Below are positions 1 through 64,000 of a stretch of DNA of 64,000 nt, piece after piece. The stretch is from a virus. Under the pieces are notes generated by a model. That model ran no database searches. It saw only the letters and a list, made by a program, of their open reading frames with translations, and had not been told where the DNA came from. A program made the position numbers and the translations under genes. The stretch's first letter is position 1; every line of letters begins with the position of its first letter. The DNA is taken from positions 1 to 64,000 of IMG/VR virus record IMGVR_UViG_3300022592_000003; one strand, given 5' to 3'.

Positions 1-93
1 TGTTTTATGTCACAAAAGGTAAAATTGCCTAACGCCTCATGCCCACTACATAAATGGGGTCAAGTTAAAGTATCAATTACGGAAGAAGAATAG
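1..93 (+). CDS. 3' end of a Cys-containing small protein (partial)
   Basis: Frame 1 reads CFMSQKVKLPNASCPLHKWG...EEE*; truncated by the window edge. Confidence 0.6.
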   Translation, partial: CFMSQKVKLPNASCPLHKWGQVKVSITEEE

Positions 94-101
94 GAAACAA
101 A

Positions 102-368
102 ATGACAAATATGATCCAGCCACCTCACAAGATCGCATTCATTATTGATAATGAAGTAGTAGAAGTTCTTCACACTGAAGATCGCCTAGCAGCTATTCTT
201 CTCAGTAACCCTACAATCTTAGATGTTACTAACCAGGTTGTTACACAACAGCTTGAGATTGCCCCTGGACTTGTATACGATCTAGAAACAAATACTTTTT
301 CTTTGCCTAAGCCACCAGAGACAACACCGGTTGTAACACCAACCACTCAGTCACCAGTAACGGAGTAA
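102..368 (+). CDS. hypothetical protein
   Basis: ORF with AGGA RBS, tightly packed in the operon. Confidence 0.7.
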   Translation: MTNMIQPPHKIAFIIDNEVVEVLHTEDRLAAILLSNPTILDVTNQVVTQQLEIAPGLVYDLETNTFSLPKPPETTPVVTPTTQSPVTE

Positions 369-370
369 TC

Positions 371-964
371 ATGCGTGGAGACCAGAAAGAGGGCCGCTTT
401 AACGTTAACTACGAACGTGGTTCTTTTGTATCTGGTACCACTACTGAGCTAGTTCAGACTGTAGGTCAGTTTGTAGACTGGTGGATCTTTGATGCCCCCA
501 ATACAGATGTAGACCCAATCTATGATGTAGGTTCTTCAATCGTTGGTGGGGGACGTAAGTGGATGAGACCATTTACTATCCCAGTAATCAATGCCCACCT
601 AGAACAAGGCGCCACAGTACAAAGCGACCGTGGTTTCTATAACACTGATATTTTGACCATCACTGTCAACGTTGACGTTATTGAAAACCACCTTAACTTC
701 TACGGCGGAAATGCGGCTAACGCTAGGCAGATCTCTACTATTGAGACTAATCCAGACGCCTATCTTCGTGACCGTATCGTCTTTAGAGGAGAAGTATTCT
801 CTCCTACCCAAGTCTCACCCCACGGCATTATTAAGGGCAAATATACAACTCTTCAGATCTCCTGTGAACAGGTAAACGCTGAAGAGCTAGTGAATGACTC
901 ACAATTCCAGTCATTTGCTGGGTATAATCCGTTTGATGAATCTACCGCCCCTAAAGGAGTCTAA
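371..964 (+). CDS. putative head-closure/neck protein
   Basis: Position upstream of the tail genes, DPIYD motif, beta-rich character; inference. Confidence 0.5.
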   Translation: MRGDQKEGRFNVNYERGSFVSGTTTELVQTVGQFVDWWIFDAPNTDVDPIYDVGSSIVGGGRKWMRPFTIPVINAHLEQGATVQSDRGFYNTDILTITVNVDVIENHLNFYGGNAANARQISTIETNPDAYLRDRIVFRGEVFSPTQVSPHGIIKGKYTTLQISCEQVNAEELVNDSQFQSFAGYNPFDESTAPKGV

Positions 965-1239
965 TGTCTATATCCCATGCTCGTATTGCTGTTAATAGCA
1001 CTACCCCAGTAGCTATAACAAACTTGTCAGACACGTTTACCTCAGTAACTGTTCAGGTGCAGAACCTTGGTACAGGAGTTGCATATCTAGGGGGTGCCGA
1101 TGTTAGCGCAACATCCTACGGTGTAAGCATTGTTTCAGGTGGTGCAGTGACTGTTGATGATCTTCCTGCTTCTGATGAACTATACGTTATTCACCAAGAC
1201 ACCTCTGCATATGTAGCAGTACTGCGGGTGAGCCGATAA
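964..1239 (+). CDS. small beta-rich virion protein
   Basis: TAATG coupling; VQVQNLG..YLGG..V...YG pattern typical of small phage structural proteins. Confidence 0.6.
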   Translation: MSISHARIAVNSTTPVAITNLSDTFTSVTVQVQNLGTGVAYLGGADVSATSYGVSIVSGGAVTVDDLPASDELYVIHQDTSAYVAVLRVSR

Positions 1240-2531
1240 TGGCAAACATCCATTATTCCAACTCAGGCGGTGTAGGTCCACAGGGTTCTCCAGGACCACA
1301 AGGAAATCCAGGAGCCACTGGAGCAGCTGGAGCCACTGGCCCTAAAGGCGATAAAGGTGATACTGGAGCTCAAGGACCTAAAGGTGATACCGGAGCCACT
1401 GGGGCAGCAGGCACTAACGGCACTAATGGTACTAATGGTACTAATGGTGCAGCTGGCGCAACTGGTGCTACTGGACCACAAGGACCTAAAGGAGACAAAG
1501 GTGATACCGGAGCTCAGGGTTTTTCAGGGGCAAACGGAGCCACTGGCCCACAAGGACCGCAAGGTCCTGCAGGCGTAACAAATGTGCATGCCGCCGTTGT
1601 TGCAGCCACTACCGCACCATTAAGCGGTGTGTGGACTTACCATGCAGGTAGCGATGGATCTGATGGTGGAACTGGGCCAGGCGCTAATTTCACATCTACA
1701 ACTGTAGGAACTATTGGGCTTGATAGTCAAACACTCGCACAAAACGACCGCATACTTATTAAAAATCAAACAGACGCTAAGCAAAATGGCATTTATGTAG
1801 CAACTCGTATGGCTTCTGGTGTGACCCCTATTCTTACTCGTGCTACAGACTACGATAACAGCACAGTGGGTCAAGTAGCTCAAGGTGACCAAGTACTTGT
1901 TCTCAATGGAACCCTTAACGGAAACAAGACTTTCTTTGAAAGTTTAACTGGAACTATGTCCGATTACAGCATTAAGATTGGCACGGACAACATTGTCTTT
2001 GCTCAAGCAGCCAGCCTTAATAACATCTCTACGGATGTACTTCCTGCCCTAGATAACACCTACAATTTAGGTTCAGATGCCCTTCGCTGGAAGTCTGTAC
2101 ACATTGGACCTGGAACACTATTTATTACAGATCAAACCACAAATAACCCAGCTAGTTTGACGGTTAATAACTCCATTCTTAATATCAACGGTATCTCTAA
2201 CCTTAGCGCTCAATCAATTACTACAGGCGTTAGAACCACAACATCTAACACTGTACAAATTGACTACCTAACTGACTCTATTGTCTTTGTTAGCGTAGCT
2301 GGGGGAACCGTCACTTTTACTCACACTAACTACACTGCGGGTAAGGTAGTTAAGGTTATTGTTAACCGATATGCCTACACATCTGGGGCTCAAGATAACC
2401 ACGGAGTTGGCAGTACCCACGCTACCTCTGGAAACTCGTTTTTCTTGCCTACCCATAACACAGCAGAGTATGAGTTCACCTGCTTAGATGGAACTAATGC
2501 AAATGTATTTGTATCGGGAAAAATTAGCTAA
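1239..2531 (+). CDS. collagen-like (Gly-X-Y) fibre protein
   Basis: About 100 aa of GXY repeats, then a DRILIKNQT..QNGIYV...LTRATD fibre-type domain and a YNLGS...RWKSVH motif. Confidence 0.8.
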   Translation: MANIHYSNSGGVGPQGSPGPQGNPGATGAAGATGPKGDKGDTGAQGPKGDTGATGAAGTNGTNGTNGTNGAAGATGATGPQGPKGDKGDTGAQGFSGANGATGPQGPQGPAGVTNVHAAVVAATTAPLSGVWTYHAGSDGSDGGTGPGANFTSTTVGTIGLDSQTLAQNDRILIKNQTDAKQNGIYVATRMASGVTPILTRATDYDNSTVGQVAQGDQVLVLNGTLNGNKTFFESLTGTMSDYSIKIGTDNIVFAQAASLNNISTDVLPALDNTYNLGSDALRWKSVHIGPGTLFITDQTTNNPASLTVNNSILNINGISNLSAQSITTGVRTTTSNTVQIDYLTDSIVFVSVAGGTVTFTHTNYTAGKVVKVIVNRYAYTSGAQDNHGVGSTHATSGNSFFLPTHNTAEYEFTCLDGTNANVFVSGKIS

Positions 2532-2674
2532 TGCCTTTTAAATCTCAAGCTCAACGCCGTGCCCTGTATGCTAAAGACCCTAAGTTAGCTGCGGAGTTTG
2601 AGGCTAAAACCCCTAAGGGAAAGAAACTCCCAGAAAAGGTGAAGAAAACAAATGGCAACAAAAAAAGCAAGTAA
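2531..2674 (+). CDS. 47-aa Lys-rich protein (not in ORF track)
   Basis: MPFKSQAQRRALYAKDPKLAAEFEAKTPKGKKLPEKVKK...*, TAATG-coupled to the upstream gene. Confidence 0.75.
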   Translation: MPFKSQAQRRALYAKDPKLAAEFEAKTPKGKKLPEKVKKTNGNKKSK

Positions 2675-2822
2675 GAAACACCCAGGCTTTGAAAAGGCTT
2701 CTGAGAAGATTGCTAAAAAGGAAGGCGTCTCGAAAGAGTCAGCCGACGCTATTTTGGCAGCATCTTCACGAGGAGCTTCAAAGAGCGCCAAGAAGAAAAA
2801 CCCACGACTAAAGAAGGTATAA
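2652..2822 (+). CDS. 56-aa Lys/Ala-rich protein (not in ORF track)
   Basis: MATKKASKKHPGFEKASEKIAKKEGVS...KKKNPRLKKV*. Confidence 0.75.
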   Translation: MATKKASKKHPGFEKASEKIAKKEGVSKESADAILAASSRGASKSAKKKNPRLKKV

Positions 2823-2823
2823 T

Positions 2824-2904
2824 ATGTGCAAATCATGCGGATGCGGATGCTCTAAGCCTAACTGCAAGGGCGCCTGCAAAAAGAAAAAAGGCGGTAAGAA
2901 GTAA
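2824..2904 (+). CDS. 26-aa Cys/Lys-rich micropeptide (not in ORF track)
   Basis: MCKSCGCGCSKPNCKGACKKKKGGKK*; AAGAAGG RBS; TAATG-coupled to the next ORF. Confidence 0.65.
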   Translation: MCKSCGCGCSKPNCKGACKKKKGGKK

Positions 2905-3104
2905 TGGCTAAGTCAGATAAAGAACAAGACGCAAAGCTTAAGAAGAAGATGACCCCAGCTCAGAAGAAGAAGTTTGACGCTGCGGACAAGGAGATGGACA
3001 AGACCAAACCTACTCGTAAAGAAGACGAAAAGATGGACAAGGCTTTGGCCGAGAAGATCACCAAAAAGTCTCCGGCTAAGAAGAAGGCCGACAAAAAGAA
3101 ATAA
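2904..3104 (+). CDS. Lys-rich small protein
   Basis: ORF ends ...KKSPAKKKADKKK. Confidence 0.75.
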   Translation: MAKSDKEQDAKLKKKMTPAQKKKFDAADKEMDKTKPTRKEDEKMDKALAEKITKKSPAKKKADKKK

Positions 3105-3109
3105 GCTTT

Positions 3110-3132
3110 AGAGCCCCGAAAGGGGCTCTTTT
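3110..3132 (+). terminator. intrinsic terminator
   Basis: AGAGCCCC-GAAA-GGGGCTCT followed by T-rich tail. Confidence 0.85.
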
Positions 3133-3207
3133 GCTTTATTATTGCTGTTGACGCCGGAGGAATCCGGAACCCTGCTGCTTTACCTTGCGCCTTCCTATGG
3201 AGGAAAT

Positions 3208-3369
3208 ATGATTTATCTAGCTAAAAGGCTTGGTCGTGAAGAGACCGACGCCGATAAAGAAGAGTTCATTCGTGGTGCAGTTGGACTGAACCGTAATGGC
3301 GAGAAGCAAGCCGCCGTTGGTTTTGTTGCAGGATATCTGCTAACGAGTTGGCTCCGTAACCGTGGCTAG
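3208..3369 (+). CDS. small protein with hydrophobic C-terminus
   Basis: GGAGG RBS before ATG 3208 (a better start than 3142). Confidence 0.65.
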   Translation: MIYLAKRLGREETDADKEEFIRGAVGLNRNGEKQAAVGFVAGYLLTSWLRNRG

Positions 3370-3631
3370 CATAAAGCAAACACTTAACAAGGTTATTCAG
3401 GCAGCAGAAAAGCAGCTAACAGAAGAGTATACATCTAGGCTTCGTAGCCATGCCCAGAGCTATGGTTGGCCTTCAGATCTTACTGATAGCCTACGCATTG
3501 ATTACGAAAACGGTAATCACACTATTAAGTATCCCTCTGAAGTAGAGGATCAAATTCTTACCTTAGAGTACGGGACTCAACACGTACCTCCCATGCCTGC
3601 TATGAGAACCTTCATGTTAGGAAACGCATAA
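3362..3631 (+). CDS. putative neck/tail-completion protein
   Basis: LEYGT...P.P.MR motif typical of HK97 gp10-like/neck proteins; position. Confidence 0.55.
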   Translation: MASIKQTLNKVIQAAEKQLTEEYTSRLRSHAQSYGWPSDLTDSLRIDYENGNHTIKYPSEVEDQILTLEYGTQHVPPMPAMRTFMLGNA

Positions 3632-4224
3632 TGCCATTTCTACTTAATGAAGACGCAGCCCTTAAGACCTTGCTTCAAGGCTTGACGGTATCAGATGGCG
3701 GAAACTCATCTAGGCCTGTTGCGGTCTACTACGGCCAACCAGATAAAGATATTCGTACACAGAGCTACCCATATATCACCTTAGATCTAGTAGGTGTTCG
3801 TGAGGATGTAGAGCGTGCCCACCGTGGCATCATTCAAACAACCTATACCCCTGAAGGTGCAGATAGCGCCAAAAGCTACACCACAGATTTTCCTATCCCG
3901 GTAGATTTGATCTACCAGGTATCTACTTGGTCTCGTCAGCCCCGTCACGATCGTCAGATCATGGCCCAGCTGTTTTCTCCTGGTAGACTACCACTTAGGT
4001 TTGGTCAACTTCCTATTCCAGAAGACGGTACTAATCGTCGTGTGGATATGTTGGGGTTCTCCAAAAGAGATACGACTGAGGGCGGAAAACGTCTCTTTAG
4101 TAATGTCTACAATATCCGAGTAAGTTCTGAGCTATTCCCTAGCCAGCTTGCTGAAGTACATCAAGTAACCCAAGACCCTAACATCTCGCTTAATAGTCAA
4201 AACACCCCATTCACTACAAACTGA
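3631..4224 (+). CDS. tail terminator/completion protein
   Basis: YPYITL and PVDLIYQV motifs; directly before the sheath gene. Confidence 0.65.
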   Translation: MPFLLNEDAALKTLLQGLTVSDGGNSSRPVAVYYGQPDKDIRTQSYPYITLDLVGVREDVERAHRGIIQTTYTPEGADSAKSYTTDFPIPVDLIYQVSTWSRQPRHDRQIMAQLFSPGRLPLRFGQLPIPEDGTNRRVDMLGFSKRDTTEGGKRLFSNVYNIRVSSELFPSQLAEVHQVTQDPNISLNSQNTPFTTN

Positions 4225-4274
4225 TTACAATACCGAAACTAAGAAAATAACCTAACCCTAAAGGAGTAACCCGA

Positions 4275-6047
4275 ATGGCTACATTTAGTCGCCCCGGAGT
4301 CTATGTCCAAGAAGTTGCACTGCCACAAGCAGTTGCGATTGCAGATACCAGCAGTGCTGTTGGTGCTTTTGCAGGCGCACTGCCTAAAGGCTCTATCGTC
4401 TCCCCAGTAAAAGTAAGCACCTGGAGCGACTTTACCAACACCTTCGGTGGACTTTCAGATCTCTACCCAACAACATGGGCTGCCTATAACTTTTTTGCTA
4501 ATGGTGGACGTGACCTATACGTCAAGCGTGTAGTAGGCTCAGGCGCTACTGCTGCATCAACCATTATCAATGATGGCTCAGGCACCACAACTACAGCTAC
4601 TGTAACTGCTGCATCTGCAACAGGCGGAGTTGTAACATACACAGCTACTAATACATTTACTGTAGGACAGACCGTATCTATTACTGGCCTATCTACAGCA
4701 GCATTTAACCTCTCAAACGTGATCATTGCTACTCGTAGCTCTAGCCAGTTTACAGTTGCAAATGCCGCTACAGGTACCGCTGTTACTGGAGCTTCTGCTA
4801 CAGCAACGGCTACAACTGGTTCAAACCCGGTATTCACAATTAACAGCTCTAACCCAGGAATCTGGGGAAATGCCTACTCAGTTCAGATTGTTGCAGCTGG
4901 AACAGCCTCACGCTTTGGCTTGAATGTTTACCAGGCTGTAACAACAAACGGTACTTCTACCAATACTTTGGTAGAAACCTATAACGACCTAAGCATGTCG
5001 CCTACAGATAAGAACTATGTTCTTTCAGTAATCAACTCAGCAAATGGAAGCTCTATTAAGATTCTTTCAGCTGGTATTGATAACACAAAGACACCTGCAG
5101 TTCTACAGAGCCAGGTCCCACTAATCGGTGGTACAGACGGCGCTGCAGTTGCTCGTACAGATCTCAGCACAGCCTGGACATCCTTTGACGTTATCCCTAA
5201 CCCACTGGTTGTCTACGCACCTGATGCACCATACGCATCAACAGCTACTCTTACAGCTCAGATTCACGGCGATGCAGTAACTTATGCAGCTAGCCGTCCA
5301 GATGCTTTTGCTGTAATTGATACTCCATCAGGAATGACAGTTTCTGCAGCACAGGCTCAGATCGCCGCAACAAAGGCTATCTTCTCTGCTTCAACAACTG
5401 GAAACATTGCTGCTGCATACTTCCCATGGGTAAACATCCCAGACGCAACCAAGTCAATTGGTGCTACTCGTCTACAGGCTCCAGGCGCTGGTGTAGTAGG
5501 TACATACCTAGCTACAGATGCATCTCGTGGTCCTGCAAAGACTCCAGCCGGTCTTAACACTAAGGTTGCTCTTGCAGTCTCTACCGAGCTTGCATTCTCT
5601 AACGCTGACTTGGATAGCCTCAACACAGGCGTAAACCCAATCAACGCTATCCGTCCTATCCCAGGCGCTAACATCGTTATCATGGGTGGACGTACTCTGG
5701 ATAACACCCCAGACAATCGTTATATCAATATCCGCCGCTCTTTGATCTACATCGAGAAGCAGATCGCAAACCTTACACAGTTTGCAGTATTTGAGAATAA
5801 CGACTCACGTCTATGGCTACAGATCCGTACCTCAATCAACTCCTTCTTGCTTTCATACTGGCAGGCAGGCGGCCTTCGTGGTTCAAATCCAAGCCAAGCT
5901 TTCTACGTGAACTGCGATGATACTACTACTGACTTTACCGACATTCAAGCCGGTATCGTTAATGTTGTAGTCGGTGTCGCTCTTGAATACCCAGCAGAGT
6001 TCGTTGTCATCAAGCTTGGACAACTAACCGGAAACGCATCAGCGTAA
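4275..6047 (+). CDS. tail sheath protein
   Basis: RPGVYVQEV N-terminus, FFANGG, GGRTL...RYINIRR, VFENND, PAEFVVI. Confidence 0.95.
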   Translation: MATFSRPGVYVQEVALPQAVAIADTSSAVGAFAGALPKGSIVSPVKVSTWSDFTNTFGGLSDLYPTTWAAYNFFANGGRDLYVKRVVGSGATAASTIINDGSGTTTTATVTAASATGGVVTYTATNTFTVGQTVSITGLSTAAFNLSNVIIATRSSSQFTVANAATGTAVTGASATATATTGSNPVFTINSSNPGIWGNAYSVQIVAAGTASRFGLNVYQAVTTNGTSTNTLVETYNDLSMSPTDKNYVLSVINSANGSSIKILSAGIDNTKTPAVLQSQVPLIGGTDGAAVARTDLSTAWTSFDVIPNPLVVYAPDAPYASTATLTAQIHGDAVTYAASRPDAFAVIDTPSGMTVSAAQAQIAATKAIFSASTTGNIAAAYFPWVNIPDATKSIGATRLQAPGAGVVGTYLATDASRGPAKTPAGLNTKVALAVSTELAFSNADLDSLNTGVNPINAIRPIPGANIVIMGGRTLDNTPDNRYINIRRSLIYIEKQIANLTQFAVFENNDSRLWLQIRTSINSFLLSYWQAGGLRGSNPSQAFYVNCDDTTTDFTDIQAGIVNVVVGVALEYPAEFVVIKLGQLTGNASA

Positions 6048-6061
6048 AGGAGATATAGAAA

Positions 6062-6688
6062 ATGGCATCACCAACAACCAATCAACTTAGTAATCTATTA
6101 ACTGATCCAGTACGTAACTTTAAGTTCCTAGTAACTTTTAGCCCAGTTGATGGAGATAAGGATAGTCACTGGGGTAGCAACTTTGGTCAGATGGGATTCG
6201 TATCTCTTTCCGGCTTGAGCGTTACCACAGAACCAATCGCTTACCGTGAAGGTGGTTACAACACCAACGTTCACCAGATTCCAGGACAGTCTGCGTTCAC
6301 CCCACTCAGCCTCTCAAAGGGCGTAATGTTGGGTCAGCCAGATAACTCACTCTGGATGAAGCGTTTGTTTACTGTACTAACCCCAAGCTTGAGCACAGGC
6401 GTTGGAGCGGCTTTCCGTTGCAACCTTGAGATTCAGGTACTCTCACATCCAAATCCACAGGCCGGTACCGGTTCTGATGGAGCTCAGGCTACTGATCCGT
6501 ACAAGCAACACACATCACTTCGCTTCAAGGTGTATAATGCTTGGATTAGCTCACTTGCCTACAGCAACCTTGACGCAGGATCTAACACCCTTATGGTGGA
6601 GGAAATGACCTTTGTTCATGAAGGCTTTGACGTACACTACGGAACTAACTACACAGCAGCTGGTTCTGCGTCACCATTCACACTCTAA
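6062..6688 (+). CDS. tail tube protein (T4 gp19-like)
   Basis: DPVRNFKF, YREGG, NAW, VEEMTFVHEG; follows the sheath gene. Confidence 0.92.
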   Translation: MASPTTNQLSNLLTDPVRNFKFLVTFSPVDGDKDSHWGSNFGQMGFVSLSGLSVTTEPIAYREGGYNTNVHQIPGQSAFTPLSLSKGVMLGQPDNSLWMKRLFTVLTPSLSTGVGAAFRCNLEIQVLSHPNPQAGTGSDGAQATDPYKQHTSLRFKVYNAWISSLAYSNLDAGSNTLMVEEMTFVHEGFDVHYGTNYTAAGSASPFTL

Positions 6689-6709
6689 TAAACTAAAAAG
6701 GAATAAGAT

Positions 6710-7531
6710 ATGGCTAACGATACGACTATTAATGCGGGACAAAATCCGGACCTAGCTAACAAGCTAGCCGCAGAAGCAATGAACGTCTCTGGCCAGGAAG
6801 TGGCTACTGGAAACCCTAAGCCTCCAGTTACGCCACCTCCTGGTACAGACGTTGAACTACTAGGTGGGTTGCTAGACCCATTTACAGGCCTAATCTCTAC
6901 AGCTGAGATTAGGGAACTTACTGGCTTAGATGAAGAAGCAGTCTCTAAGATCAGTGATCCAGGCAAGGCTCTTCTCAACATCCTAGAGCGTGCCACAGTA
7001 AAGATCGGAAATGAGCCGGCAACTCCAGAGCTTTTAGACGCTTTATATGCCGGAGACCGAGAGCTGCTACTCCTAGCTATTAGGAATGCAACCTTTGGTG
7101 CAGAGGTAAAGCTTGGGCCAGCAAACTGCCCTAAGTGTGATTTTGAACAGATTTATGAAATTGATTTAAGCAAGGATGTCCCACTCAAGAAGCTTGATGG
7201 GGACCGAGAATTTACTGTTAACTGCAAGGTTGGAGAGGTTGTCATTACCCTGCCTACTGGTATTACCCAGAAAGCATTTGTAACGTCTACCAACAAAACC
7301 AGCGCAGAGTTAGATACAATTCTTTTGAAGAACTGCATCAAGTCTATTAACGGCGCCCCCGTCATTAGCGTAGAGACCGTAAGGTCTTTAGGCATAAGGG
7401 ACCGCCGAGACATCTTGCAGGAGATTACAAACCGCAACCCAGGTCCACAACTCAACGAAATTAAAACTACATGTCAGTCTTGCGGGTCGGAGGTTCCGCT
7501 GCCACTTACGTTGGCGGATCTCTTTCGATAG
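6710..7531 (+). CDS. tail/baseplate assembly chaperone (T4 gp26-like, CxxC pairs)
   Basis: RELTGLDEE, GDRELLLLAIR, CPKC...CQSC; lies between tube and tape measure. Confidence 0.75.
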   Translation: MANDTTINAGQNPDLANKLAAEAMNVSGQEVATGNPKPPVTPPPGTDVELLGGLLDPFTGLISTAEIRELTGLDEEAVSKISDPGKALLNILERATVKIGNEPATPELLDALYAGDRELLLLAIRNATFGAEVKLGPANCPKCDFEQIYEIDLSKDVPLKKLDGDREFTVNCKVGEVVITLPTGITQKAFVTSTNKTSAELDTILLKNCIKSINGAPVISVETVRSLGIRDRRDILQEITNRNPGPQLNEIKTTCQSCGSEVPLPLTLADLFR

Positions 7532-7676
7532 CGAGATTGATTACGAAACCCTACTAGAGGTACAAGACTTATTAAGTCAACAGTACCCGGGGTGGTCGTT
7601 AAATGAGTTACGTTCTCTTAGTCCAAGAGAGCGAATGAACTGGTTAAATAAGGCACTATATAGAGTAAGGCGGTGA
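7524..7676 (+). CDS. start-less chaperone extension, probably reached by +1 frameshift
   Basis: FDSEIDYETLLEVQDLLSQQYPGWSLNELRSLSPRERMNWLNKALYRVRR*; no ATG/GTG/TTG between the in-frame stop at 7395 and the conserved W motif. Confidence 0.7.
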   Translation, partial: FDSEIDYETLLEVQDLLSQQYPGWSLNELRSLSPRERMNWLNKALYRVRR

Positions 7677-7680
7677 GTAA

Positions 7681-9831
7681 ATGGCAGGATCAGTAGGCAA
7701 TAACTTAGTAAACTCTTCAGATTCCCCAGAAGGTTTTGCATCAGTAGGGAAAGATTCTGCCTTTGAAGACATGCCTAAAGAACTTCTTAAGCTATTTAAA
7801 GAAGTTGAAAAGGTTGTTGACCGCATCTCTAAGAACTGGGCAAATACTTCTCAGGATATAAAGAAGACTGCTGGCTCTATTGGGTCAGATCAACCAGGTT
7901 CTGGACGTCTAGGTTTAGGATCATTTAGCAAAACAGAAAAAGCTGTTGGCATAGGTCTTGGTCTTGCAGCTGTAGGTTCTACCGCCATGTCTATGGCTCC
8001 AGATACTATGGCTGCAGTAACCCAGCGTATGGGTGCAGATACCTTTGCTGGTGTCAGCGGCATGAGTTCTCGCCAAGCTATTCTTCAAGCTAACCGTCAA
8101 GTAGGCGGTGGAGCTACCAGCGCTATGGGTCCAACCATGGCTGCTATGAATCTTTATTCAAGCGGTTATACTGCTAACTCTCTAAGTTCAAAGAACATTA
8201 TGAGTCAGCTTGGTGGCCTTAGTGCTATTACCGGCATGAGCAACGAACAAGCTGCCTCAAGTATGGCAAACATGAATGGTATGAGCTTTTTACGTGCCGG
8301 AATTCGTGTTCGTGATTCCAACGGAAACCTTCGTCCACCTAATCAATTAATTAATGAAGTTTATAACTTCTTGTATCGTGGTCGTCCTGTAACAAAGGAA
8401 CAAGCTGCCCTTGTAATGAACCCTGGCAGCAAGGGATATTCAACCCTTATGCAAATTACCGGTGGAGATACTGCACTGATGCAAACTCTTCAGTCAGGTA
8501 TTATGGCCCGTGCTTCTAACGGTAAGGGTCTTTCAGCATCACAAATGTCTGACCCAAACCAGATGTTAAATACTTTAGGTGTAGATCAAAGCAGTCCTAT
8601 TCGTGCAAACTTCCGGTATAACTCTAGCGAAAATAGTAAGCTAGCATCAACAGAGCAGGGTTTAGTTGGGGGCTATGACTCTAGTTTACGTACCGCATCA
8701 TCTCTTAATGATGCATATAGCAAAATGGCTAATCTTCTTGGACCTGTTAATCAAGGTTTAATGACTCTTAAAGGCATTCTTCAAACATTTCCTAATGCCG
8801 GTGGTATGGGCGGAACAGTTTCTAAAGTAGGCAGTACTGCTTTAGGCATAGGTTCAAATGTTCTTCAATACAAGATGATGAGTAAGTTTTTAAGCGGGGC
8901 TAAAAGTGGTGGGCCTTCGCTTTTGGGTAGACTAGGATCTTTCTTTAAAGGCCCTACGGGGGAAGAACTGCTAGCTATGGCAGAATCTGTAGGAGGTCCT
9001 ACCGATCACGGTAACTTAGGTACAGGTGCTTCTGGTGGATCACACCCAATGTCTTTTGCTAGCCCTGTTCCAAGAGGAACAACTATTACCTCTCCATTTG
9101 GACATCGCACATCTCCAGGTGGTAAAGGATCTACAGACCATAAAGGTATTGACTTTGGTACACCCGTAGGAAGTGCCCTTACCGCAATTACTAATGGACA
9201 CATTAGCTCTATCGGTAATGAAGCCATGGGTTATGGTAACTGGGTTGAAGTTCAACACGCTGATGGAACCAAGTCACGCTACGCACACATGTCCCAGATA
9301 AATGTATCTAGAGGACAAAAGGTTCGCCCTGGAGATATCATTGGACGATCTGGTGGTAAAGCTGGTGCACCAGGAGCAGGTAACTCTACTGGACCTCACC
9401 TTCACTTTGAACTTCTTAATGATAAGGGTGTAAAGATTAACCCAGCGCAGTACCTAAGCGGTGCTCCTGCATCCCCAATCAATGGTCATTCATCACCTAC
9501 AATAGGTCCTAAGGCTATCTCTGGACAATCTATGTCCGTAGTTAAGAAGTCAAACTATCCTGCAGTAGCAGGCACTGCTGATATATCTAGCCCAAGCTTA
9601 AGCTCGACACTAAGTACTCTTGGCCCTAATGAAGATGTTGGTGGTCCTATTGAAGGTATGAATGTAGGGCATAGCATGGGCGCTAACGGATCTAGATCTG
9701 CAGTTATTAATGTTAATATGAAGGTCTATATTCAACAGGGTTCAGTAGCAGAAGCAGAGCGCTTAGTTAAGGTATTTGGAGACAGATTGAAAACAAGTAA
9801 CGTTCTAGACACACTTGCGAGGTCATTGTAA
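7681..9831 (+). CDS. tape measure protein with M23 peptidase domain
   Basis: Ala/Gly/Met-rich helical N-terminus; ITSPFG, HKGID, YAHM, GNSTGPHLHFE. Confidence 0.9.
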   Translation: MAGSVGNNLVNSSDSPEGFASVGKDSAFEDMPKELLKLFKEVEKVVDRISKNWANTSQDIKKTAGSIGSDQPGSGRLGLGSFSKTEKAVGIGLGLAAVGSTAMSMAPDTMAAVTQRMGADTFAGVSGMSSRQAILQANRQVGGGATSAMGPTMAAMNLYSSGYTANSLSSKNIMSQLGGLSAITGMSNEQAASSMANMNGMSFLRAGIRVRDSNGNLRPPNQLINEVYNFLYRGRPVTKEQAALVMNPGSKGYSTLMQITGGDTALMQTLQSGIMARASNGKGLSASQMSDPNQMLNTLGVDQSSPIRANFRYNSSENSKLASTEQGLVGGYDSSLRTASSLNDAYSKMANLLGPVNQGLMTLKGILQTFPNAGGMGGTVSKVGSTALGIGSNVLQYKMMSKFLSGAKSGGPSLLGRLGSFFKGPTGEELLAMAESVGGPTDHGNLGTGASGGSHPMSFASPVPRGTTITSPFGHRTSPGGKGSTDHKGIDFGTPVGSALTAITNGHISSIGNEAMGYGNWVEVQHADGTKSRYAHMSQINVSRGQKVRPGDIIGRSGGKAGAPGAGNSTGPHLHFELLNDKGVKINPAQYLSGAPASPINGHSSPTIGPKAISGQSMSVVKKSNYPAVAGTADISSPSLSSTLSTLGPNEDVGGPIEGMNVGHSMGANGSRSAVINVNMKVYIQQGSVAEAERLVKVFGDRLKTSNVLDTLARSL

Positions 9832-11753
9832 TGGCTGCCACATTTTCATACTACTACACTGTAGACACCTATGTAAAATGGTCTACGATCCAAGACTCGG
9901 ATGAATCAGTTAGCGGTGTTGGTCAAGTAATTCTTGATGAGGTAATTGACTCTAACATGCCTGATTGGATACCTTTACATACTGAAAGTACAAACACAAC
10001 TGTTATCAAACACACCATTCAAAAAGGTTTTCAAATTAAATGGCGTGTACGATTTTACTGTAAAAAGGTAGATGGTTCTACAACTACATGGTATTGGCTA
10101 AGTGATGACGCCGTAACAAATGTGCATGCTAGTTTTGCAGCCTATAGAGGAAAAGTTAGTACTACTGATCCAAAAGTAAAAACATACCATGCAGGGGATG
10201 GAGTAACTACTGCATTTACTATTCCTAATACTACAGTAGTTAGTAACCCTACTGGTGGGGCCACATTTAGCTTTTGGTTAAACCCTACACAATCTAACTT
10301 TACTCTGTCTCCGGCTTTTGTTCTTAGTGCGGATATTCAAATAAACACCACAGATTTGTTGTCAAAATATGGTGGAGATTCAAACACAAATATTCAACAT
10401 GCTACTTTGCTTGGAGCAAACCCAAGTTTTACAGTATATGATGCTAAGCCTGTACCTTCTGCTACACCTCCTTCTTTAGAATCTGCTATTGAAATTTCAG
10501 GAAATAGCTTTAGTTATGCTTTTGATAGGTGTAATAATGATTGGTTCGGGTTATCAATAACCCCCACAAAAGCTACTTCTAACGGTGTTTTTTCTTATAG
10601 CTTTTTTACAGTTACATGTAAAGCTAATGGCACAGGGTTACAAAAATCATCAGTAGTTACTGAAACAGTAAAAGGAAACTTAACAAATAATAACGTCGGT
10701 TCTCAATTAAAAGCGGTAAGAAAAAAAATGCAGGCAGTACTTGTTGCCGATTGCTCTTCTCAATCAGGTGCTAACCCTGGTGGGGGAGGAGGAGGCGGTG
10801 GAGGCAATAACTCAGTGCCAAATACCGACAACTCTAGTACTACGGCTTCATCTGACCAACGATGGAATCCTCCTACCCACAGGTATAGTAGGGACATTCC
10901 TTATACACTTCGTTCTATAACTAACGATGTTTCTGATTCAATAAATCAAGGTATAAACTCGGACCTAAATGCTTTAGCTACACAGGCGTTGCTTGAAAGC
11001 GGCGCAGCTATTAAAGACTTTACTAGTCTACAAAATGGCCGGCTATTTCAAGATGCTTCTGGGGCACAGACTTTAAATACTAACCCAGATAAGCTTAAGT
11101 CTATTGATGCCATTAAAGGCCCAAAACAATGGGGATTTAGGTTTATGTATAACCCCACTACATTTGGATACCAGACAAGTTCAAATAACTCTGTAGACTT
11201 TACGTTTGGTGCAAAAGATCCTGCAACCCTTTTAGCTGGAAATCAAGACGTATCCTTCCAGCTATATATCAATAGAATCCCAGATATGGCTTATCTACAT
11301 AGCTTGGCTAATGGCAACTCTAGAATAAATATCTCTGAGTCCTTTGCTTACGGTCGAGCCTTATATCCAGAAGAAAAAGCCGGTCTTTTAAACCGTGGCA
11401 CGGAATACGACATTGAGTTTATTTATCGTGTTCTGAATGGTGACCCCACATCAAAGCCGCTGCTTTTTAGCCAAGACTATCAGGGCTTAACTGCAGACTT
11501 TGGGTACACTACCGCTACTCCATGCTGGCTAGTGCTTAATGATAACCTTAGGTACTACGGCTCTGTATCTAGTTTGGATGTTAACCATGTTATGTTTGAC
11601 CTTAATATGGTCCCAATCTTAACAACCGTAACTATCCACTTCTCTCGTATCCCTGCTCTTTGGAATGGTACGGCTGCCGGAGGATACAGCCGAGCTGACC
11701 TACAAAATAAGCTATCTGGTAACCTTATCGGTACCCCAACTACTACATCGTGA
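9831..11753 (+). CDS. tail tube initiator/baseplate-associated protein
   Basis: C-terminal FRFMYNPT...V.H.MF...MVP pattern; follows the tape measure gene. Confidence 0.55.
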   Translation: MAATFSYYYTVDTYVKWSTIQDSDESVSGVGQVILDEVIDSNMPDWIPLHTESTNTTVIKHTIQKGFQIKWRVRFYCKKVDGSTTTWYWLSDDAVTNVHASFAAYRGKVSTTDPKVKTYHAGDGVTTAFTIPNTTVVSNPTGGATFSFWLNPTQSNFTLSPAFVLSADIQINTTDLLSKYGGDSNTNIQHATLLGANPSFTVYDAKPVPSATPPSLESAIEISGNSFSYAFDRCNNDWFGLSITPTKATSNGVFSYSFFTVTCKANGTGLQKSSVVTETVKGNLTNNNVGSQLKAVRKKMQAVLVADCSSQSGANPGGGGGGGGGNNSVPNTDNSSTTASSDQRWNPPTHRYSRDIPYTLRSITNDVSDSINQGINSDLNALATQALLESGAAIKDFTSLQNGRLFQDASGAQTLNTNPDKLKSIDAIKGPKQWGFRFMYNPTTFGYQTSSNNSVDFTFGAKDPATLLAGNQDVSFQLYINRIPDMAYLHSLANGNSRINISESFAYGRALYPEEKAGLLNRGTEYDIEFIYRVLNGDPTSKPLLFSQDYQGLTADFGYTTATPCWLVLNDNLRYYGSVSSLDVNHVMFDLNMVPILTTVTIHFSRIPALWNGTAAGGYSRADLQNKLSGNLIGTPTTTS

Positions 11754-11762
11754 TGAGGACAT

Positions 11763-12044
11763 ATGATCGAAAGAGTATCTAGATACTATGATGGACCTTT
11801 AGCCCAGACCCAGCATAAGTACACAGACCAATACATTATTTCCGTATTTAGAAAATTTCCTGATAGCCAAGCTATTAACTACATTAGCTATACCTGGAAA
11901 GATGGGGACAGCCTCCCAAAACTTTCTGAGTATTATGGTGTTGGGGCAAAATATTGGTGGGAAATTATGGATATCAACCCAGAAATTTCTGACCCATTTA
12001 ACATTCTGCCTGGAACAGTGCTGAGGGTTCCGTATGGAAATTAA
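11763..12044 (+). CDS. LysM/tail X-like baseplate protein
   Basis: YTWKDGDSL..LS..YG...WWEIMDINP...PGTVLRVP. Confidence 0.85.
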   Translation: MIERVSRYYDGPLAQTQHKYTDQYIISVFRKFPDSQAINYISYTWKDGDSLPKLSEYYGVGAKYWWEIMDINPEISDPFNILPGTVLRVPYGN

Positions 12045-12885
12045 TGACTCCCCAGCCCAAAAGCATTTTGTATGGAACTCTACCGCTAAAGATAGTTCAT
12101 TCTCTGTTGAGTTTGTTAAGGCCCCAGATATGGATATTATCCTTGCTGGTGCAGAGCTATACCAAAGCCCTGAGGACCATGACCGCCTAGTTCTTCACTT
12201 TAAAGGTAAGCCTCTTTTAAAGAGAAACGCCCTTGTATCTGGAGACCCGGTTATTTTTACCTTTAGATCGGGTAAAGTAACCTCTACCTGGCACGGCTAT
12301 ATCTACAATGTCTCTCAAAAGAATAGCTACCAGGGCGGCAATACTGACGTCATCTGTGTAGGTGCTTCATGGGTATTAAAGGACACAGATCAAAAGATTC
12401 ATAAGAATACGACAGCCGATCAAGTGGTATCTCAGATTGCTAAAAAACATGGTATGGAAGCCGTAACTCAGCGAGATGCTCGAGTACGAAACGCCATTGT
12501 TCAGGCAGGACAAAGCGACTGGCAGCTATGCCGAAGTCTTGCTAAGCAGACCGGCTTTGCTTTGCGCTGCGAAAATACCACAATCTTTTTTGTATCTAAA
12601 GATAAGATCTATGAGAATAAAAAGAAATCAGCCTCATATTTTAAATATGTAGATCATGAAGTTACTGGTGTAGTACCTAAAGAACTTCGTGTCACCGGAA
12701 CAATTATTAGCTTTGACCCAGTTATTTCTGATCAAGCTCCTGAAATGGGTATTCGAGTAGACCGAGTTCTTGCAGGTGTTGATACTAAAAATAACAAGGT
12801 TGTTCAAGCAACTCACCCACATACACCTGCACACCCAACCAATCCTGGCGTTGTTATTCCTAATAAGAAATACTTCCTATCATGA
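12034..12885 (+). CDS. baseplate hub (gpD/gp27-like), N-terminal part
   Basis: T.DQVV..IAKKHG, Q.GQSDWQLCR.LA...G. Confidence 0.8.
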   Translation: MEINDSPAQKHFVWNSTAKDSSFSVEFVKAPDMDIILAGAELYQSPEDHDRLVLHFKGKPLLKRNALVSGDPVIFTFRSGKVTSTWHGYIYNVSQKNSYQGGNTDVICVGASWVLKDTDQKIHKNTTADQVVSQIAKKHGMEAVTQRDARVRNAIVQAGQSDWQLCRSLAKQTGFALRCENTTIFFVSKDKIYENKKKSASYFKYVDHEVTGVVPKELRVTGTIISFDPVISDQAPEMGIRVDRVLAGVDTKNNKVVQATHPHTPAHPTNPGVVIPNKKYFLS

Positions 12886-13493
12886 GTAACTTTTCTAATA
12901 ACACCTCGACTAATTCAAAGGCTGTCTTTAAGCAGTTTCACGTACATGAAGTTACGGCTAACCTTACTGAGTCTAAGCATATCTCAGATGCCTATAGCAA
13001 TACCCATCGCTATCAGCATAGAGCCCATGTAGTTATTGTCGGAACAGCATCTCTTCGTCCATATGACCCTATCTATTTAGACGGTCTTCCTAATGGAATG
13101 TCTGGGTACTGGACGGTACTATCAGTAAAGCATGTATTTGGTGGACGCCCAGCTAACTACATGTTAGAGCTAGAAGTAGGTACGGATGTCATTGGGGACG
13201 TTAACCCGGCTGCTAGTACGAACTCAGATCTTAGAGATATCCAGAGTGATCTAGCCGGTCAGTCCCTTACCTCTTCTGATGCCAAGCTTACAGAATACTC
13301 ACTATCTGTTAACGCCTCTAGCCTGCAGCCTTCTTACGGTGTAGCATCAAAAACTGCAGTCAACAGAACTACGGCAGTTAGTATTCCAAAGATTAACGGA
13401 GCAACCTCGTATAAGGATGCCCCACCAAATATCTCTGGGGTTAAAAAGACCGTTCAGTGGACAGCTAAAAGTAATGGTAAGGTATTACTATGA
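12882..13493 (+). CDS. baseplate hub (gpD-like), C-terminal part
   Basis: G.ASLRPYDPIYLDGL...SGYWTVLSVKH.F motif of gpD/VgrG C-termini. Confidence 0.7.
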   Translation: MSNFSNNTSTNSKAVFKQFHVHEVTANLTESKHISDAYSNTHRYQHRAHVVIVGTASLRPYDPIYLDGLPNGMSGYWTVLSVKHVFGGRPANYMLELEVGTDVIGDVNPAASTNSDLRDIQSDLAGQSLTSSDAKLTEYSLSVNASSLQPSYGVASKTAVNRTTAVSIPKINGATSYKDAPPNISGVKKTVQWTAKSNGKVLL

Positions 13494-13885
13494 AGTCTAC
13501 CCAGTATGGTTTTGACCCACAGGATCGCCCAAGATTTTATGGCATCTACTCAGCTAAAGTAATTAGCAACTCTGATCCTCTAAACAGGTCTCAGATTAAA
13601 GTAGTTGTGCCTCAGATTACTGGTACCGAAGTAACTAACTGGGCAAAAGCCTGCGTACCAATGACACACACGGCTGCTCAGATAGCCGGAACACTGACTA
13701 CAAGTTCAAGTACTACAGGCAGCGCTAGCGGCGGCACTGCCCATACCCACTCTATTCCAGCCCTTAACGTGGCTGTTAAAAGCGGACAGACTTTACCCAT
13801 AGTCCCAAATGTAGGGGACAATGTTTGGGTAATGTTTGAGGCCGGAGATCTTTCGTACCCTGTTTGGATAGGAGTTCAACTATGA
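13490..13885 (+). CDS. baseplate spike/gp5 OB-fold (gpV-like)
   Basis: V..NSDP....IKV.VP, P.VGD.VWVMFE.GD..YPVWIG. Confidence 0.9.
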   Translation: MKSTQYGFDPQDRPRFYGIYSAKVISNSDPLNRSQIKVVVPQITGTEVTNWAKACVPMTHTAAQIAGTLTTSSSTTGSASGGTAHTHSIPALNVAVKSGQTLPIVPNVGDNVWVMFEAGDLSYPVWIGVQL

Positions 13886-14268
13886 GTCTAAGCATCAGCT
13901 ACCCATATACCCTTGATTCATCTGGAGTAGTAACCTCTACTGCGGATGCAACTAAGATATACTTGGACAAGGTAATCACCCTTTTGTCTACAAATCTTGG
14001 GCAGAGGCCACTACTTCCAACCTATGGGGTTGACTGGTCTAGCGCCTTGTTTGAGAACGACAACAATGCTCGTAAGGCTATTCCTCAGGCTATCCGTGCA
14101 GCTGTAGCCAGGTGGTTGCCTGAGATTACTATCAACAATGTTATTATTACTAACAATAATTATGACGGAATTGAGAACGTTAATATTATTTTGACTTTGC
14201 CTGATAATACTACTAGCAACCTAGTTATTAACTCTGGCACTTTTAACTACAATGGAACACTAGGCTAA
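13882..14268 (+). CDS. baseplate wedge gp25/gpW-like
   Basis: LSTNLGQRPLLPTYG...FE...RWLPEI; GGAG RBS before ATG 13882. Confidence 0.88.
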   Translation: MSLSISYPYTLDSSGVVTSTADATKIYLDKVITLLSTNLGQRPLLPTYGVDWSSALFENDNNARKAIPQAIRAAVARWLPEITINNVIITNNNYDGIENVNIILTLPDNTTSNLVINSGTFNYNGTLG

Positions 14269-14278
14269 AGAGGTAGAA

Positions 14279-16030
14279 ATGCAAATTGACTATACATCAC
14301 GAGATTTTGCGGCACTTAAGTCCGACCTTATTTCTCTGATCTCAGCACGTACCAATACCAACTGGAACCCAACTGATTACTCAGATCTTGGCCATGTATT
14401 GGTTGAAGCATTCTCCTATATGGGCGATGTCATGTCTCACTACCTAGACCGTATTGCTAACGAGACAACTATTGATACCGCTATCCAGCGCAGTACGCTT
14501 TTGTCCTTAGCCAACCTATATGACTACAAGCCTTCTGGACCTACCCCTGCCACCACAACGGTTACGTTTACCAACGTAAGTACCAACAACATAGATATCC
14601 CTATTGGTACTCAGGTAATGGCACCACTATCTTTTGGTCCATATGCTCAGGTGTTCTTTGAGACCACGTCTTCAGCTACAGCTCTTGCCCCAAATGCCAG
14701 CATCAAGCTACCAGTAACTGAAGGAAAGACAGTCAATACAGACCGTCCTGACTTAATTGACCACACCTATAACAAGCCTCTCCCAGCTAACCTAGGTAGT
14801 TCTAGCGGCCTTGCAAACCAAGTCTTTACTATTGTTGACGTTGGAGTTATTGATAGCTCAGTAAATGTCTACGTAGGTCAAGGAGTTGCCTTCGGTAACT
14901 GGACCTATCAAGATACTCTTCTTGAGGCATCCCCTACTGACAACGTATTCACCACCCAAATCAATGAAGATGGCACAGTCAACATCGTATTTGGTGACGG
15001 AGTTAACGGCGCAATTCCACCTAGCGGCCAGCTTATCAGCTGTCTTTATAAGACTAGTGCTGGTGCTGCCGGAAACATTAAGTCTTTGAGCATTACTGAA
15101 CTTACCTTTATCCCAGGCAACGTTGATCCAGCAGCCACAACATACCTTACTGTTACAAACAGCTTACCATCTACTGGTGGAGCTGATGCTGACAGCATTA
15201 CTCAACTTAAGAAAAAGATTAAGGCAGCAGTTATTACACGCCGCCGTGCAGTAACTCTAGATGATTATGCAAAGCTAGCTACCTTAGTATCTATGGTGGG
15301 AAAGGCAAGCGTTAACTCATCTACCTACTCTTCAGTAAACCTATATGTACAGCCACAAAATGATGGCAGTGCGGCACCTGGCTACCCACAAAGCTCTATT
15401 GTAGGTATTGCAACAACCGGTACTGTAGTCACATTTGCCACAGATACTGACCATGGTTTTTCAGTAGGCGATGTTGTAGCTATCTCAGGAATCAACCCAT
15501 CAGTCTATAACACCTCATATGCCACGATTACCGCAGTCCCAGCTACAAGTACTTTTAGCATAGCCAGCACTACAACTACCCCATACGTTGGTGGCGGTTT
15601 GGCAATTTCAGCAACCCCAACAGCTTCATGGACAGCCCTATCAAAGGCGGTGTCTGCTTATCTAGCAGATAAGATTATGATTGGAACTACAGTAACTGTT
15701 CAACCACCTGTGTATGTGCCAGTATATATTTCTGCAAATGTTCAGGTAGACCCTGCGTATAAAAACTCTGATGTAAAGCTTGGGGTATACCAGGCTATGC
15801 TAGGAGACGGCGGATTGTTCCAATATGACAACAATACTTTTGCACGGACAATCTCTGTGTCGTCAGTCACAACAGCAATCCAAAATGTACCGGGTGTTCT
15901 TTACGCATCGTTTACAAAGATCAATACAGATAATGGTGCAGGCGTAGCTAATATTGTTCTTGACAATACTAGCATCCCGTACCTTACAGCATCTACCCTA
16001 GTTATTACACCTACAGGAGGCATTAGTTAA
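14279..16030 (+). CDS. baseplate J/gp6-like wedge protein
   Basis: IDYTSRDF, YLDRIANE, FGDGVNG.IP, GGAD, RAVTLDDY. Confidence 0.93.
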   Translation: MQIDYTSRDFAALKSDLISLISARTNTNWNPTDYSDLGHVLVEAFSYMGDVMSHYLDRIANETTIDTAIQRSTLLSLANLYDYKPSGPTPATTTVTFTNVSTNNIDIPIGTQVMAPLSFGPYAQVFFETTSSATALAPNASIKLPVTEGKTVNTDRPDLIDHTYNKPLPANLGSSSGLANQVFTIVDVGVIDSSVNVYVGQGVAFGNWTYQDTLLEASPTDNVFTTQINEDGTVNIVFGDGVNGAIPPSGQLISCLYKTSAGAAGNIKSLSITELTFIPGNVDPAATTYLTVTNSLPSTGGADADSITQLKKKIKAAVITRRRAVTLDDYAKLATLVSMVGKASVNSSTYSSVNLYVQPQNDGSAAPGYPQSSIVGIATTGTVVTFATDTDHGFSVGDVVAISGINPSVYNTSYATITAVPATSTFSIASTTTTPYVGGGLAISATPTASWTALSKAVSAYLADKIMIGTTVTVQPPVYVPVYISANVQVDPAYKNSDVKLGVYQAMLGDGGLFQYDNNTFARTISVSSVTTAIQNVPGVLYASFTKINTDNGAGVANIVLDNTSIPYLTASTLVITPTGGIS

Positions 16031-19000
16031 TGGCTAAGTATGGAGTCAAACTTTACGGTTCTGGGTTTAAGTATGGTCAGACATCAACTATCAGTGTCTA
16101 CTACAACTCCAAGATTATGGCCTGGGCATATGATTACAATACAACTATTGTAAGCTGGGGAACTATTGTTCCAGACCCAAGTGATCCCGCCCCTACACAT
16201 TGGAAACTAGTCAAGAGCTATCAAGGAACGCTAGACGATCCTTTAGATGGCATAACTGTTGCCGGTGGTCCTTGGTCTGCGTTTTCTACAAGCTACACAG
16301 ATGTGGATGTTCAGACTACAGACATTGAAGCTAGTTATTCTATTTGGCTTTTTAACGGTAGCCGTTGGATTTTCTGTGGAGATGCCTATACAGTACTTGT
16401 AAGTAATAAAGATTCTCTAGCCAACATGACTAGCTGGTTCCCAAAAGCTTGGGTAAACTCCGTTGAAGGTACTGGCGATGCTTTGGGTGAGCCAAATAGC
16501 AACACCCTAGTAACTATCTTGGGTGCTATGGCTTTTGTCTATGATAAGTTCAGAACAGAAGCGTCTATTCTTGGCAATTCATGGAACCCGATCTTTACAC
16601 CAAGTGCGATCCTAGATTTACGAGGACCATCTTACGGTGTCTTTTATGAGGCTGCACTAGGAGATGCATATAACCGCTCTCTATCAAATGTGGCTAACAT
16701 TGTAAATGCCCATAAAGGAACTTCTCTTGCACTTAAGACTTATACAACAGCTTTGACTCACCTAGGTGCAAACGTGTACGTTGGCCACAACTTAATGTTA
16801 GATTATAACGATGCTTCGTTTGAAGAGTCTTTAGGTCAATGGACCGCATCTAGCGGAACCTTTTCCTGGACAACATACACCACAGAAAGCCTTAGTGGAC
16901 CTACTACAACAAACGTATTGTACGACCCACTATACCCTATTCGATCTGTAGGCTTGGCAAAGCTAAGCACTGCAAGCACAACTCCGGTAACTCTTTCACA
17001 GAACAGCACTGCCCCGGGATTGCATGGAATACCTGTAACGGCTGGGACACGCTACGTGTTTAGCGGTTGGGTTCGGCACGCAACAAACGGAGGAACTGTC
17101 TCTACAACTATTAAGTGGTATGACCGTACCGGTGTGCTCCTAAGTACAACAAGCGCTGGGGCTAATACGACTACCATTAATAGTGGTTGGAAAGAGTTTA
17201 CCTCCCTATCTTCTTCTGGAAGAAATGGAACTGCTGCACCAACTAATGCAGCTTTTGCTCTACCTCAAATACTTGTTACCCCATCTTCTGGCTCAGCAAG
17301 CAATTTTTATATTGACATGCTGCAGTTTGCAGAGGCATCAAAAAGCTTTGAGTATCAGGATGCCCGTCGTATTCACGTATCTCTTGTAGGAGAAAAAGAA
17401 AACTACCTAACTAATCCAGACTTTGAGTATGGTTTTTCTGGTTGGACTGCTTATAATGGATATTTGTCTACAGACACAGTAACAATTACCCCGTTTGTTT
17501 CCAGTGCTAGGGTGGCTAAACTTATTGCACCATCTGCTGGCAGAGCTGCTTACATATCAGATTGGGTCTCAGTATCACCTGGAAGAACTATCAGTTTCTC
17601 CGCCTATGTTCAAGGATCTGCAGCACGATCAGCTGTAGCTCGAATTGAGTTTTCTAATCAATCTACCTTAGAGATTCAATCTCAAATTCTTTCAGATACT
17701 GATGGAAACTACTACCCTACTACACCTTACTATGTAGACTCAACTCCAGTTACCCTGTCTACATCAGCTAAAACCTTAGTAACCGTGTCTGCTATTAGCT
17801 CACCGTCAAGTGCTGATACTGGAAGTACTCTGGCTAAGGTATCTATCTACTTTGATAATAACGTGGCTAATGACTCATACTGGCTTGATGGAACTATTCT
17901 TGAGCAGACTGCAGTAAGCAGCCCATACTTTAACGGCAATGGTGGTAGGTTCCCAAGCAACCCAGTTACTACCACATATTACTCCCCGCTTGATTGCAAG
18001 TGGGAAACAAAGAACATCTACAACTATGTATCTAACCCTTCTTTTGAAGTAGATACAACAGACTGGGTTACAACTGCAGGCACGCTTACTAGAGTAGCTA
18101 CAGATGCAGGTTTGGGACCATTGTTTGGTTCTTATTTTGGAAAGCTTACCTATAGTGGATATGGGGCTTTTTCTGTAACAGGTTACCTTCCAACAGCGGC
18201 TCTTGGTGGAGAAGATGTTGTTTTCTCTATCTTTGTTCGTGGCGGCAATAATACATACACGCCTGATGCACCGTTTGCTAATACTGTAGTAGTACCTGCA
18301 GCAGAAGGTGTAAAATGGACACGAATAGTAGCAACACAGCCACTATCTCCTGGCCAAACAACTGTATCAATTAATATTAATGTTACTGGAGCTACATATT
18401 GCCATATTGACGGTGCTCAAATTGAATATGGACGTGTAGCAAATGCATTTGTAAACCCAGCTACTGCTACTAGTATTTCAAACCCACTTACCTCAGGTAA
18501 AACTATTTATGCAAATCAAGTACAAAGTGTTGGTGGAGGAAAGAGCAGCTACTTCTATAACCACAACGTTAAGAAGTCACGCTTGAACTCTACTATTGGA
18601 AAGTACATGCCTGCTGGAAGCACCTGGGCTATCGCTTCTGGAACTAGGTTACCTAGCTATCCTGACCTACCATCATCATTAGTTTTGGCATCCTCGTTTG
18701 AATCTAATACTTCTGGGTGGTCTGGAAATAATGCAAACATATATCGTAAAGTTGCTGGCGGCTCTATCCTGGGTGATAATGCAACTCATGGTCAAGCGTA
18801 TTGCATAGTAGTCAGAAGTGGTTCAAGTGCATTTGGCCTTACTACTGGAAACATACCTGTTTCTCCTACAGGCGGTTATTACGCATCAGTTGCTATTCGC
18901 CCAGGAGATAGTACGGTTTTTGCAAACTATACATTGACTGTTAACTTCTATACTGGAAGTGGAACCCTAATACCGGTGTATACCGATAATATCACCGGGT

Positions 19001-19227
19001 TGTATACAACTTCTAGCACAGATTCTACAGGAGCTAGCAACACACTGTCAACTTCTGCAGCCAGGTCAAAGACTGTTGCAATCAACCACTCTGATCGTTG
19101 GGCTTACTTAGCCAATACATTTATTCAAAGTAGCATCACCGGTGCCTCATACGCTATTCTTAGCGTTAGCTGTGATGCAGCAGCGGGTTCAATGTTCCAC
19201 ATTGACAGGGTTGTCTTCAGACAGTAG
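16030..19227 (+). CDS. baseplate wedge/tail protein with carbohydrate-binding-like modules
   Basis: HKGT wedge motif and repeated N(P).(S)FE...W CenC/CBM-like modules. Confidence 0.7.
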   Translation: MAKYGVKLYGSGFKYGQTSTISVYYNSKIMAWAYDYNTTIVSWGTIVPDPSDPAPTHWKLVKSYQGTLDDPLDGITVAGGPWSAFSTSYTDVDVQTTDIEASYSIWLFNGSRWIFCGDAYTVLVSNKDSLANMTSWFPKAWVNSVEGTGDALGEPNSNTLVTILGAMAFVYDKFRTEASILGNSWNPIFTPSAILDLRGPSYGVFYEAALGDAYNRSLSNVANIVNAHKGTSLALKTYTTALTHLGANVYVGHNLMLDYNDASFEESLGQWTASSGTFSWTTYTTESLSGPTTTNVLYDPLYPIRSVGLAKLSTASTTPVTLSQNSTAPGLHGIPVTAGTRYVFSGWVRHATNGGTVSTTIKWYDRTGVLLSTTSAGANTTTINSGWKEFTSLSSSGRNGTAAPTNAAFALPQILVTPSSGSASNFYIDMLQFAEASKSFEYQDARRIHVSLVGEKENYLTNPDFEYGFSGWTAYNGYLSTDTVTITPFVSSARVAKLIAPSAGRAAYISDWVSVSPGRTISFSAYVQGSAARSAVARIEFSNQSTLEIQSQILSDTDGNYYPTTPYYVDSTPVTLSTSAKTLVTVSAISSPSSADTGSTLAKVSIYFDNNVANDSYWLDGTILEQTAVSSPYFNGNGGRFPSNPVTTTYYSPLDCKWETKNIYNYVSNPSFEVDTTDWVTTAGTLTRVATDAGLGPLFGSYFGKLTYSGYGAFSVTGYLPTAALGGEDVVFSIFVRGGNNTYTPDAPFANTVVVPAAEGVKWTRIVATQPLSPGQTTVSININVTGATYCHIDGAQIEYGRVANAFVNPATATSISNPLTSGKTIYANQVQSVGGGKSSYFYNHNVKKSRLNSTIGKYMPAGSTWAIASGTRLPSYPDLPSSLVLASSFESNTSGWSGNNANIYRKVAGGSILGDNATHGQAYCIVVRSGSSAFGLTTGNIPVSPTGGYYASVAIRPGDSTVFANYTLTVNFYTGSGTLIPVYTDNITGLYTTSSTDSTGASNTLSTSAARSKTVAINHSDRWAYLANTFIQSSITGASYAILSVSCDAAAGSMFHIDRVVFRQ

Positions 19228-19236
19228 AATAGATCT

Positions 19237-19512
19237 ATGGGCATAGTATTTATAGCAGGACTAGCGGCGGCGTGTATTTTAACAGCTGTCGAAGGTTTAA
19301 TCAAACCGTTAGGTAAGTGGCGAGGACTTCTAGCTTTAGTCCTCGCCCTACTCTTCTGCTTAAATTTAAGTACTCGCTTATTATATCTAGGCGTCTACAC
19401 ATTAGCAAGTACGTTTGTAGGCCTAACACTTTCTCTCGCTACAGAACAAGTTCTAACGGGAATCTCTCCTCGTCAATCCCGTGGCTTGCCAAACAGGGTG
19501 GATAGGCTGTAG
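19237..19512 (+). CDS. small membrane protein
   Basis: Three hydrophobic segments. Confidence 0.65.
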   Translation: MGIVFIAGLAAACILTAVEGLIKPLGKWRGLLALVLALLFCLNLSTRLLYLGVYTLASTFVGLTLSLATEQVLTGISPRQSRGLPNRVDRL

Positions 19513-19515
19513 TAT
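19486..19515 (+). promoter_or_regulatory. sigma70-type promoter for the replication module
   Basis: TTGCCA-18 nt-TAGTAT upstream of the GAGGAGG RBS. Confidence 0.5.
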
Positions 19516-19534
19516 ATATAAAGAGGAGGGTTAT

Positions 19535-20413
19535 ATGTTACGACCAATTGTTAACCCAAAGTTATCTTTACGAGCCAGGTCTCTGTTCTACTACTTCGTA
19601 GAAAAGGGCCGGGTTATTTCGGCTGACGAATTACGAAGCACTAAAGAATTCCCGGAAGGTCGGGATGCGCTTCAGGCTGCCATCAATGAACTCAAGGATC
19701 TCAAGTACGTTAAGTCTGTTCGGGTACAGAACAACGGACAGTGGATCGCCCGTTTAAAATTCACAGATGAGGCTAAAAAGCTCATTTTTACCGACAACGG
19801 CTTTTCAGGGCACCTATACATAGACAACTATATAGCTACTAATACTAGTGATATAACTACTAGTACTAATATAGTTAATAATCCTAACGGATTATTAACT
19901 ATAGGGGCTGCGCCCCTTAAGGAGGAAGCAGTGGTTTGGAAAGAGGAAGAGGAAGAAGCGGTTGGCGCTGTAGGCAAGATCGAAGATCGCCAGGCTAAGT
20001 TAAACGCCAAGTACAAGAAGCCAGTCAAGGCTCAGCGCAATAGCAAGGATCGAGTAAACACTCCAGAGGAACTCTGGTCAACCAATGACTTGATCGCAGA
20101 GTTCTACGACCTAGTAGAGAAGGCAGCTCCAAATACTTCCAGCCAAGTTAATGGCAAGTATCTCGCTACCTGGCTCAACAAGCAGGTTGGTGAAGGAACT
20201 GATCGCTATACGCTTCTCAAGGCTATGCGGATGTTCTTTGCAGATCCTCGTAACCTAAACGATGTGGGAGTCGGCAAGCCACTATGGCAACGCTTCTTCG
20301 CTTACTACCCAACCATCCAAGGAATTGTAAAGAAGCCAGCAGAGCCGGTCTACTCAACAGATAAGTTCAAGGCTCACCAAGAAAAGATGATGCGACTACT
20401 AGAGGGGGAATAA
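19535..20413 (+). CDS. putative replication initiator (N-terminal HTH)
   Basis: LSLRARSL...EGRDAL.AAINELK...Y HTH pattern; sits before the DnaC-like gene; GAGGAGG RBS. Confidence 0.65.
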   Translation: MLRPIVNPKLSLRARSLFYYFVEKGRVISADELRSTKEFPEGRDALQAAINELKDLKYVKSVRVQNNGQWIARLKFTDEAKKLIFTDNGFSGHLYIDNYIATNTSDITTSTNIVNNPNGLLTIGAAPLKEEAVVWKEEEEEAVGAVGKIEDRQAKLNAKYKKPVKAQRNSKDRVNTPEELWSTNDLIAEFYDLVEKAAPNTSSQVNGKYLATWLNKQVGEGTDRYTLLKAMRMFFADPRNLNDVGVGKPLWQRFFAYYPTIQGIVKKPAEPVYSTDKFKAHQEKMMRLLEGE

Positions 20414-21090
20414 TGTACGACTTGTCTAAAGAAGCCCCAAGCATCCGCAAGCAGATCGTACACGCCGGACTTCCTATGAAGACTATCGGCAAAGAGTTCT
20501 CGGATCTAGATAACAGTCCAGCACTTGAGGCGGTAAAGAAGTGGGTCAACCGAGTGGTCAATGGCGAGATCATCCAAAAGGCCGGAACGCCGTCCTGCGG
20601 GCTCGGAATCATGCTGGTGGGTAATCCAGGTCATGGCAAGACTACAATGGCTTCTACGGCCCTCCAGAGCCTGATTAGGGGCATCTCAGGGGATGTACTA
20701 GGAACTCCAGGAACGCTTCCAAACCGTATAGGCGGTTTCATGGACTACCCAAAGCTTCTCAGGCTTCAGAAGTCCCAGTTCTCGGAAGAGGACAGCGCCA
20801 CCCAAGTTCTACTTGACGGCATATATGGTGACTCGGATAGAATGAATAATGTAAGAGTTTTTGTTCTAGACGATATCGGCAAGGAATACAGGACCGCATC
20901 AGGTTGGGCAGAAAATACTTTTGATGCGTTACTGCGTTCAAGATTTAATGCAGGGCTACCAACTATCGTAACCACGAACGTTCCTCTTGAGAATTGGGGA
21001 AGTGTTTACGGAGCACCTATGGGAAGCTTTGCTATGGAAGCGTTCATACCAATCGAGGTAGAGGCACCACAGGGGGACAGACGAGGATGA
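20413..21090 (+). CDS. DnaC/IstB-like AAA+ helicase loader
   Basis: GNPGHGKT, VLDDIGKE, LLRSR...PTIVTTN. Confidence 0.9.
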   Translation: MYDLSKEAPSIRKQIVHAGLPMKTIGKEFSDLDNSPALEAVKKWVNRVVNGEIIQKAGTPSCGLGIMLVGNPGHGKTTMASTALQSLIRGISGDVLGTPGTLPNRIGGFMDYPKLLRLQKSQFSEEDSATQVLLDGIYGDSDRMNNVRVFVLDDIGKEYRTASGWAENTFDALLRSRFNAGLPTIVTTNVPLENWGSVYGAPMGSFAMEAFIPIEVEAPQGDRRG

Positions 21091-21386
21091 AGGAAACTAC
21101 TATGAGTTCATGGCAAGTTACGCAACTGTTTTTGTCTGACTCTGGGCCTCATGAGGTTTGGATCAATCTTGAAAACAAAAAGCTTCGTTGCAACTGCGAG
21201 GGGTTCAACACCCGCAGTATGTGCAAGCATACTCGGTATGTCTCAGAGAAGATGAAGAATAACTCCGGTGTCTATCCGGTAGAGATTTCTAATAAAGCTC
21301 CTGAGCAAGATGCTGCGATCGCTAGTTTAGATCCCATCCTATTCCGAGAGTTCTTATTGAAGTACGGCAAGATCGAAGTCTTGTAA
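21087..21386 (+). CDS. SWIM zinc-finger protein
   Basis: CNC...CKH motif. Confidence 0.75.
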   Translation: MKETTMSSWQVTQLFLSDSGPHEVWINLENKKLRCNCEGFNTRSMCKHTRYVSEKMKNNSGVYPVEISNKAPEQDAAIASLDPILFREFLLKYGKIEVL

Positions 21387-21388
21387 AG

Positions 21389-21805
21389 ATGCGTGGGGGC
21401 GATATATCAAATGATGTTCCTATGCGAAGTCTTGTTGTACTGGACTGCATTCTCGATCGCCAGCCAAAGATTACTAAGGTACTTGGCTTGGCGGTCGCTT
21501 CGGAAGAAGTTACGTACAATCGGCAATCGTTATCTTTATTCTGGCGATTTGCAGAGACATACTCTTACAAGCTAGAATTAATAGGGTATGGGTTTTCCCA
21601 AAAAGAGATGGATGAAGTCTTAGAGGACTTAGACAATCTAGGGACAAATCCTTTTAACTATGCAAAGGCCTACCGTGTTCCAGCAGACCTTGTTGCAGAA
21701 CTACCTTACAGGCCGGAAGTAAAGCACGTTATTGATATACCCGAGCGTGGGCTACGTTATGGGCATTGGTACTTAGATATGGGGACGGCGAGTGGCAGCA
21801 GATAA
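21389..21805 (+). CDS. HAD-fold-like protein (degenerate motif I)
   Basis: LVVLDCILD beta/loop and an HAD-like Rossmann pattern; inference. Confidence 0.45.
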   Translation: MRGGDISNDVPMRSLVVLDCILDRQPKITKVLGLAVASEEVTYNRQSLSLFWRFAETYSYKLELIGYGFSQKEMDEVLEDLDNLGTNPFNYAKAYRVPADLVAELPYRPEVKHVIDIPERGLRYGHWYLDMGTASGSR

Positions 21806-23036
21806 TGAGGAGAGGTTACTCTCTCGAGTTGTTCGAACCAGGGAGATTATCCCTGCGTTAGAAAAAGGCGTTGAGGATAGCTGGTTCTTTGTAGATGAGA
21901 ACCGTGCTGTCTGGAAGTTTATCCGCACCCACTGGACTAAGTACCAAGAGGTTCCTAGTGCTGTAACGGTCAAGGATAACTTCCCTACCTACCGTCTACT
22001 TGCAGTTGAGGATTCGCTTGACTATCTCGTAGATCAGCTGGTCGAGTATCGTAGGCGTCAGAAAGCAATTGATGTAGTTCAGACTGCTGCAGAGATGATC
22101 GCTTCCGGCAACCACGACGGTGCTATTGCCGAGATGAGTTCTGGTGTAGCAACTATCTATGATGAGGGTGCTTCTCAGTCTAGCGATGTGGATCTTACAA
22201 AGAATCCAGAGACTCGCTTCAATGAGTACCTAGAGCTCAAGAACCGTGACGGTGGTCTTCTTGGTTACCGCACAGGCTTTAGAACTATTGATGAGGCAAC
22301 CGCAGGTTTACAGAACGGTCAGTTGATTACGATCATCGCACCACCTAAGACAGGTAAGTCTGTACTTGCTATGCAGATTGCAGTCAACGTGCACGAGGAC
22401 GGTCACGTCCCAATGTTCCAGTCATTTGAAATGAGTAACATCGAGCAGCAGCATCGTCATGATGCTATGCGTGCTCACATTGCTCACTCTCGTTTAGTAC
22501 GTGGAAAGCTCAACCTTGACGAAGAACGTCGGTACAAGGAAGCTCTTGAGCGTATGGAAACTATGCAGAAGTTTTACCTTACAGATAGCACATCTGCAAT
22601 GACAGTTACCGGATTGGCAGCAAAGATTGAAAAGATTAAGCCTGACATTGTTTTTGTTGATGGTGTTTACCTTATGGTTGATGAAGCTAGCGGTGAGTCT
22701 AATACCCCACAGTCGTTGACCAATATCACCCGTAACCTAAAGCGCTTGGCACAGAAGGCCAACATCCCTATCGTAGTATCTACACAGGTATTGCTTTGGA
22801 AGATGAAGCGTGGTCAAGTTTCTGCAGACTCTATTGGTTACTCATCATCATTCTTCCAAGACTCAGATGTGATTCTTGGTTTGCAACGTCAAGACGAAGA
22901 GGACGATTCCTCCCGTGAACTTCGTATCGTAGCTAGCCGTAACTCCGGCCCAGCAACCAGCGATCTTCTTTGGGACTGGGAAGAAGGGAAGTTCGAAGAG
23001 TATGGATCCTTTGGCACTCCAATTCAATCCTTTTAA
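21792..23036 (+). CDS. dnaB: replicative DnaB-like helicase
   Basis: APPKTGKS, SFEM, VFVDGVYLM, QDSDVILGL. Confidence 0.93.
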   Translation: MAADNEERLLSRVVRTREIIPALEKGVEDSWFFVDENRAVWKFIRTHWTKYQEVPSAVTVKDNFPTYRLLAVEDSLDYLVDQLVEYRRRQKAIDVVQTAAEMIASGNHDGAIAEMSSGVATIYDEGASQSSDVDLTKNPETRFNEYLELKNRDGGLLGYRTGFRTIDEATAGLQNGQLITIIAPPKTGKSVLAMQIAVNVHEDGHVPMFQSFEMSNIEQQHRHDAMRAHIAHSRLVRGKLNLDEERRYKEALERMETMQKFYLTDSTSAMTVTGLAAKIEKIKPDIVFVDGVYLMVDEASGESNTPQSLTNITRNLKRLAQKANIPIVVSTQVLLWKMKRGQVSADSIGYSSSFFQDSDVILGLQRQDEEDDSSRELRIVASRNSGPATSDLLWDWEEGKFEEYGSFGTPIQSF

Positions 23037-23253
23037 CGGGACGCAGCTATGTGCTGCAGAAGATCCTGAACTCTTCTTTCCAGAAAAGTACACAGATCAC
23101 AAAGCAGTTCAAGCAGCAAAAGAAATCTGCGGAGACTGTTGGATTAAGAACGAATGCTTTAAGTACGCAATGCAGATTCCAAACCTAGAAGGTATCTGGG
23201 CCGGAACAACTCCTAAGGATAGGAAAAGACTATTAAAGACATCAACGATGTAA
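23002..23253 (+). CDS. whiB: WhiB family transcription factor
   Basis: C...DPELFFP...C..C.....C...GIWAGTT..DR. Confidence 0.93.
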   Translation: MDPLALQFNPFNGTQLCAAEDPELFFPEKYTDHKAVQAAKEICGDCWIKNECFKYAMQIPNLEGIWAGTTPKDRKRLLKTSTM

Positions 23254-23267
23254 AGCCAGACTATACG

Positions 23268-23453
23268 ATGGCTATGGACGTACGGGGCGAACCTACAATG
23301 GTTTGCCCGTGCGGATGCTACGTGTGGCATCTAAAAGTAAGCTGGGATGAAGAAGGCGCAATCGCTGCCTACTTTGAAACCATGGAATGTATTGAGTGCG
23401 GAACTATTGCTACGGCACCTATGCCAGGAGTTAATATCGGTCTGGAGGACTAG
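23268..23453 (+). CDS. small zinc-binding protein
   Basis: CPCG...CIECG. Confidence 0.6.
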   Translation: MAMDVRGEPTMVCPCGCYVWHLKVSWDEEGAIAAYFETMECIECGTIATAPMPGVNIGLED

Positions 23454-24428
23454 ATGTATCGTGAGGGCGATGTAGAGTCTGTACTTCTCAGACTAGGTAT
23501 TGAGACTGACCAACGCAACGACGAGTTGCTTGGTCTATGTCCTATGCACTTGGAACGTACTGGACGTGTAGACTCTCGCCCCTCATGGTCTATGAACACA
23601 GAGACCGGTGTCCACCATTGCTTCTCCTGCGGATACCGGGGAACTCTGCTTACTCTTGTTGCAGAGATCAATGAGTTCCAAACTCAGTGGGGTCGTCTTG
23701 ACTTTGATGCTGCCAAAGATTGGCTTCGTCAAAACATCGAGGTTAACTTTGAGCTCATCGCTCGTCAGTTAGAAGAAGCTAAGAACAGCTACATCCCTAT
23801 GCAACCCTTGCTAGAGATGAGCGAGGCTCGTCTTGCCGTATTCGTAGAGCCACCGCAGTGGGCATTAGAAGCTAGGAGCTTAACAGCTGAGGCTTGTGTT
23901 AAGCACACAGTGAAGTGGGATGCAAACCAGCAAGGTTGGGTAACACCAATCAGAAACCCAGAGAATAACAAACTTATGGGTTGGCAGGAAAAGGGTCAGG
24001 TCAATCGCTACTTTCGTAACCGTCCTACCGGCGTACAGAAGTCTAAGACATTGTTTGGTCTAGACGTATGGACAGGTGGAACTATGATCGTAGTTGAGTC
24101 TCCACTAGACGTAGTAAAACTATCATCATTGGGAATTGATGGTGGTGTCTCAACTTTTGGTGCATCTATCAGCCAAGACCAGGTAGATCTTATGCGCCGT
24201 GCCGATAAGCTCATCATTGCTTTCGATAACCCTAAGATTGATCCAGCCGGTGAGAAGGCGTCCAGGGATATGCTAGCTCGTACAAAGAAGGAAGGCCTAG
24301 AGTGTTTCTTCTTTAACTACGAGGGCCCATGGGACTACAAGGACATTGGCGATATGCCTGAAGAACAGGTTATAATGGGTATAGAGAAAGCAAAGCATTC
24401 TGTATTCGGAGAGAGGGCATTCGTATGA
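23454..24428 (+). CDS. dnaG: DNA primase (CHC2 zinc finger + TOPRIM)
   Basis: CPMH...CFSC; VVES.LD; AFDN; KDIGD. Confidence 0.92.
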   Translation: MYREGDVESVLLRLGIETDQRNDELLGLCPMHLERTGRVDSRPSWSMNTETGVHHCFSCGYRGTLLTLVAEINEFQTQWGRLDFDAAKDWLRQNIEVNFELIARQLEEAKNSYIPMQPLLEMSEARLAVFVEPPQWALEARSLTAEACVKHTVKWDANQQGWVTPIRNPENNKLMGWQEKGQVNRYFRNRPTGVQKSKTLFGLDVWTGGTMIVVESPLDVVKLSSLGIDGGVSTFGASISQDQVDLMRRADKLIIAFDNPKIDPAGEKASRDMLARTKKEGLECFFFNYEGPWDYKDIGDMPEEQVIMGIEKAKHSVFGERAFV

Positions 24429-24664
24429 CACACGAAGAATTGTTAGCGCATATAGATAACTATTTGATTCCTACAATGCAGCGAGAACCAGGTCCTCAAA
24501 ATTCTGCGGTAGGAATACTTAAAGCCCTTCGTGCAGTAGTGGAATTGCATAAGCCACAAGAAATTACTTTGCCTAATGGCGAATGGGGAACTAATTGTAT
24601 TTTATGCGATGGTTTTGATTATCCCTGCCCAACTATCCAAGCCATAGAGAAGGAGTTAGGATGA
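24425..24664 (+). CDS. hypothetical protein
   Basis: ALRAVVELHKP...C..C...YPCPT pattern seen in actinophage small proteins. Confidence 0.7.
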   Translation: MTHEELLAHIDNYLIPTMQREPGPQNSAVGILKALRAVVELHKPQEITLPNGEWGTNCILCDGFDYPCPTIQAIEKELG

Positions 24665-24822
24665 TAGGTCTGTGTCGCAACCACAAAGAGGTACGAAAGG
24701 TCCATGAGGATTTTGAGTGGGCTGATGAAATCATCTGCTGGGAATGTGGCAACGAGATAATAGAACTTCTTGGGCAAAACATGGCGAAGTATTTGGATAA
24801 GTTAGAAGAGGGGTTAATATGA
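24661..24822 (+). CDS. 53-aa hypothetical protein (not in ORF track)
   Basis: AAGGAG RBS; ATGA overlaps at both ends; MIGLCRNH...CWEC. Confidence 0.6.
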   Translation: MIGLCRNHKEVRKVHEDFEWADEIICWECGNEIIELLGQNMAKYLDKLEEGLI

Positions 24823-26402
24823 GTTTTACCGGAACACTCCTGCCGTATCAGGTAGAAGCTGTAGAGGCCATGATAGACCGCAAGAAGATGCTTGTGGCCT
24901 ACGACCTTGGCCTTGGTAAAACTGTATTGACTATTGCTGCTATTGAGCAGCTAAAAGACCTTGGTGAAGTAACCGAACCTGGTATAGTTATCTGCCTATC
25001 ATCATTAAAGTATCAGTGGGCAGAACAGATTAGGAAGTTTACCGATGGCGCTGCAAACCCTTTGGTCATTGATGGAACCCCAAAGCAAAGAGAAGCCCAG
25101 TACAGCCAAGCCTTTGACTGGGGTCATTCACTCGTTGACTATGTCATTCTCAACTATGAGCAAGTTGTTAACGACTGGGATCAAATCTCAAAGCTCTCTA
25201 GAGGATTCATCATCTGCGATGAAGCCACGGCAATCAAAAGCTTTAGATCAAAACGATCTAAGCAAGTAAAGAAACTTACTAGTCCGGTTAGGTTTGCTCT
25301 TACCGGTACTCCAATTGAAAACGGTAAGCCTGAAGAACTCTACAGCATCATGCAGTTTGTAGACTCTAAGGTCTTAGGCCGCTTTGATTTGTTTGATCAA
25401 ACATTTATTGTACGCAATCGCTTTGGCGGGGTAGAGCGTTACAGGAACATCCCTACGCTAGCTAAAACCCTATCAGATGCCTCTGTGCGTAAGCGCCAGC
25501 AGGATCCTGATGTCGCACCCTACCTTCCAGATACAATCTTTGCAGAGCCAATCCTCGTTGAGTTTGATAGGGGTGGGGCAAAGCTATACAAGAGTATCGC
25601 CAATGAGATTCTTAAAGATCTAGACGAAGCGGTAGATAGTTTTGGTACCTCGTTTGATTTGTTCTCCCACTACTCCGGTGAACAAAACGATGAAGTTGCC
25701 AATGCCTTGAAGGGCAAGATCATGTCAAAGCTTACTGCGTTGCGTATGCTGTGTGACGCACCTGCGCTTCTTAAAACATCTGCTGGCAAATACCGGTTTA
25801 ATTCTAAGTCCGGATCTAAGTACGTCAATGAATTAGACGAGGCCGGCCGGCTTGATGATCTTAAGAGCTCTCCTAAAATGGATGCCTTATCTAGGTATGT
25901 CTCAGAGTTCTTAGATAGTTATGAGCAAAATAAAGTTGTTATCTTTACTAGCTATGTGCACATGGTGCAGCTTATAGGGCGAGAGCTGGAGAAGTACTCG
26001 CCTCAGATGTATACAGGGGAAATGAATGCTAAAGAAAAAGAAGAAGCCAAAGTCACGTTTCAAACTGACCCAAGTTGTCGTATTCTTATTAGTAGTGACG
26101 CCGGTGGCTATGGGGTGGATCTGCCTCAGGCTAATCTCCTCATTAATTACGACCTTCCATGGAATGCCGGACTCGCACTTCAACGTAATGGACGAATCAG
26201 AAGAGCATCCAGCACATGGCCCTCAATCGTAATTCAGGACTTCCTTATGGACGGGTCCATTGAAGAACGCCAGCATGCTATGTTGGTTCAGAAGATGGCC
26301 GTAGCCAACGCCATCATTGATGGAGAAGGTATCAATACCGAAGGCGGGGTAAATCTTACTGCCGGCACGCTTAGGGCTTTCCTATCCCAGATTTCGGTAT
26401 AA
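24819..26402 (+). CDS. SNF2-family helicase
   Basis: DLGLGKT, CDEA, LTGTP, GVDL, QRNGRIRR. Confidence 0.92.
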   Translation: MSFTGTLLPYQVEAVEAMIDRKKMLVAYDLGLGKTVLTIAAIEQLKDLGEVTEPGIVICLSSLKYQWAEQIRKFTDGAANPLVIDGTPKQREAQYSQAFDWGHSLVDYVILNYEQVVNDWDQISKLSRGFIICDEATAIKSFRSKRSKQVKKLTSPVRFALTGTPIENGKPEELYSIMQFVDSKVLGRFDLFDQTFIVRNRFGGVERYRNIPTLAKTLSDASVRKRQQDPDVAPYLPDTIFAEPILVEFDRGGAKLYKSIANEILKDLDEAVDSFGTSFDLFSHYSGEQNDEVANALKGKIMSKLTALRMLCDAPALLKTSAGKYRFNSKSGSKYVNELDEAGRLDDLKSSPKMDALSRYVSEFLDSYEQNKVVIFTSYVHMVQLIGRELEKYSPQMYTGEMNAKEKEEAKVTFQTDPSCRILISSDAGGYGVDLPQANLLINYDLPWNAGLALQRNGRIRRASSTWPSIVIQDFLMDGSIEERQHAMLVQKMAVANAIIDGEGINTEGGVNLTAGTLRAFLSQISV

Positions 26403-26411
26403 ACTTATGTT

Positions 26412-26564
26412 ATGCCTAACGCACCTAAGACCCCGACCCGCACTATCCGTGTCTCTAACGAGCTCTGGACAGCTGTGAAGGATAAGGCTGCCATCGAAGA
26501 TCGCACCGTTACAGACGTAATTATCGAGGCCTTGAAGGCCTACGTTGGCGATTTGCATTCTTAA
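26412..26564 (+). CDS. ribbon-helix-helix DNA-binding protein (not in ORF track), probably leaderless
   Basis: MPNAPKTPTRTIRVSNELWTAVKDKAAIEDRTVTDVIIEALKAYV; TAAACT -10 box ends 6 nt before the ATG; no SD. Confidence 0.8.
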   Translation: MPNAPKTPTRTIRVSNELWTAVKDKAAIEDRTVTDVIIEALKAYVGDLHS

Positions 26565-26581
26565 GGATTACCCTATAGAAT
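26553..26581 (+). promoter_or_regulatory. sigma70-type promoter
   Basis: TTGCAT-17 nt-TAGAAT. Confidence 0.65.
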
Positions 26582-26597
26582 AATAACAGGAGGAAAG

Positions 26598-27032
26598 ATG
26601 CCAACTGTTATTGAACGCCCAGACCCACAAGACCCCGGCTTCATGCCCAAGGTCTCAGAGTTTATATCCCTGCGTAGTCGCATTGACGACATGTCTAAGC
26701 AGCGTGACTCTATCAAAGCAGATCTCGCAGAATTAGTTGATAACATCGGTGAGCCCGATGAAAAAGGAAACCTGTGGCTCCGTCTGCCCCACGAAGTAGA
26801 CGGATTCACATCCTTACAGCGTCAGCGTAAAGTATCCCAATCTCTAGATGAAGAAGCCGCTACAGAGCTTCTTAAAGAGAAGGGTTTGTTTGATCGTTGC
26901 TTTACTATGATGCCAGTTCTTAAGGAAGACGAAGTAATGGCTTGTCTATACGAAGGCTTGATTACTGAAGAAGAAGTTGATAAGATGTTTCCAAAGAGAG
27001 TTTCATACGCATTTCTTACTAGCAAGGTTTAA
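26598..27032 (+). CDS. hypothetical protein (coiled N-terminus)
   Basis: AGGAGG RBS. Confidence 0.75.
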   Translation: MPTVIERPDPQDPGFMPKVSEFISLRSRIDDMSKQRDSIKADLAELVDNIGEPDEKGNLWLRLPHEVDGFTSLQRQRKVSQSLDEEAATELLKEKGLFDRCFTMMPVLKEDEVMACLYEGLITEEEVDKMFPKRVSYAFLTSKV

Positions 27033-27034
27033 TA

Positions 27035-27502
27035 ATGGAAGATAAGGTAGATCAATTTTTTGGTGGGCTGGATGACTTCTATCCAGGCTCCAAGAAAAAG
27101 CGTCGTCCTGTAGATCCAAATGCTAAACCAAAGCCAGTAAAAGAAGAAGGTTCCTGGGATGCAAATCCACAGGTTAAAAAACTACCTAATGGAAAAACGG
27201 TAGAGCTTTACAGTGTTGGGTCATTGTGCCAAGCACTAGGAAGACCAGTAGTTACAGTTAGACTATGGGAACGTAAGGGTTATATTCCACGTGCACCTTA
27301 CCGACTAAAGTCTATGATCGTAGATGGGGTACGTAAGCCAGGCTGGCGTATGTATTCCAAGGATATGATCGAGTCAACTATCAAGAGCTTCCAAGATCGG
27401 GGCCTCATTGGGGCACCGAGAGTTGATTGGAATCGCCATCCAACTTTAGCTATTGAGTTAGCAGAGTCTTGGAAAACGATTCACGATCAAGAAACAAACT
27501 AA
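27035..27502 (+). CDS. MerR-like HTH DNA-binding protein
   Basis: YSVGSLCQALGRPVVTVRLWERKG.IP...RMYS. Confidence 0.8.
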   Translation: MEDKVDQFFGGLDDFYPGSKKKRRPVDPNAKPKPVKEEGSWDANPQVKKLPNGKTVELYSVGSLCQALGRPVVTVRLWERKGYIPRAPYRLKSMIVDGVRKPGWRMYSKDMIESTIKSFQDRGLIGAPRVDWNRHPTLAIELAESWKTIHDQETN

Positions 27503-27562
27503 CTACCTATCGTACGGATTCGACAGAATCCCAGATATCAGCCAACTACCTAAGGAGACGCC

Positions 27563-28264
27563 ATGAGCGTATCACTCAAAGCAACAAAGGCACCAAACGT
27601 TGATTCCTACGGGTCAACTACACCAAACCAAGAAGAGTTGGAAGAACTCTTTACCCCTGAAGATGAGAACGAAGTCCCTGAGCACTCATCTGTAATTCAG
27701 TCAGGCTGGGGCGCAGCTAAGAAAGCTGTTGCTAAATCAACAAAGACCTTCGCTACGGATTTTCGTTTTGACGAAGATGTTCAACTCATTAAATTCATCT
27801 CTGATGAACCTATGGTGTTCATGCAGCACTGGATTAACCGTCCAGGTAAAAAGTCGTTCATCAGTATCGGTGAGGATGATCCACTGATTGCAGTAGGCAG
27901 TAAGCCAGACCAGAAGTTTGCGTTTACCATTCTTAATCTTTCTGATGAAGATCCACAACTCCAACTAATGGTTGTCGGGGTTCGTCTATGCGGTCAACTT
28001 GAGAAACTTGCTTCAAATACGAAGACAGGTCCACTCAACCGTCCTGACCTATACTGGGCAGTAAGCAAGACTGGTCAAGGCACCAAGACTTCTTACTCCG
28101 TCGTTCCTGTCAAGGAACGTGACCTCGCTGAGGAATGGGAAATTGATCCTATTGCCGCTGCCGAGCTTATCAAAACAATGAAGCCACTTGGACCCGATGC
28201 TCTCCACACATCCACTAAGGCTGAACTTGCAGAGATTGCTCGTGAAATCGCAGCCGGTAACTAG
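27563..28264 (+). CDS. putative single-stranded DNA-binding protein
   Basis: gp32-like layout (F.QHW...KTG.GTKTSY) just upstream of polA; inference. Confidence 0.6.
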   Translation: MSVSLKATKAPNVDSYGSTTPNQEELEELFTPEDENEVPEHSSVIQSGWGAAKKAVAKSTKTFATDFRFDEDVQLIKFISDEPMVFMQHWINRPGKKSFISIGEDDPLIAVGSKPDQKFAFTILNLSDEDPQLQLMVVGVRLCGQLEKLASNTKTGPLNRPDLYWAVSKTGQGTKTSYSVVPVKERDLAEEWEIDPIAAAELIKTMKPLGPDALHTSTKAELAEIAREIAAGN

Positions 28265-28280
28265 TCAAACCCATTAAGTT

Positions 28281-28317
28281 GAGGGGCCCGGTCTACCTCC
28301 TTTCTCACGGGCCCCTC
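28281..28317 (+). promoter_or_regulatory. hairpin upstream of polA (terminator or translational operator)
   Basis: GAGGGGCCCG / CGGGCCCCTC 10-bp stem with a 17-nt loop. Confidence 0.6.
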
Positions 28318-28336
28318 TTCTACCTAGAGGAGAGCA

Positions 28337-30313
28337 ATGAATATAATTACCAAGACAGAGCAACTAGAGGAACTTGTCGCATATTACTTGCAGCAGGAAG
28401 CCTTTGTATTTGACGTGGAAACTGTGGGCGACCACAGAGGAGATCCACGTCAGAATATTGTCACTTGGATCGCATTGGCCACAGAAGGCCGTGTAGATGT
28501 TATTCCTATGGGTCACCCTAATGGAGACTACATACGCACAGAGTATCCATTGCTCCCCTCTGCACAAGATCGTATCATCAAGGGTTTGCCTATCCGTCCT
28601 TCAGACTACAGCAAGGATGAGCGCAAGGCAACAAAGATTTTTACTGAGGCTCCTGAGCAGCTAACTCCAGGAGAAGTATTTAAGGCGCTAAAGCCTTTGT
28701 TCTTTAGTGATCTAACTAAGATCGGACATAACCTTAAGTTCGACCTTCAGAGCGTTACCAAGTATATTGGTCAGCTCCCAGCGCAGCCGTACGCATGTAC
28801 CCTTAACGCTGCGTTTATTCTTAATACGCAAGACCGTCTTAACCTCGGTCTTGCTGACTGCTTGAAGCGTGAGTTTAACTATCACATGGTCAAGGGTGTA
28901 GGTAAAGAAGTAGAAGTCTATTCATTTGACGAGGTTGCAACCTACGCCGGATTAGATGCTGAGTGGACTTGGAACCTATGGAACAAGTACTCGGGCAAAC
29001 TAGACGCCGATAACCTCCGTGGTCTCTTTAACCTAGAGATGGACGTCTTAGATGTCATTTGCAACATGGAACTCCGTGGTGCAGACATTGACGTAGATCA
29101 ACTAGGAAAGCTCAAGGCAAACCTAGAGATGCAGCTGGAGACTACCAAGGCTAACATCTATAAGTTTGCTGGCAAAGCATTTAACATCAACAGCGTACCT
29201 GAGAAGCAGAAGCTTCTATTCTCTAAGAAGGCAGATGGTGGCCGAGGACTTCGTCCAAAGGTTTTCACACCGGCTGGAGAGAAGCGCATTGAGGCTGGCT
29301 CACAGCCTACCGTATCAGACTACTCAGTTGCTGAACCGGCGCTTAAGATGTTCGCCGGTAAGGACGCTTTAGTTGATGAGCTTCTTAGCTACTCTGACTT
29401 GAACAAGTTGCTTACCACCTATGTAGTGCCTTACCTTGGTGGCGACATTACTCGTACTCTTGCAGGCAAGTCTAAGACTGTTGCCAAGAAGAGCCTACTG
29501 CTCCGTGGTCGTATCCATACTGACTTCATTCAGTACGGTGCAGAGACTGGTCGCTTCTCAAGTCGTAACCCTAACTTGCAGAACGTTCCTAACCCACGTA
29601 CTCCAAACGGTAAGGCTATTCGTAATCTATTCGTAGCTCCTGAGGGCAGCAAGCTGGTAGTAGCTGACTACTCCCAGATTGAGCCTCGTGTTCTTGCATC
29701 CTTTAGTGGTGACCGTATTATGTGTAACTCGTATAACGAGGGTGTAGATATTTACACAACAATCGGCAACACAGTTGGCGTAGATCGTTCTGCAGCTAAG
29801 ACCTTAGTTCTTGCGATGATGTATGGTGTTGGTCCGGATAAGATTGCCGACTCTATCGGCGTATCTGTTAACGAGGCTAGGAACCTATTGGATGCCTTTA
29901 TGGCTAAGTTCCCATCGGTAGCAAAGTACAAGAAGCAGGTTATCGCAGAGAGCCGCAGGCGTGGTCCTGTTCCCTACGCTTTGACCTATATGAACCGTCG
30001 TCGTTATATCCCTGATCTCAGGTCAAACGTCATGTGGCAACGCTCCAGAGCGGAACGTCAGGCGTTTAACACGGTAATCCAGGGCTCTTCGGCAGATCTC
30101 ATAAAGCTTGCTATGATTAGGGCACACAAGATGATTCCGGATGAGTCAAGTCTTATCCTAACTATTCACGACGAACTGGTAACTGTTACCCCAGATCATT
30201 TGGCTGAAGAAACAGCTGCTGCAATTCGTGAGGCTATGGAAGGTATTAAGGCTCTTAATATCCCAATGATCGCAGATGTAAAGACCGTACAACGGTGGGG
30301 AGAAGCCAAGTAA
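28337..30313 (+). CDS. polA: family A DNA polymerase with 3'-5' exonuclease
   Basis: FDVET, HNLKFD, TGRFSS.NPNLQN, DYSQIEPR, motif B KTLVLAMMYG, TIHDE. Confidence 0.96.
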   Translation: MNIITKTEQLEELVAYYLQQEAFVFDVETVGDHRGDPRQNIVTWIALATEGRVDVIPMGHPNGDYIRTEYPLLPSAQDRIIKGLPIRPSDYSKDERKATKIFTEAPEQLTPGEVFKALKPLFFSDLTKIGHNLKFDLQSVTKYIGQLPAQPYACTLNAAFILNTQDRLNLGLADCLKREFNYHMVKGVGKEVEVYSFDEVATYAGLDAEWTWNLWNKYSGKLDADNLRGLFNLEMDVLDVICNMELRGADIDVDQLGKLKANLEMQLETTKANIYKFAGKAFNINSVPEKQKLLFSKKADGGRGLRPKVFTPAGEKRIEAGSQPTVSDYSVAEPALKMFAGKDALVDELLSYSDLNKLLTTYVVPYLGGDITRTLAGKSKTVAKKSLLLRGRIHTDFIQYGAETGRFSSRNPNLQNVPNPRTPNGKAIRNLFVAPEGSKLVVADYSQIEPRVLASFSGDRIMCNSYNEGVDIYTTIGNTVGVDRSAAKTLVLAMMYGVGPDKIADSIGVSVNEARNLLDAFMAKFPSVAKYKKQVIAESRRRGPVPYALTYMNRRRYIPDLRSNVMWQRSRAERQAFNTVIQGSSADLIKLAMIRAHKMIPDESSLILTIHDELVTVTPDHLAEETAAAIREAMEGIKALNIPMIADVKTVQRWGEAK

Positions 30314-30756
30314 TGTTTTGGAATAGACGTAAGAAGACGGTAGTAAAAAGGGTAGAGATCAAGTCTCTACCCCTACCAGTGTTGATTCGCCAGGTTATTT
30401 ATGACACTATGCTCATGCCTGCAGAAGAGATTGCATACGCCATGGGCTTGCCTCCTATATCCGACGATGTAGCTGAGATGGAAGAGCGTGAGAGTCAAAA
30501 GCGCTTAGAGAAGTTTTCTTCCTTAATTCCTTTCATAGATTCTCACTCAGATATTGCAGCCAAGATTGCCGCATCAGCATATCTAATTGAAGATGAGGAC
30601 GAAGAAGACGGCGAACTAGGTAAGCTAGGTTTAGATGACATAGAACAGTTAACAAAGCTATTCCGACTGGTCTCTCTATCTTCTTCTATATCTTGTATCT
30701 CAACTTTATTTAATCTAGGACTAATCAAATCAATGGCGGTGGATGATGAGCAGTAA
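30313..30756 (+). CDS. hypothetical protein
   Basis: TAATG-coupled to polA. Confidence 0.7.
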   Translation: MFWNRRKKTVVKRVEIKSLPLPVLIRQVIYDTMLMPAEEIAYAMGLPPISDDVAEMEERESQKRLEKFSSLIPFIDSHSDIAAKIAASAYLIEDEDEEDGELGKLGLDDIEQLTKLFRLVSLSSSISCISTLFNLGLIKSMAVDDEQ

Positions 30757-31132
30757 CTGGTGGGCTAATAAGCTGGGTGGTACTCCAAACACTACACCAA
30801 CTCCAGCAACAACTCCTCCTACAGGAAACGTATATAGGGCAACTCCCGGTGCACCAAATACTCCGGTGAGCTATGACCCTAATCAAGATCAGTTAGTTAC
30901 TAAGGCTATGAGTGCTAAGAACAGTGGCTACTGTCCAGCATGTAACTCAGGGAACTATATGTCTACCCCTGGTGGTGGACGTACCCGGTGTTACGACTGC
31001 GGATATCCGATTGTTCAGCAAGGCTCTGGTTTATCAGGTTCAGGAACCGGTAAGGGTCCTGTTACCGCAGCAAAACAAGTAGGACAAAGTGGCGGGTTTA
31101 ATCCAAGCGTAATCGTAGATAGGATCGGGTAA
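30746..31132 (+). CDS. zinc-ribbon protein
   Basis: CPAC...CYDC. Confidence 0.7.
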   Translation: MSSNWWANKLGGTPNTTPTPATTPPTGNVYRATPGAPNTPVSYDPNQDQLVTKAMSAKNSGYCPACNSGNYMSTPGGGRTRCYDCGYPIVQQGSGLSGSGTGKGPVTAAKQVGQSGGFNPSVIVDRIG

Positions 31133-32193
31133 TGGCAGTAATTAATTCGGATGCACTAAAGGTTGTAGCAAATATCAACAAGAAGCTTGGTGCAGGTACA
31201 GTTGTAACTGCTAACCAGGTAAACTTGCCGGATCGTATCCCATCAGGCTCACTTACCCTAGACGTAGTTCTTGGTGGCGGTTGGCCTATGAACCGTTGGG
31301 TAGAGCTTGTAGGCGAAGCATCCCATGGTAAGACTGCAATTGCCCTACGCACTATCGCTGCTAACCAGGCAAAGAACCCAGAGTTCACCGCTGTGTGGAT
31401 TGCTGCTGAGGACTTTGACCCTGAGTACGCAGAGCTTTGTGGCGTAGATACTGAGCGTGTAATTCTAGTTGAGACAAATAGCATGGAGGATGCTTTCGAT
31501 GCCGTTATCCAGTTTATGGAAAGCAAGGCTGTGGACATGGTTGTTATTGATTCTTTGCCTGCCCTTGTTCCTTCAGCAGAAGATGAAAAGCATATGGAAG
31601 AATTCACGGTTGGCCGTGGAGCGTTAATCACTAACAAGTTCTTCCGTAAGGTTGCCTCTGCCACCAAGCGTGACTTGATTGAGTCAGAGCGTCCTATCCT
31701 TGGCATCATGATTAACCAGTACCGTATGAAGATCGGCGTCATGCACGGCGATCCTCGTACAACTCCTGGTGGTCTTGGCAAGGACTATGCCTATAGCGTA
31801 CGTTGCGAAGTAAAGCGTGACGACTGGCTAGAGGTTGGTACCGGTCAGGATAAGCGCCGTGTAGGCCAGACTATCCGTGTCCGTACTATTAAGAACAAGA
31901 CCTACCCACCTCAGCAGACTGCCTACCTAGACTTCTACTTCTCAGAGGGTGGCCCTATTGACGCAGGTCAGTATGACACAGGTAAAGAGATTGTGGCTCT
32001 ATCTATCCTTAATGGTATAGTAGACCGTCGTGGTGGTTGGATGTACTACGGAGATCGTAAGTGGCAAGGTGCTCAGGCACTCATTGACTCACTCCGTGAA
32101 GAGATCGAACTACGTGAAGAAATTAGCAAGGCTGTTATGGATACTCTCAAGGTAGCTCCAGCACTAATGATGGAAGTACCGGATGAAGAGTGA
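31132..32193 (+). CDS. recA: RecA-like recombinase
   Basis: SGSLTLD..LGGG.P, GEASHGKT, VIDS, INQYR.KIG, TPGG. Confidence 0.95.
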   Translation: MAVINSDALKVVANINKKLGAGTVVTANQVNLPDRIPSGSLTLDVVLGGGWPMNRWVELVGEASHGKTAIALRTIAANQAKNPEFTAVWIAAEDFDPEYAELCGVDTERVILVETNSMEDAFDAVIQFMESKAVDMVVIDSLPALVPSAEDEKHMEEFTVGRGALITNKFFRKVASATKRDLIESERPILGIMINQYRMKIGVMHGDPRTTPGGLGKDYAYSVRCEVKRDDWLEVGTGQDKRRVGQTIRVRTIKNKTYPPQQTAYLDFYFSEGGPIDAGQYDTGKEIVALSILNGIVDRRGGWMYYGDRKWQGAQALIDSLREEIELREEISKAVMDTLKVAPALMMEVPDEE

Positions 32194-32509
32194 AGGACAG
32201 AAACAATCTCTAAAGCATGAGAAGCGCTTAGAGAAAGTAGCAGGCGGTAAGCGCAATGCCGCCTCCGGTGCATTTTGGTCTCGTAAGGGGGACGTCAGAA
32301 ACGATTTATATCTTTTTGAGCATAAGTGGACAGGAAAGAAGTCTTTTAGTGTACAATCCTCAGTGTTAAAGAAAATAACCACTGAGGCCATCCTAGATAG
32401 CCGAGAGCCTGTATTGGCTTTTCATCTAGACGGGGAGGACTACGTAATCATACAGGAGACCCACTTTCATGAGCTTACACGAACAGTCAACAGAATCCAA
32501 GAAGAGTAA
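32183..32509 (+). CDS. PD-(D/E)xK nuclease / Holliday junction resolvase-like
   Basis: E.R...SGA....KGDV...FEHK. Confidence 0.75.
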   Translation: MKSEGQKQSLKHEKRLEKVAGGKRNAASGAFWSRKGDVRNDLYLFEHKWTGKKSFSVQSSVLKKITTEAILDSREPVLAFHLDGEDYVIIQETHFHELTRTVNRIQEE

Positions 32510-32969
32510 AGAATGTACTAAATGTAAAGTCGAGTTTCCTGCTACAAGAGAGTATTTCTCCCCTGCCAGGCGTGGGAAGTATGGCTTAACCCAGAGATGT
32601 AAAACTTGTGCAAATGCTCAGACTAAAGATTGGTATGAAAATAAAGATGGTAGGTCATGGCATCTTAAAGACCAAAGCCAACGCAGGGCTGACCTTGCTA
32701 ATTGGGTGGATACTTTTAAAGATGTTCCTTGTACAGACTGCGGTATTAACTATCCGCCTTATGTAATGGATTTTGATCACCTCCCTCAATTTGAAAAGTA
32801 TTTTCCAATAGGGGTGTTAGTAAATAAACGAGTATCTAAGGAGATACTCTTAGAAGAAATAAAAAAGTGTGAAGTAGTCTGTGCTAATTGCCATAGGGAA
32901 CGCACTAGGGTAAGGGGCCAATGGTCTGGTATACGGTATACTAATGCTGTGGGGGGCCATAAAGATTAG
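32469..32969 (+). CDS. HNH endonuclease
   Basis: CTKC...CKTC...CTDCG...DFDH...CEVVCANCH. Confidence 0.85.
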   Translation: MSLHEQSTESKKSKECTKCKVEFPATREYFSPARRGKYGLTQRCKTCANAQTKDWYENKDGRSWHLKDQSQRRADLANWVDTFKDVPCTDCGINYPPYVMDFDHLPQFEKYFPIGVLVNKRVSKEILLEEIKKCEVVCANCHRERTRVRGQWSGIRYTNAVGGHKD

Positions 32970-32978
32970 GATTAAATA

Positions 32979-33311
32979 GTGCGTTACAGCGATGACCCCA
33001 GCTGGACTTGGCGATATGAAGCTAAGTGTCAGGGAGAAGATACGGAAATATTTTTCCCTCCACGAGATAAAGCTTTATACAAGCCCATAGCTGACAAGGC
33101 AAAGGCAATCTGTTGGGGCACAGATGGCCGACCTGAATGCCCGGTTAGACAAGCATGTCTAAAAGAGGCTATAATTAATAATGAGCTACACGGAATCTTT
33201 GGTGGTATGTCACACAGAGAACGCAATGCAGCTCAGCGCAAGTATGAGAAACAGGGGATCACTCTAGACGAGTGGTTGGAGAAAGAGGGCAGAAAGTATG
33301 GCAAAACCTAA
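32979..33311 (+). CDS. whiB: WhiB family transcription factor (second copy)
   Basis: AKC...IFFP...AKAIC...CPVR..CL...GIFGG.S..ER. Confidence 0.9.
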   Translation: MRYSDDPSWTWRYEAKCQGEDTEIFFPPRDKALYKPIADKAKAICWGTDGRPECPVRQACLKEAIINNELHGIFGGMSHRERNAAQRKYEKQGITLDEWLEKEGRKYGKT

Positions 33312-34161
33312 GACTATCGCCAGCAAAGACTTGAAGGCGTTCCTAAACACCAGTAAGCGAGAGACTCGTTTAATGGGTGCTGTGGAGCGCCATGTCTTAT
33401 CTAAGCCCTTTGATGAGCGTGACATGAGTTACATTCATCCATCAGATATTATCAAAGACGACTGGTGCGCTCTTGCCCAGTATCACGCTGTACTCGGTAA
33501 CTATGTAGAGACTCGTGACAAGACCACAGCCCGCCTAGCATCTATCTTTGCAGAGGGCCACACTATCCACGCTAAGTGGCAAGACTGGTTTCAAGAGATG
33601 GGTGTTCTTTACGGCACCTGGAACTACAACGAAGAACATAAGATTTGGGCTGTATCTAAAGACGTACCAGCTGATGCTAAGTACGCTGAAGTCCCACTTC
33701 GTAGCGATAAGCATATGATCCGTGGTCATGCTGACGGTTGGATCAAAGGCCTAGGAGATGACTGCCTAATTGAAATCAAATCTATCGGCACCGGAACTCT
33801 ACGCTTTGAAGCCCCTGCCATTCTCCAGCAAGCTAACGGAGATATCGAGCAGGCTTGGAAGCAGATCAAAACACCTTTCCGTGTACACCAGCTACAGGGC
33901 CAGGTCTACCTACATCTTTGCCACCTAATGGTTGAAGAAGGCATTCTAGATACTGCTCCTAAAGAGATCGTATTTATCTATGAGCTTAAAGCAAACCAGG
34001 ATTATAAAGAGTTCGTAGTTAGCTACAACCCAGAATTTACTAAAGAGATCTTTGACAAGGCTCTAGATGTAGCGTGGGCTGCAGAGAATAAGCGACCGCC
34101 TCAGTGCAGCGTTAGTACTAAAGGCTGTAAGCGTTGTGAACCATTTCAGGAGGCAAAATGA
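33298..34161 (+). CDS. Cas4/RecB-like exonuclease
   Basis: HPS...C, G..IH, GHADG...IEIKS, Q..VY, C-terminal C...C..C. Confidence 0.85.
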   Translation: MAKPKTIASKDLKAFLNTSKRETRLMGAVERHVLSKPFDERDMSYIHPSDIIKDDWCALAQYHAVLGNYVETRDKTTARLASIFAEGHTIHAKWQDWFQEMGVLYGTWNYNEEHKIWAVSKDVPADAKYAEVPLRSDKHMIRGHADGWIKGLGDDCLIEIKSIGTGTLRFEAPAILQQANGDIEQAWKQIKTPFRVHQLQGQVYLHLCHLMVEEGILDTAPKEIVFIYELKANQDYKEFVVSYNPEFTKEIFDKALDVAWAAENKRPPQCSVSTKGCKRCEPFQEAK

Positions 34162-34478
34162 AAAGAGTAGTTAGGTCTGATGGCACCGTTACAGTGGATT
34201 TAGGCACAGCAACTTATGGAGCTGGTGGTTTCAGCTACCCTAGTGTTTCCCATCAAACTTATGGCGGTGGAGGTTCTAAGTTTGATGATGTTATGAAAAA
34301 GACGTCAAACCTTCTCTCTAGAGAAAAACCTGTGTATAAAGAAGAGCCTGTATACAGCGTAGAAGATCAGGCAGCAACAATTGAGAATCTTATCGCTGAT
34401 TTCTTGCCGGATTCAGATAAAGATTTACCTCGTAAAATAGCTGTTGCGGTAGTAGAAGAACTAAGAAAGGGCATGTAA
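34158..34478 (+). CDS. hypothetical protein
   Basis: GGAGG RBS, ATGA coupling. Confidence 0.65.
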   Translation: MKRVVRSDGTVTVDLGTATYGAGGFSYPSVSHQTYGGGGSKFDDVMKKTSNLLSREKPVYKEEPVYSVEDQAATIENLIADFLPDSDKDLPRKIAVAVVEELRKGM

Positions 34479-34960
34479 TGTCTATATCTAGAGATGTGTT
34501 AGCCGCAGTTAACGAGCTCGGGTTCTCACTTACCCCAAAGCCTGAGGAAGATATTCCGGCACTACCTCGTGACATTACTGAGCTGGATGATGATGGTCTT
34601 ATGGACTTGTTCGTACAGTTCACACAATGGAACGATCACCTAGCCGGTGCACAGGCTATCGCCATTATCAATGAGCGTGAAGCCCAGCGTGCACTAGACA
34701 ACGCTGAGGCCAAGGCTATGCTTAAGCACTGGACCGGAGCTAAGGGTGATCGTGTTGCCCTAGTTAAGGCACAGATTGCTGATAGTCAGGACATCCAAGA
34801 CCTACAACACGAGCTAGATGTTAAGTATGCTTTTAGAAAGCTTATTGAGACTCGTACTTCAAACGTAGAGCGTGACTCCCAGTTAGTGTCACGTGAGCTA
34901 ACACGTCGTACTTCAGATGGTGGTGGCATGAGGGCAAGGACAAGGAGGTTCACAGCATGA
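34478..34960 (+). CDS. coiled-coil hypothetical protein (possibly UvsY-like)
   Basis: Helical; SRELTRR C-terminus; recombination neighbourhood. Confidence 0.55.
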   Translation: MSISRDVLAAVNELGFSLTPKPEEDIPALPRDITELDDDGLMDLFVQFTQWNDHLAGAQAIAIINEREAQRALDNAEAKAMLKHWTGAKGDRVALVKAQIADSQDIQDLQHELDVKYAFRKLIETRTSNVERDSQLVSRELTRRTSDGGGMRARTRRFTA

Positions 34961-35037
34961 AGCAAGTATTAGGCTTTCTTATGATTATTGTAGGAACATC
35001 CGTCGGCATGAGCATCTTCTTTGGGGGTAAGAAATGA
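34957..35037 (+). CDS. 26-aa membrane peptide (not in ORF track)
   Basis: AAGGAGG RBS; MKQVLGFLMIIVGTSVGMSIFFGGKK*; ATGA overlaps at both ends. Confidence 0.6.
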   Translation: MKQVLGFLMIIVGTSVGMSIFFGGKK

Positions 35038-35585
35038 TTATTGGCCTTACAGGTTATGCACAGTCCGGTAAAGATACCGTAGCTAAGGTCTTAGTTGAGA
35101 ACTACGGCTTTACTCGTGTAGCGTTTGCAGATAAGATTCGGGAGTATCTTTATGAGATGAACCCTATGTTTGATTCTATCGCCGGTGAGCCTGTATTCGT
35201 ACGAGATCGTGTAGACCGTGATGGTTGGGAGAAGGCTAAGCAATCTCCTCAGATCCGTCGTCTCCTACAGAACTCTGGTGTAGCTGCTCGTAAAGTTTTT
35301 GGCCCACAATTTTGGGTACATGAGGCGATGAAATCTATGCTAACTGATCCTAGAATAGATATGAATTATGTAATAACTGATGTTCGTTTTCTTAATGAGG
35401 CGGACATGATTCGGGCCAATAATGGGCAAATTTGGCGTATCAAACGTATGGGTATTGAGGCAGTCAATGGTCATATCTCAGAGCATGAGCTTGACGATTA
35501 CAAGGTTGACCAGATCTTTACTAACAACGGAACTCTAGAGGATCTAGAGCTCATGATTAAGACAAGGATGATGGCATATGCCTAG
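35034..35585 (+). CDS. deoxynucleoside monophosphate kinase
   Basis: IIGLTGYAQSGKDT, FAD, VITDVRF.NE, H.SE. Confidence 0.92.
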   Translation: MIIGLTGYAQSGKDTVAKVLVENYGFTRVAFADKIREYLYEMNPMFDSIAGEPVFVRDRVDRDGWEKAKQSPQIRRLLQNSGVAARKVFGPQFWVHEAMKSMLTDPRIDMNYVITDVRFLNEADMIRANNGQIWRIKRMGIEAVNGHISEHELDDYKVDQIFTNNGTLEDLELMIKTRMMAYA

Positions 35586-35934
35586 TCAGAGTAGGAAGCA
35601 TCGTGGCTACAGATCTCAGAAGGTTGTGGCAAATTACCTGGCAGCTCATGGATTCCCTTTTGCCGAATCTACCGGAGCTGGTCGTTCTGGAACTGACATT
35701 ACCGGTACTGTGGGTATTGATTGGGAAGTAAAAGCCCGTAAGGATTTCAGCCCCAGCGCCGTTATAAAGCAGCTTAAGGATCGGTCTAATGGGAAAGACC
35801 TACCCGTAGCTGTTCTCCGCTTAAACGGGCAGGGAGAGGTCAATATAGGGGAATGGGTGACCATCCTTAGATTAGAAGATTTTGTTAATCTCATAAGAGA
35901 TGCCGGTTATGGAGACCCGAGAGATACAGCTTAA
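35578..35934 (+). CDS. Holliday junction resolvase-like PD-(D/E)xK nuclease
   Basis: RG...VA.YL, G.DI...WEVKAR. Confidence 0.8.
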   Translation: MPSQSRKHRGYRSQKVVANYLAAHGFPFAESTGAGRSGTDITGTVGIDWEVKARKDFSPSAVIKQLKDRSNGKDLPVAVLRLNGQGEVNIGEWVTILRLEDFVNLIRDAGYGDPRDTA

Positions 35935-35981
35935 GGTATAGTTTTCCTCGGGTGGGCACATACCCTAAAGGACTACAAACC

Positions 35982-36266
35982 GTGAATGAAGTAACAAAAG
36001 AAGAAGAGAAGTTCCTGCGTGTAAGCGCCGGATCTAATGCACAATCCGTTGGCTCAGCTATCGCACATGCTCTATATGAATCCCCTCAGATCAAGCTACG
36101 TGCAGTAGGAGCCTCAGCAGTAAACCAAGCAGTAAAAGCAATAGCCATCGCTAGAGGATACGTAGCCCCTAGGGGACTAGATCTTAGCTGTCGCCCAGGT
36201 TTCACAACCGTGGAGTCGAGAGACGGATCTATTTCTGCAATTGTCTTTACTATCTCGGTCAATTAA
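35982..36266 (+). CDS. spoVS: SpoVS-family protein
   Basis: LRVSAGS...VG.AIA...AVGASAVNQAVKAIAIARGY.AP.G.DL.C.P.F. Confidence 0.93.
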   Translation: MNEVTKEEEKFLRVSAGSNAQSVGSAIAHALYESPQIKLRAVGASAVNQAVKAIAIARGYVAPRGLDLSCRPGFTTVESRDGSISAIVFTISVN

Positions 36267-36296
36267 CATAGAGCTCTCTAACAGTTAGGTACCATA

Positions 36297-36647
36297 ATGG
36301 CAAAGTCAGATCTAGATTCTGCGGTAGCCGCAGAAAACACACAGGGACGTAAGTCAGTAGGCCGTGAAGGAACAAAGTTCACTTCTCCGTCTGCTTCACC
36401 AAAGTCCGGCACACTCGTAGGCAAGAAGAATACTGCCGCTGGAGATCCAGCAGTTACAAACCCAGGTATTCGTGCCAACGCTCCTTACGCAGGAGAAAAG
36501 AAGGGTGCTGCATACTCAATCAAGGCAACATACATGAAGCAGACTGCACCAGAAGCTGGCCTTACTCAGGCTAACGGTCGTATCGTCTCACCAGCAGTCA
36601 CTCGTCAGAAGGACTCTTGGTCACAGGGACTTGAAACATCCTACTAA
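36297..36647 (+). CDS. hypothetical basic/disordered protein
   Basis: ORF with phage-like codon usage. Confidence 0.7.
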   Translation: MAKSDLDSAVAAENTQGRKSVGREGTKFTSPSASPKSGTLVGKKNTAAGDPAVTNPGIRANAPYAGEKKGAAYSIKATYMKQTAPEAGLTQANGRIVSPAVTRQKDSWSQGLETSY

Positions 36648-36659
36648 TTCGTATATAAT
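36631..36659 (+). promoter_or_regulatory. sigma70-type promoter
   Basis: TTGAAA-17 nt-TATAAT. Confidence 0.7.
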
Positions 36660-36662
36660 GAA

Positions 36663-36690
36663 AATAGGGCCTTTTAAGTAAGGCCCTATT
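36663..36690. terminator. 11-bp hairpin (terminator or operator)
   Basis: AATAGGGCCTT-ttaagt-AAGGCCCTATT. Confidence 0.55.
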
Positions 36691-36708
36691 ATCACGCTGG
36701 AGGGCGCA

Positions 36709-36948
36709 ATGAGTTTAAGCACGCTATATCAAGAAGCTAAAGAAAAGAATACCTTTATTATAGGTATGTGCGTCGTAGGCCAGTGGGCTGCAACACTAAC
36801 CGATGCCGATAAAATAGCTTTTGACAATTCACTTAATGATGACGACTTCTCTACGAGGAGTCTATTTCCCATTTACAAATCTGCAGGTGCAACATTCGGA
36901 CTCACATCTCTACGAGAGCATAGAAACGGAAACTGTTCATGTCGCTAG
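36709..36948 (+). CDS. hypothetical protein
   Basis: GGAGG RBS; ends HRNGNCSCR. Confidence 0.7.
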   Translation: MSLSTLYQEAKEKNTFIIGMCVVGQWAATLTDADKIAFDNSLNDDDFSTRSLFPIYKSAGATFGLTSLREHRNGNCSCR

Positions 36949-38108
36949 AAGACGCATACAATAACGCTAAAGCAGATGTTGCAGCCTCATCAGGCTTAAA
37001 CTCTATAGATAAACTACTAAAGGCTAATGGTCTTACCCCTGAAGATGTGGGCAAGATTAGCAAGGTCAGCCTATCAAACAACCCTGATGATACAAAGATT
37101 GTTATCTCCCCTAAGTGGAGCGAAGGACCTGCATGGCAGCCTGTACAGGCAGCAGATCCAGTTATCATTAATCCAAAAATTCCCCAGACCCCTGCTTTGA
37201 TTAGCAGTGGCTGGAAGGTAGCTATTGCGCTACCAGATCCACAGATTGGATACCGTCGTTATGAAGACGGAAGCGTAGACCCATTCCACGATGAGGCAGC
37301 AATGGATGTTGCTTTACAAATCGTTGGACTTGATCACGGTCATGCAGTGGACCAAGTAATCAACTTAGGAGACTTCCTAGATCTTCCTATGTACGGAACC
37401 TACGAACAAGAGGCTAACTTTGCACATACTGCTCAACTTGCTATTAATCGTGGTCACCGCTTCCTTGCTGAGCAGCGTGTTAATGCCGGAACCGGAGCCA
37501 GGATCATTCTTCTTGAAGGCAATCACGACAAGCGCCTTAACCGTTTTATCAATACTAATGCTGCTGCAGCTTACGGTATTAAAGTAGCTAATACGCCTGA
37601 GGCTTGGCCTGTGCTAAGCTTGCAGAACCTATTGCGTTGTGATGAACTTGGAGTGGAGTTTATTGATGGTTACCCTGCTGCTGCACATTGGATTAATAAG
37701 CGTCTCCGTGCTATGCATGGCGATAGGGCTAACGCATCTGGTTCGACGGCTGCCCAGTATGCGAATTCGAATCCGAATATTTCGACACTCTTTGGCCATA
37801 CACATCGCATGGAACAACAGTCTAAGACTGTCTTTGATCGTGATCAAGCCATTAAGAGCGTTTCTTTTAGTCCAGGGTGCCTCTGCCGGGTGGACGGAGC
37901 TGTCCCTTCCGTCAAGGGTGGTGTGGATGTCAAAGGCCAAGCGCTTCAGTATTTTGAAAATTGGCAACAAGGAGTAAGCGTTATCTTCTTCAAAGACGGA
38001 GATGATGATAGCTTCCACTTCGATCAGGTCCATATCCACAAAGGCAAGACTATGTACCGTGGACAAGAAATCCACTCTACCGTGGACGTAGTGGGTAACC
38101 CACTATAG
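36939..38108 (+). CDS. calcineurin-like metallophosphoesterase
   Basis: PDPQ, GDFLD, GNHD, HGD, GHTH. Confidence 0.9.
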   Translation: MSLEDAYNNAKADVAASSGLNSIDKLLKANGLTPEDVGKISKVSLSNNPDDTKIVISPKWSEGPAWQPVQAADPVIINPKIPQTPALISSGWKVAIALPDPQIGYRRYEDGSVDPFHDEAAMDVALQIVGLDHGHAVDQVINLGDFLDLPMYGTYEQEANFAHTAQLAINRGHRFLAEQRVNAGTGARIILLEGNHDKRLNRFINTNAAAAYGIKVANTPEAWPVLSLQNLLRCDELGVEFIDGYPAAAHWINKRLRAMHGDRANASGSTAAQYANSNPNISTLFGHTHRMEQQSKTVFDRDQAIKSVSFSPGCLCRVDGAVPSVKGGVDVKGQALQYFENWQQGVSVIFFKDGDDDSFHFDQVHIHKGKTMYRGQEIHSTVDVVGNPL

Positions 38109-38111
38109 TAA

Positions 38112-38137
38112 AAAAGCCCCCAGTAATGGGGGCTTTT
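38112..38137. terminator. bidirectional intrinsic terminator
   Basis: AAAAGCCCCCA-GTAA-TGGGGGCTTTT between convergent genes. Confidence 0.9.
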
Positions 38138-38149
38138 CTATTTATTAAC

Positions 38150-38956
38150 TTAGTCGAGATGCTTCATGATCTCGCCCCATGTACCTGGGCCGACGATTCC
38201 ATTTGAATCTAGATCTGGGCTGTCATCTTGAATAGCGATGATAGCTTTCTTTGTAGCTGGGCCGTAATCTCCATCAGCATCGAGATCAAGCGCTTGCTGA
38301 ATAAGCTTTACAGCGTCGCCCTTATCGCCAGGCTTAATCTGTCCTGGGAATGGTGGGATTACCTTTGCTACTGGTGTAGAAGGTGCTGCTACAGTTCCGT
38401 CCTTATAAGCTGGACGACCAAAGCCAACAACAGAGGCCCAGAGATGGCGCTTGTTATCTACCTTGTATCCACGGACATTCATAGCGCACTCGCCACCGTT
38501 GTTAGGTGAGCCCTTAGGCTTTGAGTCTGGGGTGGTGTTTCCTTCTACGGTTGTGATAGTTCCATCGCCGTTATCCTTGACCACAATACCAACGTGTTGG
38601 ATTGGGCTATCTGGCTTGGCTTGTGGAATAAAGGAGAAGTAAACAAGATCGCCTGGCTGTGGGTGAGCATTTGCTGCATCAGCCCATGTACCAGCCTTCT
38701 TAAACGCTGCTGCACCGGTTGGGGTGTATACAGTGTTAGGGATCTTTACTCCCGCTTTATCAGCGCACCACATCATGAGGCTTCCACACCATGCCTGGAA
38801 GTTAGCCTTAGTGAAAGCGCCATAGATTGTTTCGTTATCCTTAGGGCCTTCAATAACGCCAACCTGTGACTTAGCTACTTCAAGCATACGAGCTGCTGTG
38901 CCGGGTTGTGCTGTGGTTACCGGAGGAACCGGATTTCCTACGTTTCCTAGTGCCAT
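38150..38956 (-). CDS. endolysin (CHAP amidase + peptidoglycan-binding domain)
   Basis: AWCG, PGDLV, HVGIV, EGNT; C-terminal DGDYGPAT...GIVGPGTW. Confidence 0.92.
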   Translation of the reverse strand: MALGNVGNPVPPVTTAQPGTAARMLEVAKSQVGVIEGPKDNETIYGAFTKANFQAWCGSLMMWCADKAGVKIPNTVYTPTGAAAFKKAGTWADAANAHPQPGDLVYFSFIPQAKPDSPIQHVGIVVKDNGDGTITTVEGNTTPDSKPKGSPNNGGECAMNVRGYKVDNKRHLWASVVGFGRPAYKDGTVAAPSTPVAKVIPPFPGQIKPGDKGDAVKLIQQALDLDADGDYGPATKKAIIAIQDDSPDLDSNGIVGPGTWGEIMKHLD

Positions 38957-38966
38957 GTTTTACTCC

Positions 38967-39353
38967 TTAGTTATAGTGTGGGTCGTCTTCTGGTGCTGCT
39001 GGTGCCTCTGGTGCTGCAATTACTGGTGCAGCTGTCTTAGCGTCTGGTGCAATTGTGATTGCTGTACCTGACTGGTTAGCTTCAACCTGAAGATCAGCAG
39101 CTGTCTTAGAGTTTACATCAACTGCGGCAAATGCAGAGTTAATTTCATCCATAGATAGCTTACCATCATTCATAAATCCACGGGCAAGCTTCTCTACAAC
39201 TGCGGCAACTGCTGTTAGACCAGCAACTGTTACAGCCTTGAGTACTGAAATACCTGCCACTGAACCAGCACCAATTACTGATAGGCCTGATGCGGCAAAT
39301 ACTGCGACAATACGCAGAAGAATATTGCCGGTTAGTTTAAGTCCGTCTTTCAT
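38967..39353 (-). CDS. membrane protein (holin-like)
   Basis: Two hydrophobic helices followed by DGKLSMDE. Confidence 0.65.
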   Translation of the reverse strand: MKDGLKLTGNILLRIVAVFAASGLSVIGAGSVAGISVLKAVTVAGLTAVAAVVEKLARGFMNDGKLSMDEINSAFAAVDVNSKTAADLQVEANQSGTAITIAPDAKTAAPVIAAPEAPAAPEDDPHYN

Positions 39354-39535
39354 TATTCATCCTTAGGGTTACGAAGGCGTAGGGTAAGAATCCACACTAC
39401 AAAAGATGCTAGGGTTACCTTACCAATTACGGTTTTAGCTGAGCCTGTGAGCACAAGCCAAGCTGAGAATAGCCCTACAAATGTCCAGATTTCACCAAAG
39501 AAATCTGACGAGATGTCTTTAAAGAATTGCTTCAT
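39353..39535 (-). CDS. small 2-TM membrane protein
   Basis: Hydrophobic; TAATG-coupled. Confidence 0.75.
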   Translation of the reverse strand: MKQFFKDISSDFFGEIWTFVGLFSAWLVLTGSAKTVIGKVTLASFVVWILTLRLRNPKDE

Positions 39536-41736
39536 TAGTTACCGAATCTCCTTCTTACGGCGGCAATGACGGTTGTCAATACCAATATTTTTTTAGCTTT
39601 TTTACGTGTAATAGGTGACATATCGTTACCGATGTTAGCCATGGCTACGAATGCGTGATTGAGAGCTTGTACACCTGGTACTGCCGCTAAAGCTCCGGTT
39701 ACAGGAGTTTCGATTACGGGGACGGCAACGTCAGGTGCATTGAATGTTGTGCCGCCTGGTTGTCCGATAAATGTATCGCTCAAGGTTATCGCATCTGGAG
39801 GGATAGGGAGGCCTGAACCAGGTGGAGGTGGTGGAGGGGTTAGCTTTCCATCTTCTCCAACTACTTGTGGTTGTGTTTTAGTACCAAAGAATTCAATACC
39901 ACCGTTTTCAACGCCAGCTTTATCTTCTTGAACGTGTGGCACTAAATTTGACTCATCAGGTAGTTTGGGTATAGAATCAGGTAAGGAATCAGGATTATTA
40001 GGAATTAGGCCGGGGGTAGCAGATGAGTCTGTGGTGGGATCTGTGGAAGGTGCGGGAGCTGGCTGAGGATCTGCAGCAACGGGTGGGTTATCTGCGGCAG
40101 GCTGCGGTGCAGGAGCTGGGTCAGGTGCCGGATTGGGTGTTCCCTCTGGAGCGGGAGCTGGAGCGGGCTCTGGAGCAGGTGCCGGAGCATCGGTTCCAGC
40201 TGGATCCGCAGTCGCTGGAGCGTCTGCAGCCGCACTTGGATCAGCTGCAGCAGGATCCGGTGCATCAGCAGGTGCTGGCACGTCTGGCTGTGTCTGAGGC
40301 GCAGGATCGGGTGCAGCAACTGGAGCAGGAGCTGGTGCAGGCAAAGGATCTGGTTGTTGAGCGGAAACAGGTTGCGAATCAGATGGAAGAGGAGAAGTAG
40401 ATGGTTGAACAGGTTCTGAAGGGGATTGCGCTGTTTGCGTGTCTTCTTGAGATGGCGATGGTTGTTGTGGTTCTACTGCTGGGTCTGGTGAAGGCGCTGG
40501 TGTAGGCGATGGATCCGATGAATTGGTTGGTGTTTGGTCCTGTGCTGTTGTTGTCGTTCCTGTTTCTGGTGTGGTCACTGAAAAAGTATCCTGAGGAGCA
40601 GAAACCGAAGACGTCTCTTGAACCGTGGATGTTGGAGTCTCGGATGGCAATGGAGCGGGACTTGGCACGACTACGGGAGCAGGCTCAGGAAGAAAAATAG
40701 TCACTGGGTTTGAGTACGATGAGTACATCTGTGCCGTATCTTGGTCTGACCTAATAGTGAATGTATAAGACTTATTCCATCCAGCGGTAGAGGCCACTAC
40801 GGAAGCGTCTATTGTTAGGCTGGTGGTTGTAGATGCCACGCCCCAACCTCCAACACCGTCAGTCCACATAACGGCATATCGCTCAGGCAACAAGCCTTCT
40901 GAAGGCGCATCCCACGAAAGAGTTACTGTTGCCCCATCAACTGTACCTAATAAATTAGCAGGTGGGTTTATGACCTTAGATGGGATTGCTGCTAGTGCAT
41001 CTTTAACAGATTGCAAAGCTGCAGCTGCTTGGTCTATAGCTGGCAATAAAGCTGGGTCTTTAGTGTAAGTTGTTGTAGATCCCTGACCAAACCATGAGGC
41101 CGGCATTACCTGCGAGTTGCCTGAAGGTGGGACTACATATAGGGTGGAGCATGCGCCACCACCATTTTCATAGTACCAGGCATCCATATTGTATGCGGTA
41201 CCGGCTGTAAGCTGAATAGGTTGGCTCCAAGAGCCGCCGCAACCCTTATCTCTCCAGTCATTGTTAATTAGCTGACCGTTTAAGGTCATATACCAACCAT
41301 CATCAGCAATGTTCATAAACTTGTATGCGCCAGTATCTGGGACGGTAATAGTTCCATAATAGTGGATAACTACATGGTCGTTATTACATCCCGCAACTGA
41401 TCCAGCACCCCAGTTAACGGCTATCTGTGTAAAGACGGTTGAACGACAAAATGTGTTTGCATTTGGTGTCCTAGTAGCAGAGCTGTTGTAGACGTCTACT
41501 TTAATTCCGGATCCGGTAGGGGTAACGACAGGTATGCTACTGTTGTCATAGGCTGCCTGTGCAGCGTCTAATGCGGTTTGGGTAGCGGTAACGGCACTAT
41601 TAGCATTATCTACTAAAGTGTTGTACTCAGTTAAAGAGTAGGTTCCTGCTGCAGAGGCTGGTGATTCAAATAGTGTGGTATAAAAAGCTGCGAATAGTAG
41701 TACAAATATTGCTGCAAATAAGCGCAATTGTTTTAT
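39535..41736 (-). CDS. secreted/surface protein: PA14 + FN3 + Pro/Ala-rich stalk + C-terminal anchor
   Basis: Signal peptide ending ASA; ADDG...YYENGGGA (PA14); VTLSWDAP...YTFTIRS (FN3); C-terminal hydrophobic stretch then RRR; start 41727 (TTG) or 41736 (ATA). Confidence 0.85.
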   Translation of the reverse strand: MKQLRLFAAIFVLLFAAFYTTLFESPASAAGTYSLTEYNTLVDNANSAVTATQTALDAAQAAYDNSSIPVVTPTGSGIKVDVYNSSATRTPNANTFCRSTVFTQIAVNWGAGSVAGCNNDHVVIHYYGTITVPDTGAYKFMNIADDGWYMTLNGQLINNDWRDKGCGGSWSQPIQLTAGTAYNMDAWYYENGGGACSTLYVVPPSGNSQVMPASWFGQGSTTTYTKDPALLPAIDQAAAALQSVKDALAAIPSKVINPPANLLGTVDGATVTLSWDAPSEGLLPERYAVMWTDGVGGWGVASTTTSLTIDASVVASTAGWNKSYTFTIRSDQDTAQMYSSYSNPVTIFLPEPAPVVVPSPAPLPSETPTSTVQETSSVSAPQDTFSVTTPETGTTTTAQDQTPTNSSDPSPTPAPSPDPAVEPQQPSPSQEDTQTAQSPSEPVQPSTSPLPSDSQPVSAQQPDPLPAPAPAPVAAPDPAPQTQPDVPAPADAPDPAAADPSAAADAPATADPAGTDAPAPAPEPAPAPAPEGTPNPAPDPAPAPQPAADNPPVAADPQPAPAPSTDPTTDSSATPGLIPNNPDSLPDSIPKLPDESNLVPHVQEDKAGVENGGIEFFGTKTQPQVVGEDGKLTPPPPPPGSGLPIPPDAITLSDTFIGQPGGTTFNAPDVAVPVIETPVTGALAAVPGVQALNHAFVAMANIGNDMSPITRKKAKKILVLTTVIAAVRRRFGN

Positions 41737-41834
41737 AACTATCTCCTTCTATGGTCATAGATAGTTTAACATTACAAGGTGTATTTTTGTCGGCATACTA
41801 CGTTCATTGTAACTACGAACCGTGTGGAGCTTTT

Positions 41835-42152
41835 ATGAGCGTAGGTAATGCTGCAAACTGGACTCAGATTATTTGGGGGATTGCAACTCTATTTATTTTT
41901 ATAGTTACAACAGTGTGGGCATTTAGTAAGGTGTACTTCAAGCTCATGGGTGAGCTTAAAGAAATTAAGAATTACACATATAAGCGTAATAGCGGTGGGT
42001 CATTGATGGATAGCCTTCATCGAATTGAGGCTCGGAATGAGCGCCTAGATACGGCTATGGAAGAGAACACCCGTCTTACCCTAGAGACAGTCAAGTCCTT
42101 GTCTAAGCTAGAGGGACGCTTTAACAACCACCTCGAAGAGGGCAAGAATTAG
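41835..42152 (+). CDS. membrane protein with coiled C-terminus (lysis-accessory-like)
   Basis: One TM, then N.GGSL.D motif; GGAG RBS before ATG 41835. Confidence 0.7.
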   Translation: MSVGNAANWTQIIWGIATLFIFIVTTVWAFSKVYFKLMGELKEIKNYTYKRNSGGSLMDSLHRIEARNERLDTAMEENTRLTLETVKSLSKLEGRFNNHLEEGKN

Positions 42153-42178
42153 ACAACTTCTGAGTTATCCTATAGAAT
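42150..42178 (+). promoter_or_regulatory. sigma70-type promoter
   Basis: TAGACA-17 nt-TAGAAT. Confidence 0.6.
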
Positions 42179-42221
42179 AGATATAGGCCCCCAAACGGGT
42201 TGGTATCTAACAAGGAGAATC

Positions 42222-42491
42222 ATGAAGTTCAATCAAGCAATTATCACATCGTATGCCCGTAACTTGCTCGGTCAGGTTATCGCAGCTGCGACAATTGTTT
42301 CAAGCACCAGCGGAATCTCAAACCCACTCAACTTCCATGCCCATCAATGGGGTTTGGTAGCTAACTCACTTTGGGCCTCTTTAGTCCCTGTAATCTTGCG
42401 TTTCGTCAATAAAAACGATCCAGCCTTTGGCGTGATCGCTAAGGACGTTACCGACCAGGCTACAGCCAAGATCAACGCAGCAACTAAGTAG
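42222..42491 (+). CDS. putative holin
   Basis: SYAR...PVILRFVNKNDPAFG pattern; 2 TM; AAGGAG RBS. Confidence 0.65.
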   Translation: MKFNQAIITSYARNLLGQVIAAATIVSSTSGISNPLNFHAHQWGLVANSLWASLVPVILRFVNKNDPAFGVIAKDVTDQATAKINAATK

Positions 42492-42503
42492 CTGCTAGCA
42501 ATC

Positions 42504-42530
42504 AGCCGGAGGTACACCCTCCGGCTTTTT
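42504..42530 (+). terminator. intrinsic terminator
   Basis: AGCCGGAGG-tacac-CCTCCGGCT-TTTT. Confidence 0.85.
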
Positions 42531-42553
42531 GCATTTAGGAGTACCATAGACCC

Positions 42554-42961
42554 ATGAAGGATACTCAAATGAAGACCTGTAAATCATGCATGGTTACGCT
42601 GCCAGAGACTAAGTTTAAACTTAGGTCCTCAACAGGGCGACAATCTGGACAAAGACATTCTATGTGTAACAGGTGCCTATACGTTCGGTACACCCGGCCA
42701 GAGGCAGAACGAAAAGTAAAAGAAGTGCATGAATACCAGTTGGAAAAAGGATGTGTTGATTGCGGATATAACAAGCATCCAGCGGCACTAGAGTTTGATC
42801 ATCTTTCAGGAACTAAAAAACTATTCAATATAGGTGAAAAAATGGGGTCTTACAGCCGTACAATACTATGGGAAGAAATAGCAAAGTGTGAAGTAGTGTG
42901 TGCTAATTGTCACGCTATTCGTACAGCTACTCGTAGAACAAAGGTGGAGATAAATGCCTAA
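42554..42961 (+). CDS. HNH endonuclease (paralogue of 32469..32969)
   Basis: CVDCG...LEFDH...CEVVCANCH. Confidence 0.85.
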   Translation: MKDTQMKTCKSCMVTLPETKFKLRSSTGRQSGQRHSMCNRCLYVRYTRPEAERKVKEVHEYQLEKGCVDCGYNKHPAALEFDHLSGTKKLFNIGEKMGSYSRTILWEEIAKCEVVCANCHAIRTATRRTKVEINA

Positions 42962-43500
42962 CTCGCATAACAACTGGCAGTATTTAGGTGCCAGCGGGTA
43001 TGTAGGTGCATACACTACCACCGGTGGTGGTGGAACCCCAGCAGTACCACGAAGTGGAATGGATTTCCTTCGCATGGGTGTGGGACGTGCACCTCAAGCG
43101 GAGTATCCCTGACGGCTACTTAGGAACAATTCGTTCACGTCGTGACGATAAGGGCAAGCCCTACGCTATCTCAGACACAGTTCTTGATTCGCTAAAGAAT
43201 CGCCAGAACCAACGTGCCTACCAGCGTGGTGTTCACAAAGGTGAGCGTATTGATCCAGCTTCGTACATGTGGCCAGAGAATTTAGAACCAGATCGTCGCT
43301 TGAAGCCAAGTCTCTACAAAGAAGTAGAAGTAGACGGCTCTCTTGTTATGATGGGAAAAAGAAATACCCCTAAGATGGCATTGGCACCAGCACCACACCT
43401 CGTTAACGACGGTAAAGCTGATGTCTCTGCTAATGTACCGGCAGAGTTTAATCCACGTACCGGAGCACTCTTTGCCCATTTGAAACCAAGGTGGCAGTAA
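42954..43500 (+). CDS. hypothetical protein interrupted by a +1 frame change at 43107-43112
   Basis: ATG 42954 (GGAG RBS) gives 52 aa ending ...QAEYP* at CCC TGA; the +1 frame continues PDGYLGTIRSRRDD... to 43500. Confidence 0.65.
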
Positions 43501-43721
43501 TGGCAAAATTTTATGACCAAGAGAATGATGAAGGCGGAAGCTACGAACCACAGCACACAGCTGCTGAAAAGGGCGGTCACGCTTTAAATCTTAATCACGG
43601 TCCTACATGCGATCGCTGCAACGATTCGGTTATTAACGATATTAAGGGTAAGTTAGGCCGTATTACTAACTTTAAGCTAGGTCATCTTGAAAGCAAGATG
43701 GATAAAGGAAAGTGGCGCTAA
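43500..43721 (+). CDS. hypothetical protein
   Basis: TAATG-coupled. Confidence 0.65.
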   Translation: MAKFYDQENDEGGSYEPQHTAAEKGGHALNLNHGPTCDRCNDSVINDIKGKLGRITNFKLGHLESKMDKGKWR

Positions 43722-44419
43722 TGTCTCCAGTAGGTCCAGCATCACACAGAGGTTCATGGTCTGAAGTATCAGGTCGTTCACAGGGACGCAGTAATCCTGC
43801 GGTACCTGAGGCTATTGAAACACCTGCAAGCCGAGCTACCCCACGCCCTTTAGATAAAGAAGGCGTCCCATTCCTTACTACCGGGGATGTCGCAAGTGAC
43901 TTGGGAATCACTCATGGCGCTAATGCTAAGCATGCCGCCTATGGCGAAGTCCCTCACTATATTGATACAAAGAGCGGTGATCTAAAAGATACTAGCAACA
44001 ACCGTGTTTGGTTCTCTATGAAGGATATCGTAAATCATTTTGCTATTAAGTCTGGTGCCCATTTACCACCAGAGAAAAAGAGCCCATCTCAACTTGCCCA
44101 CACCTCACGCTACAACCATTGGAAGACGCAGTATGAGGGAGCTCTAAACCATGTGTCTGAAATGAAGAAGTCCGGCATGAATCCAGGCGATCTTTTTAAT
44201 CAGCCACACCCAAACAACAAAGATATTCATCGTAGACTTGTCTATGGAACACGTACTCAAAGTGAAGATGATCCAGGCATGGGTGATCTTTATGGTCGTG
44301 TTACTGGCTTAGGATCAAAGATCTCTAATCCAGTACAGTTCGGTCACATGAAGCCAGTATCAGGTGACTCTTCAGAAAAGATTGATTACTCGGATCCCAA
44401 TAGACCACGGAGACGCTAA
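43721..44419 (+). CDS. hypothetical protein with a possible excisionase-like HTH
   Basis: FLTTGDVASDLGIT...VWFSMKDI. Confidence 0.55.
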   Translation: MSPVGPASHRGSWSEVSGRSQGRSNPAVPEAIETPASRATPRPLDKEGVPFLTTGDVASDLGITHGANAKHAAYGEVPHYIDTKSGDLKDTSNNRVWFSMKDIVNHFAIKSGAHLPPEKKSPSQLAHTSRYNHWKTQYEGALNHVSEMKKSGMNPGDLFNQPHPNNKDIHRRLVYGTRTQSEDDPGMGDLYGRVTGLGSKISNPVQFGHMKPVSGDSSEKIDYSDPNRPRRR

Positions 44420-44778
44420 TGATGAACCAAGATGGTGTCTATGACCATAGTAAGGGTCGTGGTGTTGTAGGAGAAGATCCAGAGCCATCACTACTCCGCT
44501 ATGATTACATGGGCCCTTTTGAGAATGTTCAAGAGGCTTTCATGGCACGTGCTCTTAAAGCTGTAACTATGCCGGCCCAATTAATTCCGGATATCGTTAG
44601 GCCACCACTTCCACAGATCCAGATGTTCCCACCACGTTTTGGTTACCGTACTCGTGAGATTGGTATCATGGACGTTATGGACGTGAATAATGAATTCCAG
44701 CCAACTCGTGTAGACTTTACTCGTGAGCCTGGCGGCATGCAGGGCACAGCCCGTAACGTTTCTGAAAGCGTATGGTAA
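44419..44778 (+). CDS. hypothetical protein
   Basis: TAATG-coupled. Confidence 0.65.
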   Translation: MMNQDGVYDHSKGRGVVGEDPEPSLLRYDYMGPFENVQEAFMARALKAVTMPAQLIPDIVRPPLPQIQMFPPRFGYRTREIGIMDVMDVNNEFQPTRVDFTREPGGMQGTARNVSESVW

Positions 44779-44939
44779 TGGAAGATATTAACATTGAGAC
44801 TGTCTATGAAGGTAGTGTCATGTGCCCCAAGTGTGGGCATCTAATGACTCCGCTGGAGAAGATGTATGCCGGTGGCAATGTCTGCCCAGACTGCAGAAAT
44901 GCACGCTATGAAAAGCACGCTAAAGGATTTATGTCATGA
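44778..44939 (+). CDS. 53-aa zinc-ribbon protein (not in ORF track)
   Basis: CPKC...CPDC; coupled at both ends. Confidence 0.7.
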   Translation: MEDINIETVYEGSVMCPKCGHLMTPLEKMYAGGNVCPDCRNARYEKHAKGFMS

Positions 44940-45133
44940 AAGGCCGTCAGTTCACTTCAGTAGATAGCTGGGATAGGGCCTCCACAGGAGGTTGGACTGG
45001 GGGAGTATCCTCTAGCCTAAACCCTGGAAGTGAATCGGCATCTACAAAAAGGCGTCAAAAGACTAGCCATGCTAGAGGTAAAAAAGTAAGCCGTCCAAGG
45101 GTTCGGAAGCACCATAACCCTGACAAAAAGTAG
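44936..45133 (+). CDS. basic small protein
   Basis: Arg/Lys-rich C-terminus. Confidence 0.6.
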   Translation: MKGRQFTSVDSWDRASTGGWTGGVSSSLNPGSESASTKRRQKTSHARGKKVSRPRVRKHHNPDKK

Positions 45134-45154
45134 AATTAGGGAGATAATCCAACT

Positions 45155-45316
45155 ATGGCTAAAAAGATTCTTACACCAGAGGGTTCACCAATGGACTATA
45201 AGGTACAGAAGCTAAAGGCTAAGACTTCAGAAGATAAGATCCGAGAAGAACTTAAAGCCAAAGCCGCAACAACAGACAAGAAGTCGCCAGCTAAAAAGAA
45301 AGCAGGAAAGAAATAA
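45155..45316 (+). CDS. 53-aa Lys-rich protein (not in ORF track)
   Basis: GGAG RBS; ends KKSPAKKKAGKK*. Confidence 0.7.
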   Translation: MAKKILTPEGSPMDYKVQKLKAKTSEDKIREELKAKAATTDKKSPAKKKAGKK

Positions 45317-45522
45317 TGGGTATTCGTAGCTTTATACGAGATCGTAAACCTGTAAACGCTTTTCGTGGATCAGAAAACGGAAACGCAGGAAGAGAATCTG
45401 CCTCAAGCTATGTTAATAGAACAAGCAATGATTCTACTTCTGATTGGTCCGGCAGTGTTTGGGATGAGGGCGGTTCTTGGCACCCTAAAAAAAGCGGCTT
45501 ACTAGGAAACGCAGAGGACTAA
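45316..45522 (+). CDS. small protein, N-terminal-motif family copy 1
   Basis: FIRDRKPVNAFRGSENGNAGRESA. Confidence 0.7.
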   Translation: MGIRSFIRDRKPVNAFRGSENGNAGRESASSYVNRTSNDSTSDWSGSVWDEGGSWHPKKSGLLGNAED

Positions 45523-45524
45523 AC

Positions 45525-45935
45525 ATGGGACTTCGTAATTTTGTACGCAACCGTAAGCAGGTAACTGCATCTCGTGCTACCGAAGATGGTGGCGCCGGTC
45601 GTGAGGCAGCACAACGTCATGCTGGTATGGTTCCACCACCACCTGGCATGGATAAGGTTTCTCAATGGCAGCAGTCTCAACGTATGCAGGGTTTGCTTGC
45701 TCAAAAAGATCGTCCTGTACACAATGACACTCGTCCTGATTGGGAACGTCAAGGCTTTAAGTCTGAAAACCATATGAATGAGAATAAAGAATTTACTGCT
45801 AAGGTTCAGGCAGATTACGCAGCTAGAGAACACGCTAAGTCATGGCCTGCAAGGGAAAAAGAACTTCGTGAATCTAGCCCATCACCACAGGGTGGTCTTG
45901 TAAACCGTGCAATTCGGGAAGCAAAGGGCTACTAA
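45525..45935 (+). CDS. small protein, N-terminal-motif family copy 2
   Basis: FVRNRKQVTASRATEDGGAGREAA. Confidence 0.75.
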   Translation: MGLRNFVRNRKQVTASRATEDGGAGREAAQRHAGMVPPPPGMDKVSQWQQSQRMQGLLAQKDRPVHNDTRPDWERQGFKSENHMNENKEFTAKVQADYAAREHAKSWPAREKELRESSPSPQGGLVNRAIREAKGY

Positions 45936-45937
45936 GT

Positions 45938-46081
45938 ATGAAGATGGTAGATAGCTACGTTCGTAAGCGTAAGCAAGTAAAGGCTGACCGAGCCACTGAA
46001 CAAGGTGTTGCTGGACATAAGGCTGCAATGGAAGCATTGCGACCTAACAAAATCGAAAAGGATGAAAACAATGGCCGTTAA
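45938..46081 (+). CDS. 47-aa protein, N-terminal-motif family copy 3 (not in ORF track)
   Basis: YVRKRKQVKADRATEQGVAGHKAA. Confidence 0.7.
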   Translation: MKMVDSYVRKRKQVKADRATEQGVAGHKAAMEALRPNKIEKDENNGR

Positions 46082-46352
46082 TGAGACACGTTCACTTAAT
46101 GGTGGACTAACAGAAGGCGTAACAGACGGTAAGTACCGTAAGGTTCGCCCAAACACTGAAGTTGCCGCAGGCACAGGTGACGATCTCACCCTCGCTAATC
46201 GCCGTGGACTTCACCCATACTGGAACTATGACTTTATTGACCAGGCTGCACCCTCAATGGTAGAGCCAGGATCACTATCTGCTGCTTCAAAGCCACGCTC
46301 TCCAATGCCAGTAGCGCATATCTACAACGATCAAATGGGCGCTAACTACTAA
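46071..46352 (+). CDS. hypothetical protein
   Basis: AAAGGA RBS before ATG 46071. Confidence 0.7.
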   Translation: MAVNETRSLNGGLTEGVTDGKYRKVRPNTEVAAGTGDDLTLANRRGLHPYWNYDFIDQAAPSMVEPGSLSAASKPRSPMPVAHIYNDQMGANY

Positions 46353-46353
46353 T

Positions 46354-46689
46354 ATGGACAAAGAGGGATACGACAAGAGTCCTAATCATCCGGTTCGGTC
46401 TAAAGAGGCCGCACCGGATAATGTCGTATCTATGCCAAACATGCGTATGCGAAAGATGCGTGTTGGCTACCATAAGTTTATGGACAAGCATATAGGGGTA
46501 GAGCAGGTTATCCAACCTCCTGAGAATCTAGAGCCTAAAGAGCCTGAGACACGTTCAGAACACTTCGGCGTAGGGCAACAAGAAGGTACGCTTCATTCTC
46601 TCCATGAGCAGCGTATAAAACGTAATATGCGTGCCGGAGATGAATCGGTAGGTCGCATGATTAATATGGACGACCCAACAAAGGATTAA
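46354..46689 (+). CDS. hypothetical protein
   Basis: Tightly packed ORF. Confidence 0.65.
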   Translation: MDKEGYDKSPNHPVRSKEAAPDNVVSMPNMRMRKMRVGYHKFMDKHIGVEQVIQPPENLEPKEPETRSEHFGVGQQEGTLHSLHEQRIKRNMRAGDESVGRMINMDDPTKD

Positions 46690-46690
46690 G

Positions 46691-47434
46691 ATGGCTAGCG
46701 TAGAAGATATCAATTATGGGAGTAGTTCTCCCGCAGGAAAGCAACAGGTACGTGAAACTACTGACGTTGTTGCCGGTGAAGTACGCCTGCCTGAGTCTGG
46801 CTTTGAACGCCAACGTACACATAAAGTAACTAATTTTGATAAACCAGCTAAGTGCAGCAAGAGCGGTTGTCGTTTAGACGCCTCAAGGCGTGCAGAGATG
46901 ACTGGCGCTGGAACTAAGAACTTCTGCTCACAGCACTGGGCTAAGATTGCACCCAATACCGATAGTTATGATCCAGCATCCGTAATGCTCGTTCGCCCAG
47001 AATATGGCGAAGAGATTCGTGGAGAAGACAGGGTTCAACGACAGGTTAGCCGTGCTGAAGCAACTGCTGAAATCTTTAAGCATACCGGCATTCATCTACC
47101 TGTTCGTGGTCCAGGTAATCCACGTCAAGCTGTAGACCCTAATTCTCCAGCACCAGATCATGTAACTCCCGTCATAGATAATGCCGTAGTTCGTGGTGGT
47201 CGTAACCTACCTGCTCTTAGCGAGGTTGATGCAAAGGCTCTTATGCATAAGCGTAAGGTTGGCGGAGCAACTAAGAGTCAGGATGAAAAACTTGCTGACA
47301 TCAAAGAAGAACTTCGCACTAACCCAAGTACAGCAACACCCAATGATTTTGATGAATATGAAGACTTAATGAGTAGTTCTACCCCATCTAGGCGTGAATC
47401 AGGTCTTCGTAGCGGAGAACATCCACAGGATTAG
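46691..47434 (+). CDS. hypothetical protein (C..C...C..H zinc-like motif)
   Basis: CSKSGC...FCSQH. Confidence 0.65.
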   Translation: MASVEDINYGSSSPAGKQQVRETTDVVAGEVRLPESGFERQRTHKVTNFDKPAKCSKSGCRLDASRRAEMTGAGTKNFCSQHWAKIAPNTDSYDPASVMLVRPEYGEEIRGEDRVQRQVSRAEATAEIFKHTGIHLPVRGPGNPRQAVDPNSPAPDHVTPVIDNAVVRGGRNLPALSEVDAKALMHKRKVGGATKSQDEKLADIKEELRTNPSTATPNDFDEYEDLMSSSTPSRRESGLRSGEHPQD

Positions 47435-47460
47435 CGTTCTCCAGGTTTATCCTATATAAT
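47432..47460 (+). promoter_or_regulatory. promoter
   Basis: TAGCGT-17 nt-TATAAT with the shared TTATCCTA upstream of the -10 box. Confidence 0.55.
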
Positions 47461-47490
47461 AAATATAGAAGACTTACTAAGGAGAGCAAG

Positions 47491-48072
47491 ATGGCTATTC
47501 CAATTTTAGGCCAAGGCGGCGGCGCTGCCGATGAAGGCACATATACAGAGATCAAGGACGATGGTCCTAAGATTCGTCTGCTCTATTGCTATAACTGCCG
47601 CACAATCGAGGAACTCCCTGACTTTGAGGGTAACCCCGATGATGACGTCTTGCTGCAGGTACTCGTTGATAAGCATGAGTCTGCCGGCATTCCACACACT
47701 GGCTTCTTATCTAAGATCGGTGTAAAACTATACTCACGTCCTGAGGTACGCAAGCAAGTAATCGAAAACCTACGCAACAAGGTAGGTGGCGGCCTTGCTG
47801 ATATTGACCCAGACTATTACACAACCAAGGCCACATTCGGTGATGATGCTATGAAGTGCTTTAACCTTCATATGCGTCCTTCACAGGGTTGTATGGATTG
47901 GAAGCGTGAAAACAAGCGTCTTATTCCTAAGGGTACAGACGATATCCGTAAAGAATTAGGTCTGGAGAGTGCAGCAAAGTCTGCTAGTACAAAGGTTTAC
48001 CTTTGCGACTTCTGCCCTGCTAAGACCTATGTAGTTGAACAAAACCGTAAAAAAATGGGACTATACGAATAG
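47491..48072 (+). CDS. zinc-binding hypothetical protein
   Basis: CYNC, C...H...C, CDFC; AAGGAG RBS. Confidence 0.75.
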   Translation: MAIPILGQGGGAADEGTYTEIKDDGPKIRLLYCYNCRTIEELPDFEGNPDDDVLLQVLVDKHESAGIPHTGFLSKIGVKLYSRPEVRKQVIENLRNKVGGGLADIDPDYYTTKATFGDDAMKCFNLHMRPSQGCMDWKRENKRLIPKGTDDIRKELGLESAAKSASTKVYLCDFCPAKTYVVEQNRKKMGLYE

Positions 48073-48079
48073 AGGAAAT

Positions 48080-48352
48080 ATGTCAGAAGATACAACAACA
48101 CCTACAACACCTGAAACCCCTGAAATCGCATTTGGCTTCGCAGTCTTGGTAGATGCTGAGGGAAACGTATTCGTAGAGCGTAACAAGGAAGCTTTTGCTC
48201 TCCCTGTAGACCGTGATGCGACTCTCCTAGAAGTTCGCCGTTACGCATCTGAAGTCCTCATGGATTTGCAGGCTCAGTCAGCCGCTGAATATGTGGCTCT
48301 TCGTTTAGCTGTAGATAAGGCTAAGGCAGCAGAGGCAGCCCCGACAGCATAA
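48080..48352 (+). CDS. hypothetical protein
   Basis: GAGGA RBS before ATG 48080. Confidence 0.7.
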   Translation: MSEDTTTPTTPETPEIAFGFAVLVDAEGNVFVERNKEAFALPVDRDATLLEVRRYASEVLMDLQAQSAAEYVALRLAVDKAKAAEAAPTA

Positions 48353-48403
48353 CTCTTTCGCTCATGCCGAGACGTAACGACTAAGACGAGAGAGAATAGG
48401 CGC

Positions 48404-49318
48404 ATGGACTTTGAGAATTATGGAGACGTACCCAGCATTACACCTGGGTCTACTTCCTATTTCAGTGCGCCTTCTTCCGAGCTTGATCCAAAGCTCTTTC
48501 AGGGAGATCATCTCAACGCTTGGGTACGTTCCGGCATCCTAAATATGCTCTTTGAGTATTTGGTGAAGTATTACGCTGATCCACATGCTTGGGTGCATGC
48601 TTGGCTTGCAGGCTCTGGAGTCTCCTATCAATGGGAGGCTTCCAGAGAACCTGGCGATCTAGATTGCTTGGTTGGAATTGACTATGTCAAGTTCCGTCAG
48701 AGTAATCCTGAGTTTACCGGCTACTCCGATGTTGAGATCTCAAAGACTTTCAACGAAGGTTTCAATGGGGACCTAATGCCTAAGACCCGTAACTGGGAAG
48801 GCTATGAGCTTACATACTATGTAAACCCACAGTCAGACATTAGGGATATTAATCCTTATGCAGCTTATGATCTCACTGCAGATTCTTGGACTGTATATCC
48901 GGAGCATAACCCACAGCCGCCATACAGCCGTGCATGGGAACAGAAAACCCAGCGGGATGAAGACATGGCCCAGGATATGTTAAAGAAGTATGCGGATGCC
49001 TTGAACGAGGTACGCAATACTGCTAATCCGGCTTATCGTGTAAACGCAGAGCGAAAGCTACGTCTTGCTATGGAGCAGGCTTCAGCTTTCTATGATGATA
49101 TTCACCAGAACCGTAAAGTTGCTTTCAGCAAGACCGGATCTGGATACGCAGACTTCAACAATTACCGTTGGCAGGCTGGTAAGCGTTCTGGAGTAATCCA
49201 GGCGTTACGCTCTATTAAAGAACATAAGACCGCACTAGATACAGAGACACAGAAGCAAACCTACGGAATAGAGCTGCCAGATGCTGCAACCCTAGTCCGG
49301 AGAACTTTGCGTGGCTAA
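48404..49318 (+). CDS. Pol-beta superfamily nucleotidyltransferase
   Basis: WLAGSGVSYQW...GDLDCLV (hGS...DxD) plus a downstream YEL strand. Confidence 0.8.
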   Translation: MDFENYGDVPSITPGSTSYFSAPSSELDPKLFQGDHLNAWVRSGILNMLFEYLVKYYADPHAWVHAWLAGSGVSYQWEASREPGDLDCLVGIDYVKFRQSNPEFTGYSDVEISKTFNEGFNGDLMPKTRNWEGYELTYYVNPQSDIRDINPYAAYDLTADSWTVYPEHNPQPPYSRAWEQKTQRDEDMAQDMLKKYADALNEVRNTANPAYRVNAERKLRLAMEQASAFYDDIHQNRKVAFSKTGSGYADFNNYRWQAGKRSGVIQALRSIKEHKTALDTETQKQTYGIELPDAATLVRRTLRG

Positions 49319-49409
49319 GTGTAAAAACTGTAAGCACCCCATGGAATACGGGGTATGTGAGGTCGAAAACTGTAATTGTATTTGTGAACGCAATTTATCG
49401 GAGGACTAA
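49311..49409 (+). CDS. 32-aa Cys-rich microprotein (not in ORF track)
   Basis: GGAG RBS; MAKCKNCKHPMEYGVCEVENCNCICERNLSED*. Confidence 0.55.
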   Translation: MAKCKNCKHPMEYGVCEVENCNCICERNLSED

Positions 49410-49874
49410 ATGGCTACGGCACTCATCTCAGTAGAGGGAGTAATGAAGACCGAAGGTGGGGACCCGATTCAAGAGGGTATCCGACTCTATCGCATCCTGG
49501 CTGAACACTATCGGGTGGTAATCTGCTCCGACCTATCTGAAGACCTAACAGAGCATTGGCTACGAGCCAATATGATTGTCGGCTATGCCGATATCTATGA
49601 CACTCGCCATTTCTTTGAGGGTCAGGATTTGCGGGCCCGACACCTAGACCTAGCTTTACAGCGGGGTCGAGTAGCTCTATTTGTAGATCCCGATGCGGAT
49701 CGGTGCGCCTATGCACTCTCTAAGAACGTAACTACTCTCATGTTTGCTGAACCTAAGTTTGTCCGTACAACCCGTATGGTCAAGCCTTGGGACGAGCTGA
49801 AGGTTGAGATTGAACGTCAGCGGGATGCCCTTCTTGATGCTCACCTCGGAAGTCAGATTAAGCGGTACGAATGA
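49410..49874 (+). CDS. HAD-fold protein with degenerate motif I
   Basis: ALISVEGVM (in place of hhDhDGVh), PI.EG..LY, VVICS, LFVD.D. Confidence 0.6.
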   Translation: MATALISVEGVMKTEGGDPIQEGIRLYRILAEHYRVVICSDLSEDLTEHWLRANMIVGYADIYDTRHFFEGQDLRARHLDLALQRGRVALFVDPDADRCAYALSKNVTTLMFAEPKFVRTTRMVKPWDELKVEIERQRDALLDAHLGSQIKRYE

Positions 49875-51349
49875 ACATTGTCTTCATGGGCGGTGAAGTA
49901 CCCTCACACAGGATCCTCCTGGCTAATGCCGGAGTTAAGCACATCAGCGTCAACTACTTCAGGTTGGTAAAGCGTGGTCTCCCAAAGACCAAAGACTACC
50001 TACTTAAAGAGCGGTTCCCTGATGACGTCCTCATCTATGTAGATGGCGGCGGCCACCAGATCAATGATCTCAACATGACACAGCGGGAGCTCGAAGAGTA
50101 TGCCGCTGACTACCAGGACTTCATTACTATTAATGAGGATAGAATCCACCTCGCAACCGAGTTGGATGCCAAAGCTTTGGGCCCTAACTGGATCAACCAC
50201 CAGCGTCGTACCTTTTGGGAGGATTTTGGCCTAGAGCGTGCCTCTATGGTGTGGCACTCAGAAACAGGCCATACTGGTCTCTACAACCTCGCAGAGCAAT
50301 ATCTCAACGTTTCTATCTTGGGTGAGTCTATCGAGGACGATACGAGCCTCTCAGCCCGTTCTAGGGCCCTTTTGAGCCAGTTTCCTGACCTGCAGTTCCA
50401 TGGTGTAGCATGTGCTAAGCCAGATAATTTGAGGCAGGTACCGGTAACCACAGCTGCTACCCTTTCTTGGCTAAGTCCTATGATGAGAGGTGAGACAATT
50501 GTCTGGGATGGCACTAGACTAGTCCGCTACCAGAAGAAACAGAAAGACCAGGCTCGACCCCGCTACAAGGCGATCATCGAGAAGGCTGGGCTGGACTTTG
50601 ACAAGATTATTAATGACGATAGTAACGAGGTTACCCGCCTCGCCATCTGGAGTTATCTGCAGCTAGAGAATTCATTAGACAAGCAAAGGAAGCCCATGTT
50701 ATCTGATCAGAGTGATCCACTAGATAGTGCAGGTTCTGCGGAAACTAGGGGTATCAGTCCTGATAACAGAGGGTCTGAGGTGCGGAAAGATTTGACCGCC
50801 CGCAAGCCTGAAGACATGCAAACCCTGCCAGTTTTCGGGGTTACGAATAAGACTATTTTCGAGAAAGACGTTGATGGCAGGGATGTTATCAGGGAGGCTC
50901 CGGTATTAGAGAGCACCCATACTTCCTTCCGTCAGTGCAACACCTGCTTCGTTGCAAGCAATTGTCCGGCCTTCAAACCGAACAATTCTTGTGCCTTCAG
51001 CCTCCCGGTAGAGATTAAGACCAAGGAGCAGTTGAAGGGATTACTCAACGCAATTATCGAAATGCAGGGCGCTAGAGTCGCTTTTGCACGTTTTGCGGAG
51101 GAATTAAACGGCGGATACCCGGATCCAAACACCGGGCAGGAGATTGACCGACTCTTTAAGATCGTAAATGAGGTCAAGAAGTTAGAGGAGAACAAGGAGG
51201 TTCTCCGCATGACGGTGGAGCGTCAAAGCTCAGGAGGAGTCATGTCAGCACTATTCGGAGACCGGGCCAACACCCTAAAGGAGTTGTCTGGAAATGGGTT
51301 AAGTGAAGGGGACGCCAGCAAAATAATCAAAGACCAATTAGAAGGATAG
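49871..51349 (+). CDS. TGT/DpdA-like TIM-barrel protein fused to a 4-Cys/helical C-terminal domain
   Basis: IYVDGGG (cf. hDSGG), FHG, LSWL...RG; C-terminal CNTC.....C........C. Confidence 0.55.
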   Translation: MNIVFMGGEVPSHRILLANAGVKHISVNYFRLVKRGLPKTKDYLLKERFPDDVLIYVDGGGHQINDLNMTQRELEEYAADYQDFITINEDRIHLATELDAKALGPNWINHQRRTFWEDFGLERASMVWHSETGHTGLYNLAEQYLNVSILGESIEDDTSLSARSRALLSQFPDLQFHGVACAKPDNLRQVPVTTAATLSWLSPMMRGETIVWDGTRLVRYQKKQKDQARPRYKAIIEKAGLDFDKIINDDSNEVTRLAIWSYLQLENSLDKQRKPMLSDQSDPLDSAGSAETRGISPDNRGSEVRKDLTARKPEDMQTLPVFGVTNKTIFEKDVDGRDVIREAPVLESTHTSFRQCNTCFVASNCPAFKPNNSCAFSLPVEIKTKEQLKGLLNAIIEMQGARVAFARFAEELNGGYPDPNTGQEIDRLFKIVNEVKKLEENKEVLRMTVERQSSGGVMSALFGDRANTLKELSGNGLSEGDASKIIKDQLEG

Positions 51350-51389
51350 ACCTGATCACAGTGAGAATATATAAGAAAGAGGATATGTA

Positions 51390-53420
51390 GTGTTTTCGTT
51401 TAAACTAGCAGAAGATTTTGTCAGTTCCTATCGTTCGAAGAAGGTCCCCTGGGGTTACCAGGATGCTGCGGGTAACTCCGTAGGCGAGATTACTTTCTTG
51501 CGTACCTACTCCCGTCTTAAAGAGGACGGAACCAAGGAAACTTGGACAGATGTATGTGAGCGTGTCATTGACGGCATGTATTCACTTCAGAAAGACCACG
51601 CCAAGCAGAACCGTCTGCCTTGGTCTGACGTTAAGGCCGCTTCCTCAGCGAAGGAAGCCTTTGACCGCCTCTGGAACCTAAAGTGGACTCCACCCGGCCG
51701 TGGCCTATGGATGATGGGTACACCCCTCGTCAATGTTCAGAAGAACTCTGCAGCGTTGCAGAACTGCTCCTTTGTATCTACAAATGCTATGACCAAGATT
51801 GACCCAGCCAAGCCTTTCGCCTTCCTTATGGAGGCATCTATGCTGGGAGTCGGTGTTGGCTTTGATGATAAGGGGGCAGATAAAGACTTTACTATCTACC
51901 CTTGCGAAGCAGGAGAAACATATGTCATCCCCGACACCCGAGAAGGCTGGGTTGAATCCACAGCCGCCCTCATCAATTCTTACCTTAAGCCAGATACGAA
52001 GTGCCCTGTATTTGACTACTCACAAATCCGACCAGCCGGTACTCCGATTAAAACCTTTGGAGGCACCGCAGCCGGAGCAGAACCGCTAATCAAACTCCAC
52101 AACCATATCTCTAGGATCTTTGGAAGTCGTGCCGGTGACAAGCTCACCCGTCGTGACATTGCAGATCTTGGAAACCTTATTGGCGTTTGCGTAGTATCCG
52201 GTAACGTCCGCCGCTCAGCAGAGCTTCTCATTGGTCGTATTGACGATGAGGAATTTCTGAACTTAAAGAATGCTGAAGCATTCCCAGAGCGTAACTCCTA
52301 CGATCCAGAGAATCCTGGTTGGGGTTGGATGTCTAACAACTCTGTCGAGGTATCTGTCGGTCAGGACCTAACCCCCATCATTGAGGGTATTGCCCGCAAC
52401 GGTGAGCCTGGCGTAATCTGGATGGATGTAACCCGTAAGTACGGTCGTCTTGCAGATCCTGAGAACAACAAGGACTGGCGTGCAGCTGGGTACAACCCAT
52501 GTGCAGAGCAGTCATTGGAATCAATGGAGTGCTGTACTTTGGTTGAGACATATATCAATCGTCACGACAGCCTAGAGGATTTCAAGCGCACCTTGAAATT
52601 CGCATACCTCTACGCTAAAACAGTTACTTTGATCCCTACGCACTGGGAGGAGACCAACGCTATCATGCAGCGTAACCGCCGCATCGGTACGTCAATCTCC
52701 GGTATCGCCAACTTTGCCGATACAAAGGGTCTCCCACTCCTTCGTACATGGATGGATGAGGGTTACAAGGTAGTAACTAGCTATGACAAGAGTTACTCTG
52801 AATGGCTCGGCATCCGTGAATCAATCAAGATGACAACTGTAAAGCCATCCGGCACAGTCTCAATCTTGGCTGGAGAATCTCCAGGAGTTCACTGGACCCC
52901 AGGCGGCGAGTACTTCCTTCGTACCATCCGCTTTGCTAACAATGACCCTATGTTGCCTCTATTTAAGATGGCTAACTACCGCATTGAGCCTTCGAGTACC
53001 GACCCAGATAATACCTCAGTCGTATACTTCCCGATCAAGTCTCAGGCCCAGCGTTCTGAGAAGGATGTCTCTATTTACGAGAAGATGGCACTGGCAGCTA
53101 CTGCCCAGCGTTACTGGTCAGATAACTCTGTATCTGTAACCGTGTCGTTTAATCCTAAGACTGAGGCCGAAGCTATTGGCACCGTACTGCACATGTACGA
53201 TGGTCAATTAAAGACCGTATCATTCCTTGCTATGGATGATACTCTTTATCCCCAAATGCCGTACACCCAGAGTACTGCTGAGGAATATGAAGCAGCAACT
53301 GCAAGTCTTTTTCCAATTGACCTAGCTGGTGTCTACGCAGGTATGGCCTTCGATGCTATCGGAGAAGCGTACTGCACAACAGATGCTTGCGAAATTAAGT
53401 TGGTAAAGGACAATCAGTAA
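51390..53420 (+). CDS. nrdJ: class II (B12-dependent) ribonucleotide reductase
   Basis: PPGRGLW, NC, GNVRRSA, NPCAEQ.L, TTVKPSGT, C-terminal C....C. Confidence 0.95.
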   Translation: MFSFKLAEDFVSSYRSKKVPWGYQDAAGNSVGEITFLRTYSRLKEDGTKETWTDVCERVIDGMYSLQKDHAKQNRLPWSDVKAASSAKEAFDRLWNLKWTPPGRGLWMMGTPLVNVQKNSAALQNCSFVSTNAMTKIDPAKPFAFLMEASMLGVGVGFDDKGADKDFTIYPCEAGETYVIPDTREGWVESTAALINSYLKPDTKCPVFDYSQIRPAGTPIKTFGGTAAGAEPLIKLHNHISRIFGSRAGDKLTRRDIADLGNLIGVCVVSGNVRRSAELLIGRIDDEEFLNLKNAEAFPERNSYDPENPGWGWMSNNSVEVSVGQDLTPIIEGIARNGEPGVIWMDVTRKYGRLADPENNKDWRAAGYNPCAEQSLESMECCTLVETYINRHDSLEDFKRTLKFAYLYAKTVTLIPTHWEETNAIMQRNRRIGTSISGIANFADTKGLPLLRTWMDEGYKVVTSYDKSYSEWLGIRESIKMTTVKPSGTVSILAGESPGVHWTPGGEYFLRTIRFANNDPMLPLFKMANYRIEPSSTDPDNTSVVYFPIKSQAQRSEKDVSIYEKMALAATAQRYWSDNSVSVTVSFNPKTEAEAIGTVLHMYDGQLKTVSFLAMDDTLYPQMPYTQSTAEEYEAATASLFPIDLAGVYAGMAFDAIGEAYCTTDACEIKLVKDNQ

Positions 53421-53647
53421 TGGTAACCGTATACAGCAATCCAAATTGCTCACAATGCGAGGCTACTAAGCGCTTTCTTACTTTGAAGGAGATTCCTTTC
53501 GAAGCTAAGATGCTGGAGGATTCTCCAGAGATTATGCCACTGATCAAGGAGAAGGGGTACAAGGTAGCTCCTGTAGTAGTTACCGATACCGATTCGTGGT
53601 CAGGCTTTAAACTAGACAAGCTAAACGAACTAGCAGAAACCGCCTAA
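53420..53647 (+). CDS. nrdH: NrdH-like glutaredoxin
   Basis: VTVYS.P.CSQC..TKR.L, APVV, WSGF. Confidence 0.92.
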   Translation: MVTVYSNPNCSQCEATKRFLTLKEIPFEAKMLEDSPEIMPLIKEKGYKVAPVVVTDTDSWSGFKLDKLNELAETA

Positions 53648-53655
53648 GGAGAACC

Positions 53656-53799
53656 ATGTCAGACGATCTAAACCCAGACCTATTCGATGAAGACTTCGAA
53701 GATGACTTCGAAGACGGCCTTGATGAACTAGACCTCGATGATGAGGACCTAGATGACCTCGAAGCAGACCTCGCAGATGACGAGGATGTAGAGGCCTAA
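53656..53799 (+). CDS. 47-aa hyper-acidic protein (not in ORF track)
   Basis: AAGGAG RBS; MSDDLNPDLFDEDFEDDFEDGLDELDLDDEDLDDLEADLADDEDVEA*. Confidence 0.75.
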   Translation: MSDDLNPDLFDEDFEDDFEDGLDELDLDDEDLDDLEADLADDEDVEA

Positions 53800-53820
53800 A
53801 AAACGGCCAACACAAACATT

Positions 53821-53852
53821 TGGCCCCCGACTCAATGAAGAGCCGGGGGCCA
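53821..53852. terminator. hairpin terminator at the convergence of the + and - operons
   Basis: TGGCCCCCGACTC-aatgaa-GAGCCGGGGGCCA; fully paired with a G-U on the minus strand. Confidence 0.8.
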
Positions 53853-53866
53853 TTTGCTTGTCCTAA

Positions 53867-54076
53867 TTAACTAGCTAAGACACGACCTGAGTTATCCGTT
53901 AACTCAAAGTACTGAGTGTCCGAGTCATCTATATCTTCATAGCTCTCTAGCTCATCAGGATATGTGTCGCCTGCAAGAAGCTGCTCGTATATATCCTTAG
54001 CATGCTCGGCGTCATCTGCGTCAAATATTAGTGTGCCATTCTTCTGCATACTAAACATTACTCTGAACTTAGCCAT
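53867..54076 (-). CDS. small acidic protein
   Basis: AAGGAGG RBS; MAKFRV...DADDAEHA. Confidence 0.7.
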   Translation of the reverse strand: MAKFRVMFSMQKNGTLIFDADDAEHAKDIYEQLLAGDTYPDELESYEDIDDSDTQYFELTDNSGRVLAS

Positions 54077-54203
54077 TGGTTTCCTCCTTGTATTGGCATT
54101 CACATTCTTTTACATCAAAGTCGTCATTAGATTCCCAATAGACGACCCCCGTACCATGACACATATTACAGGTACGGGGTAGTACGGTTTCCATGTCCAT
54201 CAT
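54069..54203 (-). CDS. 44-aa Cys-containing protein (not in ORF track)
   Basis: CNMCHGTG...CEC; ATGA-coupled. Confidence 0.6.
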   Translation of the reverse strand: MMDMETVLPRTCNMCHGTGVVYWESNDDFDVKECECQYKEETNG

Positions 54204-54466
54204 GCATCAGCCTTCCAGGTCAACTCACCTGCTAGGTGTGTAGGCTTACCAGCTTCATTTGTAGCACCGATAACCATCTTGATTGACTTGCGCGGTGTGT
54301 TCTCAAGTACGTAAGCCTTGAGATATCGCTTAGCTGCAGATGGGTTAGCCCAAGCAGAGTGCATAGAACCATTGCTGTCTGTAACAGTCAATAACCATGC
54401 CCCACCCTTCTCTACAGTTGTGTTCTTAGTTAGTGTTGCTTCTAGTTTCTTAGTTACTTTAGCCAT
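54200..54466 (-). CDS. hypothetical protein
   Basis: AGGAGGG RBS. Confidence 0.75.
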   Translation of the reverse strand: MAKVTKKLEATLTKNTTVEKGGAWLLTVTDSNGSMHSAWANPSAAKRYLKAYVLENTPRKSIKMVIGATNEAGKPTHLAGELTWKADA

Positions 54467-54476
54467 CTGTGCCCTC

Positions 54477-54713
54477 CTAGAGCTTTATATCTTCGTTGAA
54501 GCCGACTTTCTTTAGATCTCGCAAGATGTTCTTGCCAGCTCTACGATCACCCAGAGATTGTGGTCCGAAGAACACAACCTTTCGTGTATCTGGGTTGACC
54601 ACCTTAACGTGGTGTTTACCTGGCGTGATGCTGACTTCCAGGCCAGCTATCTCTAGGGCATCCACCAGCTTGCGTATTTCCTTTGTCTTTATTGGCAATG
54701 ATGCAAATAGCAT
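54477..54713 (-). CDS. HicA-like mRNA interferase
   Basis: RKLV..LE.AG.EV....KHHVKV.NP...D.RA.KN..RDLKK.G. Confidence 0.65.
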   Translation of the reverse strand: MLFASLPIKTKEIRKLVDALEIAGLEVSITPGKHHVKVVNPDTRKVVFFGPQSLGDRRAGKNILRDLKKVGFNEDIKL

Positions 54714-54781
54714 TCCATCATTCCCCCTTTCTTGGTGTAGACTTGGGGCGTAAGCTCTTAAAGAACAGAGTTCACGCCCTC

Positions 54782-54810
54782 AAGGCCCCGGGATTGCGCC
54801 CCGGGGCTTT
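54782..54810. terminator. GC-rich hairpin
   Basis: AAGGCCCCGGG-attgcg-CCCCGGGGCTTT. Confidence 0.55.
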
Positions 54811-55006
54811 ATATTTCTTCGATTGTTTCTATGTATGCTTCCTCATTGGGTCTGTTCAGATCCTTAACATTAACCCAGTTGGCTACATTCCTGTCGTATA
54901 CGCATAGACTCCACTCTCTGTTACTGTCTATAGACTGGTCATCTACTCTCCACTTTTTGATCTTGACTCTGAACGTAACACGTAGGTCATATAGATCGTT
55001 ATCCAT
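54809..55006 (-). CDS. hypothetical protein
   Basis: AGGGG RBS. Confidence 0.6.
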   Translation of the reverse strand: MDNDLYDLRVTFRVKIKKWRVDDQSIDSNREWSLCVYDRNVANWVNVKDLNRPNEEAYIETIEEI

Positions 55007-55053
55007 TTATCCCCTATCTCCTAATCCATTCTAGCGGGATTGTTTGTGTTGGG

Positions 55054-55248
55054 TCAAATTTCAAAGCCGGAGTCATCATAGATCTCCCCGATCTCTGTCC
55101 AACCAGCCATTTCATCCTTAGACCATAGATGCGTCTCATCATTTGAGATGCTGTTCTCAGCCATGGCCACCGCATCTTCACGGTTATTGGCTTCAAGCGT
55201 ATAGTCATAGATCACATGCTCATGGATAGTTACTCTGTATCGTTTCAT
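55054..55248 (-). CDS. small protein resembling 53867..54076
   Basis: MKRYRV.....Y.LEA...EDA..MA. Confidence 0.65.
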   Translation of the reverse strand: MKRYRVTIHEHVIYDYTLEANNREDAVAMAENSISNDETHLWSKDEMAGWTEIGEIYDDSGFEI

Positions 55249-55388
55249 CCCTTTACCTCCCAATCGTCACATACGGATTGAACTGCATCATCTAGATCTG
55301 CACAGAGGAGTTCGATCTCATCCTCTGACCAGTCAGCTACCATCAAGCGTGTTACTTTTGCTTGCCAGACTACTTCGTTCTCAGGCAT
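55245..55388 (-). CDS. 47-aa acidic protein (not in ORF track)
   Basis: AGGAG RBS; MPENEVVWQAKV...WEVKG*. Confidence 0.6.
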   Translation of the reverse strand: MPENEVVWQAKVTRLMVADWSEDEIELLCADLDDAVQSVCDDWEVKG

Positions 55389-55854
55389 TTAGTGCTCCTG
55401 TCTCGTAGGTGAGTATTGCTGCTTCATCGCTGAAACATTCTTCAACGATCTTTGGGTGAACTTCTTCCCGCATTACACGGAAAGAATCTCTAGGCCAGCC
55501 TTGATCCATAACCCTAGTAAGTAAATTAGCTAAGGCATAGTCTGGGTAGGTGGTGTTTGCGTACTTCAGAAGTTGTGCTGCCGCTTCATCCTGCCCTAAC
55601 TCGTAGCGGAACACTGCTTGGATTGTAATGAATGGGGCTAGATCTTCAGACGGTGCCTTGCGACACATATACTCGATAAACTCAAGACTGTCTTCAATAC
55701 CCCACTTCACTGGAGCACCCATCAACCAGTCCCTAACCTGTAGGTCAGAGTTAACGCCTAAGATAACCGCCTCTAACTTTTCACCGTCTAAATCAATTCC
55801 GGTGTTTAGTGTCTCGGTGATTAACTCACATACTAGCTTTCTTGTTACTATCAT
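55381..55854 (-). CDS. DUF4192-like helical protein
   Basis: D.QVRD.L...AP....A...YELG....A...L......PDY.LA.LL. Confidence 0.6.
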   Translation of the reverse strand: MIVTRKLVCELITETLNTGIDLDGEKLEAVILGVNSDLQVRDWLMGAPVKWGIEDSLEFIEYMCRKAPSEDLAPFITIQAVFRYELGQDEAAAQLLKYANTTYPDYALANLLTRVMDQGWPRDSFRVMREEVHPKIVEECFSDEAAILTYETGALNA

Positions 55855-56308
55855 TCTTGCTCTCCTTTTTTACGATGGTACGGAATGTCCTACCGGGTGT
55901 AGGCCATTTGTATGGCAGGTCAGGACGTACACGAAACCGGTACCAAACCGGATCTTTACGTTTGAGGTTAGAACGATGTGACTTGTGGAACTCATCGTTA
56001 CCCCACCACCATGGTGGATCCCAACCTTGTATATCGTGTGTTGCATATAGCTCTTGCAGCTGTGCCTGTACGTTATCTTGATAGCCACGTTGTCTCCACT
56101 CCATGCACATAGCGTTCGTGTACATGTAGAGATAGCCTTCGTGACCACGCCACATTACTGCTGCAGGGTGATTAACCCACCCCTTAGTTAGACCTAAGTT
56201 AGCCCTCAGAATTTGCAACGCTTCTACACGTTGCTTACCAAGTCTCTTATTGTCTAAGGATTTTGCTGTTCTTGTTTGGTCTGGCCAAGGCAGGAATGTA
56301 TTAACCAT
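55826..56308 (-). CDS. pyrimidine-dimer DNA glycosylase (DenV/MSMEG_6728 family)
   Basis: TFLP...LD.KRLGKQRVEA.QIL, HPA..MWRGH, SHRSNL.RKDP..Y. Confidence 0.88.
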   Translation of the reverse strand: MVNTFLPWPDQTRTAKSLDNKRLGKQRVEALQILRANLGLTKGWVNHPAAVMWRGHEGYLYMYTNAMCMEWRQRGYQDNVQAQLQELYATHDIQGWDPPWWWGNDEFHKSHRSNLKRKDPVWYRFRVRPDLPYKWPTPGRTFRTIVKKESKNDSNKKASM

Positions 56309-56385
56309 TAGTCCTCCTTAGGCTCTATACACTTGTGGTATTCCCACAAGCCTTGTTTCATGTGATCTCCACACCAATTGCACAT
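56308..56385 (-). CDS. 25-aa micro-ORF (CxxC...H.C)
   Basis: GGAGG RBS; TAATG-coupled at both ends. Confidence 0.5.
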   Translation of the reverse strand: MCNWCGDHMKQGLWEYHKCIEPKED

Positions 56386-56543
56386 TATTCCTCCAATAGC
56401 ATTGGGATTAGATCTTCTGCATCATGTTTGATGAGTAGGTTGCGTACGGTCTCTTTGTTCTTAGCGTAGAGATCGTCCTCTCGTTGTTTAAGCATCTCAC
56501 TCAGCCATGTGGCTGGGTCATCCTGTCTTAAACGGTTGTTCAT
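56385..56543 (-). CDS. 52-aa hypothetical protein (not in ORF track)
   Basis: ATGA and TAATG coupling. Confidence 0.6.
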   Translation of the reverse strand: MNNRLRQDDPATWLSEMLKQREDDLYAKNKETVRNLLIKHDAEDLIPMLLEE

Positions 56544-56731
56544 GCTTGACCTACAAGCACGATGTGGTTATCTTGGGCCCACTCTTCAGGTTCAGATACA
56601 GATTCGATGGTGAGGTTTTCCCCACCATCGGCTAGTTCATCTGACGCATACAAGAGCCACATCTGGGCGCTCTCGTAATCGTTGAATGGTCCTATCAACG
56701 TCTCAGTGAGACTGTCGTATATGACATGCAT
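56540..56731 (-). CDS. hypothetical protein
   Basis: GGAG RBS. Confidence 0.7.
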   Translation of the reverse strand: MHVIYDSLTETLIGPFNDYESAQMWLLYASDELADGGENLTIESVSEPEEWAQDNHIVLVGQA

Positions 56732-56754
56732 TTTGACTCCATTGTTTGTGTTGG

Positions 56755-58590
56755 TTAACGATTGCGCTTTTTGATAGCGCCTGTGACTACTGACTTGGCA
56801 AACGGTAGAAGATCACGAGCCGACTTGATTCGACCATAGATCTCAGCACCGTGACGCCATTCATTCTCATTAGATCCTCGACCTGCATACCATTCAGCCG
56901 TACTGTCATCCATGATCAATGTCATGGCTGTTAGCACGCCTCGCTTGGCAATACGTTCGATGATCTCATCGTTCTTGTTGGCGTCAAACGCACCGTCGGT
57001 GATGATGAACAGCATCTTGTTCTTCTTACGAGAGGACATAAGTAACTGTTCGGCAGCAAGCAATGTGGAATACGGATTGGTTCCACCATTGCCATAGATG
57101 AACTTATACCTGCTCTTATCAGCAAGCTCAGTACGGCCATACGCCAGCTCAGCCTGGTCATCGAATGCATAGACTGTGACTGGAGCACCGATCTGTTCTA
57201 GAGCACGCTTGATTGTCCAGCATGCGATAGAAGCATCACGGTCGTTACCACCACCGGACATAGAGCCTGATCTATCCACCATGATTACGGCTTCAACATC
57301 AGCACCATCATTGCCTTCGTCCCAACGATCGAATGCTTCATCAACTTCACAGCCTCTGATAGCACGCTGAACATTGAGCTTACCGCTGGCTTCCTCACGA
57401 TGCCACATAGGTTCACACTCGTCACGCAAACGTTGTAGTTCACGAGCAAACTTGCGATACAAGACCATGGATTCATCAGGGACGATAGTCTTATCGAACT
57501 TACCCTTCTTGATCGCATCATCATGTTTACCGTCTCCGCCAACGATTACCTTCTGCTTAGTCTTGATATCCTGCTGAACGTCTTTACGTTCTAGCACTGT
57601 CTGGATAGTGTCCTCAAGCATGTCTTTGACTGATTGTGGAATACCACCAAGACTATCTACATGGCCTTGGCCAGGAGTCATAGATGGTGGTAGGTTGCTC
57701 TGCTGATTTTGCTCTCTAATGTCTAGAGCTTCTTGAGCAGATTGTGGTTGCGTGGTTGTTTGTGTTGGATTGGATTTAGGAGCGACTGATGTTGACTCAG
57801 CCTTACCCATACCACCAGCACGCTTGGCATCCTTCTCCTGAGCCTTGCCAGGTTCGGGACGACCTTTGGTTACTGGGTCACGATTAGTACAGCCGTTAGG
57901 ACCTTGCGGCATGTTCGGCATGTCTAGATTACCTAGCACCTCATCATTGAAGCGCTTGATAAGTTCCTGACCCTTAGCATAGTCACGTGGGAATGCCAAC
58001 AGACGATACTGATCTACGATGTCTGCGATTACTGGCACGAGTTCAGGCTTAGCAAACATATCTCTGAATGCTTGCCTGATTTCAATTGGTAGATATCTAC
58101 GACCACGGACTAGCAAATAGTTTCCTGCTGCTTCCTCCGGTGTTGTTGATAGCCACCTAGATATTGTTGCTGTTAGATACGGCGCAATAGATGGATAACG
58201 AGCGACTAGCAAGGTTTCAATACGCTGATCCTCCAGCATATTGGCTGCTTGCATTAAGTCGTTCTCGACTACCCACTTCATGAACGTAGTACCACGACGT
58301 GGTGTATACAAGTGATGAGCAAGCTCATGATAATTAAGGCCGTTGACTTGAGTTAGTGTCTCAAGATCTATCTCCTTGATCTCATCGGCATTGAACGTAA
58401 TAGATTGTCCGTCTGACCATGCTGGCGCTGGACCACCTTGAACTACGTTAATCGTAACCGGATCTCCAGAGAGAACACGGTCAGCCTGCTCATACACACG
58501 GCAGAGAGCGTTGAGTCGTACAGATCGTTCCTGTGCTTCCTCGTCACGTTCCTGCCGATACCACGCATCATTCAGGTCTTCCTCAAACAT
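56755..58590 (-). CDS. VWA-domain protein with N-terminal HExxH domain (CobT-like)
   Basis: HELAH, N.LED.RIE; MIDAS DRSGSM, GGT, ITDG. Confidence 0.9.
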   Translation of the reverse strand: MFEEDLNDAWYRQERDEEAQERSVRLNALCRVYEQADRVLSGDPVTINVVQGGPAPAWSDGQSITFNADEIKEIDLETLTQVNGLNYHELAHHLYTPRRGTTFMKWVVENDLMQAANMLEDQRIETLLVARYPSIAPYLTATISRWLSTTPEEAAGNYLLVRGRRYLPIEIRQAFRDMFAKPELVPVIADIVDQYRLLAFPRDYAKGQELIKRFNDEVLGNLDMPNMPQGPNGCTNRDPVTKGRPEPGKAQEKDAKRAGGMGKAESTSVAPKSNPTQTTTQPQSAQEALDIREQNQQSNLPPSMTPGQGHVDSLGGIPQSVKDMLEDTIQTVLERKDVQQDIKTKQKVIVGGDGKHDDAIKKGKFDKTIVPDESMVLYRKFARELQRLRDECEPMWHREEASGKLNVQRAIRGCEVDEAFDRWDEGNDGADVEAVIMVDRSGSMSGGGNDRDASIACWTIKRALEQIGAPVTVYAFDDQAELAYGRTELADKSRYKFIYGNGGTNPYSTLLAAEQLLMSSRKKNKMLFIITDGAFDANKNDEIIERIAKRGVLTAMTLIMDDSTAEWYAGRGSNENEWRHGAEIYGRIKSARDLLPFAKSVVTGAIKKRNR

Positions 58591-58599
58591 TTACCCTCC

Positions 58600-60009
58600 T
58601 TATACTATGGCGGTGTGTTGGGTTACCCATTGTGCTAACTGCTCATCAATAGGTAGGTCTACTTGCTGCTCAACTTCGATCTGGATTTCCATACCGAAGT
58701 CAGTCTTGATGTTGTGCTCGTGTGTCTGGAATACCAGACGTACGGATGCTTGCTCGTCTGCTGAGAAGTGAGCAATGAAGTTCTCAACTGCAAAGTCATA
58801 GCCGAGATCCTCATCCTTGATGAACTCCTCGATCTCCATGAGCATGTTAGTTGAGATTGGGGTCTCATACTGACCCTTGGCTGCCTCGCCACGCAATTGC
58901 TTAACGAGTGATAGCAAGGACTTGGATGAGACTAGCTTTGCCTCGACATTGTCGTCGTAATCCCATGACAGTTGAATGTCAAAGCGGTTACGCATAGCAA
59001 AGTTGAGCGGTGTGGTACCGATATAGTCTGGGTTCATGGTCGCAAAGATTGTTAGATCCTTGTGGGCCACGATTGTTTCACCCATATGATCGAGCAGCGT
59101 AATGCTACGACGACCATCGGTGAGTGGATATAGGGTGGTATAGATCTTAGGACTGATGAAGTTCATCTCGTCCAGTAGTAGTACACCACCGTTGCGAACA
59201 ACGTCAGTTACTGGCCCGTCAATCCAGCCATAGCTGCCGTTGCCATCAGGAATAAAGCCACCGAATAGCTGGCGAGACTCCATAGATGCGTTACCAGATA
59301 CTGTTGCCATACGCAAGCCACGTGCTGCGGCCCACGCTTCAACAGCTGTAGTCTTACCGGGGCCGGTTGGGCCGTAGATAAGAACGTTGATGTGCTTATC
59401 ACGTGCTTTGTCGAAGATGTTGAAGTCTTCAACGTTGTACAGCTTACGATGTACATATCGTTCTGCCAAATGCTGTGGCGGAACTGTAGCTAGTGATACA
59501 GCAAATGTTGGAGACGCTGTCTGCTGTACAGGAGCGGCATCCTCGTTTGTTTGTGTTGGGACAGGAACTACTAGAGGAACTGTAGTGCTTGTCGCAGCAC
59601 GATTATCTGTTACGTATGCTTCCAATGAATCATCTCCGATGCTGATTTGTTCGTAGAAGTTACACACAACATCTACCAGAGGTGTTGTGTCTGTTGTTGG
59701 TTCAGCCTTGGAATGCTTGTCGCATGCCTTGGTGCCCAACACTGGGGAATATCCCTTGGAAGTCATGGCACGCTCATCCGCTGGCGTAACGTATACGCCA
59801 ACAGGAGTCCGTGTCAATATCTCACTATCCAAAATGCTACTAGTTAGACTGTCAAGAGTAGTTTCCTCCCACTTATTGTGAGGACCCTTAGTTCCATCGG
59901 TCAACCTAGAGTACACACGCACATTACCATCATGCGGTGTGATAAGAACTTGACGACGCTTGCCGTTCAAGCCCTCATCGTATGACTCAGTGAACATTGC
60001 TATGTCCAT
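58600..60009 (-). CDS. MoxR/CobS-like AAA+ ATPase
   Basis: GPTGPGKT, LLDEMN, ATMNP.Y.GT..LN.A..NRF. Confidence 0.92.
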   Translation of the reverse strand: MDIAMFTESYDEGLNGKRRQVLITPHDGNVRVYSRLTDGTKGPHNKWEETTLDSLTSSILDSEILTRTPVGVYVTPADERAMTSKGYSPVLGTKACDKHSKAEPTTDTTPLVDVVCNFYEQISIGDDSLEAYVTDNRAATSTTVPLVVPVPTQTNEDAAPVQQTASPTFAVSLATVPPQHLAERYVHRKLYNVEDFNIFDKARDKHINVLIYGPTGPGKTTAVEAWAAARGLRMATVSGNASMESRQLFGGFIPDGNGSYGWIDGPVTDVVRNGGVLLLDEMNFISPKIYTTLYPLTDGRRSITLLDHMGETIVAHKDLTIFATMNPDYIGTTPLNFAMRNRFDIQLSWDYDDNVEAKLVSSKSLLSLVKQLRGEAAKGQYETPISTNMLMEIEEFIKDEDLGYDFAVENFIAHFSADEQASVRLVFQTHEHNIKTDFGMEIQIEVEQQVDLPIDEQLAQWVTQHTAIV

Positions 60010-60035
60010 TTGTTACCCTTTCTCTCGGTTATTGC

Positions 60036-60275
60036 TTAGTTGTCAGGACCGAACAGTCGTTCGGCCATCACAGTTATGAAGGTGAAGCTTGCTTGCCTAG
60101 ATTGTGGCCACTCAGTAATCAATTCAAATAGAATATCTTTCTCAGAGGCACTATCTATTACTTTGCTGAATTGTCCTTGAGCAAACTCAATGAACTCTTC
60201 ACGTTCTTCTTCAGGAATCATGTCAAGAGTAAACTCTTGTGGTTCGATTCCCTCATCGTCACATTCGTGACACAT
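60036..60275 (-). CDS. acidic hypothetical protein
   Basis: AGAAAGGA RBS. Confidence 0.7.
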   Translation of the reverse strand: MCHECDDEGIEPQEFTLDMIPEEEREEFIEFAQGQFSKVIDSASEKDILFELITEWPQSRQASFTFITVMAERLFGPDN

Positions 60276-60293
60276 ATGCTTTCCTTTCTCTAG

Positions 60294-60457
60294 ATGTTTG
60301 GTTGGCTTACCTCTGGCGCCTTCAGGGACTTTTGGGTCTAGCTCAACGTCACCTCAACTGCCGCTACACACGATGGTATCTGTGTGCACTAGTCATTTTG
60401 GATCGGTCTCTTGCATCACCGCCGGTATGTCGGAAGTAGGCTTAGCCAACCAAACAT
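60294..60457 (-). ncRNA. candidate structured RNA
   Basis: Intergenic; perfect 14-bp closing stem (ATGTTTGGTTGGCT / AGCCAACCAAACAT) with internal hairpins. Confidence 0.6.
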
Positions 60458-60467
60458 AGCTGACAAC

Positions 60468-60764
60468 CTAGAGCTGCCAGCCGATCGAGACACTTACTGA
60501 ACCATCTACATCATAGTGATCTAGATTGATTCCACGTTGCCAGCGGTCAAGCATTACCTTTTTACCGCTTTCACGTGTGGATTCGTAGCAACCAAGATAT
60601 GACTCGTGGTAATGCTCGAAGCCTTTATGTCGGGTGTTATATATTTCCAAGTACTGTTGATGTGCTTGGATACGACGTCCGCAATTGCCGCAAGAGTTGA
60701 TTGCTGTTACCAGTTCATTCTCAGAGGCTGTCTGCGACGCCCTTAACTTAGCCTTTTCAGACAT
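60468..60764 (-). CDS. hypothetical protein (CGNC...H...C)
   Basis: AGAAAGGG RBS. Confidence 0.7.
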   Translation of the reverse strand: MSEKAKLRASQTASENELVTAINSCGNCGRRIQAHQQYLEIYNTRHKGFEHYHESYLGCYESTRESGKKVMLDRWQRGINLDHYDVDGSVSVSIGWQL

Positions 60765-60795
60765 AGTCACCCTTTCTCGGGTTTGTTTGTGTTGG

Positions 60796-61296
60796 TTAGT
60801 ATTTACCCTGGGCTTTTTCCATGACTACAACGTCAACAGAGTTTTGTGTACTGTTAACGAGGATGTCATGGAAAGCACCATGGTCCATCTGCTTACTTAA
60901 AGCACCGGCTACAGTACCTAAGTAATTTCCTGCACTGCCTGGCTTATTACGGAGAATAGCCCGTGTAGCCACTACAGTTTCACCCCATGCATATGCAAGA
61001 GGCGCTAGATATTCACTGTATGCCTTCACAGTGTTATCCATTCCATCAGGTGTGCCAGCGATAGCAGCAGAAAGAATCTCGAGGGTGCGAGATCTTTCTT
61101 CAGTATCTGCGTTTGACAACAGGAAGCTCATTACAGCATCCCTGAAGTTTGTAGATATCTCGCTCATCTGTACTAGATTGCGAGGAACTAAGCCACCTCT
61201 AAGGTACTGCGATGCAAGAGCAGGATCCGTTGTTTCACCTGACATGTATGCAGCGATAGAGATGTTAGGATCATAATTAACTTTGAGATCCAACAT
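60796..61296 (-). CDS. helical protein, possibly DUF4192-like
   Basis: FRDA...LA.LAYAWGE...A. Confidence 0.55.
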   Translation of the reverse strand: MLDLKVNYDPNISIAAYMSGETTDPALASQYLRGGLVPRNLVQMSEISTNFRDAVMSFLLSNADTEERSRTLEILSAAIAGTPDGMDNTVKAYSEYLAPLAYAWGETVVATRAILRNKPGSAGNYLGTVAGALSKQMDHGAFHDILVNSTQNSVDVVVMEKAQGKY

Positions 61297-62014
61297 ATGC
61301 GGCTACCATCCTTTCTAGTTCGTTCATTGGTTGTTTTACTATGTTGCCATTCTGTACTCTGATAGGCGAACCATCCCAAAGTACAGAAACCTTTTTATTC
61401 CCATAGTCACGCTTGCCAAGACCGTTACATGACCAACACATTTCTGTTAGTTTTGTTAGGTGACTGTCTGTTTGATTATGACTACATTCGAGTTGGTGAT
61501 ACTTTCTCCAATTATTTGAAGGCTGTGCGCCTGGATGATCAGGGCAAATAAATGTCCCATCCTCAGCAGTACTACCTACAAAACAAGTTGGTGGATTACA
61601 CCAGCCATCTATTTTGCCGATCTGCCTACACATACGGCAGCCTTGGGTCTTTGATGGGGTAAACGCAGCATCACGTTCGGTGATATAGAATTTGAAATTA
61701 CGGCGGTTAACTTGAATACCGGCATACTTCCAGATGGTATATCGCATGCTCTGACTATCTAAGCAATTGAATGATCCACCCCAATGGGTAGATACCTGAC
61801 CACCTTGTAAGGTCATAGTATCGTCAGGGTGAATTGTGATTAGTGGGTGCCTGTTAGTCCATTGATTGACTATCTGTATGTCGCTAGTCTTATTGAACTT
61901 GTTGGCATACTGAATGCGATTGCGTTGACCGTCATAGAGCGTACGCTCCCATTTCTTACGGCCATTAGCAAGATACGATTGCCATTCAGCATACGTATGA
62001 ACTCGCCAACTCAT
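61277..62014 (-). CDS. Cys-rich hypothetical protein
   Basis: CRMC..G, CWSCNG.G (DnaJ-like zinc pairs). Confidence 0.7.
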   Translation of the reverse strand: MSWRVHTYAEWQSYLANGRKKWERTLYDGQRNRIQYANKFNKTSDIQIVNQWTNRHPLITIHPDDTMTLQGGQVSTHWGGSFNCLDSQSMRYTIWKYAGIQVNRRNFKFYITERDAAFTPSKTQGCRMCRQIGKIDGWCNPPTCFVGSTAEDGTFICPDHPGAQPSNNWRKYHQLECSHNQTDSHLTKLTEMCWSCNGLGKRDYGNKKVSVLWDGSPIRVQNGNIVKQPMNELERMVAAYVGSQS

Positions 62015-62322
62015 TGCGCCTCCGCTGTCTCAAATAAACCTGCATAGCAGGCTACAGGAGCTGGATCCTCCATGTCAACATACTGGAGTTCGATAACACG
62101 CTCACGGTCACGCTCGAGTGTTTGTGTTGGCTCATTATCGAACCACACAGATGTGAGTGATATCACAGATGAATCAGGTTTGAGTAACTTGAGGGCAAAC
62201 CCCAAGCCATCCATCAAGCCACTGTGGTATGCACGACTATGCTGATGGTCATCCCAATGCAGGTCATCGTGCTCCTCAACTATCTGTTGCTCTATAGCCT
62301 TTACTATCTTCTTGCGCTTCAT
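62011..62322 (-). CDS. hypothetical protein
   Basis: ATGA-coupled. Confidence 0.65.
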   Translation of the reverse strand: MKRKKIVKAIEQQIVEEHDDLHWDDHQHSRAYHSGLMDGLGFALKLLKPDSSVISLTSVWFDNEPTQTLERDRERVIELQYVDMEDPAPVACYAGLFETAEAQ

Positions 62323-62591
62323 ACTAGTGACTTACCTAGTAGGGAAACAGACTGAGGGTTGTAAACCTTGCCTGTCTTCCAATGAGGTATTGATTTGTGA
62401 TCAGCACGACCACCGGCAGCCTTCCAAGCCTCACGCTTTTCGTGGCTCTTGAGAGTACGACCGTTGACATGTGTGAAGTTAGACTTCTCCATCTGTGCTG
62501 GTCCTGGGTTTTGCTTGCGAGCCTTACCGTTCTTACGGTCACCCGCTGTGTTTGCTTTCGGAGTTGATACTCCGCCTTTACCTTTTGCCAT
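62319..62591 (-). CDS. basic hypothetical protein
   Basis: GAAAGGGG RBS; Lys/Gly-rich. Confidence 0.7.
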   Translation of the reverse strand: MAKGKGGVSTPKANTAGDRKNGKARKQNPGPAQMEKSNFTHVNGRTLKSHEKREAWKAAGGRADHKSIPHWKTGKVYNPQSVSLLGKSLV

Positions 62592-62611
62592 TGTCTGGCC
62601 CCTTTCGGAGG

Positions 62612-62866
62612 TTAGTAGATTGTCTCTACACTGCTGTGTAGAGTTGTGATGCCATCCTCATCCCATAGGAATGAGGCTTCCTTGTAGGTCAGTCCCTTAT
62701 AGGCAACCGCATCTACAATGAATTCTAGTCGTGCGATAGAGCGTTCAAAGACTCCTTGAACAGTCTCATCAATCAGTAATATGCGTCCTTGCTTGAAGGC
62801 TTGTTCTTGTACCTCAGCAATAGTTAGCTTAGGTGAGAGGCGCATCTCAAGATATATATCGTCCAT
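62612..62866 (-). CDS. hypothetical protein
   Basis: TAATG-coupled. Confidence 0.65.
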   Translation of the reverse strand: MDDIYLEMRLSPKLTIAEVQEQAFKQGRILLIDETVQGVFERSIARLEFIVDAVAYKGLTYKEASFLWDEDGITTLHSSVETIY

Positions 62867-63132
62867 TATTTATGCCAATCTACTAGATAGGTTGTGCCCC
62901 ACTTATCATAGGGAATGTTGATGATGGTCCAAATCTTCCACCACCTATATCCTGCTCGTGATAGTTCAGTGCCGTTGTAATGGGCAAAGTCTTCATGATC
63001 TAATGCTCGCTCTATCGCAAAACTTGATAGATGATTGCAAGCATTGGCAAACCACCTGAGTGGCAAGATGTTGGTCTTGTGCTCTGGTGTGGTTGAATAC
63101 TCAAACCTACCGTGCAAGTCTTCCGGTTCCAT
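62866..63132 (-). CDS. hypothetical protein
   Basis: AGAAAGGAG RBS. Confidence 0.7.
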   Translation of the reverse strand: MEPEDLHGRFEYSTTPEHKTNILPLRWFANACNHLSSFAIERALDHEDFAHYNGTELSRAGYRWWKIWTIINIPYDKWGTTYLVDWHK

Positions 63133-63154
63133 AGTTACTCCTTTCTATTAGTAA

Positions 63155-63182
63155 TGAGCAGTTTATAGAGATGCTCAGCTCT
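63155..63182 (-). ncRNA. H-type pseudoknot copy A
   Basis: AGAG-CUGAGCAU-CUCU-AUAAAC-UGCUCA. Confidence 0.6.
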
Positions 63183-63229
63183 TGGCGAGGGAGGTTTTCT
63201 GACTACAAGTCATCCCGCACTCCGTGCCG

Positions 63230-63302
63230 TGCCCTCAGCCAGAATCGAACTGGCAACACTCACCTTAGGACGATGATGTTCTATCCATTGAACTATGAGG
63301 GC
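63230..63302 (-). tRNA. tRNA-Arg (anticodon CCU), CCA not encoded
   Basis: GCCCTCA acceptor stem; GTTC/GAAC D arm; TCATC-GTCCTAA-GGTGA anticodon arm; GCCAG-TTCGATT-CTGGC T arm. Confidence 0.93.
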
Positions 63303-63303
63303 G

Positions 63304-63334
63304 TAAGCAGTTTAGCCTTGTCATGCTTAGGACA
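63304..63334 (-). ncRNA. H-type pseudoknot copy B
   Basis: UGUC-CUAAGCAU-GACA-AGGCUAAAC-UGCUUA. Confidence 0.6.
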
Positions 63335-63423
63335 GGAGTTCTTTTACCTCAGGAAGAACTATAGAAACCAACCACATGTGGACTCTCGTCTCTTAGACCA
63401 CTTAATGTGTGTTATTAAATTGT

Positions 63424-63867
63424 TTAGCGGATGAACTGAGCCCAAGTAGATGTTGTTGTGATCTTGAACTCAGTATCTGTTGAGCCTTGGATGATTGCGA
63501 TAGCATTTTCTACCTGATCGTAATCACTCAATGGCTTGCTGTAGTTTCGAGTTTTATACTCAGGACTACGAGAACACTGTGGGTATTTACCCAAGGCTGC
63601 CTCTAGTTCTGTAGTATCAAAGTAGATACTGGCACGATAGCTATTCGCATAGCCTCCTATACCGATATCAAACTTTGTTGCCTTAGCGATGTTCTTCTTG
63701 ACCCATGCTTCGGCCTTCTTTTCCCAAGCGGCACGACGCTTTTCAATGGTGGCAGAGTCTTTTTCCCACTCTGTTATCTCATCGTCCATACGCTTGATTG
63801 TTGCTTTTAACTTGGCGACTAGATCTTTCTTAGCCCAAGTTGTTGCGATTACCTTGGTTGAGGTCAT
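63424..63867 (-). CDS. hypothetical coiled-coil protein
   Basis: AAAGGAGG RBS before ATG 63867. Confidence 0.75.
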   Translation of the reverse strand: MTSTKVIATTWAKKDLVAKLKATIKRMDDEITEWEKDSATIEKRRAAWEKKAEAWVKKNIAKATKFDIGIGGYANSYRASIYFDTTELEAALGKYPQCSRSPEYKTRNYSKPLSDYDQVENAIAIIQGSTDTEFKITTTSTWAQFIR

Positions 63868-63933
63868 GGTAATAGCCCTCCTTTGTTGTACGTGGTCCCC
63901 ACCACGGCTGTGGCGGGGCGTGTTTGTGTTGGT

Positions 63934-63964
63934 GCATGTTTTATAGACCACATGCTCTGCGTCT
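63934..63964 (-). ncRNA. H-type pseudoknot copy C (divergent)
   Basis: AGAC-GCAGAGCAUGUG-GUCU-AUAAA-ACAUGC. Confidence 0.45.
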
Positions 63965-64000
63965 TCATGTGCATACCATCTCTATACAGTCAGAACTAAG

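Follow-up and report, generated by a model that had tools for sequence, protein, structure and literature searches.

A compact H-type RNA pseudoknot between genes and ahead of tRNA genes in phages, with a possible role as a boundary roadblock

The locus and its three elements

The window analysed here comprises the first 64,000 nucleotides of IMG/VR virus record IMGVR_UViG_3300022592_000003. Toward its end it carries, on the minus strand, ORF147 (63424..63867), which belongs to a phage-only family; a tRNA-Arg(CCT) gene (63229..63302; ARAGORN, with 59.7 bits against the Rfam tRNA model); and ORF88 (62866..63132), with the ribosome-binding site (RBS) AGAAAGGAG at 63146..63138. Interspersed among these are three short elements: C upstream of ORF147, B directly ahead of the tRNA, and A between the tRNA and ORF88. 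Each folds as an H-type pseudoknot, with a helix P1 of 4 bp, a short loop L1, a helix P2 of 6 bp formed between the P1 loop and the 6 nt after a spacer, a junction L2 of 1 nt, and an A-rich L3 that ends in AAA(C).

Element A (63182..63155, minus strand, 28 nt) reads AGAG-C-TGAGCA-T-CTCT-ATAAAC-TGCTCA. Its P1 pairs 63182..63179 with 63170..63167 (AGAG/CTCT, with a G-C closing pair), L1 is C63178, P2 pairs 63177..63172 with 63160..63155 (TGAGCA/TGCTCA), L2 is T63171, and L3 is ATAAAC (63166..63161). It is a canonical member of the family described below, matching the pattern CTGAGCAT-N6-AAACTGCTCA, and an identical copy is present in the relatives L002 to L004. It begins 46 nt past the 3' end of tRNA-Arg and ends 8 nt ahead of the RBS of ORF88, the ATG of which is at 63132. 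Element B (63334..63304, or from 63336 with an extended P1, minus strand) reads TGTC-C-TAAGCA-T-GACA-AGGCTAAAC-TGCTTA. Here P1 (63334..63331 with 63322..63319, TGTC/GACA) can be extended by CC/GG (63336..63335 with 63317..63316) with a bulged A between; L1 is C63330, P2 joins 63329..63324 to 63309..63304 (TAAGCA/TGCTTA), L2 is T63323, and L3 is (AGG)CTAAAC. A single nucleotide, C63303, separates B from the 5' end of the tRNA, which both ARAGORN and Rfam place at 63302..63229. Element C (63964..63934, minus strand) reads AGAC-GCAGA-GCATGT-G-GTCT-ATAAA-ACATGC, with P1 AGAC/GTCT, a 5-nt L1 (GCAGA), P2 GCATGT/ACATGC, G as L2, and ATAAA as L3; this divergent subtype is, as far as seen, confined to relatives of the present phage. 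It ends 1 nt ahead of the 12-mer CCAACACAAACA (63932..63921, minus strand), one of eight exact copies in the record. The sequence-only reading that drew attention to the locus had described these three sequences with P1 paired in each, a P2 that covaries between A and B, and the distances to the tRNA, RBS, and 12-mer, all of which we recover exactly on the minus strand.

Directly upstream of B is an invariant block, GGTTGGTTTCTATAGTTCTTCCTGAGGTAAAAGAACT (63337..63373, minus strand), with a possible 7-bp hairpin (63360..63354 with 63343..63337), all seven pairs of which are invariant, 18 of the block's bases being fixed by the search pattern. A covarying hairpin, CCCCGCCAC-AGCC-GTGGTGGGG (63897..63918, minus strand), stands in the ORF147 leader, downstream of the 12-mer and upstream of the RBS; by eye, L005 and L008 have other stems in the corresponding position. 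We also considered, and rejected, a reading frame running across the element: B-type copies hold an ATG, but in L020 a TGA comes immediately, and in the window the frame runs into the tRNA (both judged by eye). A freshwater metatranscriptome run (X20) has contigs over 63334..63606 and 63679..63863. Because assembled contigs cannot show RNA ends, and because DNA contigs of run X10 also break at 63331, the X20 contig edge near B is evidence neither for nor against an RNA end.

We scanned both strands of the whole 89,242-nt record, requiring four Watson-Crick pairs in P1 and six in P2, an L1 of 1 to 6 nt, an L2 of 0 to 2 nt, and an L3 of 4 to 10 nt containing TAAA. This strict scan returned A, B, and C only, against 54 sites when any L3 was allowed, and a relaxed scan with 87 matches gave no additional convincing copy. 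Dinucleotide shuffles (n = 200) yielded a mean of 0.55 sites and reached three or more in 13 of 200 cases; since the pattern was moreover defined post hoc, the count in this genome is weak, non-significant evidence, and the support for the three elements comes instead from covariation among phages both related and unrelated to this one. On its own, neither helix is more than marginally stable (P1, -1.8 to -2.6 kcal/mol; P2, -2.8 to -6.1 kcal/mol).

Covariation in related and unrelated phages

B-type loci, retrieved through a flanking 18-mer outside the knot, gave an alignment (A1) of 16 sequences, 13 of them distinct, in which 100% of the 247 pair cells are paired and five pairs show compensatory changes, two in P1 and three in P2. 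Its covariation score is 0.152 (0.058 in shuffles); none of 500 shuffles attained it, and the value for slid controls was 0. In the corresponding C-type alignment (A3), 98.6% of 69 cells are paired, five pairs change on both sides, both helices covary, and the score was likewise reached by 0 of 500 shuffles. Whether the covariation would persist in larger alignments was a question raised along with the sequence-only reading; compensatory changes are present in A1, in A3, and in the 411 copies of the wider family.

The family to which A and B belong is very large and has the consensus NNNC-C-UGAGCA-U-GNNN-(N)nAAAC-UGCUCA. When a pattern search across phage genomes, suggested with that same reading, was run on IMG/VR, four exact patterns each matched between 56 and at least 120 stretches; the count for the A.C pattern (56) is complete, and those for the G-C, A-U, and G.U patterns, like their ratios to A.C, are lower bounds. 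P1, which lies outside the search pattern, is fully paired over four pairs in 313 of 411 copies (34.3 after shuffling of partners), with 42 distinct Watson-Crick stems. With P1 required in turn, P2 forms at least five of its six pairs in 302 of 317 candidates, as against 3 of 317 in a shifted control, and 21 distinct paired arm sets occur. Among loci fetched with all-Watson-Crick patterns only, the single non-Watson-Crick positions of P2 comprise 14 of G.U type, none of A.C type, and 11 terminal-pair mismatches; this excess of G.U over A.C marks the fold as one of the RNA of the gene-sense strand. Leaving function aside, we conclude with high confidence that the three elements represent copies of one compact H-type RNA pseudoknot, carried in the sense orientation of the early minus-strand genes.

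Several copies may occur on one contig, for example three each in L113, L121, and L217. The contigs with the motif differ widely in composition, fall in genome bins from many phyla, and have no neighboring gene in common. In a scan of a genome collection, with matches in at least 119 stretches, most spacings look like background, and the class with N = 6 alone stands out (61 among the matches listed, 20 with P1 fully paired); the organism names in this collection are bin labels, and hence we draw no host range from these matches. Among cultured phages, blastn with 63140-63400 and with a knot-plus-tRNA-Asp stretch matched only the tRNA parts, and 61000-64000 gave no match, so that no motif-bearing cultured phage was identified by blastn.

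Among the relatives of the present phage, the tRNA and the second element are present, besides the window, in L002 to L004 (3 of 11 relative loci) and absent from the other eight. Of the latter, L005 to L008, L011, and L012 carry one canonical B-type element, and L009 and L010 have diverged copies. The single element of the tRNA-less relatives combines P1 and L3 of B with P2 and the downstream flank of A. Such a distribution would also suit an element acting as DNA, that is, a promoter, with a -10-like TAAACT or TATAAA in L3, or a promoter/terminator cassette that mediates gene shuffling in the manner of the PeSLs. According to two studies of T4-like phages, PeSLs consist of an early promoter and a terminator stem-loop, are defined as DNA signals (PMC4122927, PMC2839356), and lie as composite motifs at indel junctions (PMC4122927). 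Like them, the present elements are short repeats among small early genes, at junctions where related phages differ by inserted genes, the inserted gene here being the tRNA that B and A flank; the genes after B-type copies also vary between phages. Moreover, in B the first G of the tRNA follows TAAACT after 6 nt, and at -18..-9 the frequency of -10-like hexamers is roughly doubled. However, compensatory changes in two interleaved helices, together with the 14 G.U and 0 A.C positions, are senseless for duplex DNA; no -35 or -10 sequence is conserved at a constant spacing among 241 copies; the last T of a -10 box is missing from C and the majority of its homologues; and a sigma-70 scan of L001 found one site, away from the elements, where 6.5 were expected. 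Unlike a PeSL, the phage knot is without a fixed promoter and is constrained as an RNA pseudoknot. We thus regard a primary function as DNA as very improbable; recombination at the repeats may be a by-product.

The A-rich L3 had initially suggested compact ligand-binding folds of the preQ1 or SAM-II type. In size, H-type topology, and the A-rich L3, the knot does resemble the preQ1-I (RF00522) and SAM-II aptamers, and a protein of this phage (49871-51349) matches a PHROG family annotated as queuine tRNA-ribosyltransferase. We compared several regions with Rfam at E <= 10, as had been proposed (window 62000-64000; L001 1400-2800; L113 1050-3050; L217 2350-3200), and obtained only the tRNA and chance matches far below the gathering scores, the canonical copies included. 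Unlike those aptamers, the knot thus has no covariance-model match, and it shows neither ligand-pocket loops nor a consistent group of target genes. L1 has just one base, L2 varies among copies (U, C, G, A) and is not conserved across subtypes, copies precede tRNAs and occupy convergent gene ends, and the 153 proteins encoded directly downstream fall into 93 unrelated clusters. With its downstream genes unrelated, a ligand-sensing riboswitch is an exceedingly unlikely identity for the element, and this part of the sequence-only reading is not sustained.

Placement relative to genes, stop codons, and tRNAs

In 237 of 263 copies, a same-strand open frame ends at most 200 nt upstream of the knot. 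The distance from its stop codon to P1 is 5 nt in 37 of these 237 copies, 6 nt in 27, and 5 to 9 nt in 99, with just 3 copies closer than 5 nt. Of 411 copies, 17 have a tRNA 5' end 1 to 13 nt downstream and none has one at 14 to 87 nt, and a start codon is found 10 to 40 nt past the knot in 103 of 153. The original description of the elements as bracketing a tRNA and gene starts is therefore apt for this window but incomplete for the family as a whole, where the tightest links are with the upstream stop (a floor of 5 nt) and the downstream tRNA 5' end (1 to 13 nt), the distance to the start codon being broad. The copies in the window do not themselves adjoin a stop codon: B is about 88 nt past the ORF147 stop, A follows the tRNA, and C sits in a long leader. 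Across the family, a gene on the same strand lies upstream but not downstream of 47 of 243 copies, 23 of these at convergent junctions, and only 22 show the reverse arrangement.

The sharp floor of 5 or 6 nt invites a reading in which the knot is directed at the ribosome: it would meet the leading edge of the terminating ribosome and the trailing edge of the initiating 30S subunit and, without blocking any nuclease, either insulate adjacent cistrons, by preventing sliding after termination, read-through, or re-initiation, or tune termination. The start codons at 10 to 40 nt are in keeping with this, as is the coremin motif of eukaryotic viruses, which blocks scanning ribosomes and stimulates -1 frameshifting (PMC10520033, PMC10321173). 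Against it stand the three copies of the window and the 17 pre-tRNA copies, none of them beside a stop codon, and the 23 at convergent gene ends, where there is no downstream cistron to insulate. Read-through or recoding in particular is rejected, the adjoining stops being enriched in TAA (64 of 86, versus 57% overall) and depleted in TGA (8 of 86). On balance, we consider an exclusively ribosome-directed element unlikely.

Alternatively, the knot could be the operator of a phage-encoded RNA-binding regulator that controls the translation or stability of several early genes, a sort of regulator exemplified by gene 32 and regA of T4. Strong conservation of the loop and P2 sequence, with P1 free to vary, would be expected of such an operator, as would multiple copies per contig. 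A candidate for the regulator is the ORF147 family: in unrelated contigs, no other gene follows the motif directly as often as its members, full-length homologues with 21-29% identity. They nevertheless follow just 13 of 153 copies, and the motif occurs in contigs of diverse composition, from bins of many phyla, without a common neighbor. ORF147 itself has no recognizable RNA-binding domain: Pfam gave only a weak YlqD match (E = 0.0067, below the cut-off), PHROG one family of unknown function (E = 0.0046), and a protein atlas only hypothetical viral proteins as look-alikes. A regulator-bound operator hence appears quite unlikely.

The flank behind the knot is unconserved and without conserved pairing, with G making up 2-11% of positions +1 to +8. 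This G-poor, C/U-rich stretch follows a knot placed at the point where translation ends and untranslated RNA starts, and in L032 a terminator-like hairpin stands 8 nt past one copy. The knot might accordingly block some non-nuclease translocase that moves 5'-to-3' on RNA, notably Rho on untranslated leaders and tRNA genes, and avert premature termination of early transcription. Yet a block upstream of a loading site would not stop Rho that loads downstream of it, and two copies are on contigs binned as Methanobrevibacter (a bin label), an archaeon presumed to be without Rho. We judge such a role distinctly improbable.

Resemblance to coremin and frameshifting pseudoknots

The closest known element is the coremin or xrRNA-C motif of eukaryotic RNA viruses. 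As presented in three papers (PMC6546385, Dilweg et al.; PMC10520033; PMC10321173), coremin (GUCCGAAGACGUUAAACUAC) occurs in beny-, cucumo-, and other eukaryotic RNA viruses, where it stalls Xrn1 as well as scanning ribosomes and promotes -1 frameshifting. It comprises a hairpin hp1, 3-5 bp long and closed by a C-G pair, a presumed L1 of C (or U), a loop with the consensus YGAD (4 nt) or YGNNAD (6 nt), and a spacer, GUUAAACUAC, with the essential core AAACUA (A16-A20 being essential), followed directly by a second hairpin, hp2, required for Xrn1 stalling (PMC6546385, PMC10520033, PMC10321173). A G-C closing pair abolished Xrn1 resistance in a BNYVV construct (PMC6546385), and in the Watson-Crick variant, xrRNA-WCC, an antiparallel S2 of three pairs joins the hp1 loop to the spacer (PMC6546385, PMC10520033, PMC10321173).

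The phage knot shares with these a short P1 of 3-5 bp, the stem of which may covary and is usually closed by C-G (367 of 411 copies, with G-C in 17), a pyrimidine (C) that opens the loop and serves as L1, and an intergenic or UTR location. In the window, B (TGTC/GACA) and C (AGAC/GTCT) have the C-G pair, and A (AGAG/CTCT) has G-C. The distance from the closing G to AAAC(U) is the same in A and the other N = 6 copies (six bases, CAT to AAAC), and some copies read GTC-C...GAC-GTTAAAC-T. As in xrRNA-WCC, a Watson-Crick pseudoknot forms between loop and spacer, with P2 covarying. There are also differences: P2 has six Watson-Crick pairs in a register shifted by one base rather than three pairs or non-canonical contacts; the loops of A (CUGAGCAU) and B (CUAAGCAU) have 8 nt (C-UGAGCA-U) and that of C 12 nt, so the loop consensus is matched at the first Y and the last A-D alone; the base matching A20 is G (after AAAC-U), and the spacer of C is AUAAA; there is no conserved hp2, the next 8 nt being poor in G; and the carriers are DNA phages of prokaryotes. 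To our knowledge, prokaryotes have no Xrn1. Neither "phage" nor "bacteri" occurs in the available text of PMC10520033, and the available parts of PMC6546385 and PMC10321173 do not mention phages.

A further parallel is offered by the luteovirus-type -1 frameshifting pseudoknot BWYV-PK, which is drawn beside coremin in one of these papers (PMC10321173). The phage knot, too, is a minimal H-type fold, 5-9 nt downstream of the A-site codon. In both, L1 is very short, the junction is a single base, and L3 is rich in A. Unlike BWYV-PK, the phage knot follows stops (mostly TAA) in non-coding spacers; at the non-coding elements, neither a slippery heptamer nor an overlapping frame was seen, the upstream codon being a stop.

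A putative boundary roadblock

Taking position and the likeness to coremin together, the best-fitting reading is a nuclease-blocking or processing-linked role, in which the knot probably serves as a compact barrier that shields or separates pieces of the phage message. In polycistronic phage RNA, we propose, it might be a small roadblock, mechanically stable, where one expression unit borders the next. It would be placed as near to the upstream stop as the terminating ribosome permits and just before the next RBS or tRNA, and because of this placement, the proposal goes, ribosomes would never melt it. Upon cleavage in the G-poor spacer behind the knot, or an RNase P cut at the adjacent tRNA in the case of B, processive exonucleases would be halted at the knot, which would give the upstream segment a defined and protected end. 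Possibly, as with coremin xrRNA, the knot might do likewise for the 5' end of the downstream segment, as at A, or at C in the ORF147 leader. As a whole, including the putative function, this boundary-roadblock account is plausible but tentative.

Several observations run counter to a roadblock. The knot has no counterpart of hp2, on which the Xrn1 resistance of coremin depends, and its downstream flank is G-poor and unconserved. The closing pair of A, G-C, is the very change that abolished resistance in the BNYVV construct (PMC6546385). None of the three copies in the window adjoins a stop, and at 46 nt past a tRNA, as with A, a knot would impede 3' trimming, not aid it. The helices are individually marginal in stability, and the 5-nt floor fits a ribosome-directed role equally well.

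A bolder version of the boundary-roadblock account, which we think doubtful, would make the knot the prokaryotic-virus counterpart of exoribonuclease-resistant RNA: a directional, rigid block of 28 nt to 5'-3' exonucleases of the RNase J type, and perhaps to ribosomes and Rho, with which DNA phages would cut polycistronic RNAs into individually protected units, and whose core, through descent or convergence, would also be that of the coremin xrRNA found in RNA viruses of plants, fungi, and insects.

Significance

The element is a knotted RNA fold of about 28-31 bases used by hundreds of unrelated phages between genes and just ahead of tRNA genes. It is in no RNA catalogue, Rfam 15 and the literature having been searched without finding it; the papers searched have nothing on the motif in phages. 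If the boundary-roadblock reading is true, the knot would be among the smallest conserved RNA folds known and also among the most widespread in phages, and it would provide a simple sequence marker for locating, in genomes of uncultured phages, where cistrons meet and where RNA is processed, as well as a portable 28-nt part to stabilize or insulate synthetic operons. It would account for tRNA genes and small early genes being framed by one and the same repeat, and these repeats may also act as recombination points for the swapping of gene cassettes. It would, finally, tie the strategies of bacterial viruses against RNA decay to those of eukaryotic viruses.

A strand-specific pseudoknot family

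The three H-type pseudoknots, A (63182..63155), B (63334..63304) and C (63964..63934), lie in the minus-strand arm of small genes. The sequence-only reading had placed B 1 nt before a tRNA, A 8 nt before a ribosome-binding site and C 1 nt before a 12-mer copy; the sequences agree letter for letter with the minus strand of the window, and all three placements hold on that strand, by the tRNA and gene calls and a 12-mer search. A strict scan of the whole record returned exactly A, B and C as pseudoknots with TAAA in loop 3, and a relaxed scan of the record gave no further convincing copy. Their number within one genome is real yet not significant, since 13 of 200 dinucleotide shuffles give three or more such sites.

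A and B belong to a very large phage family. Exact patterns built on these two, none of which includes stem P1, were run on IMG/VR. With position 2 of stem P2 as a Watson-Crick G-C or A-U pair, they match at least 120 and at least 117 stretches, respectively; with G.U, at least 113; and with A.C, 56 in a complete scan. Among the matches listed for the G-C and A-U patterns, the six-base spacing of A recurs in 209 of 258 instances (chance predicts an even spread over 5-10), and P1 is strictly Watson-Crick in 179. All four P1 pairs (Watson-Crick or G.U) are present in 313 of the 411 non-redundant copies among the matches listed, versus 34.3 with shuffled partners; these copies include 42 different Watson-Crick P1 stems, and 367 of them close the stem with C-G. 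The reverse test, requiring P1 and leaving P2 free, yielded 317 candidates among the matches listed: P2 pairs at 6/6 positions in 258 and at 5/6 in 44, with 21 distinct arm sets (e.g., TGGTCA/TGACCA and TAGACA/TGTCTA), whereas a control register 12 nt downstream reaches five or more pairs in only 3.

Among the 233 listed loci from the all-Watson-Crick patterns, a single non-Watson-Crick P2 position is of the G.U type in 14 cases and of the A.C type in none, with a further 11 mismatches at terminal pairs. A duplex-DNA site would not show this G.U/A.C asymmetry; hence, as judged from base pairing, the fold belongs to the RNA of the gene-sense strand, and a DNA signal is highly improbable. The sequence-only reading had also likened the A-rich loop 3 to preQ1/SAM-II-type compact folds and suggested comparison with Rfam, in which no family matches the canonical copies; that the knot is a riboswitch is scarcely credible.

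Covariation in homologs

An 18-mer taken from the invariant block that precedes B, outside the knot, retrieved the B-type homologs from IMG/VR. Both helices are kept in 16/16 sequences (window included), with standard pairs in 100% of 247 pair cells. Five pairs, two in P1 and three in P2, changed on both sides, including the P1 double change GT/AC to CA/TG in loci L020 and L022, and nearly all substitutions in an otherwise invariant block of ~70 nt are the paired ones. The covariation score is reached by 0/500 shuffles, and slid controls give none; the events are few, and those in P1 may go back to a single change in the L020/L022 lineage. The compensatory changes noticed from the window are thus borne out for both helices of the B-type knot. 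Homologs of C, a divergent subtype, lie between a conserved upstream sequence and the 12-mer and show three different P1 stems and six different sets of P2 arms; pairing holds in 98.6% of 69 cells and the score is reached by 0/500 shuffles, in an alignment whose rows were first located by a pairing-requiring scan and in which MAFFT misplaces a gap in L027. No C-type copy was found upstream of the ORF147 homologs in L006, L009 and L010.

Loops L1 and L2 and the AAAC were fixed in the family patterns, so their conservation there is partly ascertainment; in the unbiased B-type set they are invariant, and L2 is C in L009. A protein operator, i.e., a knot serving as a protein-binding site, appears unlikely. 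Upstream of B, a 37-nt block (63337-63373, minus strand) is invariant in 16/16 B-type loci except for one A/T position in TAWAGT; its 7-bp hairpin never varies, and its core, CCTGAGGTAAAA, is also kept in the diverged L009 copy. This block may represent a promoter, a site for a protein or additional RNA structure.

The tRNA cassette and neighboring features

Eleven related loci were retrieved via two neighboring proteins. The B-tRNA-A arrangement around tRNA-Arg(CCT) (63302..63229, minus strand) is the same in three (L002-L004), and the remaining eight are without the tRNA. Six of these eight carry one canonical element with P1 and loop 3 of B and mostly P2 of A (TGAGCA/TGCTCA), which in L005, L007, L008 and L012 has an A-like downstream flank; L009 and L010 carry diverged copies. 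By this comparison, the tRNA plus one element copy behaves as an inserted cassette.

ORF147 (63424-63867, minus strand), 3' of C, encodes a member of a phage-only protein family of ~140 aa without a known domain, which is also the commonest directly 3' of the knot in unrelated contigs (13 of 153 among the matches listed, the largest cluster); identity to ORF147 is 21-29% over the full length. Preceding ORF147, beyond the window, ~350 nt of non-coding sequence (L001, the continuation of the record, 2400-2700; record 64000-64300) follows a strong hairpin that resembles a terminator and has a T-run (record ~64219-64269), with a long hairpin at record ~64160-64215; no Rfam family matches this stretch, and its conservation in L002-L004 is partial (68%).

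The exact 12-mer CCAACACAAACA occurs eight times in the window, at 53807 (plus strand) and at 63932, 62130, 60795, 59559, 57768, 56754 and 55052 (minus strand), always on the sense strand of local genes and at coding and non-coding sites alike. In relatives it stands at homologous sites within the ORF103 homolog, right after stop codons and before ribosome-binding sites; directly 5' of it are found C-type knots and one B-type knot (L020). In L022 (minus strand), a second knot, CCTC-C-TGAGTA-T-GAGG-AATACAAAC-TGCTCA, lies in tandem ~30 nt after the B-type knot and is followed by a non-coding stretch of ~190 nt; in L018 and L023, too, the knot precedes over 100 non-coding nucleotides, and these stretches may be further small RNAs.

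Placement at unit boundaries

Crude gene calls put 151 of 243 copies among the matches listed between two co-directional genes; 47 have such a gene only on the upstream side (23 of these facing a convergent gene), 22 only on the downstream side, and 13 lie inside called genes. That the knot is a block to Rho is quite improbable. In 237 of the 263 listed P1-paired copies, a same-strand open frame (≥60 codons) has its end no more than 200 nt upstream. The stop codon and P1 are separated by 5 nt in 37 copies and by 6 nt in 27; the 5-9 nt range takes in 99, and only 3 copies lie closer than 5 nt. This 5-nt floor is about where the front of a ribosome whose A site holds the stop codon is expected; that the knot is a ribosome insulator is possible but doubtful. 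A, B and C are atypical in that none abuts a stop codon. Adjacent stops among the matches listed are TAA in 64, TAG in 14 and TGA in 8 of 86 cases, against 57% TAA over all called genes.

Downstream, among the matches listed, start codons are broadly spread, 103 of 153 lying 10-40 nt past the knot, and the 153 encoded proteins fall into 93 clusters. A same-strand tRNA begins 1-13 nt 3' of 17 of the 411 listed copies and of none at 14-87 nt; upstream tRNA 3' ends lie 45-141 nt away (n = 8 among those listed). Over 241 listed copies, the eight bases 3' of the knot are 2-11% G, and no conserved promoter was found at a fixed distance from it.

Likeness to coremin and a possible mechanism

Coremin (xrRNA-C) of eukaryotic viruses, GUCCGAAGACGUUAAACUAC, is described as a hairpin hp1 of 3-5 bp whose stem may covary, with a YGAD or YGNNAD loop whose first base, C, tolerates only U, a spacer with an essential A16-A20 core and a required second hairpin, hp2; in a Watson-Crick variant, bases 6-8 of the loop pair with bases 18-20 of the spacer, and the RNA brings Xrn1 to a halt, is a barrier to scanning ribosomes and stimulates -1 frameshifting (PMC6546385, PMC10520033, PMC10321173). 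The phage knot resembles it in the layout of hp1, in having C as L1 and in pairing between loop and spacer; in A and in the class with six-base spacing, AAAC(U) also stands equally far from hp1. However, with its 8-nt loop, 6-bp S2, lack of hp2 and, in A, a G-C closing pair, it is not a coremin member by these published criteria; its mode of action may nevertheless be comparable.

Taken together, the comparative data show that strong selection maintains a strand-specific RNA pseudoknot at unit boundaries. We infer a roadblock function: placed out of reach of ribosomes to either side, the knot would stay folded and, so folded, would bar the passage of processive enzymes. B would cap the ORF147 segment after RNase P frees the tRNA, A would head the message of ORF88, the gene 3' of it, and C that of ORF147.

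The phage and the reach of the motif

The record (89,242 nt, of which bases 1-64000 form the window) encodes a tail sheath, DNA polymerase I and ribonucleotide reductase, and one protein matches a PHROG family annotated as queuine tRNA-ribosyltransferase. The nearest relatives of the polymerase are in Streptomyces phages (~39% identity), and the stretch is present in DNA runs from pond, freshwater and viral metagenomes. A 116-aa protein beyond the window (L001 3059-3409, minus strand; record 64658-65008), WhiB-like by its cysteine pattern, and a DUF4192 protein inside the window (55381-55854, minus strand) point to an actinobacterial host; the phage is probably a freshwater actinobacterial myovirus.

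In a genome collection whose host names are bin labels, canonical copies with paired P1 lie upstream of an ATG in two contigs (L348 and L364) binned as Methanobrevibacter. If that label is right, the motif extends to archaeal viruses.
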